A DNA stretch of 64,000 bases from a bacterium (GTDB lineage Bacteria; Margulisbacteria; WOR-1; O2-12-FULL-45-9; XYB2-FULL-48-7). Under the pieces are notes generated by a model. It searched no databases. It worked only from the letters and a program-made list of their open reading frames with translations, and had not been told where the DNA came from. The stretch is taken from positions 1 through 64,000 of the forward strand of contig JBDRLW010000003.1 of NCBI GenBank assembly GCA_043812655.1. The letters run 5' to 3'. The translations under genes were made by a program, and so were the position numbers. Below, piece after piece: positions 1 through 64,000 of the stretch. Each line of letters opens with the position of its first letter. Position 1 is the first letter of the stretch.

Positions 1-1
1 A

Positions 2-685
2 CGCGGCGGCGGCCTACTCTCCCCCGGCAAAACATTTTTACAAACTATCGCCAGCCAGGGAGTTGGTGAGATCGCCGCCAAAGTAGAGAACGAAGAACCG
101 ACAATTAATGAGGATCGGAATCAAGCCTCATTAAAAGGCCGCATAAAAGAGCATCATCATATAATGAAGCATTCGGTCGTTACAGCGCCCAAGGAACACG
201 TTGATATACTTGAAGGCAATGTTCCGGTTGTTACCCCTGCTCCTATGCCTACTCCTATGCCTGAGGCCGAAACACCTGATAATATTAGTATAAACAAGAA
301 AGAAGAAGAACTAAAGAAAGAAACTGTTGTTCTGGCACAGGAATTGAACCTAAATTCGTCTGATCTAACCAACAAGTTTGCCTTGCAGCAAAAAGATCTC
401 CATAACCTTATTTTTAAGATAAGAGAACTCCATTTAAAACGCCTGCTTTGTGCCACTAAACAAGAATTTGAGTCCATAACTGAAGAAATAACAAAAGAAA
501 CATTAGCCGGACTTAAGGCCGAAGCGACCGAATGGATGTTATCCAGCCTTAATAACTTAACTAAAAGCGCGGCAGAATATAAGCTAAAACTAACTGATTC
601 GATGCAATCGATCCATATTGACAACCATCTTGATAATACAAAAAAATGGCTAACGGAACTTATTGCGAAGTTATCTAAGCCCTAA
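2..685 (+). CDS. Hypothetical protein, 5'-partial, with Pro-rich linker and helical C-terminus
   Basis: Frame is open from base 2 to the stop at 683-685, so it extends upstream of the ORF-track start at 164; no recognised motif. Confidence 0.65.
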   Translation, partial: RGGGLLSPGKTFLQTIASQGVGEIAAKVENEEPTINEDRNQASLKGRIKEHHHIMKHSVVTAPKEHVDILEGNVPVVTPAPMPTPMPEAETPDNISINKKEEELKKETVVLAQELNLNSSDLTNKFALQQKDLHNLIFKIRELHLKRLLCATKQEFESITEEITKETLAGLKAEATEWMLSSLNNLTKSAAEYKLKLTDSMQSIHIDNHLDNTKKWLTELIAKLSKP

Positions 686-1411
686 TAGCTTATGTATTTG
701 CGGAATTACCCTAACTTGCTTCAACTTCCGCTTTGCTAATGCCTGAAAAGCTAGGATTTTAACCGCTTCTGGCGGTTTAACATGACGATGCGCGGTTGCT
801 GGTTGTAAGATCAATGGGATATTTTCGTCCACTTCCGCAATGATCTTTACTCCTTCTTCCAAGTCTTTCATCGTCGTTTCTTTAGTAAAAACTATTTTCA
901 CAAATACTTCTTTGAGATAAGCTGTTTCCAAAAAACGCCGATGCTCTTTCCAGTATGGTGATAATCCAGTCGCGCTCGGCAGCTTAATATCCATAGAAAT
1001 AATATCAACAAGCTCAATAATCTCAGTTAAATGATCCGGTAGCGTTCCATTGGTTTCAAGATATATAGGCAGTTTGAGCTGTTCTTTTAGTAACGGAATA
1101 AACGACTTTAAAAACTCTACCTGAAGCAGTGGCTCCCCACCAGTTAAGCTGATCGAATGATGAAGGCCTTTTTGCGTATCTAACAAACTAATGGCTCGAC
1201 AAGCTCGCCATTCCAGACATTCCGAGCCCTGTCGAGGAACCGACTCAACCAACTCTTCGGCTGATGTTAGCTTCCCTTCATTTTTAGCTGGGGTGTCGCA
1301 ATAACCACAAGTGAGGTTACAACCGACGAATCGAACAAAGATCTGTCTCTCCCCAACATACATCCCCTCCCCCTGGATCGAAGAAAATATTTCGTTAAGC
1401 TTGGCTGGCAC
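671..1411 (-). CDS. queE: 7-carboxy-7-deazaguanine synthase (radical SAM), with a 16-aa repeat-derived insertion
   Basis: EIFSSIQGEG, CNLTCGYCDT, TGGEPLLQ, LETNG and VIPQIHK motifs. Confidence 0.92.
   Translation of the reverse strand: MPAKLNEIFSSIQGEGMYVGERQIFVRFVGCNLTCGYCDTPAKNEGKLTSAEELVESVPRQGSECLEWRACRAISLLDTQKGLHHSISLTGGEPLLQVEFLKSFIPLLKEQLKLPIYLETNGTLPDHLTEIIELVDIISMDIKLPSATGLSPYWKEHRRFLETAYLKEVFVKIVFTKETTMKDLEEGVKIIAEVDENIPLILQPATAHRHVKPPEAVKILAFQALAKRKLKQVRVIPQIHKLLGLR
1191..1238. repeat. 48-nt double-hairpin CTCGAC/GCTCG repeat inserted in-frame in queE
   Basis: 41/48 identical to the intergenic copy at 48220-48267. Confidence 0.9.
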
Positions 1412-2270
1412 TCAAATACCCTTTTTCAATTAGATATGCCTTAAGCGCCTCTTGCCAGCTTGGCAGGTCATCAAGCCCTAAACTTTGCAGTTTCGCATTC
1501 CGTAAGACAGAATACATTGGCCTTTGCGCTTTAGTTTTATATTCCGTGCTTTTTATTTTAGTGACCTTGGCATCAATCTTAAGCAGCTCAAATATTTTGC
1601 AAGCAAATTCATACCAGGAACACTCCCCATTATTGGTAATATGATAAAGCCCATAATGCTCTGTCCGGCAAAGTTCATTGATCTTCCTGGCTAAATGAAC
1701 GGAATAAGTTGGCGACATAATTTCATCGCCCACAACTTTAATTTCTGTATTTGTTTTAGAACTTTTGATGATATTTTCCACAAAGTTTCCCCCACCCTTA
1801 CCTAAGCAACCGGCTGAGCCAAAAAGAGAGGCGGTCCGCACAATAAAATGTTTATCTACCAAATACTTAACATAATATTCACCGGCTAATTTTGAAATGC
1901 CGTAAGCTGATCTAGGATTTGGCAAATCGGTTTCAACATAAGGTTCTCTTTTGTGGCCATCAAACACATAATCGGTTGAAAGATGTACTAATGTCGCTCC
2001 ACTCTCCCGACAAGCCAACGCTAAGTATTTAGTCCCCAGAGCATTGATCCTAAAGGCTAATTCATCATTTTCCTCACTATCATCAACTTTGTTATATGCA
2101 GCAGTATTAATGACAATATTGGGCTGGTGTTTTTTTATAATACTAAAAGTTTTATTTTTATCAGTAATGTCAATATCTTTTATAGTAAGCGGGGTTTGTT
2201 CGTTTTTATCGATCTCTTTACAGAGGTCTGATCCAAGTTGGCCATCGGCCCCGATGATGAGGATATTCAT
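1395..2270 (-). CDS. rfbD: dTDP-4-dehydrorhamnose reductase
   Basis: GADGQLG, STDYVFDG, YGISK and RPMYSVL motifs. Confidence 0.9.
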   Translation of the reverse strand: MNILIIGADGQLGSDLCKEIDKNEQTPLTIKDIDITDKNKTFSIIKKHQPNIVINTAAYNKVDDSEENDELAFRINALGTKYLALACRESGATLVHLSTDYVFDGHKREPYVETDLPNPRSAYGISKLAGEYYVKYLVDKHFIVRTASLFGSAGCLGKGGGNFVENIIKSSKTNTEIKVVGDEIMSPTYSVHLARKINELCRTEHYGLYHITNNGECSWYEFACKIFELLKIDAKVTKIKSTEYKTKAQRPMYSVLRNAKLQSLGLDDLPSWQEALKAYLIEKGYLSASQA

Positions 2271-2692
2271 CTCGCCTTTTTCAGAGGAGAATGAATTTGA
2301 TAAAGTTTCCAGATTAGGTGTCTTGAAATATTTATTAATACTAGAGCAATCAGAGAACCAATTATTACTATTTCTTTTGAATATAATGCTTCTCGATACA
2401 AAAACAAAATAATCACATAATTAAAAAATGCCGCTGAAAAGGCGCCAAATGAAACAGAAAAAAAATTGTCGATTCTATTAACCTTATCTTGTTGCAGTTT
2501 ATATAAACCAGCTAAATTCAGTACAACCAACCAAAGCACTGTAATAAAAAACAGATGTTTATAATAAACGGCTATCGCCAGCAAAACATTAATTGTTTTG
2601 AACTTTACAAGGAACGCAGTAGTAAATGCAAAATCAATGATAATAATATCAGAAATGATCTTTAAAAATAAATATCTCCAATTTCTACTCAT
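2267..2692 (-). CDS. Four-TM membrane protein resembling the N-terminal domain of WcaJ/WbaP-type phosphoglycosyltransferases
   Basis: Four hydrophobic segments with D-x-x-I and GLY patterns; no catalytic domain. Confidence 0.6.
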   Translation of the reverse strand: MSRNWRYLFLKIISDIIIIDFAFTTAFLVKFKTINVLLAIAVYYKHLFFITVLWLVVLNLAGLYKLQQDKVNRIDNFFSVSFGAFSAAFFNYVIILFLYREALYSKEIVIIGSLIALVLINISRHLIWKLYQIHSPLKKAR

Positions 2693-4560
2693 ATAATTGA
2701 CCCCTTAAAACTCGGGATCATCTCTTTTATTTTTCCTCTTATCTCCGCTTTTTTCCCTGCTCGCGCTAACTGCTCCAATAGTTTAACATTCTCCGTCAAT
2801 TTATTGTTAGCTATATCCAGTGATGGAGAAATAAATATTTTCTCATGTTTTGTCGTCTTTCCACCTTCTTCACTGGTCAAGATCTCTTCAAACAGCTTTT
2901 CTCCAGGTTTAAGGCCAATAAACTTTATTTCTATGTCTACCCCTTCTTCTAAGCCAGATAGCCTGATCAAATCACGAGCCAGGTCAACTATCTTGACCGG
3001 TTCACCCATATCCAAAATAAACAACTCGCCTCCACTCCCCAAAGCGCCGGCTTGGACAACTAATTGAGCCGCTTCCGGGATCGTCATAAAATATCGTTTT
3101 GCTTCCGGATGAGTAATGGTTATTGGCCCACCGGCAGTAATCTGCTTTTTAAAGATCGGCACAACACTGCCACGGCTCCCCAGCACATTACCAAATCTAA
3201 CCGAAACATATTTTGTTTTTGACCCTGTTTGTGACTTTGCCTGCACAATCATTTCCGCCAATCTCTTTGTTGCTCCCATGATACTACTCGGATTAACAGC
3301 CTTATCTGTCGAGATCATCACAAATTCCTTAACCTGATAACGATCGGCCAAATCAACAAGATTTCTAGTGCCAACCACATTGTTTAATATGGCCTCATCA
3401 GGATCACGCTCCATCAACATTACATGCTTGTGCGCAGCCGCGTGAAAGACGACCTCCGGTTTAACATTTTGGAAGATATTACTCATACGGTCAATATCAC
3501 GGATATCAGCAATATGAACCGCTAGATCAAGAAAAGGATAACGACCCTTTAATTCGTTTTCAATATCAAAGATACTGTTCTCCCCTTTCCCGATCAATAT
3601 AAGTTTTGCGGGGTTATAAGCAGCTACCTGTCGGCAAAGCTCTGAGCCAATAGAACCGCCAGCGCCGGTTACCATCACGGAAGAATTGGTCAAATATGAG
3701 GAGATGCTTTCCATGTCTAGCTTAATCGGGTCACGGCCAAGCAAATCTTCGATCTCAACATTTCTAATCTGATTCACATGCACAGTCCCATCAATTAATT
3801 CAAACATTCCCGGAACAATCTTAAATTTTGCGCCGCTTTTTTCGCACAATTCAACAACATGTCTGATCTGCTTGTGAGTCGCTCTCGGCATGGCAATAAT
3901 AACCTCATCGATACCATTGGCTTCAACAATCAGTGGTATACTCTCACAATCACCAAGCACCGGCAGATGATGAATAAATGTCCCTTTCTTGCTAGGATTA
4001 TCATCAACAAAACCGATTGGCCGGTATTTTAATTTGGGAAGCTTTTGGATCTCACGAAGGATCATCTCCCCTGCATCTCCCGCTCCGACGATCAAAACTC
4101 TTTGCTCTTCGCCAGTCCGGCTAATTAAAGAATGTGTCTCTTTCCAATAACGGATAGCCAGACGCATCCCACCGATCAAGGCAAAACAAACCAATCCCTC
4201 AACAAAAAAAATGGCTGGTGAGAATGCGCGGCTGCCAAAAATAATCACCGTTGCGGCCAATAGTACTGTGCTCAAAATAACCGCCTTGATCAGAGCAACA
4301 ACCTCCCTAACGCTCATATATTGCCAAGCCCAATGGTAAAGCCCAAAATTACGAAATGTACCAATACGAAAGGCAATGCTAAGTAATAGAACCCACCAAA
4401 ACCGGTTTAAAAGAGCCACCGTCCCAAATAGACCTGGACCGGTTAAAAAATAGAAAGCCAAGATCATGGAAATTATCATCGATATAACATCGCTTATAAC
4501 CAGAAGGCTTAGCTTGTAGCGCCTTACCAGATCAAGCGTAAAACAATAAAGTCTATCCAT
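2689..4560 (-). CDS. Membrane-anchored nucleoside-diphosphate sugar 4,6-dehydratase (PglF/CapD/WbpM family)
   Basis: N-terminal TMs, GAGDAG, TGAGGSIGSEL, STDKAVNP, MGATK and RFGNVLGSRGSV; start at MDRL is my choice. Confidence 0.92.
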   Translation of the reverse strand: MDRLYCFTLDLVRRYKLSLLVISDVISMIISMILAFYFLTGPGLFGTVALLNRFWWVLLLSIAFRIGTFRNFGLYHWAWQYMSVREVVALIKAVILSTVLLAATVIIFGSRAFSPAIFFVEGLVCFALIGGMRLAIRYWKETHSLISRTGEEQRVLIVGAGDAGEMILREIQKLPKLKYRPIGFVDDNPSKKGTFIHHLPVLGDCESIPLIVEANGIDEVIIAMPRATHKQIRHVVELCEKSGAKFKIVPGMFELIDGTVHVNQIRNVEIEDLLGRDPIKLDMESISSYLTNSSVMVTGAGGSIGSELCRQVAAYNPAKLILIGKGENSIFDIENELKGRYPFLDLAVHIADIRDIDRMSNIFQNVKPEVVFHAAAHKHVMLMERDPDEAILNNVVGTRNLVDLADRYQVKEFVMISTDKAVNPSSIMGATKRLAEMIVQAKSQTGSKTKYVSVRFGNVLGSRGSVVPIFKKQITAGGPITITHPEAKRYFMTIPEAAQLVVQAGALGSGGELFILDMGEPVKIVDLARDLIRLSGLEEGVDIEIKFIGLKPGEKLFEEILTSEEGGKTTKHEKIFISPSLDIANNKLTENVKLLEQLARAGKKAEIRGKIKEMIPSFKGSII

Positions 4561-5620
4561 TGCTTTTTCCCTTGGCCGATAATTCAAGTTTTTTTACAAG
4601 CATACTGAAACTACCCATTATTGCTAACGCCAAAACTGACAACATTGCCCTCCCCTCCAGGCCAGATGCCAAGAATAATAGTCCTAATAAGCCAAGAAGT
4701 AAGGCCAGAACATAATAGATCAAGCTGACATCACGGTGCGACATTCCCAAAATGATCAAGCGCTGGTAAAGGTGTTCGCGATGCGCTTCAATAACATTTT
4801 TACCCTGCAGCCCTCGTCTGATAAAGGTGACCATCGCATCATATATAATTGGCGCAAAAATAAAAAGAAAAACATAGATCGGCACTGAGTTGTCACTGCC
4901 ATTGGTTAACATGATACTTAAAACAGCAAAATTATAGCCAAGAAACATGCTGCCAGCGTCACCAAGAAATATTGAGGCGGGACTAAAATTAAAAGAGAGA
5001 AAACCAAGGCAGGCCGCCAACAAAAGCATCGCCACCCCGGCAACAAAAAGATTGCCGGTCAAGACTGATATCGCTATAATAAAGAACGCCCCGATTACGG
5101 ACGATCCACCGATTAAACCATCTGTTCCATCCATAAAGTTAAAAGCATTGATCAATCCGTAAATCCAAATAACGGTTAGAGGATAAAGGATATAACTATT
5201 GTTGCCAATTATGCCTAGATAATTCAACTTTAGACCAAAGAGGACAGGCAAAAGAGCACTTGCTACCATCCCAAGAATCTTTTGTTTTCCTTTGAGGTTT
5301 ACCAAATCATCCATTATCCCTACCATAAAAATCAGCAATCCGCCCAATAAATATGGGAGAATATACAAATGATTCCAACCATAAAACATCAACATACTAA
5401 CAATAAATACTAAGGCTACAACTACCCCTCCGCAACGCGGGATTGGTTTTGAATGCGAGCTTCTTTGATTGGGAAGATCAATAAATAAATTTAATCTAAT
5501 AGCCAGCTGTTTAGCCAATTGCATTAGAAGAATAGAGATAGCAACAAATACAGAAAATAATATGAAATAGTTATATTCCACATCTAAATTATACCTTATT
5601 AGCTCTATTTGCTCAATCAC
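4553..5620 (-). CDS. wecA: Undecaprenyl-phosphate GlcNAc-1-phosphate transferase (WecA/MraY family)
   Basis: RSSH..PIPRCGG, MDD, NAFNFMDGTDG, FLGDAGS and HLYQRL; start uncertain. Confidence 0.85.
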   Translation of the reverse strand: MIEQIELIRYNLDVEYNYFILFSVFVAISILLMQLAKQLAIRLNLFIDLPNQRSSHSKPIPRCGGVVVALVFIVSMLMFYGWNHLYILPYLLGGLLIFMVGIMDDLVNLKGKQKILGMVASALLPVLFGLKLNYLGIIGNNSYILYPLTVIWIYGLINAFNFMDGTDGLIGGSSVIGAFFIIAISVLTGNLFVAGVAMLLLAACLGFLSFNFSPASIFLGDAGSMFLGYNFAVLSIMLTNGSDNSVPIYVFLFIFAPIIYDAMVTFIRRGLQGKNVIEAHREHLYQRLIILGMSHRDVSLIYYVLALLLGLLGLLFLASGLEGRAMLSVLALAIMGSFSMLVKKLELSAKGKSNG

Positions 5621-6522
5621 AAACCATCTGGAAAAGTCCTCGGCAAATAGTGAAAAACTCGTCTCGCCTTTTGGAAGGAATAGGTATTATTTTGGCAGAG
5701 TTTACTCTTTGGATTTATCATTTGAAGAAGAAAAGATGGAACCGGTACCGTTAAAATCCTTAGGCCCAGCTTACTGGCCAGCCTTTTAATTATATCTTTT
5801 AAGCTAAGTGGCGGCGCACTGATATTAAAAATCTGTCCAAAGGCCTCCTGATTATTCAAGCAATTGATTATTGCCTGCGCAACATCTCCTACATAAACAA
5901 AACTTTTTAAGGTTTTACCTGAATCAAATAACGGAAAAAAATGAAATCTTCTTAAAATCTTAATCATTCTGGCAATATTCCCCTTATCATTTGGGCCACC
6001 ATAAATCGTAGCTGGGCGCAAGATCGTAGACTTTAAAGAAGAATTGGAAAAGGCGCTCCTAAGATAATCTTCAGCCCGTTGTTTACTTTCTCCGTAAGGC
6101 GTATCAGGTAAACTGGCGCTATCTTCGCTATATTCCGCTGATTGGTAGTTGCCATACACGGCTACCGTAGAAATAAATATGAACTGTTTGATCCTAGAAG
6201 TTGAATATTTATTATACGCATCACTTAATCTTTTAGTTGCCTCATAATTAACCTGATAATATAACTCTTTCGCAGCTTTTGGCTGATGCACCACGGCCGC
6301 CAAATGAATAAAAACATCAACATCAGATAGATATTGCTTAAGGAAATCATTGCTTAACTGGCAGACATTTCCATAGATGATCTTGATTGACCTAAATTGC
6401 TTCAGGTTGTTCGTATCATTTTGATCAAAGGCGAGAACGATAATTTCATTGCCAGAATCTCTTAACCTAGTTAACAATTCTGTCCCCAGTGAGCCATTAG
6501 CGCCAGTTATTAATATTTTCAT
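5617..6522 (-). CDS. NAD-dependent epimerase/dehydratase
   Basis: TGANGSLG, HLAA and YGESK. Confidence 0.85.
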   Translation of the reverse strand: MKILITGANGSLGTELLTRLRDSGNEIIVLAFDQNDTNNLKQFRSIKIIYGNVCQLSNDFLKQYLSDVDVFIHLAAVVHQPKAAKELYYQVNYEATKRLSDAYNKYSTSRIKQFIFISTVAVYGNYQSAEYSEDSASLPDTPYGESKQRAEDYLRSAFSNSSLKSTILRPATIYGGPNDKGNIARMIKILRRFHFFPLFDSGKTLKSFVYVGDVAQAIINCLNNQEAFGQIFNISAPPLSLKDIIKRLASKLGLRILTVPVPSFLLQMINPKSKLCQNNTYSFQKARRVFHYLPRTFPDGL

Positions 6523-6542
6523 TGTTTCTTCACAATATAGCC

Positions 6543-7772
6543 TTATATAGGTTGCGCTTTTTGGAATAATTGCTTAAAAAGAAAAACATATTCATTTATA
6601 ATTATGTTTTTCGCGAAATGTTTTTCAAAATAACCTCTCGCTTTTTCACCCATTGTTCTCCCCAACTGACGATCATGATACAGATGTAATATCTTATTTT
6701 TGAATTCTTCAATATTATCCTGATCTAAAACGTAGCCGCATCCAGCTGCTGCTATAACCCTAGAAACCTCACTATCCTTGCCCAACAAAGCAATGATCGG
6801 TCTACCACTAGCCATAATCGTATATAGCTTACTCGGCACCCCCAACCCTTCAGCTCCTTTTTCTAATGTAATTATATCAACATCAGCAGCCGCATATGAA
6901 TGTGACATAACACTTTTATCTTGATATGGCAAAAATTTAACATTTGACAACCCTTTTTCTTTCACCATTTTCTCTAGTTTTGCCTTCTTCCCCCCTTCCC
7001 CCACAAAAAGAAAAAGGATATCTTGATAATCCGCTAACGCCTCCGCAGCATAGATAATCGCTTCTAAATACTGGAAAAGACCAAGATTCCCGGAATAAAA
7101 AACAACATATTTTTTATCTAGCCCGTGCGCAACGGCAAATTGATCACCTAATTTGTTCATTGGTTTAACTAACTCACCGTCACACCAGTTTGGAATTGTG
7201 GCAAAGGTCCCGTTGCCCGGCTTAATTTTCCTGGAAACAACCTTTTGCATGCAATCCCCTAACACCACTGTTACGCTGGCTTCTGTAAGAATAAGTTGAT
7301 TAAAATAATCCCAAATCCTTTGGATGATCCCATTGGCTTTTATAACTCCGAGGTTGACTGCAATGTCCGGATAAATATCATGCACAAGATAAACAAATCT
7401 ATTTTTTTTAAGTTTTTTTATTAGCCAACCAAGAAACGGCAGAAACGGCGGATTAGAAACAATAAATAAGATATCCGAGCCCTTGAGCTGTAATAAACAA
7501 AAAAAAGCACCCCAGAAAAAAGTAAAGTCATTGATTAGCCGGCCCATAATATTGGCCTTTGAAAATCTAGTCCCCCTAATTCTTCCGATCTGAATCCCCT
7601 TATATTGCTCTTGTACCTTATCTTTTTGGTGTTTTCGTGTTATTGTTAAAATTGAAAATCCATTATTTTTTAATTCTTCTGCTAATTCTGTAAGCAACTG
7701 ACCGGTTGAGGTTATCTCTGGGTAAAAATGTTGTGTTAAAAGGACAATTCGTTTTTCAGGTTCAACCTTCAT
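6543..7772 (-). CDS. Glycosyltransferase family 4 (WbuB/WcaI-like)
   Basis: [20 protein letters not shown] and VPSKLY..MASG. Confidence 0.88.
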
Positions 7773-8722
7773 GTCGAAATTCTACTATATTTTTCTCTAT
7801 ACCACTCTATAGTTTTCTTTAGCCCTTCATTAAAAGTGGTTTTAGCTTCGAAAGAAAACTCCTGTTTCGCCCGAGAGACATCCAAACATCGCCTTGGTTG
7901 ACCATCTGGTTTTGTTTTATCCCAAATTATTTTTCCTTTGAACCCGCACAATCCAGCGATCAAGACTACAAGTTCCTTGATCTTGAGTTCAATGGAGGTT
8001 CCCAAGTTGATGGGATCGCTTTTATTGTACTTCTCAGCCGCCAGCATTATCCCTTCAGCACAATCTTCCACAAATAAAAAGCCTCTTGATGCCTCGCCTG
8101 TCCCCCACAGAACGATCTCTTTATCGCCGTTCTGCTCAGCATCGACCATTTTCTTAATAATTGCCGGAATTACATGCGAGGAGGCCGGGTTAAAATTGTC
8201 GCGCGGACCGTACAAGTTCAGCGGCAGCAAGAAAATGGAATTAAAATCATATTGCTGCCGGTAGGCCTGTGATTGCACTAACAACATTTTCTTAGCTAGC
8301 CCATAAGGCGCATTCGTCTCTTCTGGATATCCATTCCAGATATCTTCTTCCTTAAACGGCACCGGCGTATATTTTGGATAGGCGCAGACAGTACCAATTG
8401 CCACAAATTTATTTATCCCGTGCAATCTTGCCTGTTCCATCAGTTGCACTCCCATCATCAAATTATCATAAAAAAATGATCCAGGATTATCACGATTAGC
8501 GCCGATACCCCCGACTGCGGCGGCCAGATGGATAACCATGTTCGAATTAAAGCCACTATACAACCTGATAATGTCCGATTCTTTTCTTAAATCAAATTTT
8601 TCGATCAGTGGAATATAAATATCCTGACAGCCACGTTGTTTAAGCTTTTCAACTACATAAGAGCCAAGAAAGCCCGCCCCCCCCGTAACGATCACCTTTT
8701 TATCAGACCAAAAATTGTTCAC
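7769..8722 (-). CDS. fcl: GDP-L-fucose synthase
   Basis: VGGIGAN, YGLAK, NLYGP, HVIPA and KPDGQPRR. Confidence 0.93.
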
Positions 8723-9750
8723 AGTCCTCTTACTTCCCTTTCCGCCAATTTAAGATCTTCGCGCATCATGATTTCAACTATTTCATGGAACAACACTTTA
8801 GGCTTCCAGCCCAGTACCGCTTTGGCCTTGGACGGATCGCCCAGCAAAAACTCAACTTCTGCCGGGCGAAAATAGCGCGGAGACACTTCAATCCTAACTT
8901 TTCCTGTTTTCTTATCGATTGCGCGTTCCGAATCGCCTCGGTCTTCCCACTTAAGTTCAACTCCAATAAATTCAAAAGCCTTTTGACAAAACTCTCTTAC
9001 GCTATGCGACTCACCTGTTGCAATAACGTAATCATCCGGCTTTCCAGCCTGCAGCATTAGCCACATCGCTTCGATAAAATCGGGCGCATAGCCCCAATCC
9101 CTTTTTGCATCTAAGTTCCCTAGTATTATTTTATCCTGCAGCCCATGCTTTATCCGGGCAACTGCCCGGCTTATTTTTCGGGTAACAAAAGTCAACCCTC
9201 TTCTCGGTGACTCATGATTGAATAATATCCCGCTGCAAGCAAATATCTTATAAGCTTCGCGGTAATTTACGGTTATCCAATGTGAATACAATTTAGCGAC
9301 GCCATATGGACTGCGGGGATGAAACGGGGTCCTTTCGCTTTGCGGCTCCGTACCTTTAAGCCCGCCAAACATTTCACTGGTTGAAGCCTGATAAACCTTA
9401 GTTGCGATTTTCATTTCCCTAATAGCATCCAATAACCTTAAGGTTCCGATCGCGTCAACCTCAGCCGTGTATTCTGGCACTTCAAAGGAAACGCCCACAT
9501 GCGATTGAGCTCCTAAATTATATATCTCATCGGGTTGAATTTTTTCTATCAAGCGGTTGAGGTTTGACGAATCGGTCAAATCTCCATGATAGGTTTTTAC
9601 TTGATCAAAAATATGATCAATTCTCTCTGTATTAAAAACCGATGCCCTTCTTAAGGTCCCATGCACTTCATAACCCTTGGCTAACAGAAATTCAGCCAGA
9701 TAAGAACCGTCTTGTCCAGTAATGCCAGTAATAAAGGCCTTTTTATTCAT
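8719..9750 (-). CDS. gmd: GDP-mannose 4,6-dehydratase
   Basis: [22 protein letters not shown] and NHESPRRG. Confidence 0.96.
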
Positions 9751-9784
9751 TTATATATTAATTTCCTCTTACTAAAACGCTGTA

Positions 9785-9793
9785 ATTATATCA
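9785..9793 (-). promoter_or_regulatory. Possible internal extended -10 promoter upstream of gmd
   Basis: TGaTATAAT on the minus strand in the 51-bp gap; no good -35. Confidence 0.4.
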
Positions 9794-9801
9794 CATATTT
9801 A

Positions 9802-10935
9802 TTACAAGACACTTTCGATCAACCTTAGATATTCAACGGCTACTTCGTCCCAACTTTTAAAAAATGTATTCAAACGCTGCCTGCCGTTATTGATGAGGCT
9901 TCCTCTCAATTGCTTATCTTTGTGAATTTTAATTATAGTGTCTAAAATTAATTCTGGTGATTTTGGGTCAAAATATAAAGCAGCGTCACCGCAAACACAT
10001 CTGGCAAAATCACGGTCACTGGTAGCAATGGGGCAGGCAAACCCCATGGCTTCCAGATAGATGATACCGAACGATTCAAGGAGAGTTGGCAAAACAAATA
10101 AATCTGCTTTCCGATAAGCAGTCGCAACCCCTTGACGTGAAAGATAACTCAAATTAATAATTATATTTCCCAACTTATTATCCTTAATTTGTTTCATGAA
10201 TCGTGCGGCCCAAGGGTGTTGATTTTCATTTACCGTAACATATATTTTGATATCTGCTTTGCGCTGTTTTACCAGTTGGGCGACTTTAATGAAAATATCC
10301 AGATTTTTACTTGGGTAATAGCTGGCAATACATAAGGCTTTTATACTATTTGGAGAATTAAACATAGCTGAGATTAGTTCATCATCCGATAGATCGGTTA
10401 GCGATTTTTCAAAACCATTCTGAATAATCCTTATTAAATCAGGCTTAACCTTTTGCCTCTTCGCCAGGTTATCAGCCATTACCTTTGTCTGAACGGCAAA
10501 AGAGGTTGCCCCTTTTTTCCCAAAACGGAAAAGAAGGTCATTGATCAGAAAAAATATTTTATCCTTTAACGGCATCTTATAATCAATTTCTGCAAGCAAA
10601 TTAGACTGATGGATAGTAACAATCTGGGGAATATGAACAAAGCGAGCCGGAATGTTGATCAAATTAAACAAACAATCAATCCTGTATTGTTTACATAATC
10701 TTGGGATAGATACCTGATCAAACCATATTCTCCATAGATAATAGAACCGTCTAGTGGAAAAAGTAATAACCTTTACCTTATCTGAAGCTAATTCTTCATA
10801 CCCCGCCCCAACCGGCGCAATCACATAGTATTCATAGGGCCCGACCATACGATTTAGGGCCAGGATTAGGTTAATTCCGACCGAACGAGTCCCACCCGAG
10901 CGGAAAGCAATGCAATTAATTAGAATTTTTTTCAA
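9802..10935 (-). CDS. Glycosyltransferase family 4
   Basis: KNL and PTLLESFGIIYLEAM (ExFGxxxxE). Confidence 0.88.
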   Translation of the reverse strand: MKKILINCIAFRSGGTRSVGINLILALNRMVGPYEYYVIAPVGAGYEELASDKVKVITFSTRRFYYLWRIWFDQVSIPRLCKQYRIDCLFNLINIPARFVHIPQIVTIHQSNLLAEIDYKMPLKDKIFFLINDLLFRFGKKGATSFAVQTKVMADNLAKRQKVKPDLIRIIQNGFEKSLTDLSDDELISAMFNSPNSIKALCIASYYPSKNLDIFIKVAQLVKQRKADIKIYVTVNENQHPWAARFMKQIKDNKLGNIIINLSYLSRQGVATAYRKADLFVLPTLLESFGIIYLEAMGFACPIATSDRDFARCVCGDAALYFDPKSPELILDTIIKIHKDKQLRGSLINNGRQRLNTFFKSWDEVAVEYLRLIESVL

Positions 10936-12283
10936 TTTGATCCCCTTTTACATATGTTGAATACGAATAAAGCAATGATAGTAATAATAAACAAAAGGCC
11001 ATCGTTGTGCGACTAAAATAAATTAAATAATGAGAGATAAAAACGAGTAAAGTAAAAAGGTTAAGAAACTTAAGTTTCTTAATAATTATTTGCGCCTTAT
11101 CAGAAAGCCGATTGATAGCGCCGGGACTCATAATTACACTAGAGTAAAAGATAATAAATAGAGCGCATAATATCAGCCCAATCTCTGTTGTCATCCGGAA
11201 ATATCCGACATCACCAACTGATTCCAGGAAAAGTATTTGTCTAGGGTCCAATTCATTCGTCAAAACACCCTCAATGTCTAAATTTGTCCTGAGCGGTCCG
11301 GCCCCGATTATTACCAAATTAATATTAGGAATATATTCCGGAAGAATATTCATAATCGACGGGCCATACCCAGAGGCGGCATCGAACACCCTGCCAGAAA
11401 AACTCGCGATTATCAACAACAACAATACAATCAACATGCCTCTAAAAATAATATTACTCTTAACCTTAATGAACAGTAAAACAAAGTTAAATATGAAAAA
11501 CGGCAGAATAAACTGAAGCGTACCGGTCAAAAGAATAGCAATAAATACAATAAAATTAAATAATGAAAACAGCTTGAAGTCTTCGCGAAACAAGGCATTA
11601 TACATATAGCACAAGAAAATAATTGAACCGCTCACAAAATAATCAAGACCAATTCCGAATATGCGTAAAACGCCAACTCTAATCCCAAACGGAAAAAACG
11701 CCTTAACATTGGTTGCAAAAGATTTAAGTTGGGTGCTTGTTTCAATATCGGCATTCATAGCAGGCGCAATAAAAGAATTAACATAAAACGCATTGAAAGT
11801 TGGGGACAATCGTAAAATGGCCTCAGCAAATTGATAAAATATTGCAATGAACAAGATTAAATTAAAAAACTTTATCAATTGGTCAAATATTTTTATATTA
11901 TTCTTCCTTAAATCATTTGATAACACATAAGTAAACACGCTAAAAAGGAATAGTGGAAAAAAGTACTTCCTAAATGGAGCAAAGGCCCTAACATAAAGAT
12001 CGATTCCTGAACCAGGAAAGCTAGAAATAAAATAGATGCTTTGAACAACGCTACCAATAAATAATACAAGTAAATATATTTTTACCCAATCCAACCTAAT
12101 TTTGTGATAGCCTTCCTTCATTAAGTATGTAATAAATACAAAATATATTAACAATATGCTCGCTTCAATAAAAAGTGATCCTATCAAATAACTCCCTGTA
12201 ATGGTTACGATCAATACTTTAAAAAAAGCTGAAAACAGCATGTATAGCAAGAAGGCTTTAATCAGCTTAAAACCATTAATCAT
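10916..12283 (-). CDS. wzy: Putative O-antigen polymerase
   Basis: About 10 hydrophobic segments, very AT-rich, flanked by glycosyltransferases, wzx present in the locus. Confidence 0.65.
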   Translation of the reverse strand: MINGFKLIKAFLLYMLFSAFFKVLIVTITGSYLIGSLFIEASILLIYFVFITYLMKEGYHKIRLDWVKIYLLVLFIGSVVQSIYFISSFPGSGIDLYVRAFAPFRKYFFPLFLFSVFTYVLSNDLRKNNIKIFDQLIKFFNLILFIAIFYQFAEAILRLSPTFNAFYVNSFIAPAMNADIETSTQLKSFATNVKAFFPFGIRVGVLRIFGIGLDYFVSGSIIFLCYMYNALFREDFKLFSLFNFIVFIAILLTGTLQFILPFFIFNFVLLFIKVKSNIIFRGMLIVLLLLIIASFSGRVFDAASGYGPSIMNILPEYIPNINLVIIGAGPLRTNLDIEGVLTNELDPRQILFLESVGDVGYFRMTTEIGLILCALFIIFYSSVIMSPGAINRLSDKAQIIIKKLKFLNLFTLLVFISHYLIYFSRTTMAFCLLLLSLLYSYSTYVKGDQIEKNSN

Positions 12284-13200
12284 TTATGAAAATCCCTATT
12301 AGTGGTGTTAAGTCCGCCGTTTAGCGTAGATAAAACTCCAGCCATGCTTCCAAGTGCATTATAAAGTTTAGTTTTCTTAAAAGTTAGAATCCCTAGCAAT
12401 ATATTAGCCGCTATGTGCCCAAAAACAGCCCAGAAGAAAAAACTGGCCGACAATTCCGGGTATTTCTTTACGAAATAATAGCGGTTGATAACATTAGCTT
12501 TAGCTAACTGATAATTCTTTTTCCCCACAACCGGAACACAGAAATGTTCCACCTTTGCCCCTTCAACTACCATTAATTCATATTTTTTACGTACCCGCAT
12601 GCAAAAATCGATATCATCGATATAAGCACACCCCTGAAACCATTCTTCAAACTTATAGTTATCCAATACTTTCTTACGCCATATCGTAGCTCCCCCGCAC
12701 AACCATTGAACCTGAGTATCTTTATATACAGGAAATAAAACAACATTAAAGCCTGACTTAAGAATTACCCCCTGCTCGCCCTTATTGATCCAAAATAACT
12801 TTGTATACCAATTCAGAGGCATCGGAGTATTGTTGGTAATATTAAATGAAGTTCCGCCCAATTGAGCAGACGCGGAATCCCAGAATTTCAGCATGTTCTC
12901 AGTCGCCTTTTCATCAAGTACAAGATCGTCATCCAAATAGCCAGCGATCGTAATCTCAGGTCTTAATGCCTTAACTCCAGCATTACGCTGTTTGGTTAAT
13001 CCAGGAGGATAGATTCGGATATAATCAATCTTTAGATCAGAAAATTGATTAATTAAATTATCAACCACATTATCGCTCCCATCAACAATAATAATCTGAT
13101 CTGGAAGCTCGGTTTGTCTGCGAAAGCTTTGCAGCAGCTTAAAAAGATCAGCCGGATGATCCTTGGTTGGGACAATATAAGCCATTTTATGTTTGTGCAT
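12280..13200 (-). CDS. Glycosyltransferase family 2
   Basis: IVPTKD, IIIVDGS, QRNAG and LDDD. Confidence 0.88.
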   Translation of the reverse strand: MHKHKMAYIVPTKDHPADLFKLLQSFRRQTELPDQIIIVDGSDNVVDNLINQFSDLKIDYIRIYPPGLTKQRNAGVKALRPEITIAGYLDDDLVLDEKATENMLKFWDSASAQLGGTSFNITNNTPMPLNWYTKLFWINKGEQGVILKSGFNVVLFPVYKDTQVQWLCGGATIWRKKVLDNYKFEEWFQGCAYIDDIDFCMRVRKKYELMVVEGAKVEHFCVPVVGKKNYQLAKANVINRYYFVKKYPELSASFFFWAVFGHIAANILLGILTFKKTKLYNALGSMAGVLSTLNGGLNTTNRDFHK

Positions 13201-13203
13201 GAT

Positions 13204-13845
13204 TTAGATTGCGCTGTTTTCTTTTAAATAGCGACTAACTCCTCTCATATTCTCATCTTTCTTGACCGGAATCCCTTCGAATTTCTCCTGCTTTACACGC
13301 GCAAAGAAGTTCACCCCAGTTTCTTGGGCTGCGCGATAATCTTCCATTGTATCCCCAACAAACAAGACATTCTCATGATCAATTCCCTCTAGCTGTAATA
13401 TCTGATCAATCAACTCAGCTTTATTGCCAATCCCACCCATCACATTTTTGAAATACTTAGTTATTTTCCGCTTTTCTATGATCGATTCTAATTCAGCCTG
13501 TGGGGTAATAGATGCCACATAAATCGGTAGAACATTGTAGAATTCTTCTAATAAATCGATTGCTCCATCAACATATGGGCATTCAATCACCTTTTGATAA
13601 ACCAGTTGTGAGAATTTTTCTCCCAACGCCGCTTTTTCTTCAGGAGGCAATGGTTTTTTCAATATATGCTGGTATAACCATTCGAACTTAGCAAACCTAG
13701 ATTTTCCATTATTCTTTAGATGATAATCGATAAAAGGAACAATCAGTTCTGGTTGATCTTTAAACAACTCCTTAAAGGCTTGGGTTTTTATTCCTACCGA
13801 TTCTACAATTACACCATCAAAATCTAAAATAATCAGTTTGATCAT
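13204..13845 (-). CDS. HAD-family phosphatase
   Basis: DFDGVIVES and FVGDT motifs. Confidence 0.88.
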   Translation of the reverse strand: MIKLIILDFDGVIVESVGIKTQAFKELFKDQPELIVPFIDYHLKNNGKSRFAKFEWLYQHILKKPLPPEEKAALGEKFSQLVYQKVIECPYVDGAIDLLEEFYNVLPIYVASITPQAELESIIEKRKITKYFKNVMGGIGNKAELIDQILQLEGIDHENVLFVGDTMEDYRAAQETGVNFFARVKQEKFEGIPVKKDENMRGVSRYLKENSAI

Positions 13846-14744
13846 CCGTTAGTATTAAAATAATCGATTAGATTATTTACCGTCTCCATTTCCATGTTCT
13901 GCCGGCACTCGAAAGCATAAGAGCCTACATGTGGAGTCAAAATAACTTGTGGATAATCACAAAGCTTACCCACATAAGGTTCCTGAGCAAAAGTGTCAAG
14001 CCAAGCGCCTATTACTTGCTTACTATTGAGCCCATGGATAAGCGCTTCCTCATCGATTAACGCTCCTCTGGCGGCATTTAAGATAAAGATCCCCTGCTTC
14101 ATTTGCCCAAATTCCTTCGCCCTCAACAAGCACGCTTCGCCGCTACAATGAAGAGTAATAATATCGGCGGCTTTGATTGCGTCCGTTAAATCAACCGATT
14201 TTGTATATTTAGGATCAACCGGAAGCACTTTAGCGCCAAAGGCAGACAAAAGCTCCCCTACTTTCTTGCCAATATTACCGTAACCAATCACTGCCACATT
14301 CTTTTCAGATAACAGCCTACCGATCCGTTTCTCCCATTTTTTTTGATGCAATGCAGCGTCCATCTGATTAACCTGTCTTAAAAGTGATAATAAACATCCG
14401 ATCGTCAATTCAGCTACTGCATTTACCGGGGCAGTTGGTGTATTTCTAACCGTAATTCCAAGCTCCTTAGCGGCTTTTTGATCAACATTAGACATACCGG
14501 CTCCACAGCGGGAAATTATTTTTAAATTAGACTTGGTCATTACCTCACGATCTAATGTTTCCAACCCAGCAATTAACCCGGTTATGCCAGGCAACAGAGC
14601 TAAAAGCTCCTCTTTGGTCAATTTTCGCTTATATGGGTTATCGATTACAGCAAAACCGTGTTCTTCTAATTTACTAATCGGGCTTCGGTCTAAAGAGCCA
14701 AAGCTGGATGGTCCTAATAATATTTTCTTTATTTTTTTCGTCAT
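13842..14744 (-). CDS. D-2-hydroxyacid (phosphoglycerate-like) dehydrogenase
   Basis: AVAE, GYGNIG, NAARG and TPHVGS; no ACT domain. Confidence 0.88.
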   Translation of the reverse strand: MTKKIKKILLGPSSFGSLDRSPISKLEEHGFAVIDNPYKRKLTKEELLALLPGITGLIAGLETLDREVMTKSNLKIISRCGAGMSNVDQKAAKELGITVRNTPTAPVNAVAELTIGCLLSLLRQVNQMDAALHQKKWEKRIGRLLSEKNVAVIGYGNIGKKVGELLSAFGAKVLPVDPKYTKSVDLTDAIKAADIITLHCSGEACLLRAKEFGQMKQGIFILNAARGALIDEEALIHGLNSKQVIGAWLDTFAQEPYVGKLCDYPQVILTPHVGSYAFECRQNMEMETVNNLIDYFNTNG

Positions 14745-14748
14745 TGTT

Positions 14749-15372
14749 CTACTTATTTTCTCCCGTCATTTTATACTGCAGCCAAGTAGCGATTAAATGA
14801 TCAAGGATAAGATGGACATCCTCGACTGGACCGTATTCCCCCTTAAATGTTTTAGCTAGGATCGAGATATCGCATATTTCATTCAATTTTCCTCCATCAA
14901 AACCAACCAAACCGATGGTTTTACCTTGACGAGATTTGACCCACTCTACCGCTTCAACCACATTGGGAGAATTTCCACTGGCTGAAATCGCAATCAGCTT
15001 ATCTCCCGGCCGATAGTGGATCCTTAACTGGTTAACAAATAAATTATTATAACCGTCATCATTAGCAATGGCAGTCATGACCGCATTGCCATCAGTCAAG
15101 GCTAAAACCCTAAAAGCTTTTTTACATTTCGCTTTCTTTAACACGTCTAAACCCAGGTCGTTTGCCATATGAGAAGCCGTTGCCGCAGAGCCTCCATTGC
15201 CGATAACAAAGATCGTATTCTCATGTTCATAAGCAGACTGCAACTCTTTAACCAATGCAGCAATCGCTTTAACATCAAGCTGGCAGGTTAAATCATACAG
15301 GTATTTTAGATACCCTTTTGCGTAATCCTCAACCTTACTTGATTCCTTAAATAGTTTTTCCAAATTATTCAT
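14749..15372 (-). CDS. SIS-domain phosphosugar isomerase (GmhA-like)
   Basis: GNGGSAA, ISASGNSPNV and EDVH. Confidence 0.88.
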   Translation of the reverse strand: MNNLEKLFKESSKVEDYAKGYLKYLYDLTCQLDVKAIAALVKELQSAYEHENTIFVIGNGGSAATASHMANDLGLDVLKKAKCKKAFRVLALTDGNAVMTAIANDDGYNNLFVNQLRIHYRPGDKLIAISASGNSPNVVEAVEWVKSRQGKTIGLVGFDGGKLNEICDISILAKTFKGEYGPVEDVHLILDHLIATWLQYKMTGENK

Positions 15373-16409
15373 TATATTCCCTCCTCTTTATGATATGCGG
15401 CCTTCCATTCCGGATCAGAATGATAGATTTGATAAACCAATTGCATGGTTGCTAGCGCCTCTGCACTACTCCCCTCCGTAACCTTTGAATCATTAATCAC
15501 CGCATCAGCAAATTCATTCACCTCGTCACGCCATGAATTATCGGTTAAGAAAGTTATTATTTCTTCCCCTGTTGATCCGACATCTGCTTCATTTCTTCTT
15601 CCAATTATTAATTTTTCACTCCCATAACTTTTTGACCCAGATAAAATGCCACGCAACTCAATAAATCCATGGGTTAACGCAATATCGAGCGCAAAACGAT
15701 GCTGCCATTGAGTAGCGGTAGAATGAAGCATTGCAATGCGGCCGTTTTTATCGCGCATTAGAGCATAGGCATTATCCTCAACATCATGTTTCCAAAAAGC
15801 ATTAGAAACAAAACTCTTAACTTCGACAAATTCATCGCAAAAAAGCCGCATTAGGTCAACCATATGGATACCCTGGTCCAATAATATCCCCCCGCCTGAA
15901 TACTTTCGCTCTGCTCGCCATCCGCCAGAAAAAGGAATAATCTTGCTCTTTCCATATACCCCTCTTAGATTAATTACTCCTCCGAGCTCTTTTGATCTGA
16001 TAATTTCGAGTGCTTTCCTGACTGAATCGTGGTAACGATGGTTAAAACCATATTTTAATTTCAAATTAGGCCGCCGCTGCTCTTCTTCGATTACTCGCTT
16101 GATATCTGCCACGTTTCGGCCTGGAGGCTTTTCACAAAATACATGTATCCCCCTTTTTAAGCCTTCAATTGTTACTTCGGCCGCTAAATAATTTGGAAGA
16201 CTCACAAATAGAATATCTAGTTTTTCATTCAGTAATTGCTGGTAATTTGAAAATGCTTTAATTCCATCCGGTAATACAAATGCCTCAGGATATTTTTGGT
16301 CGCAAACAGCAACGGTCTCCAACTGTGGATGCATATCAATGTAATGACGTCGTCTTGTCCCAACTACTCCATAACCAGCAATACCAACTTGAAGCTTTTT
16401 TTTATTCAT
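15372..16409 (-). CDS. Gfo/Idh/MocA oxidoreductase
   Basis: GYGVVG, CEKP, GFNHR and GGGILLDQGIH; start MNKK chosen from the GGAGG RBS. Confidence 0.88.
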   Translation of the reverse strand: MNKKKLQVGIAGYGVVGTRRRHYIDMHPQLETVAVCDQKYPEAFVLPDGIKAFSNYQQLLNEKLDILFVSLPNYLAAEVTIEGLKRGIHVFCEKPPGRNVADIKRVIEEEQRRPNLKLKYGFNHRYHDSVRKALEIIRSKELGGVINLRGVYGKSKIIPFSGGWRAERKYSGGGILLDQGIHMVDLMRLFCDEFVEVKSFVSNAFWKHDVEDNAYALMRDKNGRIAMLHSTATQWQHRFALDIALTHGFIELRGILSGSKSYGSEKLIIGRRNEADVGSTGEEIITFLTDNSWRDEVNEFADAVINDSKVTEGSSAEALATMQLVYQIYHSDPEWKAAYHKEEGI

Positions 16410-16410
16410 T

Positions 16411-17187
16411 TTATTCCGTGCCTCCATGATCATGGTATTGTTTAAACAGCTTATCTTGGGCCATTATTTCATTAACCTTTTCGTGATCAGCTGGAGTATC
16501 AATCCCCTTGGTGATATAGGGTGATAGTGGAGCATATATCGGGATCCCGTTTTCAATAAAACGGAGCATATCGCACGATTCAGCAATTTCAAGCGGAGTT
16601 ATCTCCATTTTTTCATATTTTAAGATGGTTTCCTTCGTTAGGCCATAAATCCCTAATTGTTTATAATGCTTTGTTTCATCTCCATTTGGCACTGGAAACC
16701 TTGAAAAATAGAGGGCATAACCTCTCTGATCGATAACGGCTTTAACATTATTCACATTATTAATATTTTCCTTGCCAATAAGTTCTTCAATTAAATTCAC
16801 CACAGCAATATTCGGATCAAGCATAAAAGGATCGATCGTCAAATCTAGCGCTACCGGATTAAGTAATGGTTCGTCACCTTGGACATTAATCACTATTTCA
16901 AAATCATTCTGCTGAACCAATAGTTTTTTACATGCTTCAGTAACCCGATCAGTACAACGAACGTGTTTATCAGAAGTCATAATAACCTTAGCCCCAAATG
17001 CCTCCGCTACTATTTTTATCTCCTTATCACAGGTTGCGACATACACTTCAGATATTTTATTATTTAGCCTTACTCTTCGCCAAACGTGCTCAATCATGCT
17101 CATCCCGCAGATATCAACAATCGGTTTCCCCGGGTAACGGGTAGAGGCCATCCTTGCGGGGATTATTGCGATTACCTTTTTTTTCAC
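16411..17187 (-). CDS. kdsB: CMP-Kdo synthetase-like cytidylyltransferase
   Basis: IPARMASTRYPGKP, NVQGDEP and LYFSR. Confidence 0.85.
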   Translation of the reverse strand: MKKKVIAIIPARMASTRYPGKPIVDICGMSMIEHVWRRVRLNNKISEVYVATCDKEIKIVAEAFGAKVIMTSDKHVRCTDRVTEACKKLLVQQNDFEIVINVQGDEPLLNPVALDLTIDPFMLDPNIAVVNLIEELIGKENINNVNNVKAVIDQRGYALYFSRFPVPNGDETKHYKQLGIYGLTKETILKYEKMEITPLEIAESCDMLRFIENGIPIYAPLSPYITKGIDTPADHEKVNEIMAQDKLFKQYHDHGGTE

Positions 17188-17190
17188 TGC

Positions 17191-17958
17191 TTATTTTCCT
17201 CCTGAAACAACATAATTATAAAACCCTTTCTTTACTTTGCGTCCAAGATAGCCAGCCTTGATCATTTGATAAAAGACTGGACAGGGTTCGTACTTACCGT
17301 TCGGAATTCTTTTATTTAGTGATTCTAGAATGCTTAAACAAACATCGATCCCGATCAAATCCGCAATCGCCAGTGGCCCCATCGGACTGTTTGTCCCTAA
17401 TTTCATCGCCATATTAATATCTTTAGCACTGGCCGAACCACTCTGCAAGAAAAAGGCAGCCTCATTAATCATAATAAATAATAGCCGATTAACGATAAAG
17501 CCGGGAGTATCCTTTATAATAACCGACTTTTTGTTGATTGCAGAGACAAGTGTTTGGATCTGTTTAATCGTGGCATCCGCAGTCTGGATTCCTGAGACAA
17601 TTTCAACAAAATCCACCTTATCTGCCGGATTAAAGAAATGGAGTCCAATAAAGTTTTCCGGATGATCAACTATTTTACTCAATTCGGAAATACCTAAAGA
17701 TGATGTATTTGAAGCAAAAATCGTATCTGCCGAACATAACTTATTAAGCCTTTGAAAAATAGCCCGCTTTGCTTCAAATTCTTCAATGACCGCCTCAATA
17801 ACAATTTTGGAATCCTTTGCCGCCAATAAATCCTCATTGCCGACTGGTTCGATCAAAACAGGTTTAAATCCATATTCCCCCAGAGCTATGGCTATACCGC
17901 GTCCCATGGTCCCTGCGCCAATAATTGATATATTTATAGTTTCGATCGGTTCACTCAT
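17191..17958 (-). CDS. 3-hydroxyacyl-CoA (3-hydroxybutyryl-CoA) dehydrogenase, shortened
   Basis: GAGTMG, IEAVIE, SNTSS, GLHFFNP, PGFIVNR and PMGPL. Confidence 0.88.
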   Translation of the reverse strand: MSEPIETINISIIGAGTMGRGIAIALGEYGFKPVLIEPVGNEDLLAAKDSKIVIEAVIEEFEAKRAIFQRLNKLCSADTIFASNTSSLGISELSKIVDHPENFIGLHFFNPADKVDFVEIVSGIQTADATIKQIQTLVSAINKKSVIIKDTPGFIVNRLLFIMINEAAFFLQSGSASAKDINMAMKLGTNSPMGPLAIADLIGIDVCLSILESLNKRIPNGKYEPCPVFYQMIKAGYLGRKVKKGFYNYVVSGGK

Positions 17959-17963
17959 TTATA

Positions 17964-18734
17964 TTAGTCCTTTATTAAGCCTGCCCTAATATTACTCAAG
18001 CATCGATTACAGCTCTGGCTAAGAAAAATAAAATCGGTGCCTACTGCTATAAATTTAAATCCCTGCTCAATTTTATCGATGACTACTTTTGATGCTGGAT
18101 CAACAACGTGGAAACCCATTAGATACCCTTTTTCTTTAGATTTATTGAGAATATCATTTAACGCCCTAACTACTTTAGGATTATCGAATTCACCCGGGCA
18201 GCCGAGAGACCCAGAGAGATCGTATAGTCCGATAATGAAGCCATCTACCCCCTTAACACTCATTATCTCTTCAATATTTTCGACTGCTTTATAATGTTCT
18301 AGCTGGACAATTACTATACTGCTCTCCTGATTCCATTGTCGATAGCTTTCCAAGTCTAGGCTGTATTTTTGCGCTCTTGATAAACCGACTCCACGTGTCC
18401 CGACTGGAGGGTATTTTACAGCGGCAACCGCTTTTTCCGCATCTGCTTTAGAATTTACCATGGGAACGATCACCCCATGTGCGCCTGCATCCATTACACG
18501 CTTAATCAAATATGCGCTGTTTTCTCCTACCCGGACCAAGGGGGCTACCTTGTTCAACTCAATTACGGCAATCATCGCCTGCGCTTGAGCAATCGTGATC
18601 GCAGTATGTTCCATGTCGATTGCCAGCCAATCAAAACCAGTTTTCGCCATAATTTCGGTGACTGATAAATCCCCAATTGTTAGCCATGACCCGTAACTCA
18701 ACGCTCTTTCATTCAACTTCTCTTTTAAAATCAC
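17964..18734 (-). CDS. HpcH/HpaI family class II pyruvate aldolase
   Basis: DWLAIDMEH, VRV, PMV and YPPVGTRG. Confidence 0.9.
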   Translation of the reverse strand: MILKEKLNERALSYGSWLTIGDLSVTEIMAKTGFDWLAIDMEHTAITIAQAQAMIAVIELNKVAPLVRVGENSAYLIKRVMDAGAHGVIVPMVNSKADAEKAVAAVKYPPVGTRGVGLSRAQKYSLDLESYRQWNQESSIVIVQLEHYKAVENIEEIMSVKGVDGFIIGLYDLSGSLGCPGEFDNPKVVRALNDILNKSKEKGYLMGFHVVDPASKVVIDKIEQGFKFIAVGTDFIFLSQSCNRCLSNIRAGLIKD

Positions 18735-20641
18735 AAAAGTCCTCCTATAAAGCTTGCGATCCTTTCGGTAGCTTTCCCATCAAGTATGCCAAAACATTGC
18801 TCGACAACATAGCTTCTCATCTCAGCAAACCCCTCTCTATCTAAGAATAAATATTTATCTATTTTTTCCCGGAGCTCTATTGCGTCATGGGCACATACAT
18901 CGAGGCCAAGGCTTGCCAAAGCCCCAATGTTTAGATGTGTTCCGGCATGCACAGATATTGCTGGTTTTCCCAGGACAATTGCTTCTTCGGCTACGGTCGA
19001 ATGCGTAGTAATTAATAGATCTGATCCATTTAGTAGTTCATATATATTTTCGCTCACTATTTCATAATTAACGTTAGGATACTTTGTCTTATAAATACGC
19101 AACATAGCATCAATCGGTTTGTTTGGGTGAGGCTTAAAGATCAAAAGGAAACGGTCGTCTACGGCTTCAAATATTACATTTAGCAACTGCCGAATATCAT
19201 GTTCAAACAATCCTACCGCAACCAGCAATCTATATTGCTTACTATTTACAGCGTTTTGCTTCTGATTAATAGCATCATATAATGAGTCAAACCTTGGAGA
19301 ACCTAAGAGTAAAGCTCGTTCTTCGGAAAGACCTGCTTTAACAAATAGATCTCTGGTGGCTTTTCCCTGAAATAGCTCATAATCAGCAAAAGGGGCATAT
19401 TTTATCAAGTCCTTTCCTCCTGATTTTGGATCCAGCTCACTGCTGTGGTACCTGGTCTCAAGTTTAGTGCTTGGATATGAAGCGTGCTGCAACCCCACAA
19501 TTGGGATTTTCTTTGCACTTATCCTGAAACCGCAATTGATTGCTCTACCAACGTGATTAATAACATAGCACGAAAACAGCATTTTCGGTTTATATTTATC
19601 CGCATATTTCTCAGCGGCCTTAATCAATAGTAATGATCGATAGTTCTGATACCCATAAACCGATTTTAGAAATGGCTCCAAGAATATTGGAGAATAATCT
19701 TTCCCGTCAATCGTGCAGAATGAAGTTTTAGCATCAGCAGGAAGCATTAATATCTTTAGAGATAATTTCAAATAATTGATTAACTGGCTAACCATATCAA
19801 ATAATGTGCTATAAGATTCTAGAAAGACTATTTTATAATCCGCCCTTACAGCCTGTTTTAAATATTTTAGATTAAATAGAGTCTTGATGTCTTTTTTTCG
19901 ATCAAGCGTTGAAAGATAATTAACCGCCAACCCACCTGATTGCAATTCTTCTGGCAGTCTGCCGTAATATCTATCTTTAAGTTTGTCATTTGACTCAACA
20001 AGCGAGCCGGGATAAATTGAAAAAAAGGTAACATCCGGCCGTTGATTAAGCGCTTTGCTTGATCGATAAAACAGACGAATGGAGAACGTTTGCCATAAAC
20101 TAAACAGTGCATAGAATATGGTTTGAAGCAAGCCTTTTAAAAACATAATATATTCGCTGTTTGGCGAATACCCATATTGACGGTGAAAGGAAACCCTCGA
20201 ATCCGGAATAAGTTGACGTATTACATTTATCAATGGCGAGTTCTTCCCATAAATAATGACTTGATCATATTTACTGGAGTCAATTAAATCCTTAATCGTT
20301 TCGCAATATACAAGCCAGTTACATAACAAGTATTCCTGGTAAAACTTGTATTGCAGATCATTAAACCACCACATCGAGACCCCAACGGGAACGGCTAATA
20401 GTTGTTTTATGTTTTTGCCATGGTAGATGGCCTTGGTCCCCATTTTGCCAATCATATCTTTTATGGCCTCAACAACTTTTGGTTGATGTTGTGATAATTG
20501 TTTTGATCGATCGATGAACTGCAAATCAGATAAGAAATCATCGTCAGATAAGTTCAATATTTCAGCTTCACACGTCTGATAACGGTCGATGCTTTCAAGT
20601 TCCTTTTTATTAAGCTGATTTAGGATGACCAACAATTTCAT
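18731..20641 (-). CDS. Large surface-carbohydrate biosynthesis protein (LIC13510-like), putative GT-B transferase
   Basis: SMWW, DRYYG, GLQH, GSPRFD, KPHP, STVAEEA and DGKATERI. Confidence 0.6.
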   Translation of the reverse strand: MKLLVILNQLNKKELESIDRYQTCEAEILNLSDDDFLSDLQFIDRSKQLSQHQPKVVEAIKDMIGKMGTKAIYHGKNIKQLLAVPVGVSMWWFNDLQYKFYQEYLLCNWLVYCETIKDLIDSSKYDQVIIYGKNSPLINVIRQLIPDSRVSFHRQYGYSPNSEYIMFLKGLLQTIFYALFSLWQTFSIRLFYRSSKALNQRPDVTFFSIYPGSLVESNDKLKDRYYGRLPEELQSGGLAVNYLSTLDRKKDIKTLFNLKYLKQAVRADYKIVFLESYSTLFDMVSQLINYLKLSLKILMLPADAKTSFCTIDGKDYSPIFLEPFLKSVYGYQNYRSLLLIKAAEKYADKYKPKMLFSCYVINHVGRAINCGFRISAKKIPIVGLQHASYPSTKLETRYHSSELDPKSGGKDLIKYAPFADYELFQGKATRDLFVKAGLSEERALLLGSPRFDSLYDAINQKQNAVNSKQYRLLVAVGLFEHDIRQLLNVIFEAVDDRFLLIFKPHPNKPIDAMLRIYKTKYPNVNYEIVSENIYELLNGSDLLITTHSTVAEEAIVLGKPAISVHAGTHLNIGALASLGLDVCAHDAIELREKIDKYLFLDREGFAEMRSYVVEQCFGILDGKATERIASFIGGLL

Positions 20642-21243
20642 CTAGGATTGCCTCTTTTTGAAATAATCTTGGCAGGAACGCCACCCATTACTGAATATGG
20701 TTCAACATTTTTTGTGACTACCGCTCCAGCCGCAATCACGGAACCTTTTCCGATGCTGACATTTGGGACTACCACAACATTGGCACCTAACCAGACATCA
20801 TCTTCAATGGTAATCTTGCCCGCGGTATGTCCCTGCTGTTTAATTGGAAGGTCAGGATTTTCAAAGGTGTGATTACTTGATCGGATCACAACATTTGGCC
20901 CCAAAAGGACATTATCGCCGATCTGAATCGGCCCACCAAGGTCGGCATTAATCATAATGTTTGAATTAGTGGACAGGTTATCTCCGATTTTTATGGTCGG
21001 ATTATTTTTACCGGATGCATAAACCTGTGCATTCAAACCTAGGTTAATGTTGTTGCCAAAAGCAATGTTTTTCCCGCTTCTAATCTGGCAGCCGGTGGCG
21101 GTTGATAATCCCCTCCCGCAGCTTGCCAGATATTTCTTATAAAATATACGGCGTAGAATAATACCAAGATGCCCCGGGAGCCAGGTTAAGCCAAAAATAA
21201 TCCACTCGTATATTTCAGATAATAGTATATATACAATCTTCAC
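20638..21243 (-). CDS. Left-handed beta-helix acyltransferase
   Basis: Hexapeptide repeats, IEDDVWLGA and GGVPAK. Confidence 0.9.
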   Translation of the reverse strand: MKIVYILLSEIYEWIIFGLTWLPGHLGIILRRIFYKKYLASCGRGLSTATGCQIRSGKNIAFGNNINLGLNAQVYASGKNNPTIKIGDNLSTNSNIMINADLGGPIQIGDNVLLGPNVVIRSSNHTFENPDLPIKQQGHTAGKITIEDDVWLGANVVVVPNVSIGKGSVIAAGAVVTKNVEPYSVMGGVPAKIISKRGNPR

Positions 21244-21256
21244 TTTTATTTTCTCC

Positions 21257-22348
21257 TTATAGATTCATATCGCCGTCGATTCCAGAGACCCATACACTTT
21301 TATTGGGCAATATATTATTAGGTGATTTTGACCAATAAGTCATGTGGTCAAAGCTTCTAATTATCGGTTTATAATCAAGCAATTCGTTCATTAATTCTGC
21401 TCGATAGCCGAACACCTCAAGGATCGCCATCGATTTTTCCTTGGCAATTTGATAGGCAGACCTGACCAGAAACTGGTAAACATCTATCCTCCCTGAAATA
21501 AATAAAAGGTCAGTTATTATCATCCGTTTCTCCCCACCCTCTCCCCTTCCACAGGTTTTTAACATCAGATAACCAAGGATTTCACCGTTCTTATCTTTAC
21601 AGACAAAGGAGCAGGCTTTTCCTTTCAGCTTCGGCAGGTTAAAATGACGCCAATTCATAAATTCTTTAGTTCTTTCGTGGGTAATCCCCATATCTTTCTT
21701 TATCTGATCCCAAAACCGATCATATTCTTCCCCGAACTTTTCTACAGAATGTAAACTGAAATCTTTAGCTGGAGCTGTGATCATATGTCCCTTTAGCCTT
21801 AGAATAATGCTAAGTAGAAAAGCGACGATTCTCCCCACGGGGGTTGCAAACAGCTTGGCCGATCTGCTTTTGAGAAAAGCATATGTATCGACTATCCAGA
21901 TGAATTTACGTTGGTATCCTACTATCGCCACTGGCGCCATTTTTAGTCTTTTACACATTAAGCTGGCGATTTTATTAGCTGTTGTATCCAATAACCAAAC
22001 ATCAGCATCTCGCTTACCAAACGCACGAAAAAGATCTAAACTATTTGACGATGCGGATGGATCTACCACCCAGGTAGAAACAGAATTTGCAGGATATAAA
22101 TCTTCACCAGCTCTAAGCATTAGAGGGATATAGCTGATAAAGCCCTTAACTTCTTGCTGCTCATTCTCTAACACCCAACCAAGCAAGTCTTTTTCCGATC
22201 TAAACGGTGATTCCCAACGGTAACGCCAGAGATCGGCAAACTCTTCGAATGAAGAACCTTTGACTTCAGGAAAAACTATTAAAGAAAGAGCCCACAAATC
22301 ACTTAGATCTTCTTTCTTCGCTGCACGTAATTTTATATTTTTATCCAT
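21257..22348 (-). CDS. Putative GNAT-fold acyltransferase
   Basis: WVVDP and C-terminal GDxD; resembles polysaccharide-locus double GNATs. Confidence 0.55.
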   Translation of the reverse strand: MDKNIKLRAAKKEDLSDLWALSLIVFPEVKGSSFEEFADLWRYRWESPFRSEKDLLGWVLENEQQEVKGFISYIPLMLRAGEDLYPANSVSTWVVDPSASSNSLDLFRAFGKRDADVWLLDTTANKIASLMCKRLKMAPVAIVGYQRKFIWIVDTYAFLKSRSAKLFATPVGRIVAFLLSIILRLKGHMITAPAKDFSLHSVEKFGEEYDRFWDQIKKDMGITHERTKEFMNWRHFNLPKLKGKACSFVCKDKNGEILGYLMLKTCGRGEGGEKRMIITDLLFISGRIDVYQFLVRSAYQIAKEKSMAILEVFGYRAELMNELLDYKPIIRSFDHMTYWSKSPNNILPNKSVWVSGIDGDMNL

Positions 22349-22353
22349 TTCAA

Positions 22354-23214
22354 TTATCCTATATACGCATATTTCAGGCGGGTTAAATGGTTTTTCTTAT
22401 TCTTAAGCGCTCGAATAAAACTTGGACTAGTACTGCGATCAACTTGGTCTATCAGGCTTACTCCTGTTATTTTTGGAGAGACCAATGATATCCGATCAAT
22501 AACCCTCTTCCCCTGATTAAAGGTCCCTCCATTGATCGTATAAATCCGATTAACTCTTTTTTTTACCCAATTCAAAGCACCAAAAGTATAAAGTCCGCAC
22601 GGAAGGCTAAGATCATTGACATATTCTAAATTATTATCGATAAAGAACTGCTTGTTGTTAGATAGTTCGCTTTCCCACTCAATCTTAGATTGCATAGTCA
22701 TCGGCTGATGATGATGGCTATGCAAGCCTAAATGGACATTGTGATTATTTCCAAAGTCGCGCAGCTCTTTTAAATTAAAAGGCCGATAGAAGTCATTTTC
22801 CAGTTTGCTATAGAATTTTTTATGGTCATACCTAGAATACAACTCTCTTGAACTAGCTTCACCAAAGGGATATGCCGCTTCACAGTTTTCTTCCCATATA
22901 TCCCAGATAAATGGCTTTCCGGTAATAATATTGTATGAGTTAACAAACAAAATTAATGGGACCGCATATTCCTTGCAGATTGAAAGCACATTAATATTGT
23001 TATAATAACCATCGTCAAACGTAATTACACAGTTATTATTATCATGTTTTAATTCCCAAGGTAGGCTAAAGCAATATTCACGCGCCAATAACTTTTCAAA
23101 CAATTCCCTTAATTCGCTTTTTGACACAAAAAGTTCTTGATGTGGACCATCGATTAATGCCCCATCTTCGTATATACAATGAAATAATATACAGATATTC
23201 TTCGCTAATTGCAT
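22354..23214 (-). CDS. Polysaccharide deacetylase family protein
   Basis: ITFDDGY and GLHSHHH (NodB motifs). Confidence 0.8.
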   Translation of the reverse strand: MQLAKNICILFHCIYEDGALIDGPHQELFVSKSELRELFEKLLAREYCFSLPWELKHDNNNCVITFDDGYYNNINVLSICKEYAVPLILFVNSYNIITGKPFIWDIWEENCEAAYPFGEASSRELYSRYDHKKFYSKLENDFYRPFNLKELRDFGNNHNVHLGLHSHHHQPMTMQSKIEWESELSNNKQFFIDNNLEYVNDLSLPCGLYTFGALNWVKKRVNRIYTINGGTFNQGKRVIDRISLVSPKITGVSLIDQVDRSTSPSFIRALKNKKNHLTRLKYAYIG

Positions 23215-25115
23215 ATTAATAGTTCCCGGACCCGCTTAATGGCCTTCCCATCACAGAACGGATCGATTAATGGCGAACCTTTCGGAATGGGATTTTGGTA
23301 TCCCCCCGATTTTACATTCATGATTTCAATAATTTTCCGTTTTAGCTCTTCATAACTATGAGTTGTCACGCTGCCCATTTTGCCGTAAGGAGTATTACGG
23401 TATTTCCCTAACGGATCGTGCCATATAGCCGGCTTATTCGCACTCAGCGCCTCAAAGGTCGTGGATGTATAAGGAAAAGAAACAATCAAATCTGCCATGT
23501 TCATTAACTTGGCAGCGTCAGTTTGATTGGTGTATTGCTTGATCCGTTCATGGGTATACATTTTTTCATAAAGGGAAAGCAAGACCGGACTAAGGATCGG
23601 GTCAAGCTTGGCATGATAGTTTGGGTCACAAGCCTTTTTCTCCTTCAATAATATGGTTACGGCAGGAAAATCTTTTGCCAGCTTATAAAAATGCTCCGCA
23701 AAAGCGATCCCTTCACTATAGGAGGTAAAACTATTTCTGGTATATGTTGTATCAAATACCGATATAATAAACCGTTCATCACAGCTTCTGTGTTTATTAC
23801 TTATCTGGCCAGCCCACAAACATCCCACTTCATGGGTCTGGTCAAATGAACCGTGATGTTGGCTATAAAAACGGCTGATACTTTTGTTCCAGGAAAGAAG
23901 ATGATTATAATTAAGGTAAACCCAAAAAGGATGAAGAACCCCTAGATCCTTATTTTCATCCCCAAAATTACCAGAATTCATCGAATCAATAAAATACCAG
24001 GTTTCTATCCCTAATTCGTTTAACGCAATGTTACGAGCGATGTGTTTAATTCCAAAATCACAATTAGTAATAAAATGTTTAAGTGAGATCGACCGCAGTA
24101 CCTTTCCCCAGCGCAGATACTCTGCCAACGCAATTGATGCGCATTTTATTTCGCGACCATTCCTTATTGGTCTCTCAAGTATTGAAAGCCATAACAACTT
24201 TACCCATAATGAAACGTGAGAAAAACCTCTTTTTATGCTTGGCAAAAAAAAGACATCCCCCTTCAGCTTATTAATTTGGCTCAGCTGCCCTGCATTAAGC
24301 GAAATGAGAGGCAAATACACGACCTCTTCTGCCTTGATATTGATGCCATCAACTAAAAAATCAGCCCTGCGATTGTTATTTCTCAATTGGCGATCCCCAA
24401 GAACCGCAAATCCAAACTTATATGAAGCCTTATGTTTTATTGCTTTTTGTCTTTGTATAGATAATAATCCGCTGACAATAGTTTGCAATGTTAATCTTGA
24501 CATCGAAATAAAGCTCTGCTTGATACTGCTAAATACCCCAAGCAGATAACTGATGAATGGAAAAACAACTCTTCTATGCTCGTATATTTGTTGGCTACTC
24601 AGGCAAGTTAACTTGTGTAAATATAAATATTCTGGGACATTTGATTCACAATAAAACACAATCGATTCGCAGGGAAACAGATGTTCGAGCTTATTGACCA
24701 TCATATTAATCGAATAAGTCTTACCAAGCTGATCACACAATTCCTTACGAAATATCTCTTCGGCTTTCTTTGAATTTAAGAAACTGCAGGTTGATTCAAA
24801 TAGTTTCGTATGCGCTTCGCGATACTTAGGAAAAATGCTCTCCACGGTTTTTACCGCCTTATCAGCAGCGCGAGGATACAGCTCTTGAGGATTGAAGCCT
24901 TTTGCGCCTATCAGCTGGATTCTCCCTTTTTCTATAAGCTTCAAAATATAATCCGGGAGTTCACGTGGATAAAAACGGGCTTTCCTTTTTTCTTCATGGT
25001 GATAGGCATGAAAGGGCTCAATTACCAAGATCTTCCGGCCAAGAAACAAATACAAATGGATTATCCACTTGTGCCATTCTGTTGGAGACTCAAAAATGAT
25101 CAATTTATTTTTCAT
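23205..25115 (-). CDS. Polysaccharide biosynthesis PFTS-motif protein
   Basis: ISVFD, IVSFPYTST and C-terminal DPFCDGKA. Confidence 0.65.
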   Translation of the reverse strand: MKNKLIIFESPTEWHKWIIHLYLFLGRKILVIEPFHAYHHEEKRKARFYPRELPDYILKLIEKGRIQLIGAKGFNPQELYPRAADKAVKTVESIFPKYREAHTKLFESTCSFLNSKKAEEIFRKELCDQLGKTYSINMMVNKLEHLFPCESIVFYCESNVPEYLYLHKLTCLSSQQIYEHRRVVFPFISYLLGVFSSIKQSFISMSRLTLQTIVSGLLSIQRQKAIKHKASYKFGFAVLGDRQLRNNNRRADFLVDGINIKAEEVVYLPLISLNAGQLSQINKLKGDVFFLPSIKRGFSHVSLWVKLLWLSILERPIRNGREIKCASIALAEYLRWGKVLRSISLKHFITNCDFGIKHIARNIALNELGIETWYFIDSMNSGNFGDENKDLGVLHPFWVYLNYNHLLSWNKSISRFYSQHHGSFDQTHEVGCLWAGQISNKHRSCDERFIISVFDTTYTRNSFTSYSEGIAFAEHFYKLAKDFPAVTILLKEKKACDPNYHAKLDPILSPVLLSLYEKMYTHERIKQYTNQTDAAKLMNMADLIVSFPYTSTTFEALSANKPAIWHDPLGKYRNTPYGKMGSVTTHSYEELKRKIIEIMNVKSGGYQNPIPKGSPLIDPFCDGKAIKRVRELLICN

Positions 25116-26011
25116 TATTTGTCATAAGCTTTTGTCCTTGTATTTTTAAATCTTAGCAGACCATCTTTTATTCCTGGCAATCTACACGCAAAGAGTTCAT
25201 TAAACTTTTTTAATGATAAGGAAAGATCTGGTTGCCGTTTCACCTTAAACGATCCGGGCAACATCTTCTCGGTAGTTATCTTGCTCGAATCTAGCCCAAA
25301 TATTTCTGCCAAGGCTATCCCAAATTCATATTTTGAACACCTCTCCGATCCGGCAATATTGATCTTTCCCTTGAAATCAGATTTGATAACCAGATCAATC
25401 GCCTCAATTAAAGCTGTAACCTCTATTGGGGTAAAATAATAATCGGTAAATAGTCTAATATTTCCTTTCCTTTTAATCTCGCCATGCAACCATTCCGCAA
25501 AAGTTGGTTTATGGCTAGCATGGCTCCACCCATAGAAGTTCGTGCGTACCATAACGACGTCATCATGGACTTCCAAACAAATATTTTCTGCCTGGACTTT
25601 AGTCGCGCCGTAGTTGTTTATCGGAGCCGGAGTAGCGTCTTCGCTATAATAAGATTCTTTACCATCAAACAGATGGTCCGTTGAAATATGGATCATTCTC
25701 GTCCCATACCTGGCTGCCGCCCTTACAATATTTTCAGCCGTCTGGACATTAATCTTGTAAGCAAGCTCTCTATTTACCTCGCATAGATCCAAATCAACCA
25801 ATGCAACGGTATTAATAACAATCTGTGGTCTGGTTTTAGCAAAAAGCCCTTCAACTGTTTCCTTATCTGTTAAATCTGCCTGCCAATATGGCAATTCAGG
25901 AATAACAGGAGTTTCAGATAAGTCCGTTCCAATCATTTTGATCCCCTTGGCATTATAATATTGCGCTATATTGTTGCCTAAAAAACCATTTACTCCAGTC
26001 ACCAGTATCAA
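25115..26011 (-). CDS. RmlD-like NDP-4-keto sugar reductase
   Basis: GVNGFLG, ISTDHLFDG and YGATK. Confidence 0.85.
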   Translation of the reverse strand: MILVTGVNGFLGNNIAQYYNAKGIKMIGTDLSETPVIPELPYWQADLTDKETVEGLFAKTRPQIVINTVALVDLDLCEVNRELAYKINVQTAENIVRAAARYGTRMIHISTDHLFDGKESYYSEDATPAPINNYGATKVQAENICLEVHDDVVMVRTNFYGWSHASHKPTFAEWLHGEIKRKGNIRLFTDYYFTPIEVTALIEAIDLVIKSDFKGKINIAGSERCSKYEFGIALAEIFGLDSSKITTEKMLPGSFKVKRQPDLSLSLKKFNELFACRLPGIKDGLLRFKNTRTKAYDK

Positions 26012-26027
26012 TTTAGTCCGCCTCCTC

Positions 26028-26927
26028 TCAATCGTTTCGTCTTGCTACAACAAAAATGTTTCCTGCCGCGATCGGGAATGATATTGAACCAATCCCAATT
26101 TTCTTACAAAAACTTCTAATGATTGAACCTATTTTATTTTTTAAAAGCATTCTCATCCAATAATCAAGCGGGTAACTATTTTTAATATTCCCAACCTGAA
26201 GCACTTTAAGCCCCGCATTTTCACATAAGCGCTTTAAAGTATCCTTATTGAACAGGTATGTATGTTCGACATCAATTATGGGGGATTTCTCCCCCAAAAC
26301 CATAGCTTGAAGGCCTTTTACATTATGGGTAATAAAATAGACAATTCCTCCAGGCTTCAAAAGATCGCGGCAAATCTTAACTGTCTCAACAGGATCACTT
26401 AAATGATCCAGGGTCTGAAAAGAACAAATTAAATCAAAATATTTGTTTTGATATATTCCTCGGTCAAAGAATCCTGAGTAAATATTCCCCTTGATATCTG
26501 AATTGGCCTTAGCCTTAGCGGCCAGACTGGGTTCGCATCCAAAGACCTCCTTAAATCCAGCCCCCAATAATTTCTCAAGAAAAAACCCACTGCTGCACCC
26601 AATTTCCAGCGCAACCCCATTATTTATCTTGCTTATGAATGGTTTTAAGTGCCGCAGATAATCTTTAGCAATTACCCCAACATACTCATCAAAGGTTACT
26701 CCGCTTTGAGAATACAATTTAGATAAGCTATCATCACCAAGAATATTTCTTGAAAAAACAAGCCCGCACCTCTGACAACGAACGATCTTGTAGTGAAAAT
26801 GCTCAGTAATTCTCCTCGCTGAAAACACTTCAGGAGTCAGATTCTTCAGCTTAAAGGTTTGTGGATATAATTCAACAATCTCCTCATTATCCTTGCAAAA
26901 CAAACAATGCTTTTTGACATAATTCAT
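26028..26927 (-). CDS. Class I SAM-dependent methyltransferase with N-terminal zinc ribbon
   Basis: CLFC...CQRCG, LEIGCSSG and LKPGG. Confidence 0.85.
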   Translation of the reverse strand: MNYVKKHCLFCKDNEEIVELYPQTFKLKNLTPEVFSARRITEHFHYKIVRCQRCGLVFSRNILGDDSLSKLYSQSGVTFDEYVGVIAKDYLRHLKPFISKINNGVALEIGCSSGFFLEKLLGAGFKEVFGCEPSLAAKAKANSDIKGNIYSGFFDRGIYQNKYFDLICSFQTLDHLSDPVETVKICRDLLKPGGIVYFITHNVKGLQAMVLGEKSPIIDVEHTYLFNKDTLKRLCENAGLKVLQVGNIKNSYPLDYWMRMLLKNKIGSIIRSFCKKIGIGSISFPIAAGNIFVVARRND

Positions 26928-26947
26928 ATTTATTAGCCTCCTTATGA

Positions 26948-28933
26948 CTAACGCTGGTTCTTAATAAAAGCATCAATCTCCTCGGGAGTATTAAAACACT
27001 TTCCTCCGTAACGGATTGATCTGCGAATATATTTTGGTCTTTTTTTCGTTTCTTCAAATATTTTTGAAAGATACTCCCCAATAATTGCGATCGCTAACAT
27101 TTGTATTGAACCGAAAAATAAAATGGCAATAATTATTGTCGAGAGTCCTTGTGAGACCGAATTAAAGAATATCTTTGATAGTATTTGCCATATTATTGCC
27201 ATAAATGAAACCACGGCCAGGCTACTACCAAGGTAACCCAAAAACTCTAACGGGACAAAACTAAATGAAAATATCGCTTTTTTTGCCCACCAAATATTTT
27301 TCCGCCAATTGTTTGTTGTTGTGCCAAACAACCTTTCCGGCCTTACATAATCAACCCCGATTTGCTTAAATCCAACCCAAGCCCTTAACCCTCTCAAATA
27401 CTGGTCGGTTTCTGGAAGATTTAGCAGTTCATTAACAACTTTGCGATCAATTAGAGAAAAGTCTCCCGCATCTAAAGGGATAGGAATATATGAAACCCCT
27501 CGAAATATTTTATAAAACAACTTATAAAACATGTTTAAGATTCTCGCAGATTCTCTTTTAACCCTCCGCCCATATACAACCTCAAATCCCTCTTGCCATT
27601 TATTAAATAATTCTGGGATAACTTCGGGAGGGTCCTGAAGATCTCCATCAAGTAAAATAACGGCATCACCGGAGGATATCTCCATCCCAGAAAGAAATGC
27701 GCTTTGAGAGCCAAAATTCCTAGAATGCTCAATTGCAATCACATGATTGTCTTCATCCACAATTTTCAATAGCACTTCATTTGTATTATCTGGACTTGAA
27801 TCATTAACAAATATAATTTCGTAATCAACTTTAATTCCAGAAAATGACTTTGTTAGGCGCTCCCACATTACAGGGATAGCCTGAGCATCATTGTAACAAG
27901 CAACAATCGCAGATATTTTCTTAGGAATTGTTGCCGCCTTTTTAGCTTTCGGAATAAAAACAGATCGCTGATCCTTTGTCCAAGCAATTGTTTTCGAAAG
28001 CCCCTCTTTTAACGAAGCCTTTGCTTCCCAACCTAAGATCTCTTTTGCATAGGAAGGATCGCCATACCAATCTTTAACATCCCATCTTCTATTTTGCATC
28101 GTATTCCATTGGGGTTCTTCCTTCAGATCAAACAACTCTTTAATCTGTTGAACAATATCTCTCATTGTTGTTTTCTTCCCGGTGGCAATATTTAAGACAC
28201 CACCAGGCAGTTTTTTTACCCCAACACTAGCAGACAATATTATTGCTTCAATAACGTCATCTATGTATAAAAAATCGCGTGATATGTCAGGATTAACTAA
28301 AACAGGATATTTACCTTCCATGCCGTTTTCAATAAGTTTTGGAATTAATCGATCCGGTTCCTCCAGCGGGCCATAGACAGAATATAATCGCAGGCTTAAC
28401 GTAGGGAGTTTTTTTACTCGACCAAAATACTTTACCATCAATGAAGAAGCAATCTTGGAAACAGCATAATGACTATTTGGGATTAAATCACCATCTTCTT
28501 TGGGCGCAGAAGCATTTAATCCATATTCAGAAGAGGAACCAGCCTGGATATAGGCAGAAAAGCCTTCACGAGCTGCCGCCTCAAGAATACAAGCAGTCGC
28601 GACAACGTTTGTGTTATAAATCAGATTAAAACCACTTTCCTTGGAATAAGCTCCATATGCAGCCAAATTAATGATAGTTTTAAAGGAATACTTTTTTAAA
28701 ACACTTGATGTTGATGAATGATTATTGATATCTGTCCAAATGATATTGTCCGGTTTTATATCGACAAGCCGCCAAGGATGTCCTTTATCATGAGTTATGC
28801 CAAAACAATCATTCCGTACACTTAAGATTGCCTTAAACAGATTGGCCCCAATAAAGCCCCCAACTCCAAAAATAACAATCGGCCCATCTAAAGCCTTAAT
28901 TTCACCTATCAATTGATCGCTAAATATTTTCAT
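26948..28933 (-). CDS. Fusion of NAD-dependent epimerase/dehydratase and polyprenol-phosphate GT2 (GtrB/ArnC-like)
   Basis: GVGGFIG/YAVSK domain followed by VNDSSPD, SRNFG, DGDLQDPPE, GDFSL and two C-terminal TMs. Confidence 0.88.
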   Translation of the reverse strand: MKIFSDQLIGEIKALDGPIVIFGVGGFIGANLFKAILSVRNDCFGITHDKGHPWRLVDIKPDNIIWTDINNHSSTSSVLKKYSFKTIINLAAYGAYSKESGFNLIYNTNVVATACILEAAAREGFSAYIQAGSSSEYGLNASAPKEDGDLIPNSHYAVSKIASSLMVKYFGRVKKLPTLSLRLYSVYGPLEEPDRLIPKLIENGMEGKYPVLVNPDISRDFLYIDDVIEAIILSASVGVKKLPGGVLNIATGKKTTMRDIVQQIKELFDLKEEPQWNTMQNRRWDVKDWYGDPSYAKEILGWEAKASLKEGLSKTIAWTKDQRSVFIPKAKKAATIPKKISAIVACYNDAQAIPVMWERLTKSFSGIKVDYEIIFVNDSSPDNTNEVLLKIVDEDNHVIAIEHSRNFGSQSAFLSGMEISSGDAVILLDGDLQDPPEVIPELFNKWQEGFEVVYGRRVKRESARILNMFYKLFYKIFRGVSYIPIPLDAGDFSLIDRKVVNELLNLPETDQYLRGLRAWVGFKQIGVDYVRPERLFGTTTNNWRKNIWWAKKAIFSFSFVPLEFLGYLGSSLAVVSFMAIIWQILSKIFFNSVSQGLSTIIIAILFFGSIQMLAIAIIGEYLSKIFEETKKRPKYIRRSIRYGGKCFNTPEEIDAFIKNQR

Positions 28934-29834
28934 TAATCATTCCCTTTATTGCTTTAATTAGACCATTTCCAGCAAGGTTGTTTTCTTCCTGATGCCATTT
29001 TTGACTTCCTACCCTTCCAGAAGGGTATCCATTTGCATGAAGATTATGATACTTAATCGGATAACTTATTTTACCCAAAAGAAGCTGAGCAATTGTTTCA
29101 TTCAATCCGCATTGGCCCTCATGTTCTTCAATCGTAATTAGCTTCTTCTTGTTTTCTAGACTTGATAAAAGAGCCTCAGGTATCTCATGAATGGGAAATA
29201 ATCCCACGGACCAAAGCTCAATCTCGTCTAATAAGTTTTTTTCTTGTAAATCGAATAGATTTAATAATGTTGGCCCTGTTCCAATAATTACAATGCTTTT
29301 CCCTTCCTTGATTTTCCTCCATTGTTTAAATCGATCGATCGGAAAACTTAATTTTCTGGAATTATTTAGTCGCAGATAATTTGGGGCAGGATCGTTCATC
29401 ATCATGCGCACAACGTCTTCAACATCAGAAGCAATAAGGGGAACATAAACCCTCATATTCGGCAACACACGCATGACTGCAATATCTTCCAAAACATGAT
29501 GTGTACATCCCATAATCCCGTACCCATAACCTCCGCCATTACCAACAATTTTAACCGGCAGGTTATGCAGGCAAACATCGTTCCTGATCTGTTCATATGG
29601 CCGCAAGACCGTAAAAGGCGCAATAGAATAAACCCATGGAATAAATCCTTCATATGCCATCCCAGCGGCAACCGTAATCATATTTTGTTCCGCAATTCCT
29701 GCATTAATAAATTGACTCCCAAAAGCAACCCTAACTTCCTCTAAAGCCATATACCCCAGGTCTCCGGTTAAAAATATCATATTTAAATAATCTTCTTTTA
29801 AATTAATAATGCTGTTGGCAAGATCAGTTCTCAT
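28920..29834 (-). CDS. Transketolase-like C-terminal subunit
   Basis: TGDLG, GIAEQNM, EQIRND, THH and IEEH. Confidence 0.9.
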   Translation of the reverse strand: MRTDLANSIINLKEDYLNMIFLTGDLGYMALEEVRVAFGSQFINAGIAEQNMITVAAGMAYEGFIPWVYSIAPFTVLRPYEQIRNDVCLHNLPVKIVGNGGGYGYGIMGCTHHVLEDIAVMRVLPNMRVYVPLIASDVEDVVRMMMNDPAPNYLRLNNSRKLSFPIDRFKQWRKIKEGKSIVIIGTGPTLLNLFDLQEKNLLDEIELWSVGLFPIHEIPEALLSSLENKKKLITIEEHEGQCGLNETIAQLLLGKISYPIKYHNLHANGYPSGRVGSQKWHQEENNLAGNGLIKAIKGMINENI

Positions 29835-30657
29835 TTTTCGCTCCTAATCGTTCATATTCGGCGTCAAGATCGCTGCACGCTCGAGCATAGTTTTCTTCAT
29901 TCATCGGCAAATAGTGCCAATCAATGGTATTTTCCATATAACTTATACAATGGCCTTTAATTGTATTACAGATTATAACTTTGGGTAAACTTTTAGCCTT
30001 CCCATCACTTAAACACTGATCCTTCGCCGCTGACAAAGCATCAAAAGAATGGCCATTTGCTGATGCTACATAAAAACCAAATGATTCTAGTTTCATTTGT
30101 AATGGCTCCAAAGCCATGACCTCCTCAGTTCGTCCAAAACCTTGGATATTATTCCTATCTATCAACCAAATGATATTGTTCAATTTATGATGAGAAATAA
30201 ACAGGGCAGCCTCCCAAATACTTCCTTCATCCAGCTCTCCATCCGAAGTAACACAAAAGAACATTCTATTTTCCCGCTTAATTTTTGACGCCAGAGCCCT
30301 CCCTGCCGAAAGTGACAAACCATGCCCTAAGCTGCCGGTCGCAAAAGGGATTCCCTTGATTTTATTAGCTGGTGGATGCGCTCCTAAGTAGGTCCCATTC
30401 TTATAAAATGAATTAATTTCTTCATCCGATATTGTCCCACACTCCGCTAAAACAGAATAGAGCACCGCCGCCGCATGTCCCTTGGAAAGAATAAGACTAT
30501 CACTTTCTTCCATCCATGCTAGCTTTAAGAATACTAATATCTCTGTGCATGAAAGCGAGCATCCAATGTGGCCAGCATTATTGTCACGATACATTTTAAG
30601 GAATCGCTTTTTAACAGAATGCACCTTGTCAATATATTTACTTTTCCCTAAGCTCAT
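29824..30657 (-). CDS. Transketolase-like N-terminal ThDP-binding subunit
   Basis: GHIG, SKGH, TGSLGHGL and SDGELDEGSIWEA. Confidence 0.9.
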   Translation of the reverse strand: MSLGKSKYIDKVHSVKKRFLKMYRDNNAGHIGCSLSCTEILVFLKLAWMEESDSLILSKGHAAAVLYSVLAECGTISDEEINSFYKNGTYLGAHPPANKIKGIPFATGSLGHGLSLSAGRALASKIKRENRMFFCVTSDGELDEGSIWEAALFISHHKLNNIIWLIDRNNIQGFGRTEEVMALEPLQMKLESFGFYVASANGHSFDALSAAKDQCLSDGKAKSLPKVIICNTIKGHCISYMENTIDWHYLPMNEENYARACSDLDAEYERLGAKNEN

Positions 30658-32210
30658 CTTTGCCCTACCTTATTATAGTCAAACGCCCACATCCCATTAC
30701 CGCGCGTAGTTAATATCCCTACCTTCTTTTTAGTATCAAGAACTATATATCTGCCGCCAATATCCGCTAAAATGTAATCTAGATGCTTGCCAGATGAATA
30801 GTCAATAACATCTAAATACCCTTGTAAAAAATTGTTTACAAACAGTAATTTTCGACTCTCATCAACCGCAAGCGACCTGACAAACATATGAGTATTTATT
30901 CTTTTTGTCCACCCTCCTAAATTTAAATCGTATATATAGACATTCCCCCACTGCGCTGCAACAAAAAGCAAATTACTATCTTTTGCATACTCCATCCATG
31001 AAATAATGTTTGGGCCTCTAATCTTGTCATCATACTTATATTTAATCGCTCCCTTATCAAGGGGCAAGGTGATTTCTTTTATCAATGCCAACGACTTTCC
31101 ATTTAAAATCATGACCAGCGGCTTATCCGGAACAAAGATCGCTATGTTATTGTTTTTCAATATCCGAGCCCCCCAAATTAAATATGGGGCTTCTTTTTCA
31201 GCGATTATTGTCCCATTGACATTTACGACTGAAATATATCCCGCTTCAGCCATGACAACAATTCTATTGTTTCGGTAGTCTAATAGGACTGAACCATAAC
31301 CAGAACTCTTCAAGAGCTTCCTGCTCCAAACAAGCCTTTTACTTTTCAGATTCACTTTATTCAAAGATAAATCATATCGATCGTAATAATAAATGTAACC
31401 GTCAATTATAATGAAGTTATGCAAGTCATAGATACGCATATATGGCTTTGACTCAAGAGATTTATTGTCAAAATAGAATAATCCGCACAAGCCATCAAGT
31501 GCATAGTTATTAGAATAGTAAATCCCTTCATCGTTCAAGGAAGAGGCGTAAAATATATAATCAGAATAAGCCGGCAATCTTTCGCTGCTAATTGCGTCAG
31601 ATACAATAAATAATTGGTAAAACAACAAACAAACCATAAGCCCCAAGTAGATTATTGACGGAACAATGCTTAATTTCTGTGAATATTTAGCTATGATCTC
31701 TCTTTGTGATCGGTAGAAGAACAAGTCGCTTACTGGAAAGGCATAACGCATAAAAAGCTTAAATAGCCTTGTTTTCTCGATCGTTTTGCTAAACATATTT
31801 AACTGTGCATTTGCTAAAAAGAAAAGAAATAATATCATTGCTGACAACTTATTTTCTGGCCTAAAAGTCACAAAGAATAACAGAACGCTAAATATAATAA
31901 ATGAGACGGAAACAACATCGTATAATTCTAAAGATGACATTTTACCCTTAACATATCCCAATCCTTCCAGGATACTAAGATTTAAAAATAAATATATAAT
32001 TACAAATATCGATGTTTTCACCTGAAAAAGATGCGTGCTCAATAAATGTCCTGTTAGCAGCGTTTTCATGACGGACCCATGGTAACCTTGCATCAAAATC
32101 ATATTAACCACAAAGAGCTTGCTCAACATGAATAATGCTAGAATTGCGGTAATCAATACAGGAGTACGATATACAAACAATAATAATTTAATTTTACTCG
32201 TTTTACCCAT
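30654..32210 (-). CDS. Membrane protein with probable C-terminal beta-propeller-like domain
   Basis: About 5 N-terminal hydrophobic segments followed by beta-rich repeats. Confidence 0.55.
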   Translation of the reverse strand: MGKTSKIKLLLFVYRTPVLITAILALFMLSKLFVVNMILMQGYHGSVMKTLLTGHLLSTHLFQVKTSIFVIIYLFLNLSILEGLGYVKGKMSSLELYDVVSVSFIIFSVLLFFVTFRPENKLSAMILFLFFLANAQLNMFSKTIEKTRLFKLFMRYAFPVSDLFFYRSQREIIAKYSQKLSIVPSIIYLGLMVCLLFYQLFIVSDAISSERLPAYSDYIFYASSLNDEGIYYSNNYALDGLCGLFYFDNKSLESKPYMRIYDLHNFIIIDGYIYYYDRYDLSLNKVNLKSKRLVWSRKLLKSSGYGSVLLDYRNNRIVVMAEAGYISVVNVNGTIIAEKEAPYLIWGARILKNNNIAIFVPDKPLVMILNGKSLALIKEITLPLDKGAIKYKYDDKIRGPNIISWMEYAKDSNLLFVAAQWGNVYIYDLNLGGWTKRINTHMFVRSLAVDESRKLLFVNNFLQGYLDVIDYSSGKHLDYILADIGGRYIVLDTKKKVGILTTRGNGMWAFDYNKVGQR

Positions 32211-32252
32211 TTTTAATCTCCTCTAATTCTAGCAAATTCAGATAATGATCAA

Positions 32253-33785
32253 TCATGATATTCTACCTTCGATCTCATCCATCATTTCCTCTTCTTCAAT
32301 TGCAAGACTAAAGCGGTTTAATGGCCGTCTGAAAGCCTGATTTAATACCCTTTTGAGAACAACAAAATCGGTCAGTCCCAAACCAATAACAGAATACACA
32401 ACGAGCGCAAAGGCGGAAATTATCCAGGAAAGCAATAAGGATACTGGAAAAGCAAGGAAAACAAGTTTGGTTACAACCAGAATCCCTATCCCCAGCAAGG
32501 ATACTAGCGTAATTTTCTTCCAAGGATATATAATCCTTAATATTTTCACCGACACCATTTCGGCAATAATAAATGTCAGCAAATATGCAAATACTGTCAC
32601 CCAGGCAGCACCTAATATACCCCATTTTGGGATTGCAAATATATTAAGTGCCACACTTGTGCCTCCGGCGATTAAAGTAATGATCGGAATAAGATAGGTG
32701 TGCTTTTTGAAAAACAATGGGCTGACAGCAAACATATACAGGCCTCTAAATATACTCGAAAATACAAGGATCCCAGCTACTCCGGATGCCGCATAATAGG
32801 CCTGGGAAGCCATTACTTTAAGTATCAGGCTGGAAAATAAAATAAAACCCAGAACCATTGCCAGCACTGCAACATACCAATAGCCGATAATATCCGCATT
32901 AATTGCGATAGCCTTATTTTCGTTTTTTTCTGCTGATTCAATAAAATATGGATTGTAAGCCATATTAAAACAACCAACCAGCAGCAATGGCACCGAAGCG
33001 ATGCGGCTGGCTAGGGAAAATAGCCCGATATCAGAAAGAGGCACAAATTTCTCTAGTATAATTTGATTTGCCCCGGTAAACATGAAGGTGCCTAATGAAT
33101 GAGGAATTAGAGGTAAAGAATAGGCTAAAGCCAGCGGAACAAAGCCCCAAACAAACCTCCTGCAAAACCAATCTCTAATCAACCAAAAAGCCACCAGGCA
33201 ACCAATTAGGGCCGCCAATAAGTTTGCCCAGAAAAAACCCAACATCCCAACCTGTTTATAAACAACAAGGTAAACCGAAAGCAAAATAGTCGCTAGTAAA
33301 ACAACGACATTTAAAACAAAGAAATGTTTGGCCATTTGCATAACTTTAAAAATGGCTGTCGGCGCTTGATAAAGAGCAATCAGCACAACAGTAATCAAAG
33401 ACAAACGAAAATAAGGTTGATAAGTTAACCCGCTATTAGGGTAGACAAAGCTAACAAGCTGATTACCAAAAAGCTCTAAAAGCAGGAAGCTAGCGATCAT
33501 CATTGCAATCATTATTAAAATAACTGTGCTTAGAAACTCCCTAGCCTTTTGTTTTTCACCTTTTGCTATAAACTGCAATACATATCTGGCAATCCCACTT
33601 TGGAGCTGCAAAGCAATAAATATTCCGACAATCGCCGTGAAAGAGCTTACCAAGCCAATAACGGCATATTCTGCCGGCGTCAAATATCTTGTATACAAAG
33701 GCAAAAGAAAAAAACCAGCTACAAGCGGCAGGATCAACGCAATTGTATAAATACCAGTATTAGTCAATATTTTCAGTTTTGACAT
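32253..33785 (-). CDS. wzx: Oligosaccharide flippase
   Basis: LPLYTRYLTPAEY, YSLPL, GLFSLA and GILGAA; many TMs. Confidence 0.88.
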   Translation of the reverse strand: MSKLKILTNTGIYTIALILPLVAGFFLLPLYTRYLTPAEYAVIGLVSSFTAIVGIFIALQLQSGIARYVLQFIAKGEKQKAREFLSTVILIMIAMMIASFLLLELFGNQLVSFVYPNSGLTYQPYFRLSLITVVLIALYQAPTAIFKVMQMAKHFFVLNVVVLLATILLSVYLVVYKQVGMLGFFWANLLAALIGCLVAFWLIRDWFCRRFVWGFVPLALAYSLPLIPHSLGTFMFTGANQIILEKFVPLSDIGLFSLASRIASVPLLLVGCFNMAYNPYFIESAEKNENKAIAINADIIGYWYVAVLAMVLGFILFSSLILKVMASQAYYAASGVAGILVFSSIFRGLYMFAVSPLFFKKHTYLIPIITLIAGGTSVALNIFAIPKWGILGAAWVTVFAYLLTFIIAEMVSVKILRIIYPWKKITLVSLLGIGILVVTKLVFLAFPVSLLLSWIISAFALVVYSVIGLGLTDFVVLKRVLNQAFRRPLNRFSLAIEEEEMMDEIEGRIS

Positions 33786-33797
33786 ATCTAAATCTCA

Positions 33798-34286
33798 TTA
33801 TGGCTCGATCCTAAACATTATCTGTCGATCATTAACAATATGATCTGTAATAAATCCGACGTTCTTAAATAGTTTCTGCGAAGCTAGATTATCAACATCG
33901 ACCCCCGCCTCTATTTTCTTCAGTTTTAATGAGAAAAACGCATAATTAATAACCTCTTTTAATGCTTCAGACGCATAACCCTTCCCCCAATATGCCTTGT
34001 CCCCGATCGCAATGCCAACCGTGCCAAACCCATTCTCCCGATCGATTGATGAAAACGTTATATTTCCGATATGCTTCTCGTTAGTTTTGTCAAAAACACC
34101 AAGTAGCAACCGCTCCTTAACCCCTTCATAGGATCGGACATAGGCTTGCACCATATCAATATCTTGTCTTATATCCTTAACCGATAGGAAGTGATTGACC
34201 TCAGGATCATTCAACCAATCGACATAGCGTTGTGTAACATCAACAACCTTTAACGGCCTAAGATTGACTCTATTGCCGCTTATCAT
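33798..34286 (-). CDS. RimJ/RimL-type GNAT acyltransferase
   Basis: WLNDPEV, YWGKGYASE and NLASQK; start MISG is my choice. Confidence 0.85.
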   Translation of the reverse strand: MISGNRVNLRPLKVVDVTQRYVDWLNDPEVNHFLSVKDIRQDIDMVQAYVRSYEGVKERLLLGVFDKTNEKHIGNITFSSIDRENGFGTVGIAIGDKAYWGKGYASEALKEVINYAFFSLKLKKIEAGVDVDNLASQKLFKNVGFITDHIVNDRQIMFRIEP

Positions 34287-34287
34287 C

Positions 34288-34809
34288 TTATGCGGCATCC
34301 CTATAATATTCATGCGCCAACATGCTAATTATGATCGTATCCATATATTTGCCATCCCAAAAAGTCGCTTCTCTCATAATTCCTTCCTGAATAAAACCAC
34401 ATTTTAATGCGAGCTTAACCGCCCCCTCATTAAAAGCAAAAGCTTCCCCCCAAAGGCGGTGTAAATTATATTCACCAAACCCCTTCCTCTTAAAAAAATC
34501 ATAGATTTCAATCCCTAAAGCAACATCTTCGGTAGGACTAATTGATTGACCAAGATAATACGAAATTTCCGCAGAACGATCTTTCCAATTAATATGCGTT
34601 AAGCCACAGAGCCCAACCGGCTTTTCATCCATCAGAATCAGGAACATGTCATCCACCTTAGAAGTAGAAACCCTTTCAAACCAGTTATTTTGGTTGACCA
34701 TATTAAGAAGCCTATATTCGCGACAATACTTCCTAACCTTTTCTTGATTCCTCCAATCTCTTAGTAATGGAAGGTCCTCCCTTTCCATTTGCCGATACTT
34801 AATATCCAT
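34288..34809 (-). CDS. GNAT N-acyltransferase (PseH-like)
   Basis: WRNQ, LHRLWGE and GFIQEG. Confidence 0.8.
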   Translation of the reverse strand: MDIKYRQMEREDLPLLRDWRNQEKVRKYCREYRLLNMVNQNNWFERVSTSKVDDMFLILMDEKPVGLCGLTHINWKDRSAEISYYLGQSISPTEDVALGIEIYDFFKRKGFGEYNLHRLWGEAFAFNEGAVKLALKCGFIQEGIMREATFWDGKYMDTIIISMLAHEYYRDAA

Positions 34810-34829
34810 TTCATCCTCCTTTAAAATAA

Positions 34830-35513
34830 TTACAAACCGCCATCAATGGCTATTTTCGCTCCGTTGACATAAGGAGATCTGATTAAAAAATCAATTGCAT
34901 TAACGATATTTGAGACTTTCCCAAATGATTTTGACGGAATCTTATCTAAGATACTCTTTTGGTCATTTTCACTTAGCGTTTCAATTAAACCAACATCAAA
35001 ATAACCCAACACCAACAAATTCGAAGTAATATTAAAACGCGCATATTCCTTTGCTAGGACACGTGACATACCAATCAGCCCAGTTTTAGTTGTGGAGTAT
35101 GCAATGGTGCCTATCCGTCCCTCCATGCCTACAACGGAAGAAACATGAACAATACGTCCCCAGCGTTCGTTAATCATAATAGGAAGCAAGGCCTTGGTCA
35201 GTAAAAAATCACCTTTTAAATTAGTTGCTAGCACTTTATCCCAATCAAGCTCGGAGTAATTAGCCGCCAATGCATCAATACTAGACGCTGCCAAATTAAT
35301 TAAAGTAACTTTTTTTAGCTCACTTCTACGCTTCTCCACAAATGCATTTATAGCCGTAGAGTCAGTGATATCTAATTTTTCAATTGAAAACCCGTTCATC
35401 GCAATCACTTTTGGCTTGGTTTTATTGTAAATCCCAATAACCTGATCCATTGCCAATAATTTGCTCAAGATTTCTTTTCCGATTCCACCAGACACACCGG
35501 TTAGAATGATCAT
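34830..35513 (-). CDS. FabG-like short-chain reductase
   Basis: TGVSGGIG, GRIVHVSS and YSTTK. Confidence 0.85.
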   Translation of the reverse strand: MIILTGVSGGIGKEILSKLLAMDQVIGIYNKTKPKVIAMNGFSIEKLDITDSTAINAFVEKRRSELKKVTLINLAASSIDALAANYSELDWDKVLATNLKGDFLLTKALLPIMINERWGRIVHVSSVVGMEGRIGTIAYSTTKTGLIGMSRVLAKEYARFNITSNLLVLGYFDVGLIETLSENDQKSILDKIPSKSFGKVSNIVNAIDFLIRSPYVNGAKIAIDGGL

Positions 35514-36475
35514 TGATTTTCTCCCCACTTAATCAAACAACCGCCCCAAGACAAGCCTACTCCAAACCCAATTAACATAACTTGATCCCCCTTTTTTAGA
35601 CGCTTCTGTTCGGCGGCATCCTTAAGGGCGATCGGAATTGAAGCGGAAACAGTATTACCAACCTTTTGACAATTGATAAAGACTTTTTCTTCTGGCAGCT
35701 GTAGTCGACGAATAATATTTTCCATAACAAGCTTGCTGGCTTGGTGAAAAACAAATAAATCAATATCTTCAATGGTTTTCCCGGCTTTTTCTAATAAAGA
35801 ATTAACACACTTGGGGACCCTATCCATAGTAAACATAAAGACCTTCGCCCCGTCCATGACCAACTTATCCCCTTCCTCTTTTCTAGCCCCGCTTGATGGA
35901 ACAATTAAGCTACTAAAGCCAGAGCCGTCAGTCCCCAACTCAAAGGGGCCAAGCAAGTCAGCTTTGCTCTGGGCTAACACGATTGCGGCTCCTCCATCAC
36001 TAAATAATGGTCGACAGGTTCGATCTGATTTATCAATATATTTTGTATAAGTTTCACTGCAAACGATCAACCCTTTCCTTGCTATTCCGGCCTCTAGCAT
36101 CGAACCACCAATGGCCAGAGCGTAAACAAAACCTGAGCAACCAAGATTGACGTCAAAAGCAGCACAATCCTTTTTAATCCCCAGACGATCCTGCAGAATA
36201 CAAGCTGAAGTTGGCAAGGCATAGTCAGGTGATTGCGTAACCATAATAATAAAATCAATATCATGCCTTGAATGAACAGATGAAAACAACTTTTCCGACG
36301 CAATTAATGCCAGATCAACAGCTGTTTGCCCTGGCTCAGCTATATGACGGACATAAACACCTGTTTTCTTCTCAATATCATCAATCCGCCAATCCGGATT
36401 ATCATTTTTAAGAACCTTCCCATCCTCAGTTTTTTCAGGAAGATAGTATTCAATTGCCTGTATCTCAACTTTCAT
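35510..36475 (-). CDS. fabH: Ketoacyl-ACP synthase III
   Basis: GCSGF, FHQAS, GNTVSASIP and GFGVGLSW (C-H-N triad); a pathway-dedicated paralog. Confidence 0.88.
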   Translation of the reverse strand: MKVEIQAIEYYLPEKTEDGKVLKNDNPDWRIDDIEKKTGVYVRHIAEPGQTAVDLALIASEKLFSSVHSRHDIDFIIMVTQSPDYALPTSACILQDRLGIKKDCAAFDVNLGCSGFVYALAIGGSMLEAGIARKGLIVCSETYTKYIDKSDRTCRPLFSDGGAAIVLAQSKADLLGPFELGTDGSGFSSLIVPSSGARKEEGDKLVMDGAKVFMFTMDRVPKCVNSLLEKAGKTIEDIDLFVFHQASKLVMENIIRRLQLPEEKVFINCQKVGNTVSASIPIALKDAAEQKRLKKGDQVMLIGFGVGLSWGGCLIKWGENQ

Positions 36476-36495
36476 TATTGCCTACTTATAAATAT

Positions 36496-36741
36496 TTATA
36501 TTAAGCTATTATCTTTCAAGATGTGCATAATCCCCTTAACCGAATTGGCCGTCGCCATCTCTTTTATTGCTGCGATCTTTCCATCAAAAAGCTCATCTAA
36601 TGATGAAAGAATCGCCAAATGCCCTAAAGAATCCCATTCTTCCAACCCTCCGACCATGCTATCTAACGTCAATTTTTTACCTTTGAGGCTCAATGCCTTT
36701 TCCATCGCCGCTAACACTTCACTCTCTGTTTTATTTACCAT
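36496..36741 (-). CDS. Acyl carrier protein
   Basis: 81 aa with WDSL phosphopantetheine motif, next to FabH. Confidence 0.88.
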   Translation of the reverse strand: MVNKTESEVLAAMEKALSLKGKKLTLDSMVGGLEEWDSLGHLAILSSLDELFDGKIAAIKEMATANSVKGIMHILKDNSLI

Positions 36742-36759
36742 AACAAACCTCCTTATAAT

Positions 36760-37485
36760 CTAACTATTATAGGCAACATAAATATCAGTAAAACAAAGGA
36801 CCAGGCCAAACTTCTCTGTAAATTGGACATATCCCCTTTGTTGCAGCGCTTTTAATGCCCCAAGATGTTCGCTCATCTCTTTGGGGAGCGGCCATACATC
36901 ATGGGCTAAACGTTCAACATGTGAAAAATGATCGTTAGCAACTTTAACGATTTTATCTACATCAGAAAAGGAAATAATCGGGAAAAATAATCGGCCACCA
37001 TGATTAAGATACTTTGCTGCTTGTTGAATTACTTGAACGATAAGAAATGTTCCATCCGCCCCAGCAACACAAGGAACATTGTTGAACCAAGGGGAAATTT
37101 TTGCCGCTTCTTCAGAAACCCCAGAAATATCATCAACAATGCAATCAAATTTTTCATCACTCCACGGCTCAAAAAGAGATCCGGCTCTTGCCTCCACAGG
37201 ACAATTATACTTTTTAGCATTGAGATTGACTGATTCAACCGCTTTTTCGCTCAGATCTGACGCATAGAGGGATCCTTCTATTAAGCCTAGTTTATGCAAC
37301 GCTATTCCAACCGCGCCACAACCACACCCAAGGTCAACCGTTTTTCCAGGGCTTTTAACATATCCCTTTACAGCCTTAACTAAACTTTGGCTAGTTCCAG
37401 TTGGAACAAATACTCCTGCCGGCACATTTAACAATAATTCTTCGGATGGTCCATACTTAAAAGTATAGGAAGCCTGTTCTAGCAT
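36760..37485 (-). CDS. SAM-dependent methyltransferase (PrmC-like fold)
   Basis: VFVPT, DLGCGCG and GSLFEP. Confidence 0.8.
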   Translation of the reverse strand: MLEQASYTFKYGPSEELLLNVPAGVFVPTGTSQSLVKAVKGYVKSPGKTVDLGCGCGAVGIALHKLGLIEGSLYASDLSEKAVESVNLNAKKYNCPVEARAGSLFEPWSDEKFDCIVDDISGVSEEAAKISPWFNNVPCVAGADGTFLIVQVIQQAAKYLNHGGRLFFPIISFSDVDKIVKVANDHFSHVERLAHDVWPLPKEMSEHLGALKALQQRGYVQFTEKFGLVLCFTDIYVAYNS

Positions 37486-37497
37486 ATTAATTCCCCC

Positions 37498-38526
37498 TCA
37501 TATTGATTTCCAAGTTATCCACTCATCAGCCTTAATGGATCTTTTTGTTTTTTTACCGACAACTTTATCAAAATATTTCGGCTGAATACCAAAACTTGGT
37601 CTTTTAACAATCAGCATTTCATCTTTAATAATTGTCCCTTTCGGGATTTCTGTTTTAGCGTGGATACTGCGGCGACCAATTTGATAATTCTCCATCTCAC
37701 AAGCTCTTGGGCCAAGTTTTTTACCTGACCCAATCGCTGCTTCAACCTCACGGATTTGGCTTACAAGCGCTTTTAATTCTTTCGGCTCAACAGCAAAGGG
37801 ATGATCGGGCCCCTCCATCTTTTTATCAAGCGTAAAATGCTTTTCGATTACTTTCGCTCCCATCGCAACGGCGGCAACAGAGATATGAATTCCCAAGGTA
37901 TGATCTGATAAACCAGAAATAACACCAAGAGAACCGCTAATATTCTTCATTGCGGATAAATTCATAATTTCGGCCTTTGCCGGATAAGCGGAAGCGCACT
38001 GCAGGAAAATAACTTTCTTATTCCCTGCGTTAATACAGGTTGAATAGGCATCTTTAATTTCTTGCATTTTTGCTAGACCGGTAGATATGATTATTGGTTT
38101 TTTTTTCTTTGCAATAAATTTGATCAAGGGAATATCAACCAACTCAAAAGAGGCGATTTTATATAGATCCACGTATGGAGCTAGTTCATCAACCGCCTCC
38201 GCGTCAAAAGGAGTGGCAAAGAACGTTACATTCTTTTTATTGCAATAGGCTTTAAGCTCAGGAATCCATTTACGCGGCAGTTCAATGTCTTTTATCATTC
38301 TCCATAAGTCTTTTTTGTAATAAGAATGACGTGGGACATTTTTAGAATACAGCTTTTCAGCTGAATAAATCTGAAACTTAACCGCATTTGCACCAGCCTC
38401 TGCTGCTTTATCGATCAGCTTTTTTGCAGTTCTTAAGCTCTTGTTATGATTTGCCCCAATATCTACAATAATAAAGCATGGATCGTCCCCGCCAATCATA
38501 ATGTTTCCAACTTTAATTCTGTTCAT
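37498..38526 (-). CDS. Nonulosonic acid synthase (NeuB/PseI/SpsE family)
   Basis: VKFQ, ATPF, KIASFE, STG, SAYP, SDHT, EKHFT and SAF domain. Confidence 0.9.
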   Translation of the reverse strand: MNRIKVGNIMIGGDDPCFIIVDIGANHNKSLRTAKKLIDKAAEAGANAVKFQIYSAEKLYSKNVPRHSYYKKDLWRMIKDIELPRKWIPELKAYCNKKNVTFFATPFDAEAVDELAPYVDLYKIASFELVDIPLIKFIAKKKKPIIISTGLAKMQEIKDAYSTCINAGNKKVIFLQCASAYPAKAEIMNLSAMKNISGSLGVISGLSDHTLGIHISVAAVAMGAKVIEKHFTLDKKMEGPDHPFAVEPKELKALVSQIREVEAAIGSGKKLGPRACEMENYQIGRRSIHAKTEIPKGTIIKDEMLIVKRPSFGIQPKYFDKVVGKKTKRSIKADEWITWKSI

Positions 38527-38534
38527 GTTTGTCG

Positions 38535-39845
38535 TTAATCCAACCTCTTAAACCCTGCATGGCAAACCGGCCCCTTTAAACTAGACTCCACCTTAGCCGA
38601 CTGAATGGCACTGGCTATAACAGCAAATGCTTCATCCACTGCAAAAAGATACTTATCTACAATCTCCGGCGAATGGGCAAAGGACGCGTAGAAAGAATTT
38701 GTCGCTAGGCACCCTTTTTCAAGCATAATTTGGGTAAATAAGGTTTTTATGGCCAGAGCATTATCGTATTTGAACGAAAAATGACCCAATGGTGGAATTC
38801 CTTCAACAGAGATGATAATTCGATGTTTTTTCGCCAAGTTGTCCCATCCCGCTTGGACCATTTTTCCAATCTTGATCAAATGCGCCGGCACATTTTCTTT
38901 TTGCATTTTCGCAATTGTTGCCAGAGCGGCCACCGGCCCAATTCTTTCTGTCCAGTATGTACTACTAATAAAGCTCTCCTGGGCCACCTGCATTACTGAT
39001 TTTTTACCTATTATGGCGGCCATCGGAAATCCGTTACTGATCCCTTTGGCAAATACTGCGATATCCGGCTCAAACCCATATTTTAAATGTGCACCACCAA
39101 CATTTAACCGCCAACCAGAACTTACTTCGTCACAAATCATCACGATCCCCAGCTCCTTGGTTGTTTTTCTAATCGTTTCAATAAAACCAGGCTTCGGTTC
39201 ATGATTCCTAACGGCTTCGGTAACAACACCGGCAATTCTTCCCTTATATTTATTTAGGAGTGCCAAATATTCTTCTGTGTCATTGTAAATAAATGGTTTC
39301 GCTGTTCCCTTTAATCCTCTAGGTACCCCTTTTGGGGAAAGCCCTGGCATTAAATGTCCGTCTAAGGCCGCATCATCCGCTAAGTTTGATGATAAGTACC
39401 AATCATGCCAACCGTGGTATCCTGAAAATAAGATAACATCCTTGTCAGCGGCCGCTCGAGCAATCCTGACCGCAATGCTCATCGCCTCTCCACCGGTTCG
39501 GGAATATCTAACCATCTCCGCCCAAGGATGTAATTCACATAAAAGTTCAGCTAACTCAACGTCTTCATAGCAATTTAAAGTTGTAGATGACCCTTTTGCA
39601 ATAGCCTGAGTTACTGCGGCATTAACATCGTCATCCGAATAACCCAAGATACTAGCGCCTACTCCCATAAAACTCATATCAATATATTTTTCACCATCAA
39701 GATCCCAAATCTCACACCCTTTTGCTTTTTCATAGTACGCAGGCCAGAGGTCGGGCAGATGCATCTCTGGTCTTTTTGATAAAAGTTGGGTTCCTCCAGG
39801 GATAATTGTCTTTGCTTTGTTATATAAGTCTTGTGAAATCCCCAC
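38535..39845 (-). CDS. Class III PLP aminotransferase (GSA-aminomutase-like)
   Basis: IPGG, YHGW, DEV..GWR and FAKGISNG. Confidence 0.88.
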   Translation of the reverse strand: MGISQDLYNKAKTIIPGGTQLLSKRPEMHLPDLWPAYYEKAKGCEIWDLDGEKYIDMSFMGVGASILGYSDDDVNAAVTQAIAKGSSTTLNCYEDVELAELLCELHPWAEMVRYSRTGGEAMSIAVRIARAAADKDVILFSGYHGWHDWYLSSNLADDAALDGHLMPGLSPKGVPRGLKGTAKPFIYNDTEEYLALLNKYKGRIAGVVTEAVRNHEPKPGFIETIRKTTKELGIVMICDEVSSGWRLNVGGAHLKYGFEPDIAVFAKGISNGFPMAAIIGKKSVMQVAQESFISSTYWTERIGPVAALATIAKMQKENVPAHLIKIGKMVQAGWDNLAKKHRIIISVEGIPPLGHFSFKYDNALAIKTLFTQIMLEKGCLATNSFYASFAHSPEIVDKYLFAVDEAFAVIASAIQSAKVESSLKGPVCHAGFKRLD

Positions 39846-39847
39846 TA

Positions 39848-40750
39848 TTAGTTCCCCACCTTTGTTGCCATGCCTAGTTTTTCCTTATAGATGTCAATTA
39901 GGTGCTGGTAAATAAGATCTACTCTCTCATGTTGGAATGCTACAAAACTTAAATTTAATTTTTCGATTTTTTCCAGATCACCAATCGATTGACGAATTTC
40001 CTGAAAATTATTCAGACTATCAACGCCAATAATGACTTTATCTACATATTTATTAAGTAAAACAAAATTAATACATAAAGCCACTTTTGAGATGTGTTCT
40101 TGGGTAGAAAGCCGGCTAAGCTCTTCCACCTTATCCTTAATGGCAATCAAGGGACCGGTAAATTCAGCCTGATTACGAAAAGCAATCCCTTGCAGGAAAA
40201 CCGACCGCACATTGATCTCAATGCCTAAACCATGTAATTTCTCAAAATATGGCCCAAATCGCTGATCAAACACACTATAAGGGACCTGAACAATATCTAA
40301 ATTAATGCCTTGTTCAAGAAGTACATCAAGCTCATCCGGCGAATAAATCGATAAACCAATTTTTTTTATCCTCCCTAGCTTTCTTAACTCTACAAGCTGC
40401 GGCCATAATCCCGGATTATCGATATGATATTGATAATTATGGATCAAATAACCATAAAACGAATCAACCCCCAATGTATCTAGTGAAGTTTGAATTATCG
40501 CTTTAACTTCAGTAGCAGAAACGTTACCAGCTTTTGAGATAATACTAAAATATTTTTTATTAGCTTTAATATATTTTCCAATAACAGCCTCGCTCTCCCC
40601 ATATAGGGCAGCCGTATCAAGCGTATTTACCCCGGCTTGGGCTGCCACATCTAATATTTTAAAAACATCATCAATCGGGACTTTTCCCCGTTGATTATTA
40701 ATCCCATAATCAAATCCAAATTGGGCGGTTCCTAAAGTTATCCTATTCAT
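39848..40750 (-). CDS. Aldo/keto reductase
   Basis: LGTAQFG..YG, DTAALYGESE and RSVFLQG. Confidence 0.88.
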   Translation of the reverse strand: MNRITLGTAQFGFDYGINNQRGKVPIDDVFKILDVAAQAGVNTLDTAALYGESEAVIGKYIKANKKYFSIISKAGNVSATEVKAIIQTSLDTLGVDSFYGYLIHNYQYHIDNPGLWPQLVELRKLGRIKKIGLSIYSPDELDVLLEQGINLDIVQVPYSVFDQRFGPYFEKLHGLGIEINVRSVFLQGIAFRNQAEFTGPLIAIKDKVEELSRLSTQEHISKVALCINFVLLNKYVDKVIIGVDSLNNFQEIRQSIGDLEKIEKLNLSFVAFQHERVDLIYQHLIDIYKEKLGMATKVGN

Positions 40751-41514
40751 TACTTCCATATCCGCCCATGCCCCCAATCCACCCCAATCTCTTCTACGGG
40801 TTTGCGAAGTTGCTTGTTTTTATCCCAATAATCAATAATTTCTTCGAGCTTAATCAGTCGATCCTTCCCCTTTAAGTCCCTATAGATGTAGCGACAAAAC
40901 ACTAAGTCTTCTGGGTAATCTACGGTTATCCGAATATCCGATCTTCTTAATTTTGATTCCGGACTTACCATCAAAACCTTAAAATCATCCTGATTATCAA
41001 AGATATAGGAGGTAATTAATTCTTTGTTGCGCTGTGTTCCATTCTTGTGGGATTTTTGCATCGATCCAAGGTCCATAATTGCAAAACTCGCCCCGTCAGG
41101 AAGCTCAGAAATGCTAGATAAGTGTAGCTTATCTTCAACGAACTTGGCAAATAACTCGTCGATTCGATCGTAATATAAATATGGGGATTCGGTTGAGTCA
41201 AGCAAGGCAACCTCAGTTCCAAATTTTTTAGCCGCCTCAATAATCCTGCCAAGCATGTCTTCTTCACTGCCAAACATATAGTTCCATCCCTGTTTTTCGG
41301 CTAATTCGGCAAACCCATAATTTTGCTTCCCTTCTGCAATGGCTAGGCAGATTGAATCAACACTCTTAATCTGCTTAATGTGTTTAACTAGGTATTCAAG
41401 AATTGTTATCCTATTTTCAATGTCTAGAAATTGTAGGGGTTTCCCATACAAACGGGTTCCGCCCACCCGGCAAGGTAAAATAGCATCAAATTTAATGTTC
41501 TTCATTTTTTCCAT
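40750..41514 (-). CDS. Acylneuraminate cytidylyltransferase (SpsF/PseF-like)
   Basis: RVGGTRLYGKPL, GSEEDML and RITVDYPED. Confidence 0.82.
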   Translation of the reverse strand: MEKMKNIKFDAILPCRVGGTRLYGKPLQFLDIENRITILEYLVKHIKQIKSVDSICLAIAEGKQNYGFAELAEKQGWNYMFGSEEDMLGRIIEAAKKFGTEVALLDSTESPYLYYDRIDELFAKFVEDKLHLSSISELPDGASFAIMDLGSMQKSHKNGTQRNKELITSYIFDNQDDFKVLMVSPESKLRRSDIRITVDYPEDLVFCRYIYRDLKGKDRLIKLEEIIDYWDKNKQLRKPVEEIGVDWGHGRIWK

Positions 41515-41523
41515 TTATGAAAG

Positions 41524-42312
41524 TTAAAACAAGCTTTTTGAGATGCCTCCATCGATCTGGATCGTCGTTCCTGTTATACCACAAGCCTGTTCAGAGCATA
41601 AAAATGTAACCAAATCACCCAATTCTTTTGGTTCCTGGTATCTCCTTAGAGGTAGATCCTTTACCGCATTCTTTTCAAATTCTTCGACCGTAATATTTTG
41701 TTTTTTTGCCGCATTAGTCATTAGCTCAATTGCCCTGTCAGTTTTAAAAGCACCCGGACATATATTATTAATTGTAATATTATCTTTGATCAATTCCCTA
41801 GATAGAGATTTCGCCATACTAATAACCCCAGTTCTAAAAACGTTTGAGAGGATTAGAGTTTCGGCTGGTTCTTTAACCGTTAGCGAGGTGGAATTTATAA
41901 TTCTCCCCCATTTATTCTCCTTCATCACCGGAATTACCAGGCGACACAGCCGAACAACATACATCAATAATGAATTAAAGGCTTTTTCCCACTCCTCATT
42001 CTTAAGATCAAAAAAGCTTCCTGGAGGTGGACCACCCGAATTATTCACTAATATATCAATTCGGCCAAACTTATTAAGGGTTTCCTTTACGATTCGCTCG
42101 TTATCAGTTTGCGATGACATATCTGCTTCTAAAGCTAAAACACTTACCCCAAGATCAGCCAGCTCTTTTCTGGTTGTATCTAGCGAGGGACGGTCATTTG
42201 CACAAATCGCTATGGCCACTCCTTCCTTGGCAAGTTGAAGAGCACACCCTTTACCCAAGCCCTTACTCGCTCCCCCAATTAACGCAACTCTGCCTTTTAA
42301 TTTTAGATCCAT
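41524..42312 (-). CDS. SDR oxidoreductase
   Basis: GASKGLG, DILVNNSGGP and ITG..IQIDGG. Confidence 0.88.
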   Translation of the reverse strand: MDLKLKGRVALIGGASKGLGKGCALQLAKEGVAIAICANDRPSLDTTRKELADLGVSVLALEADMSSQTDNERIVKETLNKFGRIDILVNNSGGPPPGSFFDLKNEEWEKAFNSLLMYVVRLCRLVIPVMKENKWGRIINSTSLTVKEPAETLILSNVFRTGVISMAKSLSRELIKDNITINNICPGAFKTDRAIELMTNAAKKQNITVEEFEKNAVKDLPLRRYQEPKELGDLVTFLCSEQACGITGTTIQIDGGISKSLF

Positions 42313-42314
42313 AA

Positions 42315-43331
42315 TTATTTACTCCTTAAGTCAGATGGCTTGATCTCTTCATCGCAATTAATATCTTGTAATGCAATTCGGCCGATAAGCTCCATAAACC
42401 TTAAAGGCTCAAGGCCAGTCCCCGGTCGTTTAAATTCAAGATCGCTCCGCTCAATCGCTTTCCCCTTAGGTATCTTTTTTGCAGCAACGATACTTCTACG
42501 CATAATCGAGCGATCAATCATTTCTCCAGGTGCTAACACCTTATTTTTAATATTCATACTTTCCTTCATTTTAACGGCTAAGCCAACGGCCTGCTTCATT
42601 TCCTCCGGCTCAAGACATACGTGCCAATCAGGTCCTTTTTCAGCGCGGGATAAAGCAATATGCTTGGAAACAATATCGGCTCCGGCAGCTACTGCAGCCG
42701 CCGGTCCCCAAATCGCGGAGGTATGGTCAATATATCCGGCCGGGAGAGCATATTGCTCTTTAATCGCCGAAAGATAACCTAAAGAAGTATGTTCAATCTC
42801 AACCCCATGTTCACCGCTTGCCATCGTATGTTGGCCATGCAACAGTGCAAATTCCGCCTTACCTAGGGTTCTTATCCGATTTAAAGCCCATTCAACTTCA
42901 GTCACATTAGCTAATGGTAGACTAAGGAAAAAGGGCAAGCCACTATCACGAACAGCATCGATCATATCTGGGTTGGTCAAATCGGATGCATTAATATTAA
43001 AGCCTGAGCAACCAGCTTTAGCCAACGGCTCTACTAGTTTATGACTTAAAGTCGTTGCAATAAAGCCTAATCCCTTATTTTGCGCAGCTGCAATCAAGTC
43101 CCGATGCTGTTCGTCAGAAAATTCACGCCCCAAATATAGTACATAGCCAGGGTTACTCTTTACATAAAAATCCCCTGCACGGGCTAATTGAAACTCAATC
43201 GCATCTGCTCCGGTCTTAGCAACGACATCGACCATAGCCAAGGCTCTTGTAAAGTCTCCAAGATTTGCCTGACCTTCCTCTATCATAAAAAAAAGCTTAT
43301 CGGCACCTATCTGTTTGTCCCCTATTTGCAT
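42315..43331 (-). CDS. Divergent NeuB-like protein
   Basis: NeuB TIM-barrel plus SAF layout (DHT, KH, GPD, RRSI, KRPG) with altered catalytic motifs. Confidence 0.8.
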   Translation of the reverse strand: MQIGDKQIGADKLFFMIEEGQANLGDFTRALAMVDVVAKTGADAIEFQLARAGDFYVKSNPGYVLYLGREFSDEQHRDLIAAAQNKGLGFIATTLSHKLVEPLAKAGCSGFNINASDLTNPDMIDAVRDSGLPFFLSLPLANVTEVEWALNRIRTLGKAEFALLHGQHTMASGEHGVEIEHTSLGYLSAIKEQYALPAGYIDHTSAIWGPAAAVAAGADIVSKHIALSRAEKGPDWHVCLEPEEMKQAVGLAVKMKESMNIKNKVLAPGEMIDRSIMRRSIVAAKKIPKGKAIERSDLEFKRPGTGLEPLRFMELIGRIALQDINCDEEIKPSDLRSK

Positions 43332-44455
43332 CTAACCACCTTGTTAATTACCTCAATCACCCTAGCAATATCTTTATCGCTCATTTTCGGGAACATCGGG
43401 ATGGAGAGCGCTTTTCCGTAGAAATCTTCCGCCCTGGGGCATAAACCGGAAGTATATCCCAGTTTCTGATAATAAGGTTGAAGATAAACGGGAATATAGT
43501 GGACATTAACGATGATGTCGGCCGCCCGTAATTCGTTAAAAATTCGCTGTCGGTCCTTGACTATTAAAACATACAGATGATAGGCAGATCTTGCCTGCGC
43601 AGACTCATTAATAACGGTGATCCCAGCATTATGACTAAACGCTTCATTGTATATTAAAGCAATCTCTCGACGGCGGTCGACAAATTCATCCAATTTCGCT
43701 AGCTGACTAATCCCTAAAGCGCACTGGAGATCACTCAGCCGGTAATTTAAACCCAACTCATTCATCTCATAGTACCAGACCCCGTCATTTTTTGTTAAGT
43801 ATTTGTCATCCCGTGTTATGCCATGAGACCTGAATAATTTCAATTTCTCGTATAATTCTTCATTATTAGTCAAGACCATCCCCCCCTCACCAGTCGTAAT
43901 GTGCTTTACAGCATGAAAACTCAAGATCGTCATGTCAGAATATTTACATGAGCCGATCTTACTCGCTTTGTATTCCGCCCCCAGTGCGTGCGCTGCGTCT
44001 TCGATCACAATCAAATTATTAGCCCGAGCGATGGCCCAAATCTCTTCGAGATCGCACGGATTTCCCGCAAAGTGGATAGGAATAATGGCTTTTGTTCTGG
44101 CAGTTATTTTCTTCTGTATTTCTTGAGGATCGATATTAATGGCGTCGCCCTGGACATCGGCAAAGACCGGCCGGGCACCGCAATACATAACGCAATTAGC
44201 TGAAGCAACAAACGTTATGGGGGAAGTAATGACCTCGTCACCGGCGGTGATCCCAGCCGCTAAACAAGCAATATGCAAGGCCGAAGTGCCGCTGTTAACC
44301 GCGACCCCATATTTTGCGCCGCAATATTCAGCAACTTTTGATTCGAACTCATTTACCAGGGGTCCCTGTGTGAGATTAGCCGACTTTAAAGCGGCCACGA
44401 CCGCTTCAATATCATCATCGTCAATCCACTGCGTGGCATAGGGTATCTTATCCAA
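43322..44455 (-). CDS. pseC: UDP-4-amino-4,6-dideoxy-N-acetyl-altrosamine transaminase
   Basis: IPY..Q.ID, LTQGP, FHAVKHITTGEGG and VHYIP; adjacent to pseB. Confidence 0.9.
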   Translation of the reverse strand: MDKIPYATQWIDDDDIEAVVAALKSANLTQGPLVNEFESKVAEYCGAKYGVAVNSGTSALHIACLAAGITAGDEVITSPITFVASANCVMYCGARPVFADVQGDAINIDPQEIQKKITARTKAIIPIHFAGNPCDLEEIWAIARANNLIVIEDAAHALGAEYKASKIGSCKYSDMTILSFHAVKHITTGEGGMVLTNNEELYEKLKLFRSHGITRDDKYLTKNDGVWYYEMNELGLNYRLSDLQCALGISQLAKLDEFVDRRREIALIYNEAFSHNAGITVINESAQARSAYHLYVLIVKDRQRIFNELRAADIIVNVHYIPVYLQPYYQKLGYTSGLCPRAEDFYGKALSIPMFPKMSDKDIARVIEVINKVVRCK

Positions 44456-44457
44456 GT

Positions 44458-45444
44458 TTAAGCCCCTATCATTTTATTGAGTTGCGGTATCGTAAGCCAT
44501 TCATTGTTCGTGTCACTACTGTAATAAAAATCCGCCTTGACCTTTTTACCCCGGGGATGATTGTTTGAGTCCCACCAGTTAAAGTCAGGTTCAATCACAA
44601 AACAATCATCAAGCTCTACCGTGTGCCTGGCGTCATCGGCCGAGATCATCACTTCGTGAAGCTTTTCACCCGCCCGGATGCCAATGAAGTTAACTTTACA
44701 ATCAGGAGCGACGGCCTTTTTAAGGTCCATTATGTTCATGCTCGGAATCTTGGGAACAAAAACCTCTCCGCCGTGCATCCTCTCAAAATTCTTCAGTACA
44801 AACCTGACCCCCAGTTCCAGTGTTATCCAAAACCGCGTCATCCGCTTATCGGTTATCGGGATAACCCCTTCTTTCATTTTCTCTCTAAAAAATGGAACCA
44901 CACTCCCCCTGCTGCCTACTACATTCCCATATCTAACAACCGCAAACCTGGTTCCTTGCAATCCCGAATATGAATTAGCGGCGGTAAATAATTTGTCAGA
45001 ACAAAGCTTTGTCGCTCCGTAAAGGTTCACTGGATTACAAGCTTTATCAGTACTTAAGGCTATGACCTTTTTCACTTTGTGCTGCAGTGCCGTTTCGATA
45101 ATGTTCATTGCTCCTAATACATTGGTTTTAATCGCTTCCGAGGGATTGTATTCCATAGAAGGGACGATCTTTAATGCGGCAGCATGAACAACATAATCAA
45201 CCCCCGACATAGCTAAAGAAAGTCGTTCTTTATCCCGCACGTCTCCAATAAAAAATCGAACATTTTTGTCTTTTTCATAACCTTGCTGCATTTCAAATTG
45301 TTTCATCTCATCGCGGCTATAAATAATTAGTTTTTTGGGCTTATATTCTTTCAATACTATTTCTATAAGTTTTTTACCGAACGAACCAGTTCCTCCTGTC
45401 ACCAGTACAACCGCACCATCAAAACAACCTTGCTTTTTATTCAT
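44458..45444 (-). CDS. pseB: UDP-GlcNAc 4,6-dehydratase (inverting)
   Basis: GTGSFG, SRDEMKQ, NLYGATK, RYGNVVGSRGS and MTRFWITL. Confidence 0.93.
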   Translation of the reverse strand: MNKKQGCFDGAVVLVTGGTGSFGKKLIEIVLKEYKPKKLIIYSRDEMKQFEMQQGYEKDKNVRFFIGDVRDKERLSLAMSGVDYVVHAAALKIVPSMEYNPSEAIKTNVLGAMNIIETALQHKVKKVIALSTDKACNPVNLYGATKLCSDKLFTAANSYSGLQGTRFAVVRYGNVVGSRGSVVPFFREKMKEGVIPITDKRMTRFWITLELGVRFVLKNFERMHGGEVFVPKIPSMNIMDLKKAVAPDCKVNFIGIRAGEKLHEVMISADDARHTVELDDCFVIEPDFNWWDSNNHPRGKKVKADFYYSSDTNNEWLTIPQLNKMIGA

Positions 45445-45664
45445 CTAATTTCTCAACCACCTTTTTATATGCTTTTTTTACCTTACTTGGGAGTGTCGGG
45501 TTCAACATTGCCAGTAATTCATGCCCAAGTATCCGATATTGGCCCCCGATCTTACCAGCGCGCAACACCCCCTTCTTTATTAAACGGCGGAAAGTGGAAT
45601 CGGAGATCTTGAGCAGTTTTTGTGCTTCTTCCGAAGTATAAACTTCAGCTTCTTGAAGTATCAT
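45437..45664 (-). CDS. Excisionase-like helix-turn-helix DNA-binding protein
   Basis: YTSEEAQKLLKIS.ST.RRLIK.G.L...KIGGQYRI (HTH_17 pattern); overlaps the pseB start. Confidence 0.85.
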   Translation of the reverse strand: MILQEAEVYTSEEAQKLLKISDSTFRRLIKKGVLRAGKIGGQYRILGHELLAMLNPTLPSKVKKAYKKVVEKLDE

Positions 45665-45670
45665 GTTGCT

Positions 45671-45699
45671 ATTATAAATAGGTATGCAAAACTTGTCAA
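45671..45699 (-). promoter_or_regulatory. Perfect sigma70 promoter for the HTH-pseB operon
   Basis: TTGACA (45699-45694), 17-bp spacer, TATAAT (45676-45671). Confidence 0.85.
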
Positions 45700-45729
45700 G
45701 AGGCTATCAATAGTAGTCAACAGTAGTCA

Positions 45730-46638
45730 CTAATTGGCGGCTATCTTATGCCAATATTCTTGAATAAATAAGAAGAACACGCCAGCAAATAATCCGAGCG
45801 CCACCCCGATCATCACATTCAATTTAGTCCGTGGCCTACTCTTCGACTCTGGTTTTTCAGCTTTATCAACTACGGAAAAAGGTGGGATTTCTTTTGAAGC
45901 CTCAAGCTTGTTAGATTCCTTTTCCCGGCGCAACATAGTGTAAATAGAATTATATATCTCATAATCTCTTTGCAACCCACTTTGCCCCCCACCGAGAGGA
46001 CTCCCTACAGAAGATAGCGGAACTAATTTCAATTTATCTTCAACTACTTTTAAATCCTTCTCCACTCGTGGCAACTCCTGTTCAATATATTTAAGTTTTT
46101 TTTGAGTTTCGGTAAAATTAAGCTCATTCCAATAATACTCTATAGCACTAATAAAACCATCGGCAACATCGGCCGCCAGCTGCGGTTCATTCGCTTCAAC
46201 CTTAAGCTCTAAGATATTCCCATTCATTTTTGGCGGTTTCAGCATCCCTCTAACCGCTAAAACCAGATTTTTCCTTTTAAGTTTTGGGTTATCCCACCCT
46301 TTTATTCTTTTGGTTAGATCAAGATCGTCAAGCACCTTAGCCGCTACTACTTTACTTTTTAAAAGTTCCGTAATGTCTCCCGCTCCTCCTCCTCCTCCTC
46401 CTCCTAAATTGACACCCAGCATGCTAGCCATCCCAGCATATTGCGATAAATTCCCGCCACCGCCCGAGCGGAATAAAAGAGTCGTTTTAGCTTCATAAAC
46501 CAGCGGCTGCCTAAAGCTATAAAATAAAGCCGCAATCGCAACAAATAATGTTACAAGCGCGATCGTTTTCCATTTTTTTAATATTACTTCAAGATATTCC
46601 CGCAAGTCAATTTCGTCGTCGTAAGATTCATTTGTCAT
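45730..46638 (-). CDS. Wzz/GumC-type chain-length determinant
   Basis: DDEIDLREY, two TMs and VVDKA..P..KS.P; contains a (GGA)7 poly-Gly tract at 46384-46404. Confidence 0.85.
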   Translation of the reverse strand: MTNESYDDEIDLREYLEVILKKWKTIALVTLFVAIAALFYSFRQPLVYEAKTTLLFRSGGGGNLSQYAGMASMLGVNLGGGGGGGAGDITELLKSKVVAAKVLDDLDLTKRIKGWDNPKLKRKNLVLAVRGMLKPPKMNGNILELKVEANEPQLAADVADGFISAIEYYWNELNFTETQKKLKYIEQELPRVEKDLKVVEDKLKLVPLSSVGSPLGGGQSGLQRDYEIYNSIYTMLRREKESNKLEASKEIPPFSVVDKAEKPESKSRPRTKLNVMIGVALGLFAGVFFLFIQEYWHKIAAN

Positions 46639-46654
46639 CGTTTAGGCCTCCTTT

Positions 46655-46786
46655 AACTTATGAACTTAGGAACTAAAGAACGAAAAAACTTAGAAACTAA
46701 GGGACTAAAGAACTTAAAGACTTAAAACCAAGGGACTAAAAAACCAAAGAACTTAAAAAACAAAAGAACCTAGGAACTTAAGAACT
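46655..46786 (+). repeat. Degenerate 8-mer tandem array (about 16 units, AACTWARG-like)
   Basis: aacttatg aacttagg aactaaag aacgaaaa aacttaga aactaagg gactaaag ... Confidence 0.9.
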
Positions 46787-47176
46787 GCGAGTCATGCCAT
46801 CCTTGCGAACTCTAGATGTAAAAGCTTTGAGTTGGCGGAAAATGTTTTCCGCTTTACTTAAGTACAATTTATGGTCAGCATCAATAATGTATCCATCGTC
46901 CAATGCCGCGTCCAAACAAGCCACCACTTCACCAACCGAAGTTAAAGCTGTATTGAGAAATCTGCTAAAATCAACATCCGAATATCTTTCCGATCCTTCG
47001 GCAATATTTAGTAGGATTGAGTCCATGGCTCGCCATAATTGTGAAGTTAAACAATATTGTTCTTCTTTAGGGAATTTTTTCTTGCTTAATTGTTTTAATC
47101 CAACCCTAAATTCGCGAGCATCTTTGTATACCGGAAACTCTCTAAATCTAAATACGCTTATTGTTTTTTCGTTCAT
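46778..47176 (-). CDS. Four-helix-bundle protein (23S rRNA-IVP / Avd-like family)
   Basis: F....VY, FPKEEQY.LTSQL.RA..SI..NIAEG, F.RFL..A..S..E and GY. Confidence 0.9.
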   Translation of the reverse strand: MNEKTISVFRFREFPVYKDAREFRVGLKQLSKKKFPKEEQYCLTSQLWRAMDSILLNIAEGSERYSDVDFSRFLNTALTSVGEVVACLDAALDDGYIIDADHKLYLSKAENIFRQLKAFTSRVRKDGMTRSS

Positions 47177-47226
47177 AAGTTCATAAGTTTATCAGTTTAT
47201 AAGTTCTTCAGTCTTTCCGTTCTTCA
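47171..47226 (-). repeat. 8-mer tandem array, inverted relative to 46655-46786
   Basis: gttcataa gttcataa gtttatca gtttataa gttcttca gtctttcc gttcttca. Confidence 0.85.
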
Positions 47227-47860
47227 TGATAAAATCAATTACCCGACCAAACGAATCATCAATGAACCGTTGGTCACGGTAAGTTATTAGTTGCTTTAGC
47301 TCTGGCTGATAAACATCTTTTATGAGTTGGCAACGCTCAAGCAATATTGGCAATTTCCCCTTAAAAACATCTAAATTCGCGATAAGCTTCTCCCTATCTT
47401 CATCTATCACTACTGCCAGGTCAAAAATATCCCGGCTTTTAAACTGTTCCGCCCGATAAAATATTTTTTTGACTATTATCTCCGGCGGGGTTTCAATGTT
47501 GATTTGATAACGTCCAACCTTCATCTTTCCAATTGGCTCCTTGGTCAAATAAGGAGCGGCAATAAAATCAATAAAAACATCACCCTTTAACTTTATTTTG
47601 AGATAATTAGATTGTTCTTCCGCTCCAGCATAATCCTTGTCGCTTTCCACATGATCATTTAAACGTGGCGATAAACACGTTAAATATTGTACGTCGGTCA
47701 AAAAAATGTCTATGTCCTTACTGTAGCGGTGATGATAATAGGACATCAACGCCGTCCCTCCGCCAAACGACCATTTATTGACCGGTATTTGTGCTGATTC
47801 CAGGTAAGCAATAGCTTTCAATAAAATTTTTTCCCACTTTTCAGTTCTATTATTTAGCAT
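47192..47860 (-). CDS. AbiEii/AbiGii-family nucleotidyltransferase toxin
   Basis: FGGGTAL...HRYSKDIDIF, KK and RDIFDL. Confidence 0.85.
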   Translation of the reverse strand: MLNNRTEKWEKILLKAIAYLESAQIPVNKWSFGGGTALMSYYHHRYSKDIDIFLTDVQYLTCLSPRLNDHVESDKDYAGAEEQSNYLKIKLKGDVFIDFIAAPYLTKEPIGKMKVGRYQINIETPPEIIVKKIFYRAEQFKSRDIFDLAVVIDEDREKLIANLDVFKGKLPILLERCQLIKDVYQPELKQLITYRDQRFIDDSFGRVIDFIMKNGKTEELIN

Positions 47861-48128
47861 ACTTGAAATACTCCTCGAACATAAGGTTGCGATAATATTT
47901 TCTCACGTTTTTTTTATAATAATTCAATGTTTGTAGCGCCGTCAACTTATGTTTCTTAATAAAACTCAGGATCGTGCTTAATGGTAATTCCGTAAAAAAA
48001 GCAAAGATATGGGCGTAATACTCGGCTTTCAATAAACCACTTCGAATGAGAGCGGCCGCCGTTTCCTCAGAAATCGGCTTTTTAACTGAAATATTGATAA
48101 TGGAAAACAATGAATTATCTTTTTTCAT
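47850..48128 (-). CDS. Small protein, putative antitoxin partner
   Basis: 92 aa overlapping the toxin start; function inferred from position. Confidence 0.6.
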   Translation of the reverse strand: MKKDNSLFSIINISVKKPISEETAAALIRSGLLKAEYYAHIFAFFTELPLSTILSFIKKHKLTALQTLNYYKKNVRKYYRNLMFEEYFKYAK

Positions 48129-48135
48129 TTTTTCA

Positions 48136-48208
48136 GTTCCTTCGTTCTTTGGTTCTTTAGTCCTTTGGTCTGTTCTTCCTCTTCACCATTCATTATTCAC
48201 GATTCACT
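48136..48208 (-). repeat. Third 8-mer array (48136-48167) plus a 7-mer ATTCACN array (48181-48208)
   Basis: gttccttc gttctttg gttcttta gtcctttg; cttcacc attcatt attcacg attcact. Confidence 0.75.
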
Positions 48209-48219
48209 TAATCCTTACC

Positions 48220-48268
48220 ATGGCTCGACAGGCTCGCCATCCCAGCCATCCCGAGCTCAGTCGAGGGA
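48220..48268. repeat. Intergenic CTCGAC/GCTCG double-hairpin repeat
   Basis: Homologous to the queE insertion at 1191-1238. Confidence 0.9.
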
Positions 48269-48285
48269 CTTACTACTTAATCTTT

Positions 48286-49119
48286 TTACTTCTTAATCAC
48301 GCTATATAACGTCAAGCCAAGCATGATCGTATTAACAAAGCCGGCAAAATCGGAAAAGTAAAAGAAATTCCCTGGGACATTAATCACATCGCCCCCTAGT
48401 ATTTCCACATCATTTTTCGAGTCCCCATCATAAATGATCCTTGAGGCATTGATATATTTTTTATCAGGTTTTCCGTTTGCCTGCCTGGCAATTGTCACCG
48501 AGCCTAAAAGAGCCTTGGGGCTTGGCCCGCCGGCAAAGCTGATATAGTCAGACAACTTTTTACCTGGCAAATATTCAAACCGTCCAACCTTGTTCACTTC
48601 CCCATAAACGGAAACGTATTTTTTTTCGCCCATAAAAACCGGTTGGGCGCTATCCCCTGTCGCGTAGATATTAACCATTCTCGGTTGGATCAGCCGAAAC
48701 GAAAAAACATATTTTTCCTTGTACCCGCTTTTTATTTTTTTATCGATCGCTTTTTTGGCTTCAACAATAGAAAGTCCAAGCAGGTTGATCGCCCCAACTT
48801 TTGGGAAATAAATTGTCCCTCCCGGTTCAATCGTAAATATCTGATCGAGAGACATTTCATCTTCTCCAATGATCAGATTAGCAGAAACTATATCGCCAGG
48901 GCCAAGCTTATAGGTATTAACATCGATCGCGTCACCAACATAATCAGAAGTTACTGGCAAGCTAGAAGCTGGATTAGCCGCCGCATAAGCCCTTTTAACA
49001 TCAGGAATTTGAAACCCCGAGTTTTTTAGATCATCCAAATTAACAGCAAAAATCGGAGAGCTCAATAAAATTATATTAATAACAAGAAAACTAGCTATAT
49101 GCTTGATGATCTTTTTCAT
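48286..49119 (-). CDS. Polysaccharide export protein with SLBB domain (Wza/KpsD-like)
   Basis: Signal peptide, YKLGPGD, VYGEV..G, AGG and GDVINVP. Confidence 0.82.
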   Translation of the reverse strand: MKKIIKHIASFLVINIILLSSPIFAVNLDDLKNSGFQIPDVKRAYAAANPASSLPVTSDYVGDAIDVNTYKLGPGDIVSANLIIGEDEMSLDQIFTIEPGGTIYFPKVGAINLLGLSIVEAKKAIDKKIKSGYKEKYVFSFRLIQPRMVNIYATGDSAQPVFMGEKKYVSVYGEVNKVGRFEYLPGKKLSDYISFAGGPSPKALLGSVTIARQANGKPDKKYINASRIIYDGDSKNDVEILGGDVINVPGNFFYFSDFAGFVNTIMLGLTLYSVIKK

Positions 49120-49140
49120 AATCTCCCCCCCCCATTGATT

Positions 49141-49154
49141 TTATTTTACCAGAT
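49141..49154. repeat. 14-bp direct repeat (copy 1) bounding the TA pair
   Basis: TTATTTTACCAGAT, identical to 50057-50070. Confidence 0.75.
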
Positions 49155-49167
49155 ATTAGGCACATAT

Positions 49168-49812
49168 TTAGCCTGCCTCCTTGATCTTGTTGCGGAAAAA
49201 AGCGGCAATAGTCTTTGGTGCAGCCGGCTGTTCGCTTAGGTAACGAAGCTTTTCATCGACAACAATATCACCAGTAAATGCCAACTGCTCCAGGAACATC
49301 CGCTCGCTAAAGACCTCTCCATATTTCTTTTTGGCTATATCAGTTATTTGATCAAGCGCGAGAAAATTATTTTTTACCATGACATAAAGATCAAAATAAT
49401 CACGGTAATTACCGCGTCGGCCCAAAGCATATGCCTTGGTCGCCGCGATATCCTTGATCGATAATAACGGTAAATTTCCTGTTGTTTTCACCAATGGAAA
49501 AAGCGGTCGCCAATAATAATTCAAGAGCGTAATTTTAATATTGCCATCTAGAACTATTGTCAACTCATCAGCCGTATCGACTAGAGTGGTAAGATGATAT
49601 TGGCGCAGTCCGCCCAGAAGTTTTCTTTTAACGGCAAAGGTAATATCCTTATCACGAAAAAGGTCGAAATCGAGTGACTCACGATGTCCTATCTGCAAAG
49701 CTAAAGCCGTACCACCGGCTAGATAATAATCATGGCCTAATACTTTATTGAGCCTGGAAAAAACTGTCTTTCTTTCCGGATCAAGTATTTTCCAAAATAA
49801 TTTTTTATTCAT
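49168..49812 (-). CDS. AbiEii/AbiGii-family nucleotidyltransferase toxin
   Basis: YLAGGTALALQIGHRESLDFDLF, K..A..RR and RDYFDLY. Confidence 0.88.
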   Translation of the reverse strand: MNKKLFWKILDPERKTVFSRLNKVLGHDYYLAGGTALALQIGHRESLDFDLFRDKDITFAVKRKLLGGLRQYHLTTLVDTADELTIVLDGNIKITLLNYYWRPLFPLVKTTGNLPLLSIKDIAATKAYALGRRGNYRDYFDLYVMVKNNFLALDQITDIAKKKYGEVFSERMFLEQLAFTGDIVVDEKLRYLSEQPAAPKTIAAFFRNKIKEAG

Positions 49813-49815
49813 TAT

Positions 49816-50052
49816 TTATGCAAACAAAGCCTTAGCGAAAGGCAAGATACTTTTTCGGCTGAATTGCCTGCCATGTTTTTTGGCAAAATTATAGACCGAT
49901 TTCCTTCCCAATTTCTTTGCCAAATAACGCAAATGTTCCATCCTTCCTTTTTCCAAAGCCTGGAAGAGGATCGTATCCCTGTCCTTTTCCAGGGACATTT
50001 TATCAAAATCAGCAAACCATAAAATTGACTTGAAATATAACGGCAGTCTCAT
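49816..50052 (-). CDS. Putative antitoxin (DUF6922-like)
   Basis: 78 aa with LW..D...D...I....LE.G pattern, directly upstream of AbiEii. Confidence 0.7.
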   Translation of the reverse strand: MRLPLYFKSILWFADFDKMSLEKDRDTILFQALEKGRMEHLRYLAKKLGRKSVYNFAKKHGRQFSRKSILPFAKALFA

Positions 50053-50056
50053 GATA

Positions 50057-50070
50057 TTATTTTACCAGAT
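50057..50070. repeat. 14-bp direct repeat (copy 2), the lhgO 3' end
   Basis: TTATTTTACCAGAT, identical to 49141-49154. Confidence 0.75.
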
Positions 50071-51163
50071 TTTCAAGATACTTTCCAATCGCCAAACAAC
50101 TTGTCAACCCGGGACTCTCTATCCCAATCAAATTAATAAACCTTGGACAACCATTTTCTTTCTCTTCCTTGATCACAAAATCCCTAAACCCATCGTTTGG
50201 ACCTTGAAGTTTTGGCCGCATTCCCGCTGTATCTGGCGCCAGCATCGCTTCATCGACCCAAGGCAAATAGGTTTTAACCGCTTGATAAAAATCTTTCCTT
50301 TTAGCTGGATCTACATCATAATAAATTTTTTCGACATATTCAGTATCCGGCCCCAGTCTAATGTACCCATCAAGATCAAGAGTAGCATGCACTCCAAGCC
50401 CATGTCCCTGTTCATGCGGCACCGGATAAACCAGATGGTTTAATTTCCCTTTAGACCCAGTTACCCCGAAATAATCACCTTTACAATAATAGAGCCTGTA
50501 ACCAAGCTTATCAATATCAAACCCGGCTAACTGCGCCATTTTATCGGCGTTTAAACCAGCACAGTTGATCACCCATTCACTCTGAATACTTTCCCCATTC
50601 TGATCAGTTAAAACATACCCATCCCCTTGTTTCTTTATCTCTTTTGTCTCGCTTCCAAACGCGAACATAACCCCGTTCTTCTCGGCTTTTTTATTTAAGC
50701 AATCCATTAAACCATGAGAATCAATGATCCCCGTCGAACCGGAAAAAATACCGTTCAACGCAAAAACATTTGGTTCGAGAGCCAAAACATCTTCTTTTGT
50801 CAATAATCTTAGATCAGGGACCCCAACCGAAACAGCATTATTATAAATTGATTCTATTTTTTTGGCTTCAGCTTCGTTGGTTGAAATAATTATCTTGCCG
50901 CATTTTTTATGCTTCACACCATTTTCCGCACAAAACTGATATAAAAGTTTGTTACCTTGAAGACATAAAAGACTTTTCAATGAGTCTTTAGGATAATAAA
51001 TCCCAGCGTGGATAACTTCACTATTGCGGCTGCTAGTCTCTTGGCCAAAGCTATCATGCATCTCAAAAACTACGATATCGCCATCAATTTTTTGTGATAA
51101 GGCTTCGGCGATCGCAAGTCCAATAACGCCGGCTCCAATTATTGATACTTTGACATTGTCCAT
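50057..51163 (-). CDS. lhgO: FAD-dependent oxidoreductase (L-2-hydroxyglutarate oxidase-like)
   Basis: GAGVIG, TSSRNSEVIHAGIYY, KGDYF, LGVH and GIESPGLTS. Confidence 0.85.
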   Translation of the reverse strand: MDNVKVSIIGAGVIGLAIAEALSQKIDGDIVVFEMHDSFGQETSSRNSEVIHAGIYYPKDSLKSLLCLQGNKLLYQFCAENGVKHKKCGKIIISTNEAEAKKIESIYNNAVSVGVPDLRLLTKEDVLALEPNVFALNGIFSGSTGIIDSHGLMDCLNKKAEKNGVMFAFGSETKEIKKQGDGYVLTDQNGESIQSEWVINCAGLNADKMAQLAGFDIDKLGYRLYYCKGDYFGVTGSKGKLNHLVYPVPHEQGHGLGVHATLDLDGYIRLGPDTEYVEKIYYDVDPAKRKDFYQAVKTYLPWVDEAMLAPDTAGMRPKLQGPNDGFRDFVIKEEKENGCPRFINLIGIESPGLTSCLAIGKYLENLVK

Positions 51164-51165
51164 AT

Positions 51166-51585
51166 TTACCCCATCTGTCCCGCCTTCGGCGGGACATCTT
51201 CCCCTTGGTAAGGGGAAGAATATAAGGAATTATCAATCTTATCTCGAATACTAGCAATCACTTGTTCAAGATTATTAAAAACCTCTTCATTTGTAAAACG
51301 AATGAAATTGATTTCTAAACATTCTATCAATTTCTGTCGTGCTTTATCATAATTGCGTTGATTTCTACTAAGATGATAACCACCATCAATTTCAATTCCC
51401 AACCTGACTTCTGGTGAATAAAAATCAATCACAAAACCCTTAATGCTATATTGTCTTCGGAACTTATGCCCATTAACTTTTCGTTTTCTTATTTGTTCCC
51501 ATAATATTTTCTCGGCTTCCGTCATATTCTTACGCAGTATTTGTCTTTTTTCTCGATCACGACTTCTATTATATATCTTTGTCAT
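51166..51585 (-). CDS. DUF559 (Vsr-like) endonuclease
   Basis: LRK.MT.AE..LW, KFRRQ, IDFY, IEIDG..H, YD..R and RF.NEEV. Confidence 0.9.
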   Translation of the reverse strand: MTKIYNRSRDREKRQILRKNMTEAEKILWEQIRKRKVNGHKFRRQYSIKGFVIDFYSPEVRLGIEIDGGYHLSRNQRNYDKARQKLIECLEINFIRFTNEEVFNNLEQVIASIRDKIDNSLYSSPYQGEDVPPKAGQMG

Positions 51586-51685
51586 AAACGCTGATTCTCC
51601 CCTATCTTTAACGCCGATATCTCCCCCTTACCAAGGGGGAGATTATAGAGGGGGTAATCCATGTCACGAAGTGACAGAGGGGGTA
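51167..51685. mobile_element. Putative DUF559 element bounded by inverted palindromic repeats
   Basis: Left repeat 51167-51219 and right repeats 51620-51656 and 51661-51685 are inverted copies (TACCCC.TCT...TC.CCCCTTGGTAAGGGG.AGA). Confidence 0.6.
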
Positions 51686-54600
51686 TGATAATCCTGCAGT
51701 GCCTTAACATCAAACCCTTTCTTCTTCGCGGCTTCAATGCCATTAACCGTAGCCTGGGCGCCAGAGATGGTGGTAATAAGAGGAATGTTATGCATAACCG
51801 CAGCGGAGCGGATCTTGGTTTCATCAACCTTGGTCTGCTTGCCGCCAGGAGTATTTATTAGAAGTGAAATCTCCCCTTTATTAACTAAATCAAGAATGTC
51901 ATTGCCACTTTCGCTTAATTTTTGAATAACTTCACAATCAATCCCGTTCTTCTTTAATACTCCGCCCGTCCCAGCCGTAGCCACAATGGAGAAGCCTAGG
52001 TCAGCCAATTTTTTAACAATATAAACGATCGACCGCTTATCCCGGTTGTTGACCGAAACAAAGATCTTCCCCTTTAATGGTAAATTCTGCCCTGCCGCAA
52101 TCTGCGACTTCATAAAAGCAGTCCCAAAATCGTTATCGATCCCCATCACTTCACCGGTTGAGCGCATCTCGGGACCCAAGATCGCATCGGCTCCAGGGAA
52201 ACGATTAAACGGAAAGACCGCTTCTTTAACCGAGACATGTTTAGGCTCAACTTCGGTTAAAATCCCTTGCTGTTTTAGCGTTTTGCCAATCATCACCTTG
52301 GTCGCCACTTTGGCCCAAGGAACACCGGTTGCCTTGGAGACAAAGGGAACGGTCCGTGAAGCCCGGGGATTGACCTCCAAAACATAGACCCGATCATTCT
52401 TGACCGCGAATTGGATATTCATTAAACCTTTAACTTTGAGCTCTTTAGCCATGGCATAAGTATTATGCTTAATGGTTTCAATGATATCGGCGCTTAAAGA
52501 AAATGGGGGTAATGAACAAGCGGAATCTCCCGAATGGATCCCCGCTTCTTCGATATGCTCCATGATACCGCAAACCACCGTCTGCTTCCCATCAGAGACC
52601 GCGTCAACATCAACTTCGATCGCGTCTTCCAAAAACTTATCGACCAAAACTGGATGTTCAGGCGAAACTTGAACTGCTGTTGACATAAATTCATCTAGGT
52701 CTTTATCGTCATAAACAAGCCGCATTGCCCGGCCGCCTAAGACGTACGAGGGCCGGACCAAACAAGGATAACCGATCTTTTTGGCGATCTTCCGCGCTTC
52801 CTTGGTTGAGTAAACGGTCCCGTTTGGCGCTTGATGCAATTTTAATTTTTTAAGCATGGCCGCGAAGCGTTTGCGGTCTTCCGCCCGGTCGATCTGCTTT
52901 GGGGAAGTCCCAATTATTCTTGCCCCTGCTTCTTTTAAAGGCAGAGCCAGATTCAACGGCGTTTGGCCGCCAAACTGGACAATGATCCCATCAGGCCTTT
53001 CTTTTTCAATGATACTTAGAACATCTTCCCGCGTTAATGGTTCAAAATAAAGTTTGTCGGAAGTATCATAATCGGTCGAAACCGTTTCGGGGTTGGAATT
53101 GACCATGATCGATTCGATCCCTTCTTCCCGCAAGGCGAACGAGGCATGGACGCAGCAATAATCAAATTCGATCCCTTGCCCGATCCGATTCGGACCGCCG
53201 CCTAAGATCATTACCTTCTTTTTTTGGGTTCGCTTTACTTCATCTTCTTGCTCATAAGTCGAGTAATAATAAGGCGTGTAAGCTTCAAACTCAGCCGCGC
53301 AGGTATCGACCAGTTTATAAACTGGCGCGACCCCAAGCGCATTTCGCTTGGCATAAATTTCTTTTTCGGTTTTCCCGATCAAATAAGCCAGCTGTTTATC
53401 AGAAAATCCGCATTGCTTAGCTTGATACAACAAATCTTTCTCTTCTAATATTCCCGGACCTTGGACCTTGATCCTGGTCTCTTCTTCTATTATCTCAACG
53501 ATATTTTCTAAGAACCACGGATCAACCTTGGTCAATTCATAGACCTTTTTTACCTGCATCCCCGTTTTAAGAGCGTGCTTAATATAGAAAATCCGGCGGT
53601 CATTGGGTGTCTTTAACTTTTCAATTAATAATTCTTCTTTGATAAATTCTTTGCCGTCAGCCCCCAACCCCGCCCGGCCAACTTCGAGCGAGCGCAAACC
53701 TTTCTGCAGCGCTTCTTTAAATGTCCGCCCGATCGCCATCGTTTCACCAACCGACTTCATTGAGGTGCCGATTACAGCCGGAGTATCGGGGAACTTCTCA
53801 AACGTGAACCGGGGGATCTTCACTACGCAATAATCGATCGACGGCTCAAACGAGGCCGGAGTTTCTTTGGTTATATCATTGGGGATTTCATCTAATGTAT
53901 AGCCGACCGCCAACTTGGCCGCGATCTTGGCGATCGGAAAACCGGTCGCTTTTGATGCCAAGGCTGACGAACGGGAAACTCGCGGATTCATTTCAATTAT
54001 CACCATTCGCCCGGTATCTGGATGGACACCAAATTGGATATTGGAACCACCGGTTTCAACCCCGATCGCTCGGATCGCCGCTAGCGACTGGTCACGCATC
54101 TTTTGGTATTCTCTATCGGTTAAGGTTTGTGCTGGTGCCACAGTGATCGAATCACCAGTGTGAACCCCCATCGCGTCAAGATTCTCGATCGAACAGATAA
54201 TGACAACATTATCTTTCTTGTCACGCATCACCTCAAGTTCGTACTCTTTCCAACCAGTCAGGTCTTCTTCAATTAATACTTCGGAAGTCGGTGAAAGTTC
54301 CAGTCCTTTGCTCACTACTTCTTTATATTCTTCCATCGTGTGGGCAACGCCAGAACCAGTGCCGCCAAGCGTAAAACTGGGACGAATAATAACTGGTAAA
54401 CCAACACCATCGATCTTTTTTAGAGCTTCTTCAATCGTCTTGGCAAAAAAGCTCTTCGGAAGATCAAGCCCCGCTTCTTCCATCGCTTTTTTGAAGAGTT
54501 CTCGATTTTCCGCTTTTTTGATCGCTTTAACATCGGCCCCGATCATCTCGATCCCATATTTATCAAGGATCCCTGTTTCGGCAATCCCGATCGCGGTATT

Positions 54601-54888
54601 AAGCGCTGTTTGTCCGCCAATTGTCGGCAAGATCGCCTGCGGCCGCTCTTTTTCAATGATCTTGCAGCACATTTCCACCGTGATCGGTTCGATATAAGTC
54701 CGATGCGCCATTTCGGGGTCGGTCATGATCGTGGCTGGGTTGGAATTAATTAAAACAATCTCATACCCTTCTTCGCGCAAGGCTTTACACGCCTGCGAAC
54801 CAGAATAATCAAATTCGCAGGCCTGACCAATTATGATCGGCCCCGCGCCAATGATCATTATTTTTTTTATGTCCGTCCTCTTAGGCAT
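51664..54888 (-). CDS. carB: Carbamoyl-phosphate synthase large subunit
   Basis: MPKRTD start, [10 protein letters not shown], two ATP-grasp domains and MGS domain. Confidence 0.98.
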
Positions 54889-56014
54889 GTCTCGACTCAC
54901 TTCGTTCGCTCGACATTAAACTTGCGAAGTCATTAAACAAGTAATGGGCATCATGCGGTCCTGGTCCCGCCTCCGGATGATATTGGACAGAAAAGATCGG
55001 TAAGGTTTTATGTTTCATCCCTTCAACTGTCTTATCATTTAAATTAATGTGGGTCAGCTCGACCGTTCCTTTGGGAATGGAATCGATATCAACAGCAAAC
55101 CCATGGTTTTGGGCAGTGATAGCCACTTTTCTCGTCTGCAAATCCATAACCGGTTGGTTGCCGCCATGATGGCCAAACTTTAATTTATAGGTCTTGCCGC
55201 CTAAAGCTAGCCCTAACAATTGGTGTCCCAAACAGATCCCAAAGATCGGTTTCTTCCCGATTAGTTGTTTAATATTTTTGATCGCGTAAGTCACCGCCGC
55301 TGGATCAGCTGGCCCGTTAGACAGGAATATCCCGTCTGGATTCATGGCCATGACTTTTTCCGCCGGAAAATCGGCGGGGACAACAGTGACTCGACAACCC
55401 GCCGCAACAAGATTATTTAGAATACTAAACTTGATCCCATAATCATACGCCACCACATTAAATTCAGGCTTTCTACATTCATTGGTCATTGGAAATTGGT
55501 CATTGGTCATTTTCCACTCATGCGGCTCTTTACAAGTAACGGTCTTAACCAGATCAACCCCTTCAACTCCCTGACAATTTTTGGCTCTCCTTATCAAATG
55601 CCTTTCATTTAAATCAACTGTCGAGATTATTCCTTTCAAAGAACCCTTTGTCCGCAGCCGCCGAGTTAACATCCGGGTATCGATCCCTTCGATCCCCACG
55701 ATCCCATATTTTTTAAGATAGTCGCCAAGCCCGCTGGTCGAGCGGAAATTTGAAGCTATCCTTGAATTTTCCCTGACAATAAAACCTTCGCATTGGGGGA
55801 TGGTCGACTCCAGGTCTTCTTCATTAACACCGTAATTGCCGATCAAGGGGTAAGTCATCGTTACGATCTGGCCTTTGTAGGAAGGATCGGTCAAGATTTC
55901 TTGATAACCAGAAAGAGAGGTATTGAAAACGATCTCCCCGCTCTTCTCACCCTCGGAGCCAAAAGAGCGACCATGAAAAACCGTCCCATCTTCTAAAGCT
56001 AAAACTGCTTTCAT
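54881..56014 (-). CDS. carA: Carbamoyl-phosphate synthase small subunit
   Basis: [21 protein letters not shown] and QYHPE; start MKAVL. Confidence 0.97.
54887..54916. repeat. CTCGAC/GCTCG hairpin repeat in the carA 3' end
   Basis: 54889-54914 is 25/26 identical to 59707-59732. Confidence 0.85.
55479..55513. repeat. Heptamer tandem repeat inside carA
   Basis: tcattgg tcattgg aaattgg tcattgg tcatttt. Confidence 0.85.
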
Positions 56015-56022
56015 TTTGTCAT

Positions 56023-56056
56023 AAAAAAAGCGCCTGGCAAAAAACTCCACGCGCTT
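56023..56056 (-). terminator. Hairpin plus U-tract upstream of carA (terminator or attenuator)
   Basis: AAGCGC-G-TGG...CCA-G-GCGCTT followed by a T-run. Confidence 0.5.
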
Positions 56057-56073
56057 AGTCCCATTAAAGCAAA

Positions 56074-56082
56074 ATTATAACA
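56074..56082 (-). promoter_or_regulatory. Extended -10 promoter for carAB
   Basis: TGtTATAAT on the minus strand. Confidence 0.5.
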
Positions 56083-56098
56083 GCTTTAAGTTGTCCGG

Positions 56099-56923
56099 TC
56101 AAACTGAGAAGATCTCAACCCCACTATCAGCAGTTTCAACATAATAACTTCGACCATATTCTTTGCGGATCTCGCGTAATTTTTTATCATCAGCCGGGAA
56201 ACCAAAGACGCTCGAGCCACTTCCCGACATCTGCGCAAAAGTACAACCCAATTCCAGCATTCGATCCTTAACTTTTTGAATGACCGGATATTTCTTTATC
56301 ACTACAGATTCTAAATCGTTCTTACTACCTTCATTTTTCATTTTGCATTTTTCATTTTTCATTTGACTCTCATCCCATGCGTCATATGCCCATTTTGTAG
56401 AGACCTCAACTTCAGGAATTACTAAAAGGTAATTACGCGTTTCGTTTAACGTATTACGCGTTACCCTTTCCCCCCGCCCCTTCACCGTACAATTCCCCCC
56501 CATAATGCAAAAAGGAACATCGGAACCGATCTTAGCGCCTACGACCATTAGCTCTTCCTGGCTAAGCTTCTTACCATATATATTATTAAGGCCGACCAAA
56601 ACCGCGGCGGCATCTGCCGAACCCCCAGCCAGCCCTGCCCCCACCGGGATCTGCTTCTCAATATATATCTTTATTCCGCTACTCCCTACCCCCTGCACCC
56701 TAAAAAACTCTTCTGCCGCCTTATAAGCTAAATTCTTATTATTAGTTGGTAGCTGTAAATTGGTCGTAATGACTTCAATGCCGGAGTCAATTGGAGTTAA
56801 TGTAAGAGTATCAAAAAGAGTGACCGACTGCATGACCGACTCGAGTTCATGGTAGCTATCTTGGCGAGTCCCCAGGATTTTAAGCGAGAGGTTGATCTTG
56901 GCAAAAGCTTTAAGCTTCAGCAC
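56099..56923 (-). CDS. ispE: 4-diphosphocytidyl-2-C-methyl-D-erythritol kinase
   Basis: AKINL.L, GAGLAGGSADAAA, GSDVPF and MSGSGS. Confidence 0.96.
   Translation of the reverse strand: MLKLKAFAKINLSLKILGTRQDSYHELESVMQSVTLFDTLTLTPIDSGIEVITTNLQLPTNNKNLAYKAAEEFFRVQGVGSSGIKIYIEKQIPVGAGLAGGSADAAAVLVGLNNIYGKKLSQEELMVVGAKIGSDVPFCIMGGNCTVKGRGERVTRNTLNETRNYLLVIPEVEVSTKWAYDAWDESQMKNEKCKMKNEGSKNDLESVVIKKYPVIQKVKDRMLELGCTFAQMSGSGSSVFGFPADDKKLREIRKEYGRSYYVETADSGVEIFSV
56330..56364. repeat. Heptamer tandem repeat inside ispE
   Basis: ttcattt ttcattt tgcattt ttcattt ttcattt. Confidence 0.85.
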
Positions 56924-57199
56924 TTATTTGTTTTTGTTAAAAGCGATCATCAAGCGTGATTTCAAGCGGGCTGCTTTATTCGCATGGATGATCCCGCGTT
57001 CGGCCGCTTTATCAAGGATAGAAACAACTTGCTTCAGTTTATCGGCCGCCTCGGCAATTTTACCAGTGATCGCGGTCCTGGCAGCCTTAATGGCTTTCTT
57101 TATGGTATCTTTTTCTTTGATATTGCGTGCGCGCCGCTTCTTGGTCTGGCGGACGTTCTTAATTCCTTTTCGTTTAACAACTTTTTTCTTTTCTGCCAT
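56924..57199 (-). CDS. rpsT: 30S ribosomal protein S20
   Basis: RQ..KRR.RN and LDKAA..GIIH.NKAAR.KSRL; AGGAG RBS. Confidence 0.95.
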   Translation of the reverse strand: MAEKKKVVKRKGIKNVRQTKKRRARNIKEKDTIKKAIKAARTAITGKIAEAADKLKQVVSILDKAAERGIIHANKAARLKSRLMIAFNKNK

Positions 57200-57229
57200 T
57201 TTTCTCCTCCTAAACAGGATCAACTACAA

Positions 57230-57259
57230 TTGACATGATAACACAAATAATAGTAAAAT
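57230..57259 (+). promoter_or_regulatory. Sigma70 promoter for accD
   Basis: TTGACA, 18-bp spacer, TAAAAT. Confidence 0.5.
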
Positions 57260-57270
57260 ATCAAGCTAGA

Positions 57271-58128
57271 TTGAGTATAAGCGATTGGTTTAAACGAAAA
57301 AAGCTGGCTCAGGAAGCCACCGCAACCCGCGCCCGACTAGATATCCCCAATAATTTATGGGTCAAGTGCGGTCAGTGCGGTACGGCTATTTATAAGAAAG
57401 ATCTGGAAGCCAACCAAAAAGTTTGCCCCAAATGTGAATTTCATTTTAAGGTGAGCTCGGCCGAAAGGATCGCCCAGTTATTTGAGCCGGAAAGTTTTGT
57501 GGAGATCAACCACGATATTACTTCGAAAAACTTCCTTGATTTCTCCGACACTAAAAATTACACCGCCAGGATCGATGGATCGATCGCTAAATCAGGGCTG
57601 AAAGACGCCATCGTTACCGGCACCGGCAAGATCGGCCAGCATGAAGTCGCCTTTGGCGGGATGGATTTTTCTTTCATGGGGGGAAGCATGGGTTCGGTCG
57701 TCGGGGAGAAAATTGCCCGATTGATAGAGGTCGCTGTTGAGCAGAAGATCCCGGTCATTATTGTCTCAACCTCCGGCGGGGCCAGGATGCAGGAAAGCAT
57801 AATGTCGCTGATGCAAATGGCTAAAACTTCCGCTGCCCTGGGACGCCTGCGGGAAAACGGCCTCCCCTATATTTCAATTTTAACCGACCCAACAACCGGC
57901 GGCGTTTCCGCCAGCTACGCCATGCTGGGCGATATTAATATCGCGGAACCGGGCGCTCTTATCTGTTTTGCCGGTCCCCGGGTAATTGAACAAACGATCA
58001 GGCAAAAACTCCCGCCCGGTTTTCAACGGGCTGAATTCTTGCAAGAGCACGGGATGATCGACGTAGTGTGCTCAAGAAAACATTTAAAAGAAACATTAAC
58101 AAGAATATTAAAATTCTTTAAAAATTAG
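57271..58128 (+). CDS. accD: Acetyl-CoA carboxylase carboxyltransferase beta subunit
   Basis: LWVKC..C/C..C zinc finger, FMGGSMG, SGGARMQE and PTTGGV; TTG start (MSISDWF) inferred. Confidence 0.96.
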   Translation: MSISDWFKRKKLAQEATATRARLDIPNNLWVKCGQCGTAIYKKDLEANQKVCPKCEFHFKVSSAERIAQLFEPESFVEINHDITSKNFLDFSDTKNYTARIDGSIAKSGLKDAIVTGTGKIGQHEVAFGGMDFSFMGGSMGSVVGEKIARLIEVAVEQKIPVIIVSTSGGARMQESIMSLMQMAKTSAALGRLRENGLPYISILTDPTTGGVSASYAMLGDINIAEPGALICFAGPRVIEQTIRQKLPPGFQRAEFLQEHGMIDVVCSRKHLKETLTRILKFFKN

Positions 58129-58136
58129 GTAACGAT

Positions 58137-58202
58137 GGAACCTGAGAATGAAATTCTCGGTTCCATAGAAAACCGGAACCGCGACTTTTAGTCGCAGGTT
58201 CC
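58137..58202. repeat. REP-like inverted doublet (two 28-nt palindromes)
   Basis: 58137-58164 and 58175-58202; homologous doublet at 59975-60040. Confidence 0.85.
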
Positions 58203-58218
58203 GAATAAAGGAATTAAA

Positions 58219-59190
58219 ATGGCAAAAATAAATAATAACAAACCAAAACTCCTCCTCGAAAAACCGCTGGAGGAGCTTTACGCTAAGATCGAAAAATTAA
58301 AAGTCCTTCAGGAATCCGGCAAAATGGACATGACCGAGGAGATCAAAATGCTGGAGAAAAGGATCGAAAATACCCGTAAAGAAATATTCTCCAAGATTAC
58401 GCCGATCCAATGCGTCCAAGTTGCCCGTTACATTATGAGACCGACTACGCTTGATTATATCGATCTGCTATTTAAAGACTTTGTTGAACTCCATGGCGAT
58501 CGTAATTTTTCTGACGATCCAGCTTTAGTTACCGGGATCGCCAATCTCGATGGCCGCTCGGTCATTGTGATGGGCCACCAAAAAGGCCATTCAACCAAAG
58601 AAAATATTGCCCGCAATTTTGGGATGGCAAATCCTGAAGGCTACCGCAAAGCCCTCCGGCTAATGCGCCTGGCCGAGCGTTACAACAAGCCGATCATTTC
58701 TTTTGTTGATACGCCGGGAGCATATTGCGGTTTAGGCGCTGAAGAACGTGGCCAAGCCGAAGCGATCGCTAAAAACCTTCGGGAAATGGCAGAGCTGACT
58801 GTCCCCTTTATTTCCATTATTACTGGTGAGGGTGGCTCTGGAGGGGCGCTAGGAATAGCGATGGGAAATAAAGTTTTGATGCTTGAATATTCAATTTATT
58901 CGGTGATCTCCCCCGAAGGCTGCGCCTCGATCCTTTTCCGTGACGCATCACGCGCTAATGAAGCGGCTAATGCGATGAGGATCACCGCGCCAGACCTGCT
59001 TGAACTCGGGGTAATTGATGAAGTGATCAAAGAACCGATCGGCGGCGCGCACAACGATCCGGCCTTTATGGCCAAAAATATCAAGGCCGCCATTTTAAAA
59101 CATCTAGAACCGCTTCTCTCCCTCTCTCACCGCGAGCTAATAGCCGACCGGTACAACAAATACCGGAAGATGGGAATTTTTAACGGATAA
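58219..59190 (+). CDS. accA: Acetyl-CoA carboxylase carboxyltransferase alpha subunit
   Basis: ELHGDR, PEGYRKA, DTPGAY, GEGGSGGA and SVISPEG. Confidence 0.97.
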   Translation: MAKINNNKPKLLLEKPLEELYAKIEKLKVLQESGKMDMTEEIKMLEKRIENTRKEIFSKITPIQCVQVARYIMRPTTLDYIDLLFKDFVELHGDRNFSDDPALVTGIANLDGRSVIVMGHQKGHSTKENIARNFGMANPEGYRKALRLMRLAERYNKPIISFVDTPGAYCGLGAEERGQAEAIAKNLREMAELTVPFISIITGEGGSGGALGIAMGNKVLMLEYSIYSVISPEGCASILFRDASRANEAANAMRITAPDLLELGVIDEVIKEPIGGAHNDPAFMAKNIKAAILKHLEPLLSLSHRELIADRYNKYRKMGIFNG

Positions 59191-59202
59191 ATATTTGGTA
59201 AA

Positions 59203-59372
59203 TGCCGCGGAGAGGAATTGAACCTCCATGGGTTTAACCCCGCTAGCTCCTGAAGTCCCGCTTCATTAATATTTTATCATAATGACTTGCGGGATCCCGA
59301 CGATTACATTATTATCATATCTTAATGACCGTCGGGACTAGTGCGCCCGCCTTCGGCGGGTAAATCTGCCAG
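59203..59372 (-). pseudogene. Interrupted partial copy of tRNA-Leu(CAG)
   Basis: Matches the intact gene from D-loop to 3' end, except 2 acceptor bases, once inserts 59256-59337 and 59346-59364 are removed. Confidence 0.85.
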
Positions 59373-59394
59373 ATAATAAACTTGCTTCTTCAAA

Positions 59395-59478
59395 TGCCCA
59401 GGAGAGGAATTGAACCTCCATGGGTTTAACCCCGCTAGCTCCTGAAGCTAGTGCGTCTGCCAGTTCCGCCACCTGGGC
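59395..59478 (-). tRNA. tRNA-Leu(CAG)
   Basis: GCCCAGG acceptor, CTAGC-TTCAGGA-GCTAG anticodon arm, long variable arm, GTTCAAT; CCA not encoded. Confidence 0.96.
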
Positions 59479-59549
59479 ATTTGAAGGTGGAAATATTCTC
59501 TCATAAATTGACTGCTGATTCAAGATATTTTTCTGAAAAAAAAGGAGAT

Positions 59550-59604
59550 AGTTCCGCTTTACCCGCCACAGGTGGGTTTACCCGCCGCAGGCGGGCATAG
59601 CGGC
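59550..59604 (-). pseudogene. tRNA-Leu 5' fragment interrupted by two tandem 19-nt hairpins
   Basis: GCCGCTATG [38 nt, 59558-59595] GCGGAACT. Confidence 0.65.
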
Positions 59605-59610
59605 ATAAAA

Positions 59611-59695
59611 TGCCGCTGGCCGGAGTTGAACCGGCACGGGGGTTAACCCCACTTGATTTTGAGTCAAGCGCGTCTGCCAATTCCACCACAGCGGC
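59611..59695 (-). tRNA. tRNA-Leu(CAA)
   Basis: GCCGCTG acceptor, CTTGA-CTCAAAA-TCAAG anticodon arm, variable arm, GTTCAAC; CCA not encoded. Confidence 0.96.
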
Positions 59696-59760
59696 ATTTC
59701 GACTCCGTCTCGACTCACTGCGTTCGCTCGACGTCGCTCAATGCCGAGAGAAGCCGAGAC

Positions 59761-59816
59761 ATTCCACTTTACCCGCCTGCCTACCGGCAGGCAAGCCGTA
59801 GGCGGGCACAGCGGCA
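59761..59816 (-). pseudogene. tRNA-Leu(CAA) 5' fragment interrupted by a nested hairpin element
   Basis: Removing 59768-59806 leaves 17/17 identity to 59680-59696. Confidence 0.8.
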
Positions 59817-59830
59817 CGACAACTATGGTG

Positions 59831-59859
59831 AGTATAGCAAAATAATTAAAGCTTGACAA
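59831..59859 (-). promoter_or_regulatory. Promoter of the tRNA-Leu cluster
   Basis: TTGTCA, 17-bp spacer, TATACT with extended TG. Confidence 0.65.
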
Positions 59860-59882
59860 TAAACTATCTTATAATGTATTAT
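59853..59882 (+). promoter_or_regulatory. Divergent promoter for rho, overlapping the tRNA -35
   Basis: TTGACA, 18-bp spacer, TATTAT. Confidence 0.5.
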
Positions 59883-59974
59883 AAAGATGTCCCAATAAAC
59901 GACCACATTTTACAATTTTTTCTTAATGACAACAAAATTAACAATTTCTCAATCAAACAAAAACAAGTTTATCT

Positions 59975-60040
59975 AACCTGCGACTAAAAGTCGCGGTTTC
60001 GTTTATCCAAATGGAACCGAGGCTTTCAGCCTCAGGTTCC
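59975..60040. repeat. REP-like inverted doublet, reverse-oriented copy of 58137-58202
   Basis: AACCTGCGACTAAAAGTCGCGGTT plus GGAACCGAGGCTTTCAGCCTCAGGTTCC. Confidence 0.85.
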
Positions 60041-60066
60041 AAAACAAATCACTCGAGGAGGAAGAA

Positions 60067-61311
60067 ATGGATATTGTAGAGTTAGAAGGTAAGACCCTGC
60101 CCCAATTATACGAGGTCGCCAAAGGTTTGAACATTGCCAACCTGCGGCAATTAAAAAAGCACGACCTGGTTTTTAAGATCCTCGAAGCCCAGACCGAAAA
60201 GAACGGCCACATTTTCACCAAAGGGATCCTAGAGATCCTGCCCGAAAATTATGGTTTCTTGCGGACCGGCGGCTATCTCCCCAGCCGGGAAGACGTTTAT
60301 GTTTCGCAAACCCAGATCCGCCGCTTTGATATGCAAAACGGTGATTTTGTCACCGGCCAGGTCCGGCCGCCTAAAGAGGGCGAAAAATATTATAGTTTGC
60401 TGAAGATCGAAGCGATCAACGGCGAAAATCCGGAAGGGGCGAGACAGCGCATACCATTTGACAGCTTAACACCAATTTTCCCCAACCGCCGCTTTGGTTT
60501 GGAATTTCCCGGTTGCCCCATGGCTTGCCGGTTGATTGACATGGTCGCGCCGATCGGCGCCGGCCAAAGAGCAATGATCGTCTCGCCGCCAAAGGCCGGT
60601 AAAACCACGGTCTTGAAAAATATCGCTAACTCGATCACTGAAAATTTCCCTGAAACCCTGATCAAAGTCTTACTGGTTGATGAACGGCCGGAAGAAGTGA
60701 CCGATATGCAAAGGTCAGTTAAAGGCGAAGTCGTTGCTTCAACTTTTGATGAGCCGCCGGAGGACCACATTAGGATCGCCGAATTATTACTGGAAGCTTG
60801 CAAACGCTTAGTTGAAGCAGGCAAAGATGTCGTAATCCTCCTTGATTCGATCACCCGCTTAGCTCGGGCTTACAATTTAGTTACCCCACCCTCCGGCCGG
60901 ACGCTGTCCGGCGGTCTTGACCCGACTTGTCTCCACCGGCCAAAGCGCTTCTTCGGCGGCGCGCGGAATATTGAAGAAGGCGGCAGTTTAACGATCATCG
61001 CTACTGCTCTAGTTGAAACCGGCTCCAGGATGGACGATATTATTTATGAAGAGTTCAAAGGAACAGGTAATATGGAACTCCACCTCAACCGTAAGCTGGC
61101 TGACCGGAGAATTTTCCCAGCGATCGACGTGCGGCTCTCCGGCACCAGGCGCGAAGAGCTCCTAATGGACGATAAGGAACTGAAAAAGATGTGGCTCTTG
61201 CGCAAAGTGATGGACAATTACGAGGCGGTTGAAGCGACCGAACAATTAATTGAACGGCTCAAAACCTTTAAGACTAATAAGCAGTTCTTTGATTCGGCTG
61301 ATGTAAAGTAA
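60067..61311 (+). CDS. rho: Transcription termination factor Rho
   Basis: [30 protein letters not shown] and EEFKGTGN. Confidence 0.98.
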
Positions 61312-62173
61312 TTTGATTTAACTTTCCAAATTGAAACAATTCAACTTGCGAAGCAGGTTTTTCAGTACCATTTTCATCTTGTATAACAAATAATTGGCTT
61401 TCTGGATATGGCACTTTCCCCCAGGCGAATTGGAGCTTTTGGAAATAGGCAACTCCTTTATTTCTTAACAATTCCTTTTCTCCCCTTGATTTGAACGCAT
61501 TATTATTTAATAACCTATAAATAAAACTATAAGCATAAGCAGAGGCGAAAAATTCGGTCGTAAATTTAGACGTCTGTCTTCCAACTTGTTCGACAATTTT
61601 TAAATACCCAAGCTGACAAATTAATGCTACGGCTAAGTTGATCGCCTCAATTTTTTCAGTATTTTTAAAACTGCTGCGCAACAAGATAGCTTTGGTTGGT
61701 TTTCTCCTTTCACGGGAAGGATCAATCGCCCCATTCTTTTCCAGGCAATATTTAATGTTCTGTATTACCGTTCCGGAAATTGGCAGAAACCCTTGACGAT
61801 TCTCCATTGCTTCCCCCAAATAGGTTGAAAAACCAACGTAGCGGCAATAGGATTTCAAATCCATCCGATAAAACACTTCCGCCTTTTCAACAATATCTAA
61901 TATTTCTTTGGGCAAATTCCCTGCGCGTAAAATCAGGACGGTATCACCAATACTCTGTTCAGCAGGCCGCATAGCTTGCCTTAATTCAGAAAAACTCAAG
62001 CCGTGTTTCCTTTGCGCTGGGGAAAGCCTAACTATCCGAAAATCCAGTGTCCTTTCCACTAATGAAATGTCTCTTCCTTGCCCGGGCAGTCTCTCAATTT
62101 GAATTTGCGATGCTTGAACAGCCCCGTTTTTCCCCCAACGTATTCTACCTTTGCCGCTTATTCTTGTATTCAT
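61274..62173 (-). CDS. Hypothetical protein
   Basis: 299-aa ORF 1 bp downstream of the EI-like ORF; overlaps the rho 3' end by 38 bp; no motif. Confidence 0.6.
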   Translation of the reverse strand: MNTRISGKGRIRWGKNGAVQASQIQIERLPGQGRDISLVERTLDFRIVRLSPAQRKHGLSFSELRQAMRPAEQSIGDTVLILRAGNLPKEILDIVEKAEVFYRMDLKSYCRYVGFSTYLGEAMENRQGFLPISGTVIQNIKYCLEKNGAIDPSRERRKPTKAILLRSSFKNTEKIEAINLAVALICQLGYLKIVEQVGRQTSKFTTEFFASAYAYSFIYRLLNNNAFKSRGEKELLRNKGVAYFQKLQFAWGKVPYPESQLFVIQDENGTEKPASQVELFQFGKLNQITLHQPNQRTAY

Positions 62174-62174
62174 A

Positions 62175-63998
62175 TTATTTTATTCCCTCGATCATGCTAA
62201 TGCTTTTGGCTTTTTTCCTTACGTTTAAATAACTCACCGGCCTTGGTGACTTAACTAATTCTCCAATAACGGTCCTGGTATCATAATGCTTGCTTTTTTG
62301 AGCTAAGCGAACTAATAACTTTCTAACTTCCATCGCATTTTTTTGATCCAATAAAGCTTCAATTAATGGCTTTTTTAATTTCCGCTCAAATTTTTTCCAT
62401 TCCCCATAATGAAAATATGATAACAAATACTTTATCTGGTTTTGCCAGGCAGGATTCATGCTCAACGAATCTATCCCCATTAAAGTTAATACTAACGCTC
62501 CTAATGGGTCTCTAGCCATTTCCCCGCAAAAACCAATTCTACCTTTATGCCTTTCTTGATATAACTTTGTTAATAACCCATGAGCTGCTAATTTTTCTTT
62601 TTCCGAAACTTTACTAGCCGATAAAAAGGCCGTAAAATCAGCTTCAGGCTCTTTCATGATTATATAAGCATCTCTAGTTACCTTTAACAAATATCCATGT
62701 TTCTGCAGCTCATTTTTCAGCGGTTCAGACCAGCTGGCAATTTCTTCCACCTTTATGGAACCCTTAACGCCTTTAATCGCCTCAAATATATACCCTAATA
62801 CTTTTGGTGACAGCCAATCATATTCCATTCCGGTCATTAGTTTTGCTCGATCATCAATCTCTAATACCGCGGCAGTTAGATCATTGCCCCCAATAGAAAA
62901 CACCTGGCATTTTTGGGCGATCGCTTCAATATTTTCTACTGCTTCTGGCGTCTCAACCATAGCGCCAAGCTGAATGAATTGGCTGACACGTCGCTGATCA
63001 ATAGTGTAATCGGTAATTAAATCAGTCTCATATTTTTTTACTAAATGTGCGACTTGCTCAACCTGTTCAGGGGTCCGGATCATTGGGATAATAACAGAAA
63101 CCTTTTTCCCTGCTAAACCATCTTCATCTGGATAATATTTCAGACGATCACAAGCAATCAATAGATCCCTGATCTGATCCCTTAAAATGGCTTTCCCTTT
63201 GTCAACTTGTAGCAAAAAATCAACCCCTCTTTTCCCTTGCGTAAAATCATCAAAAGTGCTTTCCGCTTTTGGATACTTATCCTTATCCACGTCAAAAAAG
63301 CGAAAAACAATATCTGTCGTTGCTTCAATAGCATTAATAAATTGTCTTATTAAAGACGGATTTGTTGGTCTCCCCAGCGTATAATGATCTTCCGTGCGAT
63401 AAAGACCAACTTCTTGAGTCTGCGCCCCCTCACTCCCCATATTTTCCATGATCTTTGGCAACGGTAAACGTTGATCATCTCCAGATAACCCTGTCCAGTG
63501 TGTGTCTGCATACTTCTTTGCTTGAGCCATCGCATCACCGATCTCTTTATTCATTAAACTAATATTGCGATCATCAACATTCACCACAACTTGTCCTGTA
63601 TGGGGGTTCATTATTACTTTTACTTCCGGATCTATGTGCGCAAATACTTTTTTGGCTTCTGACATCAAAACTACAGGAATCCCGCGATTAAATGCCAATA
63701 AATATGGATGGCTTGCCAAACCCATAAATTGATGGTCAAAAATAAAGCCTCTCGCCCCAAGATGAACATGAGATTGAATCTCTCCCCAAGCAAGATAATC
63801 AGCTACTAAATAATAACCTGTTTGCTGTATGGGACAATTAACGCCATCAATATGCGCCAATAATCGGGGCAAATACAACTCTGCGTCCTTGTATTGCTCC
63901 TGTTGCCGCATGTGTATTGGGACTTGGCTATTAAATATAATCCTTAACTCTTTTAACTTCCTATATATTGAAGCTCGATCATTAGGTTCTACCAGTTT
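62175..63998 (-). CDS. Divergent PEP-utilising / PTS enzyme I-like protein, 5'-partial
   Basis: ASH phospho-His motif, VGLYRTE, R.FD...DK, IPMI, MVETP, FSIGGNDLT and CGEMA.DP; frame is open to the window end. Confidence 0.8.
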   Translation of the reverse strand, partial: KLVEPNDRASIYRKLKELRIIFNSQVPIHMRQQEQYKDAELYLPRLLAHIDGVNCPIQQTGYYLVADYLAWGEIQSHVHLGARGFIFDHQFMGLASHPYLLAFNRGIPVVLMSEAKKVFAHIDPEVKVIMNPHTGQVVVNVDDRNISLMNKEIGDAMAQAKKYADTHWTGLSGDDQRLPLPKIMENMGSEGAQTQEVGLYRTEDHYTLGRPTNPSLIRQFINAIEATTDIVFRFFDVDKDKYPKAESTFDDFTQGKRGVDFLLQVDKGKAILRDQIRDLLIACDRLKYYPDEDGLAGKKVSVIIPMIRTPEQVEQVAHLVKKYETDLITDYTIDQRRVSQFIQLGAMVETPEAVENIEAIAQKCQVFSIGGNDLTAAVLEIDDRAKLMTGMEYDWLSPKVLGYIFEAIKGVKGSIKVEEIASWSEPLKNELQKHGYLLKVTRDAYIIMKEPEADFTAFLSASKVSEKEKLAAHGLLTKLYQERHKGRIGFCGEMARDPLGALVLTLMGIDSLSMNPAWQNQIKYLLSYFHYGEWKKFERKLKKPLIEALLDQKNAMEVRKLLVRLAQKSKHYDTRTVIGELVKSPRPVSYLNVRKKAKSISMIEGIK

Positions 63999-64000
63999 TT

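Follow-up and report, generated by a model that had tools for sequence, protein, structure and literature searches.

A four-helix-bundle protein gene between inverted 8-nt repeat arrays in a bacterial polysaccharide-export operon resembles the ORF-bearing intervening sequences of 23S rRNA

The window, by which we mean the whole 64-kb stretch of DNA analysed here, carries a polysaccharide-export operon on its minus strand. Within it, a small module occupies the spacer between an upstream Poly_export/SLBB polysaccharide export gene (48286–49119, minus strand) and a downstream Wzz/GNVR chain-length determinant gene (45730–46638, minus strand), and ~46 kb of polysaccharide biosynthesis genes follow Wzz on the same strand (all assigned with Pfam). 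The module contains a gene for a 132-aa four-helix-bundle (4HB) protein (46778–47176, minus strand), which we assigned to PF05635 23S_rRNA_IVP/TIGR02436 by HMM match, AF2 model and fold match, together with an AbiEii-family gene pair and three short tandem repeat arrays on the minus strand, delimited with Tandem Repeats Finder (TRF) and by splitting units by hand. The 3' array A (46655–46790) has 16 degenerate 8-nt units that read GTTCTTWA on the gene strand, and spans the entire spacer from the 4HB stop codon to the ribosome-binding site of Wzz, reaching the Shine-Dalgarno sequence of that gene (start at 46638). The 5' array B' (47164–47230) is the inverse of A: its eight units are purine-rich on the gene strand (TTATGAAC type) and, when read on the plus strand as array B (47164–47227), are split by hand into eight units of GTTCATAA type with a polarity opposite to that of A. 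The leader array C' (48129–48210) consists of 8-mers at 48136–48169 and, upstream of these, 7-mers at 48182–48207; on the plus strand (array C) the hand split gives four to six units of GTTCTTTG type, and on the gene strand C' has the forward, purine-rich polarity of B' and ends at the ATG of a 92-aa ORF. TRF itself reported period-8 arrays at 46655–46786, 47171–47212 and 48136–48169 and a period-7 array at 48182–48207. The arrays run into the coding sequences, as the first unit of A contains the 4HB stop codon (46778–46780), the 4HB start codon (47174–47176) lies within B, and B also encodes the stop codon and last 11 codons of AbiEii (47192–47227, MKNGKTEELIN).

The window has six arrays that repeat at least three times with a period of 7 or 8 (296 nt in total, the longest 132 nt), which is ~13 times the frequency in 40 first-order Markov simulations (mean 0.47 arrays, maximum two, longest 31 nt), and four of the six fall within the 1.65-kb SLBB–Wzz spacer. 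When all 63 ORFs compared were ranked by the inverted match between their flanks, the 4HB gene came first (14.0; next 11.0; median 7.5). The first-pass annotation, made from the sequence alone, had described about 16 degenerate 8-mers at 46655–46786, an array of inverted polarity upstream, overlap of the arrays with the 4HB stop and start codons and with the toxin C-terminus, a third array bounding the AbiEii pair and, overall, a module bounded by repeats; TRF, the hand split and the codon positions confirm these features, and the arrays exceed the simulated frequency. Its further claim that neither a transposase nor a reverse transcriptase (RT) is present in cis agrees with our Pfam scans of the 64-kb window, which returned neither from 63 of the 64 ORFs of at least 80 aa (all but that at 56892–57233, plus strand) or from two shorter ORFs. 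Arrays of the same family are also found without the 4HB gene, namely array C', gene-less hairpin arrays in one homologous locus (L001, see below) and arrays inside carA and ispE, and the arrays are therefore not exclusive to the cassette.

The 4HB protein matched PF05635 with an E value of 1.7e-25 (89.7 bits against a curated cut-off of 33.8) and TIGR02436 with an E value of 7e-24 (84.1 bits against a cut-off of 24), and by sequence it also matched PDB entry 2gsc (E 8e-12). Its AF2 model (pLDDT 89.5) superimposed in Foldseek on 2GSC (XCC0516) with TM scores of 0.82/0.92 and an rmsd of 1.0, and matched the folds of 2RLD and of Avd (4DWL; TM 0.74–0.91); sequence identity is 8% to Avd versus 33% to the IVS-type protein 2GSC. 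The kinship of this family with Avd, which had been pointed out at first inspection, thus finds support in the fold match to 4DWL and in a passage of PMC10053308 that states the link between Avd and PF05635. The family motif GxxRxxxSxxxNxxE, given as conserved in sections of PMC3936711, is present in the 4HB protein with Q in place of the leading G in this clade (Q46 is invariant), and R49, S53, N57 and E60 are invariant across 32 sequences. Given that the solved relatives 2GSC and 2RLD contain five chains each, the protein is probably, by analogy, a conserved Avd-like pentamer. No PADLOC model matched the 4HB protein, and tblastn against 50,697 phage records found no phage relatives. The protein is under purifying selection, with dN/dS of 0.10–0.15 in all comparisons that allowed an estimate of dS; the window and L001 are saturated at synonymous sites relative to each other (pS 0.98), yet the AAGAAC array core is common to both.

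The AbiEii pair is placed between the outer leader array C' and the inner array B'. Its larger member is a TA toxin-like nucleotidyltransferase of 222 aa (47192–47860, minus strand) recognised by PADLOC AbiEii models and by PF08843 (E 4.5e-12, 46.8 bits against a cut-off of 22.5), as expected of an AbiE toxin. The 92-aa ORF (47850–48128, minus strand), which overlaps the AbiEii start, might from its position be an antitoxin, and it matched no Pfam, NCBIfam or PADLOC family, AbiEi-type regulators included. The window contains a second AbiEii pair, which has neither a 4HB gene nor arrays. The two pairs have only a 24-residue motif in common and their small ORFs are unrelated (the 92-aa ORF does not resemble the second pair's DUF6922 ORF), and therefore did not arise by recent duplication. 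The window is the only one of the 28 loci compared below to have a TA pair between arrays. The pair may be cargo, as the first-pass annotation proposed; we think it most likely that it is an additional small cassette, inserted into or beside the 5' arm, and that it probably does not work together with the 4HB protein.

For comparison we used 28 loci with complete flanks, i.e. the window, L001–L011 (genome contigs) and L013–L028 (plasmids), L012 being dropped as it is cut at a contig end; the loci are homology hits to two query proteins rather than a random draw from PF05635. An ungapped inverted-match test (150 nt upstream versus 150 nt downstream of the gene, 200 shuffles) replaced an initial cross-locus RNAduplex matrix of 150-nt flanks, in which the cognate pair was among the top three in 15 of 20 loci, because the energies in the matrix were inflated by long loops. 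The first-pass annotation had made its proposal hinge on repeat enrichment around homologues, and this test leaves it standing: the flanks were significantly inverted in 22 of the 28 loci (0 of 200 shuffles reached the observed match), and the loci with significantly inverted short tandem array flanks span about nine phylum-level groups. The other six comprise L001 and L016, where the downstream array is direct, L026, which has no arrays, and L009, L019 and L028, which were marginal (1–4 of 200 shuffles). The cassettes occupy host sites as diverse as pilB/pilC, eno/gpmI, atpG/atpD, cas10/cmr3, cas6/cas4 and parA/parB, usually reading in the same direction as the host operon: among 23 loci with both neighbours known, 19 are co-oriented with both, three are antisense to both (L017, L019 and L024) and one is mixed (L011). 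The repeat unit and its period track the protein clade. The window and L001–L006 have a period of 8 and most other loci one of 7, protein identity correlates with shared array 6-mers (Mantel test over 19 loci without L011, r = 0.32; 1 of 2000 permutations reached this value), and in two Nostoc plasmids different units accompany different proteins. This covariation is what speaks for the first-pass idea that the protein may bind or propagate the repeats; simple co-inheritance could produce it too, with no need to invoke recognition.

Plasmids of Nostoc/Anabaena PCC 7120 are among those that carry copies. Two related Nostoc plasmid loci, L018 and L020, allow filled and empty sites to be compared, as they are homologous operons with 91–99% identity whose cassettes differ and occupy different spacers, the site filled in one being empty in the other. 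The gene and its arrays are inserted or absent as one block between adjacent genes, the arrays lie within the insert and the boundaries are clean; a target-site duplication is not evident in L018 and is at most ATG-sized in L020. At the level of sequence comparison, these sites support mobility of this kind of cassette, and the mobile module proposed at first inspection stands in this form, i.e. for the kind of cassette. Homologues from different phyla have protein identities of 66–76%, and the cas6–cas4 spacer holds two different cassettes, with proteins 44% identical and cas4 DNA 72% identical.

We then considered the arrays at the RNA level. The predicted duplexes of A with B' (-48.7 kcal/mol) and of A with C' (-60.7 kcal/mol) were each matched by 0 of 200 shuffles, and in the minimum free energy fold of 1661 nt A pairs with B' (48 bp) and, through its outer part, with C' (37 bp), so that the TA pair is nested inside the outer C'–A stem; the fold of the entire cassette outperforms shuffles only slightly (z = -1.44). 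Duplex stability showed no strand asymmetry as a sign of RNA-level selection, the sense strand being better in 11 of 20 loci (Wilcoxon p = 0.35); duplexes of the sense strand do not exceed antisense ones in stability, so that the arrays may matter as DNA alone. A promoter and terminator scan gave no site in the AbiEii–4HB–Wzz spacers and nothing specific to the cassette, the nearest promoter-like match (9 of 12 positions) being inside the AbiEii coding sequence.

One of the homologous loci connects the cassette directly to the intervening sequences (IVSs) of 23S rRNA. In L022, on plasmid AZO_p2 of Azospirillum lipoferum, the host gene is a genuine 23S rRNA (1266.9 bits against LSU_rRNA_bacteria), the cassette takes the place of the hairpin loop at model positions ~1206–1226, and GACGGAT/GACAGAG heptamers, together with their inverse, bracket its ORF. 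According to sections of PMC4990558, tandem GACAGAT heptamers likewise precede the S23p ORF of the Coxiella IVS, its terminal inverted repeats pair up as a 28-bp stem, RNase III cuts at the first repeat so that the IVS is excised from the transcript, and the ORF is probably not expressed and is decaying. At the window locus, an ORF of the S23p family is similarly enclosed by terminal inverted repeats predicted to form a stem; its location is not a 23S rRNA helix (45 or 25), as the flanking genes encode proteins (AbiEii and Poly_export/SLBB upstream, Wzz downstream). The 23S rRNA IVS, which the first-pass annotation had overlooked, is the closest known relative of the window cassette.

On balance, and with modest confidence, we therefore read the core feature at 46655–47230 as a selfish cassette of the kind of the ORF-bearing 23S rRNA IVSs, situated in the spacer between polysaccharide-export cistrons. 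Its parts, a 5' array that is purine-rich on the sense strand, a PF05635 ORF and an inverse 3' array, are found together across phyla. The cassette would have no promoter of its own at the window locus and would be transcribed by read-through, whereupon the two arrays could zip in any register into a long imperfect RNA duplex enclosing the ORF. By analogy with rRNA IVSs, RNase III may cut the array stem and leave the host RNA split and still functional, which would explain why the cassette is tolerated both in rRNA and between cistrons. The Avd-like, probably pentameric protein may recognise its own arrays and serve the spread or upkeep of the element, and the integrating enzyme would not be encoded in cis. 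A bolder version, which we hold to be doubtful, is that the element contributes a single factor, the PF05635 protein, to an undescribed form of DNA movement, in which an Avd-like pentamer would read its own 7–8-nt arrays and draw in a polymerase or RT, from the host or encoded in trans; this enzyme would turn the excised stem-loop RNA back into DNA, or else generate arrays through repeated rounds of copying. Such an activity might seed the unexplained heptamer and octamer arrays (STRR-like, or inside genes such as carA and ispE) of cyanobacteria, sister phyla, Xanthomonas and others, and might also be the origin of rRNA IVSs.

A different reading, which deserves weight although we think it unlikely, is that of a domesticated regulator and its sites in the manner of REP/RAYT, where the arrays would be scattered host cis-elements for mRNA stability, translation or processing, the 4HB protein would bind them in trans, with its own gene between arrays for autoregulation, and nothing would be selfish. 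The gene-less arrays in the TA pair leader and in the carA and ispE coding regions fit this reading, as do the hairpins and leader arrays that L001 has, without the gene, downstream of promoter-like TATAAT boxes, the purifying selection on the 4HB protein, and the upstream arrays that end at start codons, as TAACTGA repeats do in passages of PMC4679880. However, the gene and arrays are present or absent as one block in otherwise identical operons, insertion has occurred in 23S rRNA, protein identity between phyla is high and the cas6–cas4 spacer holds dissimilar cassettes beside more similar cas4 genes, and a mobile element thus fits better than a host regulon. Alternatively, the unit could be an ordinary DNA transposon, MITE-like, with the arrays as terminal inverted repeats, a transposase in trans, the 4HB gene as passenger and RNA structure uninvolved. 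Inverted termini, clean insert boundaries, duplex stability without strand asymmetry and the lack of a recombinase in cis would all be expected of such an element, but a passenger would not be the sole constant part over about nine phylum-level groups while the termini vary with it in sequence and period, target-site duplications are inconsistent between L018 and L020, and the sense orientation bias (19 versus 3) points to a role for transcription; we regard this reading as improbable. Very little speaks for a TA or defence operon of three genes, with AbiEii and the 4HB protein as functional partners and the arrays incidental: the two genes are neighbours with a gap of 15 nt and share a strand, with the AbiEii C-terminus encoded by an array, and the family is reported inside cas loci in parts of PMC3936711 and PMC10910872, yet AbiEii adjoins the 4HB gene in only 1 of 28 loci, the neighbours elsewhere being unrelated housekeeping, cas or par genes, PADLOC does not recognise the 4HB protein, and the window's second AbiEii pair does without both gene and arrays. 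A remnant of a diversity-generating retroelement (Avd without RT), or chance simple repeats of a repeat-rich genome, would account for the Avd-like fold or for the other heptamer arrays in the genome, but is close to refuted by the missing RT among the scanned ORFs, an identity that favours IVS-type 2GSC over Avd, and arrays that are far above chance and recur around homologues.

Overall, the IVS-type cassette, found in an rRNA gene and between operon genes of many bacteria, looks like one tiny and widespread mobile cassette, and it would tie together four loose ends, namely the origin and spread of IVSs, the function of the four-helix-bundle family, short tandem arrays and the reports of the family as 'CRISPR-associated'. 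The origin and spread of ORF-bearing rRNA IVSs have been open since the early 1990s, and the short tandem arrays in question are those of heptamers and octamers, in cyanobacteria and other phyla, whose meaning the cassette would help to explain. In the loci surveyed, 'CRISPR-associated' looks like insertion between cas genes; more generally, PF05635 genes inside operons should be annotated as insertions and not as pathway members. The cassette would be a gene-carrying mobile unit of ~0.5 kb without a recognisable recombinase, and a natural test case for the action of an Avd-like protein outside diversity-generating retroelements.

Among known systems, the IVSs of 23S rRNA helix 45 whose ORF encodes S23p (in Leptospira, Coxiella and others) have in common with the window cassette the protein family, tandem repeats before the start codon (heptamers in the IVS), terminal inverted repeats around the ORF and, by inference for the window, membership of a host RNA transcript. 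The window cassette differs in lying between protein-coding cistrons and in having an 8-nt unit and a 16-unit array, where the IVS arrays are much shorter (3–4 units). Its protein is under purifying selection, whereas parts of PMC4990558 report the Coxiella ORF as decaying; RNase III cutting, which they report for the Coxiella IVS, is carried over to the window cassette by analogy. With REPtrons the window cassette has in common a gene between inverted copies of a short repeat, further copies elsewhere, and a repeat sequence that tracks the protein lineage. REPtrons are RAYT transposase genes flanked by inverted REP sequences, and REPs are also scattered through the genome. The window protein, a small helical bundle (PF05635) with no HUH/Y1 nuclease fold, is not a RAYT, the cassette repeats are tandem 7–8-mers whereas REPs are palindromic, and, unlike REPtrons, the whole cassette is inserted or absent as a block. 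Avd, the accessory protein of diversity-generating retroelements (4DWL, 8UBE), is a cofactor that binds nucleic acid and RT. It has the four-helix-bundle fold of the window protein, from which it otherwise differs in sequence (8% identity), and no RT beside the Avd-like gene, as in such retroelements, was found by Pfam among 63 of the 64 window ORFs; we know of no Avd genes bracketed by tandem arrays. Short tandem heptamer arrays themselves are familiar as the STRR of cyanobacteria. Sections of PMC4679880 describe TAACTGA repeats in Beggiatoaceae, Cyanobacteria and Bacteroidetes, and sections of PMC4692102 describe GGGAATC repeats of Xanthomonas with 70–75 convergent pairs; as described there, such arrays resemble those of the window in having a period of 7–8, in being mostly intergenic, in often ending at start codons and in sometimes forming inverted pairs or lying inside genes. 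The text searched in these two papers showed no link of arrays to PF05635 genes, and a full-text literature search gave no paper tying PF05635 genes outside rRNA to flanking tandem arrays. Unlike the arrays in those sections of PMC4679880 and PMC4692102, the arrays described here have the 4HB gene as their constant partner.

The spacer between the Poly_export/SLBB gene (48286-49119) and the Wzz/GNVR gene (45730-46638) is 1647 nt long, and both bordering genes, like every feature between them, lie on the minus strand. Read downstream from the SLBB gene, it contains the purine-rich array C' (48129-48210; 8-mers and, immediately upstream, 7-mers), a 92-aa ORF (47850-48128), an AbiEii-family gene (47192-47860), array B' (47164-47230), the four-helix-bundle gene (henceforth 4HB; 132 aa, PF05635/TIGR02436, 46778-47176) and array A (46655-46790), followed by the Wzz ribosome-binding site and start codon. 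Array A comprises 16 units of the GTTCTTWA type on the gene strand, and its inverse makes up B' and C'. A contains the 4HB stop codon in its first unit, B' contains the 4HB start codon in its last units, and array sequence also supplies the AbiEii stop codon along with that gene's last 11 codons. What the first-pass annotation had described of the arrays, the gene and the toxin-antitoxin (TA) pair holds throughout, as does the absence of an RT or transposase in cis: Pfam scans of 63 of the 64 window ORFs detected no reverse transcriptase, transposase or integrase. A single minus-strand polysaccharide biosynthesis cluster extends for ~46 kb downstream of Wzz, and Rho has its best matches, at 88-91% identity, in proteins carrying the names Margulisbacteria, Saganbacteria or candidate division WOR-1. 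Just upstream of the SLBB gene there is a second AbiEii pair (49168-50052), made up of AbiEii and a weak DUF6922 ORF, unrelated to the first and devoid of arrays; the gene that opens the polysaccharide cluster therefore has a TA pair on either side. A GC-rich element of 47 nt, whose ends are inverted and which has a GGGATGGC doublet inside, is present in two copies (87% identity) in the window: one lies between the SLBB gene and array C' (48220-48266), the other (1191-1237) within a radical-SAM coding sequence (ORF 671-1411). Elsewhere in the window, a DUF559/restriction-endonuclease-like ORF (51166-51585) is bordered by carB and a DAO-family oxidoreductase gene (50057-51163).

Six arrays in the window have a period of 7 or 8 and three or more copies, whereas 40 Markov simulations of it yielded 0.47 on average and never more than 2, and the longest real array spans 132 nt as against at most 31 nt in the simulated sequences. 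Four of the six are in the SLBB-Wzz spacer and the other two within carA and ispE. By inverted flank match, the 4HB gene ranked first among 63 window ORFs (14.0; next 11.0; median 7.5), and it is present as a single copy, since tblastn with 20 family members as queries detected no further 4HB gene in the window. The arrays inside the essential genes carA (55479-55511) and ispE (56330-56364) are heptameric and in frame, with purine-rich polarity on the coding strand; that of ispE encodes MKNEKCKMKNE, and alignment to solved homologues places both in variable linker or loop regions with no net insertion.

Analysis of homologues confirmed that the observation is much more general than could be seen from the window. 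Relatives of 4HB at 66-81% identity occur in proteins or contigs labelled WOR-1, Omnitrophota, Saccharibacteria, Parcubacteria, Dehalococcoidia and others. We collected 12 loci from species genomes, eight from cyanobacterial plasmids via the window protein and eight more via the protein of one genome locus (L010); one genome locus cut at a contig end (L012) was excluded from every count, leaving 28 with the window. By eye, nearly all genes have a purine-rich tandem array running up to the start codon and its reverse complement from the stop codon onwards, with a unit that varies between lineages; we refer to this arrangement as the cassette (46655-47230 in the window). The 150 nt upstream were scored for their best ungapped match to the reverse-complemented 150 nt downstream, and at 22 of the 28 loci this score exceeded all 200 shuffles, in line with repeat enrichment around homologues. 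Among the failures, L001 and L016 have a direct rather than inverted downstream array, L026 has no arrays, and L009, L019 and L028 were marginal (1-4 of 200 shuffles). At L016, ~16 AAAGCTA units upstream (1300-1500) and ~10 AAAGCCA units downstream (1852-1960) share the direct orientation, and a short inverted block lies further upstream. The WOR-1 locus L001 also carries gene-less AAGAAC-family arrays (1921-2003, 3097-3215 and also 3794-3849), in which forward and inverted arrays abut as hairpins, with an identical 21-nt sequence after both hairpins; NTase/HEPN and HicAB cassettes are interspersed among these arrays, and in front of each such cassette stands a repeated GC-rich motif with TATAAT at its end.

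Comparison of one operon (91-99% identity) in Nostoc sp. C052 (L018) and Nostoc sp. ATCC 53789 (L020) showed that gene and arrays are inserted as a block. A GAGTCAG-type cassette separates the second and third genes in C052, where ATCC 53789 has a 3-nt spacer only; a different cassette, with a GGGAAAA-type unit, occupies the next junction in ATCC 53789, where C052 has an overlapping stop/start (TAATG). In both strains the arrays lie within the inserted block, which starts directly after the upstream stop codon. L004 contains two cassette copies 2.8 kb apart (1184-1534 and 3992-4375). Each L004 copy precedes a paralogous membrane-protein ORF and has a promoter-like TGGTATAAT box directly 5' of the array, and some copies may thus bring or use their own promoter. 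Where both neighbours are known (23 loci), 19 cassettes are co-oriented with them, three (L017, L019 and L024) are antisense to both and one (L011) is mixed; the one-sided binomial probability of 19 versus 3 is ~4e-4. Cassettes occupy, among other host junctions, pilB/pilC (twice), enolase/phosphoglycerate mutase, ATP synthase gamma/beta, ruvC/galT, parA/parB, ribonucleotide reductase subunits, cas10/cmr3 (L014) and cas6/cas4 (twice, in the cyanobacterial plasmid loci L016 and L027). In the cas6-cas4 pair the proteins are 44% identical, the units differ and the cas4 DNA is 72% identical. The PF05635 family has been reported as cas-associated (PMC3936711, and a figure legend of PMC10910872); different cassettes fill the same spacer of homologous cas operons, and insertions between cas genes, not a shared function, may account for this published CRISPR association of 23S_rRNA_IVP genes.

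The repeat unit covaries with the protein clade: sharing of array 6-mers increases with protein identity (Mantel r = 0.32, 1 of 2000 permutations as high; 19 loci), and the arrays have a period of 8 in the window and in L001-L006 and of 7 in most other loci. The protein is under purifying selection (dN/dS 0.10-0.15 wherever dS is unsaturated). The arrays of the window and of L001 keep the AAGAAC core even though synonymous sites are saturated between the two loci (pS 0.98), which speaks for constraint on, or homogenisation of, the arrays. The 4HB fold predicted by AF2 (pLDDT 89.5) matches 2GSC (TM 0.82), 2RLD (~0.72) and, at 8-9% identity, the diversity-generating retroelement protein Avd (TM 0.71-0.76 by query length; 4DWL and the 8UBE/8UB7 complexes). 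Predicted duplexes of B' with A (-48.7 kcal/mol) and C' with A (-60.7 kcal/mol) were each matched by 0 of 200 shuffles. In the MFE fold of the whole spacer, taken as 1661 nt, A pairs with B' over 48 bp and its outer part with C' over 37 bp, giving a predicted nested structure whose outer loop holds the TA pair. Such a fold accords with an insertion of the TA pair into a 5' arm that was formerly uninterrupted, but is no proof of it, since array lengths are often unequal at other loci. Sense duplexes were not more stable than antisense ones across 20 loci, and the data do not separate array function at the RNA level from function at the DNA level. We infer that the cassette would be transcribed by read-through, that its RNA may be processed by RNase III and that the arrays may be recognised by the 4HB protein; any mechanism of cassette movement would be inferred likewise.

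One locus, L022 on plasmid AZO_p2 of Azospirillum lipoferum, is a 23S rRNA gene (LSU_rRNA_bacteria, 1266.9 bits), in which the cassette replaces the loop of a hairpin (model positions ~1206-1226) and has GACGGAT/GACAGAG heptamers and their inverse bordering its ORF. In the passages of PMC4990558 that deal with the Coxiella 23S rRNA intervening sequence (IVS), tandem GACAGAT heptamers precede the S23p ORF, the terminal inverted repeats make up a stem of 28 bp, RNase III cuts at the first repeat, and the IVS as a mobile element whose ORF serves mobility is presented as a long-standing idea. The Coxiella IVS shares the design of the L022 cassette, with heptamers before the ORF and terminal inverted repeats. 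Given this design and the position of L022 in 23S rRNA, the window element belongs to the same kind but resides in another host RNA, and is best classed as an IVS-type element located outside rRNA.

Follow-up and report, generated by a model that had tools for sequence, protein, structure and literature searches.

A tRNA-Leu locus of intact genes and hairpin-split relics as a probable decayed copy of a tRNA-nesting GIY-YIG nuclease and palindrome cassette

The tRNA-Leu locus between accA and rho (interval 59190-60067), in the stretch of bacterial DNA that we analyzed (64,000 nucleotides, here called the window), is probably a decayed, nuclease-less copy of a selfish tRNA-nesting cassette in which a GIY-YIG nuclease gene is combined with short palindromes. 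Intact tRNA genes alternate at this locus with tRNA fragments that are interrupted by hairpins, this anatomy recurs in other genomes, and nuclease genes, tRNA genes, and hairpins are associated with one another. The window itself holds no nuclease gene, and no nuclease of the Leu clade was found anywhere in the genome under study (G000, a 46-contig draft assembly that is 93% complete, with the Leu locus on contig C3).

Read on the minus strand from 59859 to 59203, the locus comprises, in transcription order, the promoter-like P1, stub 1, Leu(CAA), stub 2, P2, Leu(CAG), and a 3′ relic. This reading recovers every element of the order (promoter, stubs, intact genes, 3′ relic) listed by an initial annotation of the DNA; the locus described there is real, although its end coordinate, 59816, falls one base beyond stub 1 (59815). 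The features are as follows.

59831..59859, minus strand: promoter-like P1 (TTGTCA-17-TATACT, with TG ahead of the -10), upstream of stub 1
59807..59815, minus strand: stub 1, piece 1, GCCGCTGTG, equal to Leu(CAA) positions 1-9
59768..59806, minus strand: 39-nt composite hairpin in stub 1, a 19-nt unit A whose loop holds the 20-nt B-type palindrome CTTGCCTGCCGGTAGGCAGG
59761..59767, minus strand: stub 1, piece 2, GTGGAAT, equal to Leu(CAA) positions 10-16
59697..59760, minus strand: spacer with a D-family repeat, core GAGCGAACGCAGTGAGTCGA at 59710-59729
59611..59695, minus strand: intact tRNA-Leu(CAA) (ARAGORN; Rfam 54.7 bits)
59596..59604, minus strand: stub 2, piece 1, GCCGCTATG, tRNA positions 1-9
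59558..59595, minus strand: tandem pair of A units of 19 nt each, CCCGCCTGCGGCGGGTAAA and CCCACCTGTGGCGGGTAAA, which split stub 2
59550..59557, minus strand: stub 2, piece 2, GCGGAACT, equal to Leu(CAG) positions 10-17
59495..59523, minus strand: putative promoter P2 (TTGAAT-17-GAGAAT), proposed from conservation and sub-threshold in the promoter scan, which would serve the nested Leu(CAG)
59395..59478, minus strand: intact tRNA-Leu(CAG) (ARAGORN; Rfam 52.5 bits), nested, with stub 2 on one side and the 3′ relic on the other
59365..59372, minus strand: 3′ relic, piece 1, CTGGCAGA, D-loop; its CT is the overlap with the end of stub 2
59346..59364, minus strand: inverted A unit, TTTACCCGCCGAAGGCGGG, matching at 19/19 bases the unit found at the corresponding tRNA position of the relative G023
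59338..59345, minus strand: 3′ relic, piece 2, CGCACTAG, 3′ strand of the D-stem and 5′ strand of the anticodon stem
59295-59337 (43 nt) and 59256-59294 (39 nt), minus strand: two C-family hairpins with AT-rich loops, inside the 3′ relic
59203..59255, minus strand: last piece of the 3′ relic, 53 nt, from the anticodon loop to the 3′ end, with acceptor strand CCGCGGC

ARAGORN and Rfam agree on the two intact tRNA-Leu genes, both on the minus strand, with anticodons CAA and CAG. Stub 1 (59815-59761 in total) is the 5′ part of a tRNA-Leu(CAA) and starts 16 nt past the -10 hexamer of P1, and the GTCGT leader before it also precedes the intact Leu(CAA) gene in the relative G006. Since the two share this leader, we conclude that stub 1 occupies the original gene start. 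If P1 is used, stub 1 lies on the same transcript as intact Leu(CAA). Stub 2 spans 59604-59550 in total, the P2 block is kept upstream of Leu(CAG) in four relatives (G005, G006, G009, and G023), and 13 nt separate the end of the 3′ relic (59372-59203) from the accA stop at 59190.

When the five pieces flanking Leu(CAG) were joined in silico by a script, the resulting 84-nt sequence was called by ARAGORN as tRNA-Leu(cag). It is identical to intact Leu(CAG) at 78/84 positions, with all 6 differences in the acceptor stem, where 5/7 pairs are kept (GCCGC/GCGGC) and two are mismatched. Moreover, a 47-nt core of the relic is 100% identical to intact Leu(CAG) (BLAST within the genome, E 7.5e-21), and the match is therefore not a chance one. 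Thus, the earlier claim that one full-length tRNA can be rebuilt around the intact gene stands as far as the sequence is concerned, as does the CT overlap between the end of stub 2 and the start of the 3′ relic, but the two halves may differ in origin. The first 9 nt of stub 2 are nearer to Leu(CAA) than to Leu(CAG), and, given also the 5/7 acceptor pairs, stub 2 and the 3′ relic may derive from different genes. The relic acceptor strand, CCGCGGC, equals that of an alternative Leu(CAG) allele, which is intact in 6/18 genomes and whose distribution is mixed, in families as well as in one genus. This mixed distribution, together with the relic strand, is compatible with gene replacement.

The inserts belong to families that recur in G000. 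Unit A is 19 nt long (CCCGCC-nnn-GGCGGG-TAAA, with a 3-nt loop), unit B is 20 nt, and unit C is about 40 nt. Compared with shuffled sequences, unit A folds well (-7.3 kcal/mol, z -3.7), as do the C units (z -3.6 and -3.2); the fold of the D-family repeat is no better than shuffles. The zones that reach 400 nt from the tRNA genes make up 1.66% of the genome and hold 6/10 A units (P 4e-9) and 9/12 C units by the strict pattern (P 2e-14). B units (2/9 near tRNA genes) and D repeats (3/9) are mostly found elsewhere, and relatives of the D repeat adjoin GIY-YIG genes on G000 contig C44 and in G027. All hairpin families are found together at the accA-rho Leu locus.

Similar relics are present elsewhere, as the initial annotation's reading implied: hairpin-plugged fragments stand at no fewer than 10 tRNA loci in G000, so that roughly ten of the 45 tRNA genes of this small genome are scarred, and they also occur in relatives, and a broken tRNA copy is always accompanied by an intact one. 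A BLAST census of G000 returned 18 tRNA fragments outside intact genes, all 96-100% identical to a tRNA and 14/18 of them <300 nt from a tRNA gene, and inspection by eye found hairpins in every tRNA relic. Another Leu stub on the same contig holds a 39-mer (C3:65844-65882) that is identical to the composite hairpin of stub 1.

Comparison of the accA-rho interval across relatives brought out the nested layout again in G023, which is from the same order but a different family. Beside an accA end, this genome has Leu(CAA); a stub made of GCCCAGGTG, an A unit, and GCGGAACT; an 89-aa GIY-YIG ORF; intact Leu(CAG); and finally TGGCAGA, an inverted A unit, and the 3′ remainder. In G005, a stub with A and B units is followed by a nuclease ORF and Leu(CAG). 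The positions of the hairpins within the tRNA are kept between families (G000 versus G023), and the GIY-YIG ORF at Leu(CAG), present in G023 and G005 and absent from G000, constitutes a presence/absence polymorphism between homologous sites. The spacers of G000 and G023 align only in the tRNA pieces, hairpins, and promoter; therefore, we infer, rather than observe, common descent or loss of the ORF at the accA-rho Leu locus. The 69-nt gap before Leu(CAG) in G000 was compared for the end of a nuclease ORF, and its conserved block is the tRNA promoter, common to ORF-less relatives. Since the overlap at the nested junction is 2 nt in G000, 1 nt in G023, and 0 nt in the Leu(CAA) nest of G005, the case for a fixed 2-nt staggered cut is weak.

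The nuclease genes themselves are closely tied to tRNA genes. All six small PF01541 matches in G000 adjoin tRNA genes (6/6), a seventh match being a 418-aa frame. The cassette ORFs (76-96 aa) encode a single domain, with the catalytic domain spanning nearly the full length and no separate DNA-binding domain for site specificity present. The ORFs of G023 and G000 match PF01541 with E 2e-12 to 4e-19, the catalytic residues Y16, R26, H30, and E62 are invariant in 7/7 aligned proteins, and no NCBIfam family scored above its cut-off; the nearest solved relatives are UPF0213 proteins (1zg2, 1ywl; E 3e-17) and SLX1. Such nucleases occur in 39/41 related genomes, where a tRNA gene lies <150 nt from the ORF in 28 of the 37 ORFs examined, on the same strand in 28/28. 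A units are found near nine ORFs, 9/9 of which stand beside Leu, Ser, or Tyr genes, that is, class II tRNAs. Furthermore, the nuclease tree follows tRNA type and not host, with 10 label changes compared to a shuffled mean of 19.3 (0/200 shuffles match).

The same association emerges from a wider homologue search, which used a single G023 protein as the query. A same-strand tRNA gene lies <300 nt away in 66/80 homologous nuclease loci from many phyla. It follows the ORF at a distance of at most 150 nt at 48 loci; upstream of the ORF, 34 of these repeat tRNA nt 1-9 exactly (control 0), and 31/34 of these stubs contain a hairpin of at least 6 bp. The exact relic junction, GGCAGA/TTTACCCGCCnnnGGCGGG/CGC, is found in four metagenome loci (three distinct), all four of which have a Leu stub, then a GIY-YIG ORF, and then an intact tRNA-Leu. 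In locus L171, a second stub is followed solely by the last bases of the ORF, and this remnant indicates that the ORF was deleted in place. Judged from these sequences, the cassette looks like a widespread element.

The initial annotation had proposed repeated attack by miniature elements with rescue by duplication. The repeated hairpin families at other tRNA loci and in relatives bear out part of this proposal, from which the likely driver, a GIY-YIG nuclease, was missing. Because G023 and G005 both have a nuclease ORF in the corresponding gap, and because of the 6/6 tRNA adjacency in G000, the layout looks to us more like that of a cassette supplying or regenerating a working tRNA than like the outcome of an attack and a fortunate duplication. 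The full cassette would consist of a minimal GIY-YIG gene (76-96 aa), one or more short palindromic units, and a working tRNA gene, with the palindromic units (A, B, C) lodging within a tRNA gene's loop-coding parts or next to them. Invasion would split the resident tRNA gene, such that a 5′ stub remains at the old promoter and a 3′ remainder is sometimes left, with a complete tRNA, driven by its own promoter, functional in between. In the window, both accA-rho Leu genes would have been struck, with entry into Leu(CAG) in the D-loop, and the nuclease gene at Leu(CAG) would later have been deleted, so that the locus would display the end state after nuclease gene loss. By analogy with SegB, the nuclease may make the break, and the palindromes may act as its cis elements, as SRM repeats do for Ssn nucleases; gene conversion could then prevent the relic pieces from diverging from the working gene. 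A difficulty for the cassette is that the intact tRNA copy must escape a tRNA-directed nuclease. Our literature search found no published description of a tRNA-nesting nuclease cassette.

A more speculative possibility, which we put forward only tentatively, is that each of the 19-20-nt palindromes is a mobile unit in its own right and enters single-stranded hairpin loops, whether in the loop-coding parts of tRNA genes, in REP loops, or in each other's loops. They would be moved or seeded by the minimal, tRNA-associated SLX1/UPF0213-like GIY-YIG nucleases, and nicks at the palindromes would drive a gene conversion that preserves the identity of relic pieces with the working tRNA and exchanges tRNA alleles between lineages. 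If so, they would represent mobile DNA of a structure-targeted kind, separate from homing endonucleases, IS200/IS605, and MITEs.

It is also conceivable, though we consider it unlikely, that the palindromes acted alone: REP-like hairpins, moved by another enzyme or by template switching, would hit tRNA loops and provoke local duplications, and the GIY-YIG genes would be later passengers or independent tenants that were never at the locus. In line with this, ORF-less relic loci are common in G000 (three Leu loci, Val, Met, and Pro(CGG)), and tandem duplications surround hairpins at Arg(CCG) and Pro(CGG). The units also nest in each other's loops and in those of other hairpins, as judged by eye for 7/7 non-tRNA B copies (9 sites inspected in all); scored by the longest perfect flank stem or by flank-fold cross-pairs, the B sites separate poorly from random, with 27% of controls reaching at least 8 cross-pairs. 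Moreover, a 19-nt A-like unit fills a REP loop beside one of the three Y1_Tnp genes of G000, and the loop is empty in G010 and G013. The Y1 genes, however, are flanked by their own repeats (GGAACC...GGTTCC, and GTAGGGCAAGGG...), unlike the A, B, and C units, and on this ground we rejected RAYT as the mover of unit A. A units occur in 10/12 genomes with a C10-like Y1 gene versus 15/29 without one, these genomes being related to one another. Palindromes acting alone also leave aside the co-occurrence of stub, hairpin, and nuclease across phyla (34/48, control 0), the tracking of tRNA type by nuclease clades, and the presence of the ORF in 4/4 metagenome loci with the exact junction, all of which argue for the cassette.

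That the fragments are functional, either as a spliced or trans-joined split tRNA or as decoys or leaders (stable 5′ structures, nuclease sinks), seems highly improbable to us. Such a role would suit the joining of the pieces into a full tRNA-Leu(CAG), the 100% identity of the relic interiors to the working gene despite three interruptions, the conserved hairpin positions, and the placement of stub 1 on the intact Leu(CAA) transcript should P1 be used. Gene conversion explains the interior identity equally well, however, and the relic acceptor stem carries two mismatches. The joined product envisaged by the initial annotation finds no machinery in the 93%-complete genome, which has 0 matches for tRNA_int_endo (PF01974) and RtcB (PF01139) with positive controls, and intact genes are present for all five Leu anticodons. 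Nothing in the evidence supports the decoy targets suggested there. The fragments also appear dispensable, since, at 9/12 relatives' loci with both Leu genes, the two form a plain pair separated by 12-23 nt. A misjoining of tRNA pieces and hairpin repeats during metagenome assembly is equally hard to credit. The assembly is indeed a draft, and in the four runs with low-depth Logan contigs (depth about 3), no contig spans the whole locus and two stretches, 59515-59596 and 59843-59924, are without cover. Nevertheless, public contigs bear out part of it: one from run X1 matches 59258-59401 with 0 differences, and one from an unrelated study (X6) matches 59338-59439 with 3 differences and runs from the relic through hairpin and spacer into the intact tRNA. 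The same architecture was, in addition, assembled independently in G023, G005, and four metagenome contigs. We attach least credence of all to att-site scars, left by integrase-borne islands that arrived and departed. tRNA genes are classic integration sites where integration leaves partial copies (PMC9897764), and an integrase lies beside tRNA-Ser(gct) on contig C1. As the initial annotation noted, though, there is no integrase at hand: contig C3 has none, and the three PF00589 matches are on C1 and C30. The 5′ stubs and nested whole gene lie within 130-230 nt, and the layout of stub, whole gene, and remainder fits within 620 nt, rather than forming a 3′-end direct repeat that brackets kilobases. 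Reciprocal recombination, finally, would yield two whole hybrid tRNAs and not a stub, a gene, and a remainder.

If the cassette exists as proposed, a selfish element of wide distribution reshapes essential tRNA loci and replaces tRNA alleles across lineages, and pseudo-tRNA pieces are scattered through genomes, where they confuse annotation. Homologous nuclease-tRNA modules are present in many phyla.

Several known systems share individual features with this locus. Archaeal split and multi-intron tRNA genes consist of pieces with short inserts at several positions; the host here is bacterial (tmRNA, rho, accA), its genome yielded neither a splicing endonuclease nor RtcB, and the anticodon in question is also served by an intact gene. 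In fungal mitochondria, mobile endonuclease ORFs insert in an essential gene, supply a copy of the displaced part, and leave a stub, although they occupy organelle protein genes instead of tRNA genes and, to our knowledge, no palindromic units have been described for them. REP elements, which are associated with RAYT (Y1/HUH) transposases and are IS200/IS605-like, are short palindromes with a 4-nt tail that occur in many copies and are recognized as single-stranded DNA hairpins. The units described here resemble them in being short and palindromic, in their 4-nt tail, and in their many copies, and G000 has REP/Y1 systems of its own; however, units A and C are concentrated around tRNA genes, co-occur with GIY-YIG genes, and do not flank Y1 genes, the sole A-like unit beside a Y1 gene being an insert in the loop of that REP. 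Integrating elements are described as leaving partial tRNA sequences in the form of direct repeats of the 3′ end on either side of integrase-bearing islands of 9-23 kb (PMC9897764). A tRNA fragment beside an intact copy is common to both, but the Leu locus differs in its 5′ stubs, nested whole genes, hairpin inserts, and lack of an integrase.

The closest parallels are found among GIY-YIG nucleases. SegB has a separate DNA-binding part besides its nuclease domain. It is described as a free-standing GIY-YIG homing endonuclease in a tRNA gene cluster of phage T4, with a site that includes a conserved tRNA stem-loop motif, cleavage that leaves 2-nt 3′ overhangs, and spread together with neighboring tRNA genes (PMC2330249). 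The likeness lies in a GIY-YIG gene among tRNA genes and in the 2-nt overhangs, which may be compared with the 2-nt CT overlap. SegB is phage-borne, whereas the cassette ORFs, which encode predicted nucleases, are chromosomal, comprise the catalytic domain only, and lie inside a split tRNA gene together with palindromic units. SsnA and the other Ssn proteins, defined by CDD family cd10448, are small GIY-YIG proteins of a single domain, and their genes have cognate hairpin repeats of 20-50 nt (NTS/SRM) on their flanks; tested members cut single-stranded DNA beside a hairpin (Chenal et al. 2025, PMC11893778); the main text of that report mentions REP/RAYT in its discussion and has no occurrence of "tRNA". 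The cassette ORFs (76-96 aa) likewise encode single-domain GIY-YIG proteins close to the size of about 100 aa typical of Ssn and are flanked by hairpin repeats, but their repeats sit inside tRNA fragments. The nearest solved relatives, UPF0213 and SLX1, hint that the cassette nucleases form a subfamily other than Ssn. As with the Ssn family, such minimal nucleases and their 19-20-nt palindromes could be a source of structure- or sequence-specific DNA-cutting tools.

The tRNA-Leu locus of the window, in a bacterial draft genome (G000; 1.6 Mb, 46 contigs, 45% G+C, tmRNA present), is composed of the following elements.

Features of the tRNA-Leu locus and its neighbours (window positions; / separates tRNA pieces from inserts)
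58219-59190, plus strand: accA, left neighbour of the locus
60067-61311, plus strand: rho, right neighbour of the locus
59859-59831, minus strand: promoter-like site TTGTCA-17-TATACT, first element in transcription order
59815-59761, minus strand: stub 1 (broken 5' piece), GCCGCTGTG / 39-nt hairpin / GTGGAAT
Between stub 1 and intact Leu(CAA), minus strand: 64-nt spacer
59611-59695, minus strand: intact tRNA-Leu(CAA) (ARAGORN and Rfam)
59604-59550, minus strand: stub 2, 3' of intact Leu(CAA), GCCGCTATG / two 19-nt hairpins / GCGGAACT
59549-59479, minus strand: 71-nt gap between stub 2 and intact Leu(CAG)
59395-59478, minus strand: intact tRNA-Leu(CAG) (ARAGORN and Rfam)
Between intact Leu(CAG) and the 3' relic, minus strand: 22-nt spacer
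59372-59203, minus strand: 3' relic, CTGGCAGA / 19-nt hairpin / CGCACTAG / 43-nt and 39-nt hairpins / 53-nt 3' end

When the inserts and the nested gene are removed by script, the five pieces around Leu(CAG) join into 84 nt that ARAGORN calls as tRNA-Leu(cag). This rejoined tRNA equals the intact Leu(CAG) at 78 of 84 positions; the six differences are confined to the acceptor stem, where five of the seven pairs are kept. The initial annotation had described intact genes interleaved with interrupted relics, one 5' fragment and the 3' relic overlapping by CT and enclosing an intact gene. Read on the minus strand and joined in silico, the locus agrees with that description on every point, the CT overlap included. 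Each intact Leu gene has a promoter. Stub 1 occupies the position where the original gene started and follows that gene's promoter, and the block of P2, the promoter-like site for the nested Leu(CAG) (59495-59523, minus strand), is conserved in relatives both with and without a nuclease ORF.

The inserts and related repeats fall into four families.

Repeat and hairpin units
Unit A: CCCGCC-nnn-GGCGGG-TAAA, 19 nt
Unit B: 20-nt palindrome, CCTGCCTGCCGGCAGGCAGG
Unit C: TCCCGAyG, AT-rich stretch of about 26 nt, CrTCGGGA
Unit D: repeat with core GAGCGAACGAAGTGAGTCGA

The folds of A and C are clearly better than those of shuffled sequences (z of -3.7, -3.6, and -3.2). Against a background of 1.66% of the genome lying within 400 nt of an intact tRNA gene, this zone holds 6/10 A units under a loose pattern (5/7 under a strict one) and 9/12 C units, with B (2/9) and D (3/9) being more dispersed. 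Of 41 related genomes, 25 contain A units, a reversed control pattern giving almost none, and the first C hairpin is found about 30 times in 14 relatives among the matches listed, with 99 further matches. In stub 1, the 39-mer consists of an A unit whose loop contains a B unit, and it recurs, identical, in a second Leu stub 6 kb off, beyond the window. By inspection, B lies within A in the window, A within B in two relatives (G024 and G030), and all seven non-tRNA B copies within loops of other repeats. That units tend to occupy the loops of other hairpins is a lead from these cases and from a filled REP loop (below), for which two simple statistics gave no confirmation.

Beside the third Y1 transposase gene of G000 (C10:373-858), which is flanked by GTAGGGCAAGGG-type repeats (flanks; L176, L177), the loop of the downstream REP is filled by a 19-nt A-like unit (CCCTCCTTCGGCGGGCAAG). 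The same loop is empty in G010 and G013, giving a clean filled-versus-empty site with CAAG on both sides. Separately, GGAACC...GGTTCC hairpin pairs lie in the window upstream of rho (~59975-60040, called by a terminator scan) and between accD and accA (~58140-58205, with a weak Rfam "tp2" match). This family has at least 34 copies and flanks two small Y1 transposase genes (C3:87979-88329 and C5:25605-25946); together they look like a classical REP/RAYT system.

A PF01541 search of G000 gave seven GIY-YIG hits, none of them on the window's contig (C3). Six are frames of 76-96 aa, every one of which abuts a tRNA gene (Gln twice, Arg, Tyr, Pro, and Ser), and the seventh is a 418-aa frame. We compared the accA-rho layout of the window (59203-59859) with loci L007, L010, L012, L006, L011, L002, and L008. 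Most relatives have a plain accA-Leu-Leu-rho arrangement, with the Leu genes 12-23 nt apart in 9 of the 12 relatives' loci holding both. In G023, from another family of the order, the accA end is followed by Leu(CAA), a stub (GCCCAGGTG/A/GCGGAACT), an 89-aa GIY-YIG ORF, intact Leu(CAG), and then TGGCAGA/inverted A/3' remainder. Its inverted A unit matches that of the window at 19/19 positions and occupies the same place in the tRNA; between the two genomes, the tRNA bodies themselves show many differences. G005, of the same family as G000, has a stub (A at position 9/10, B after GGCAGA), the ORF, and then Leu(CAG). The exact junction GGCAGA/inverted A/CGC recurs in four metagenome loci (three distinct), all with a Leu stub, then a GIY-YIG ORF, then an intact tRNA-Leu. 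At locus L171, a second stub is followed by only the last bases of the ORF, which is an ORF-less state formed in place.

In the G005 nuclease ORF (L044, ~1770-1800), the codons of the conserved KSGIGRE motif are GCGGAATTGGCAGA, nearly the tRNA-Leu D-arm sequence, and the distance to the -35 box is equal for GCGGAACT of stub 2 in G000 and for this motif in G005 and G023. This hints that the ORF may perhaps have been lost by deletion between the two short homologous stretches. Relative to accA and rho, the tRNA-Leu pair is inverted in G000, G007, and G023; in G001 the two genes have exchanged places, and in G012 they are transcribed divergently. In this bacterial order, the stretch between accA and rho is a hot spot for rearrangements.

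Scanning of other tRNA loci, suggested at the outset, uncovered hairpin-interrupted fragments at nine further G000 tRNA genes. By inspection, plugged stubs or remainders accompany Ser(TGA), Tyr, Arg(CCG), Pro(GGG), Pro(CGG), Val(GAC), one Met, Glu(TTC), and Leu(GAG), plus both genes in the window. A BLAST census with all 45 tRNA genes, which does not pick up pieces as short as those of stubs 1 and 2 (below about 16 nt), gave 18 fragments beyond the intact genes, all 96-100% identical to a tRNA and 14 of them within 300 nt of a tRNA gene.

Individual loci show further details. Outside the window, tRNA-Leu(GAG) (C3:65831-66160) is nested between a 5' stub (GCCGCGGTGG / the identical 39-nt A-with-B hairpin / TGGAACTGGC) and a 3' remainder with two C hairpins interrupting its T-loop; the acceptor strand of this stub, GCCGCGG, is fully complementary to the CCGCGGC strand of the window relic. 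At Arg(CCG) (C9:50750-51650), the tRNA 3' part and 27 nt of downstream flank are duplicated in tandem around C hairpins, followed by a 17-nt third copy, which suggests repeated rounds of the same event. ARAGORN also reports an odd tRNA-Ser(gct) (C1:8934-9017; anticodon at position 30, seemingly without a normal D arm) that closely precedes the stub and nuclease cassette at Ser(TGA); a normal Ser(gct) is at C1:15270-15358.

Such nucleases are present in 39 of 41 related genomes. A tRNA gene lies within 150 nt of 28 of the 37 ORFs examined there, always on the same strand, and nine of the ORFs, each next to a class II tRNA gene (Leu, Ser, or Tyr), have A units nearby. The nuclease tree splits deeply into two clades (100/100): genes of one lie upstream of various tRNAs, its sub-clades tracking tRNA type across host families, and genes of the other lie downstream of tRNA-Gln. 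The tRNA labels cluster on this tree far better than shuffles, with the bootstrap not settled and several forks unsettled. Among 80 homologues of the G023 protein (by record titles from Patescibacteria, Bacteroidota, Gammaproteobacteria, Planctomycetes, and others), 66 lie no more than 300 nt from a tRNA on the same strand. In 48 loci, a tRNA on that strand follows the ORF at a distance of 150 nt or less; upstream of the ORF, 34 of these 48 repeat tRNA nt 1-9 exactly (control, 0), and 31 of these 34 stubs contain a hairpin of at least 6 bp, most often the B palindrome. Locus anatomy, its recurrence, and the link between nuclease, tRNA, and hairpin are direct observations.

The assembly was checked with Logan contigs only. 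A contig from the likely source run agrees with 59258-59401 at every base, and a second one, from an unrelated study of groundwater, extends over 59338-59439 with three differences and crosses the relic/hairpin/spacer/intact-gene join. None of the Logan contigs spans the whole tRNA-Leu locus, and two parts are without cover. A contig from the same sample as the likely source run belongs to a relative with a plain CAA-15 nt-CAG pair.

Could the palindromes act alone, with the nucleases as passengers? G000 does hold three Y1 transposase genes, but these have different repeats of their own, and we consider this reading unlikely. Splicing or trans-joining of the fragments is unsupported: neither a splicing endonuclease nor RtcB was found in the 93%-complete G000, each of the five Leu anticodons is served by an intact gene, and mismatches occur in the acceptor stem of the relic. 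Integrase scars do not fit the layout of the locus either, and the earlier statement that no integrase is present holds for the window's contig. Elsewhere in G000, a tyrosine integrase frame (396 aa; C1:14592-15110) lies ~160 nt from tRNA-Ser(gct); it may represent a conventional integrative element unrelated to the cassettes.

The window locus is probably an ordinary, decayed member of a widespread class of tRNA-nesting cassettes that combine a nuclease with palindromes. The initial interpretation, repeated attack by miniature elements with rescue by duplication or decoy targets, was partly right; what it lacked was the likely actor, a GIY-YIG nuclease, and the cassette class. We propose that a cassette enters a tRNA gene at or near its loop-coding part, which would leave a 5' stub and sometimes a remainder, with one complete tRNA gene kept; in the window, the nuclease gene would have been lost later. 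Gene conversion could hold the relic interiors identical to the working gene, the outermost acceptor ends escaping. The relic 3' strand CCGCGGC is that of an alternative Leu(CAG) allele, which 6 of 18 genomes carry intact and whose distribution is mixed inside families and inside one genus; both observations fit tRNA allele replacement. The locus is informative as an end state and for holding all hairpin families together.

The class is apparently unpublished. In a full-text literature search, no paper turned up that describes a cassette of GIY-YIG gene and hairpins inside tRNA genes of bacteria, and the passages of PMC9897764 on sources of tRNA fragments name only integrating elements and CRISPR spacers. 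The main text of the Ssn paper (PMC11893778) does not mention tRNA, and its supplementary files could list such loci. Among solved structures, the nucleases are closest to UPF0213 proteins and SLX1. The GIY-YIG nuclease SegB is described as leaving 2-nt 3' overhangs (PMC2330249), which recall the 2-nt CT overlap at the window locus; however, nested junctions overlap by 1 nt in G023 and by 0 nt in one G005 nest. Ssn nucleases come with hairpin repeats, according to the main text of PMC11893778, and by analogy the palindromes may be cis sites of the nuclease.
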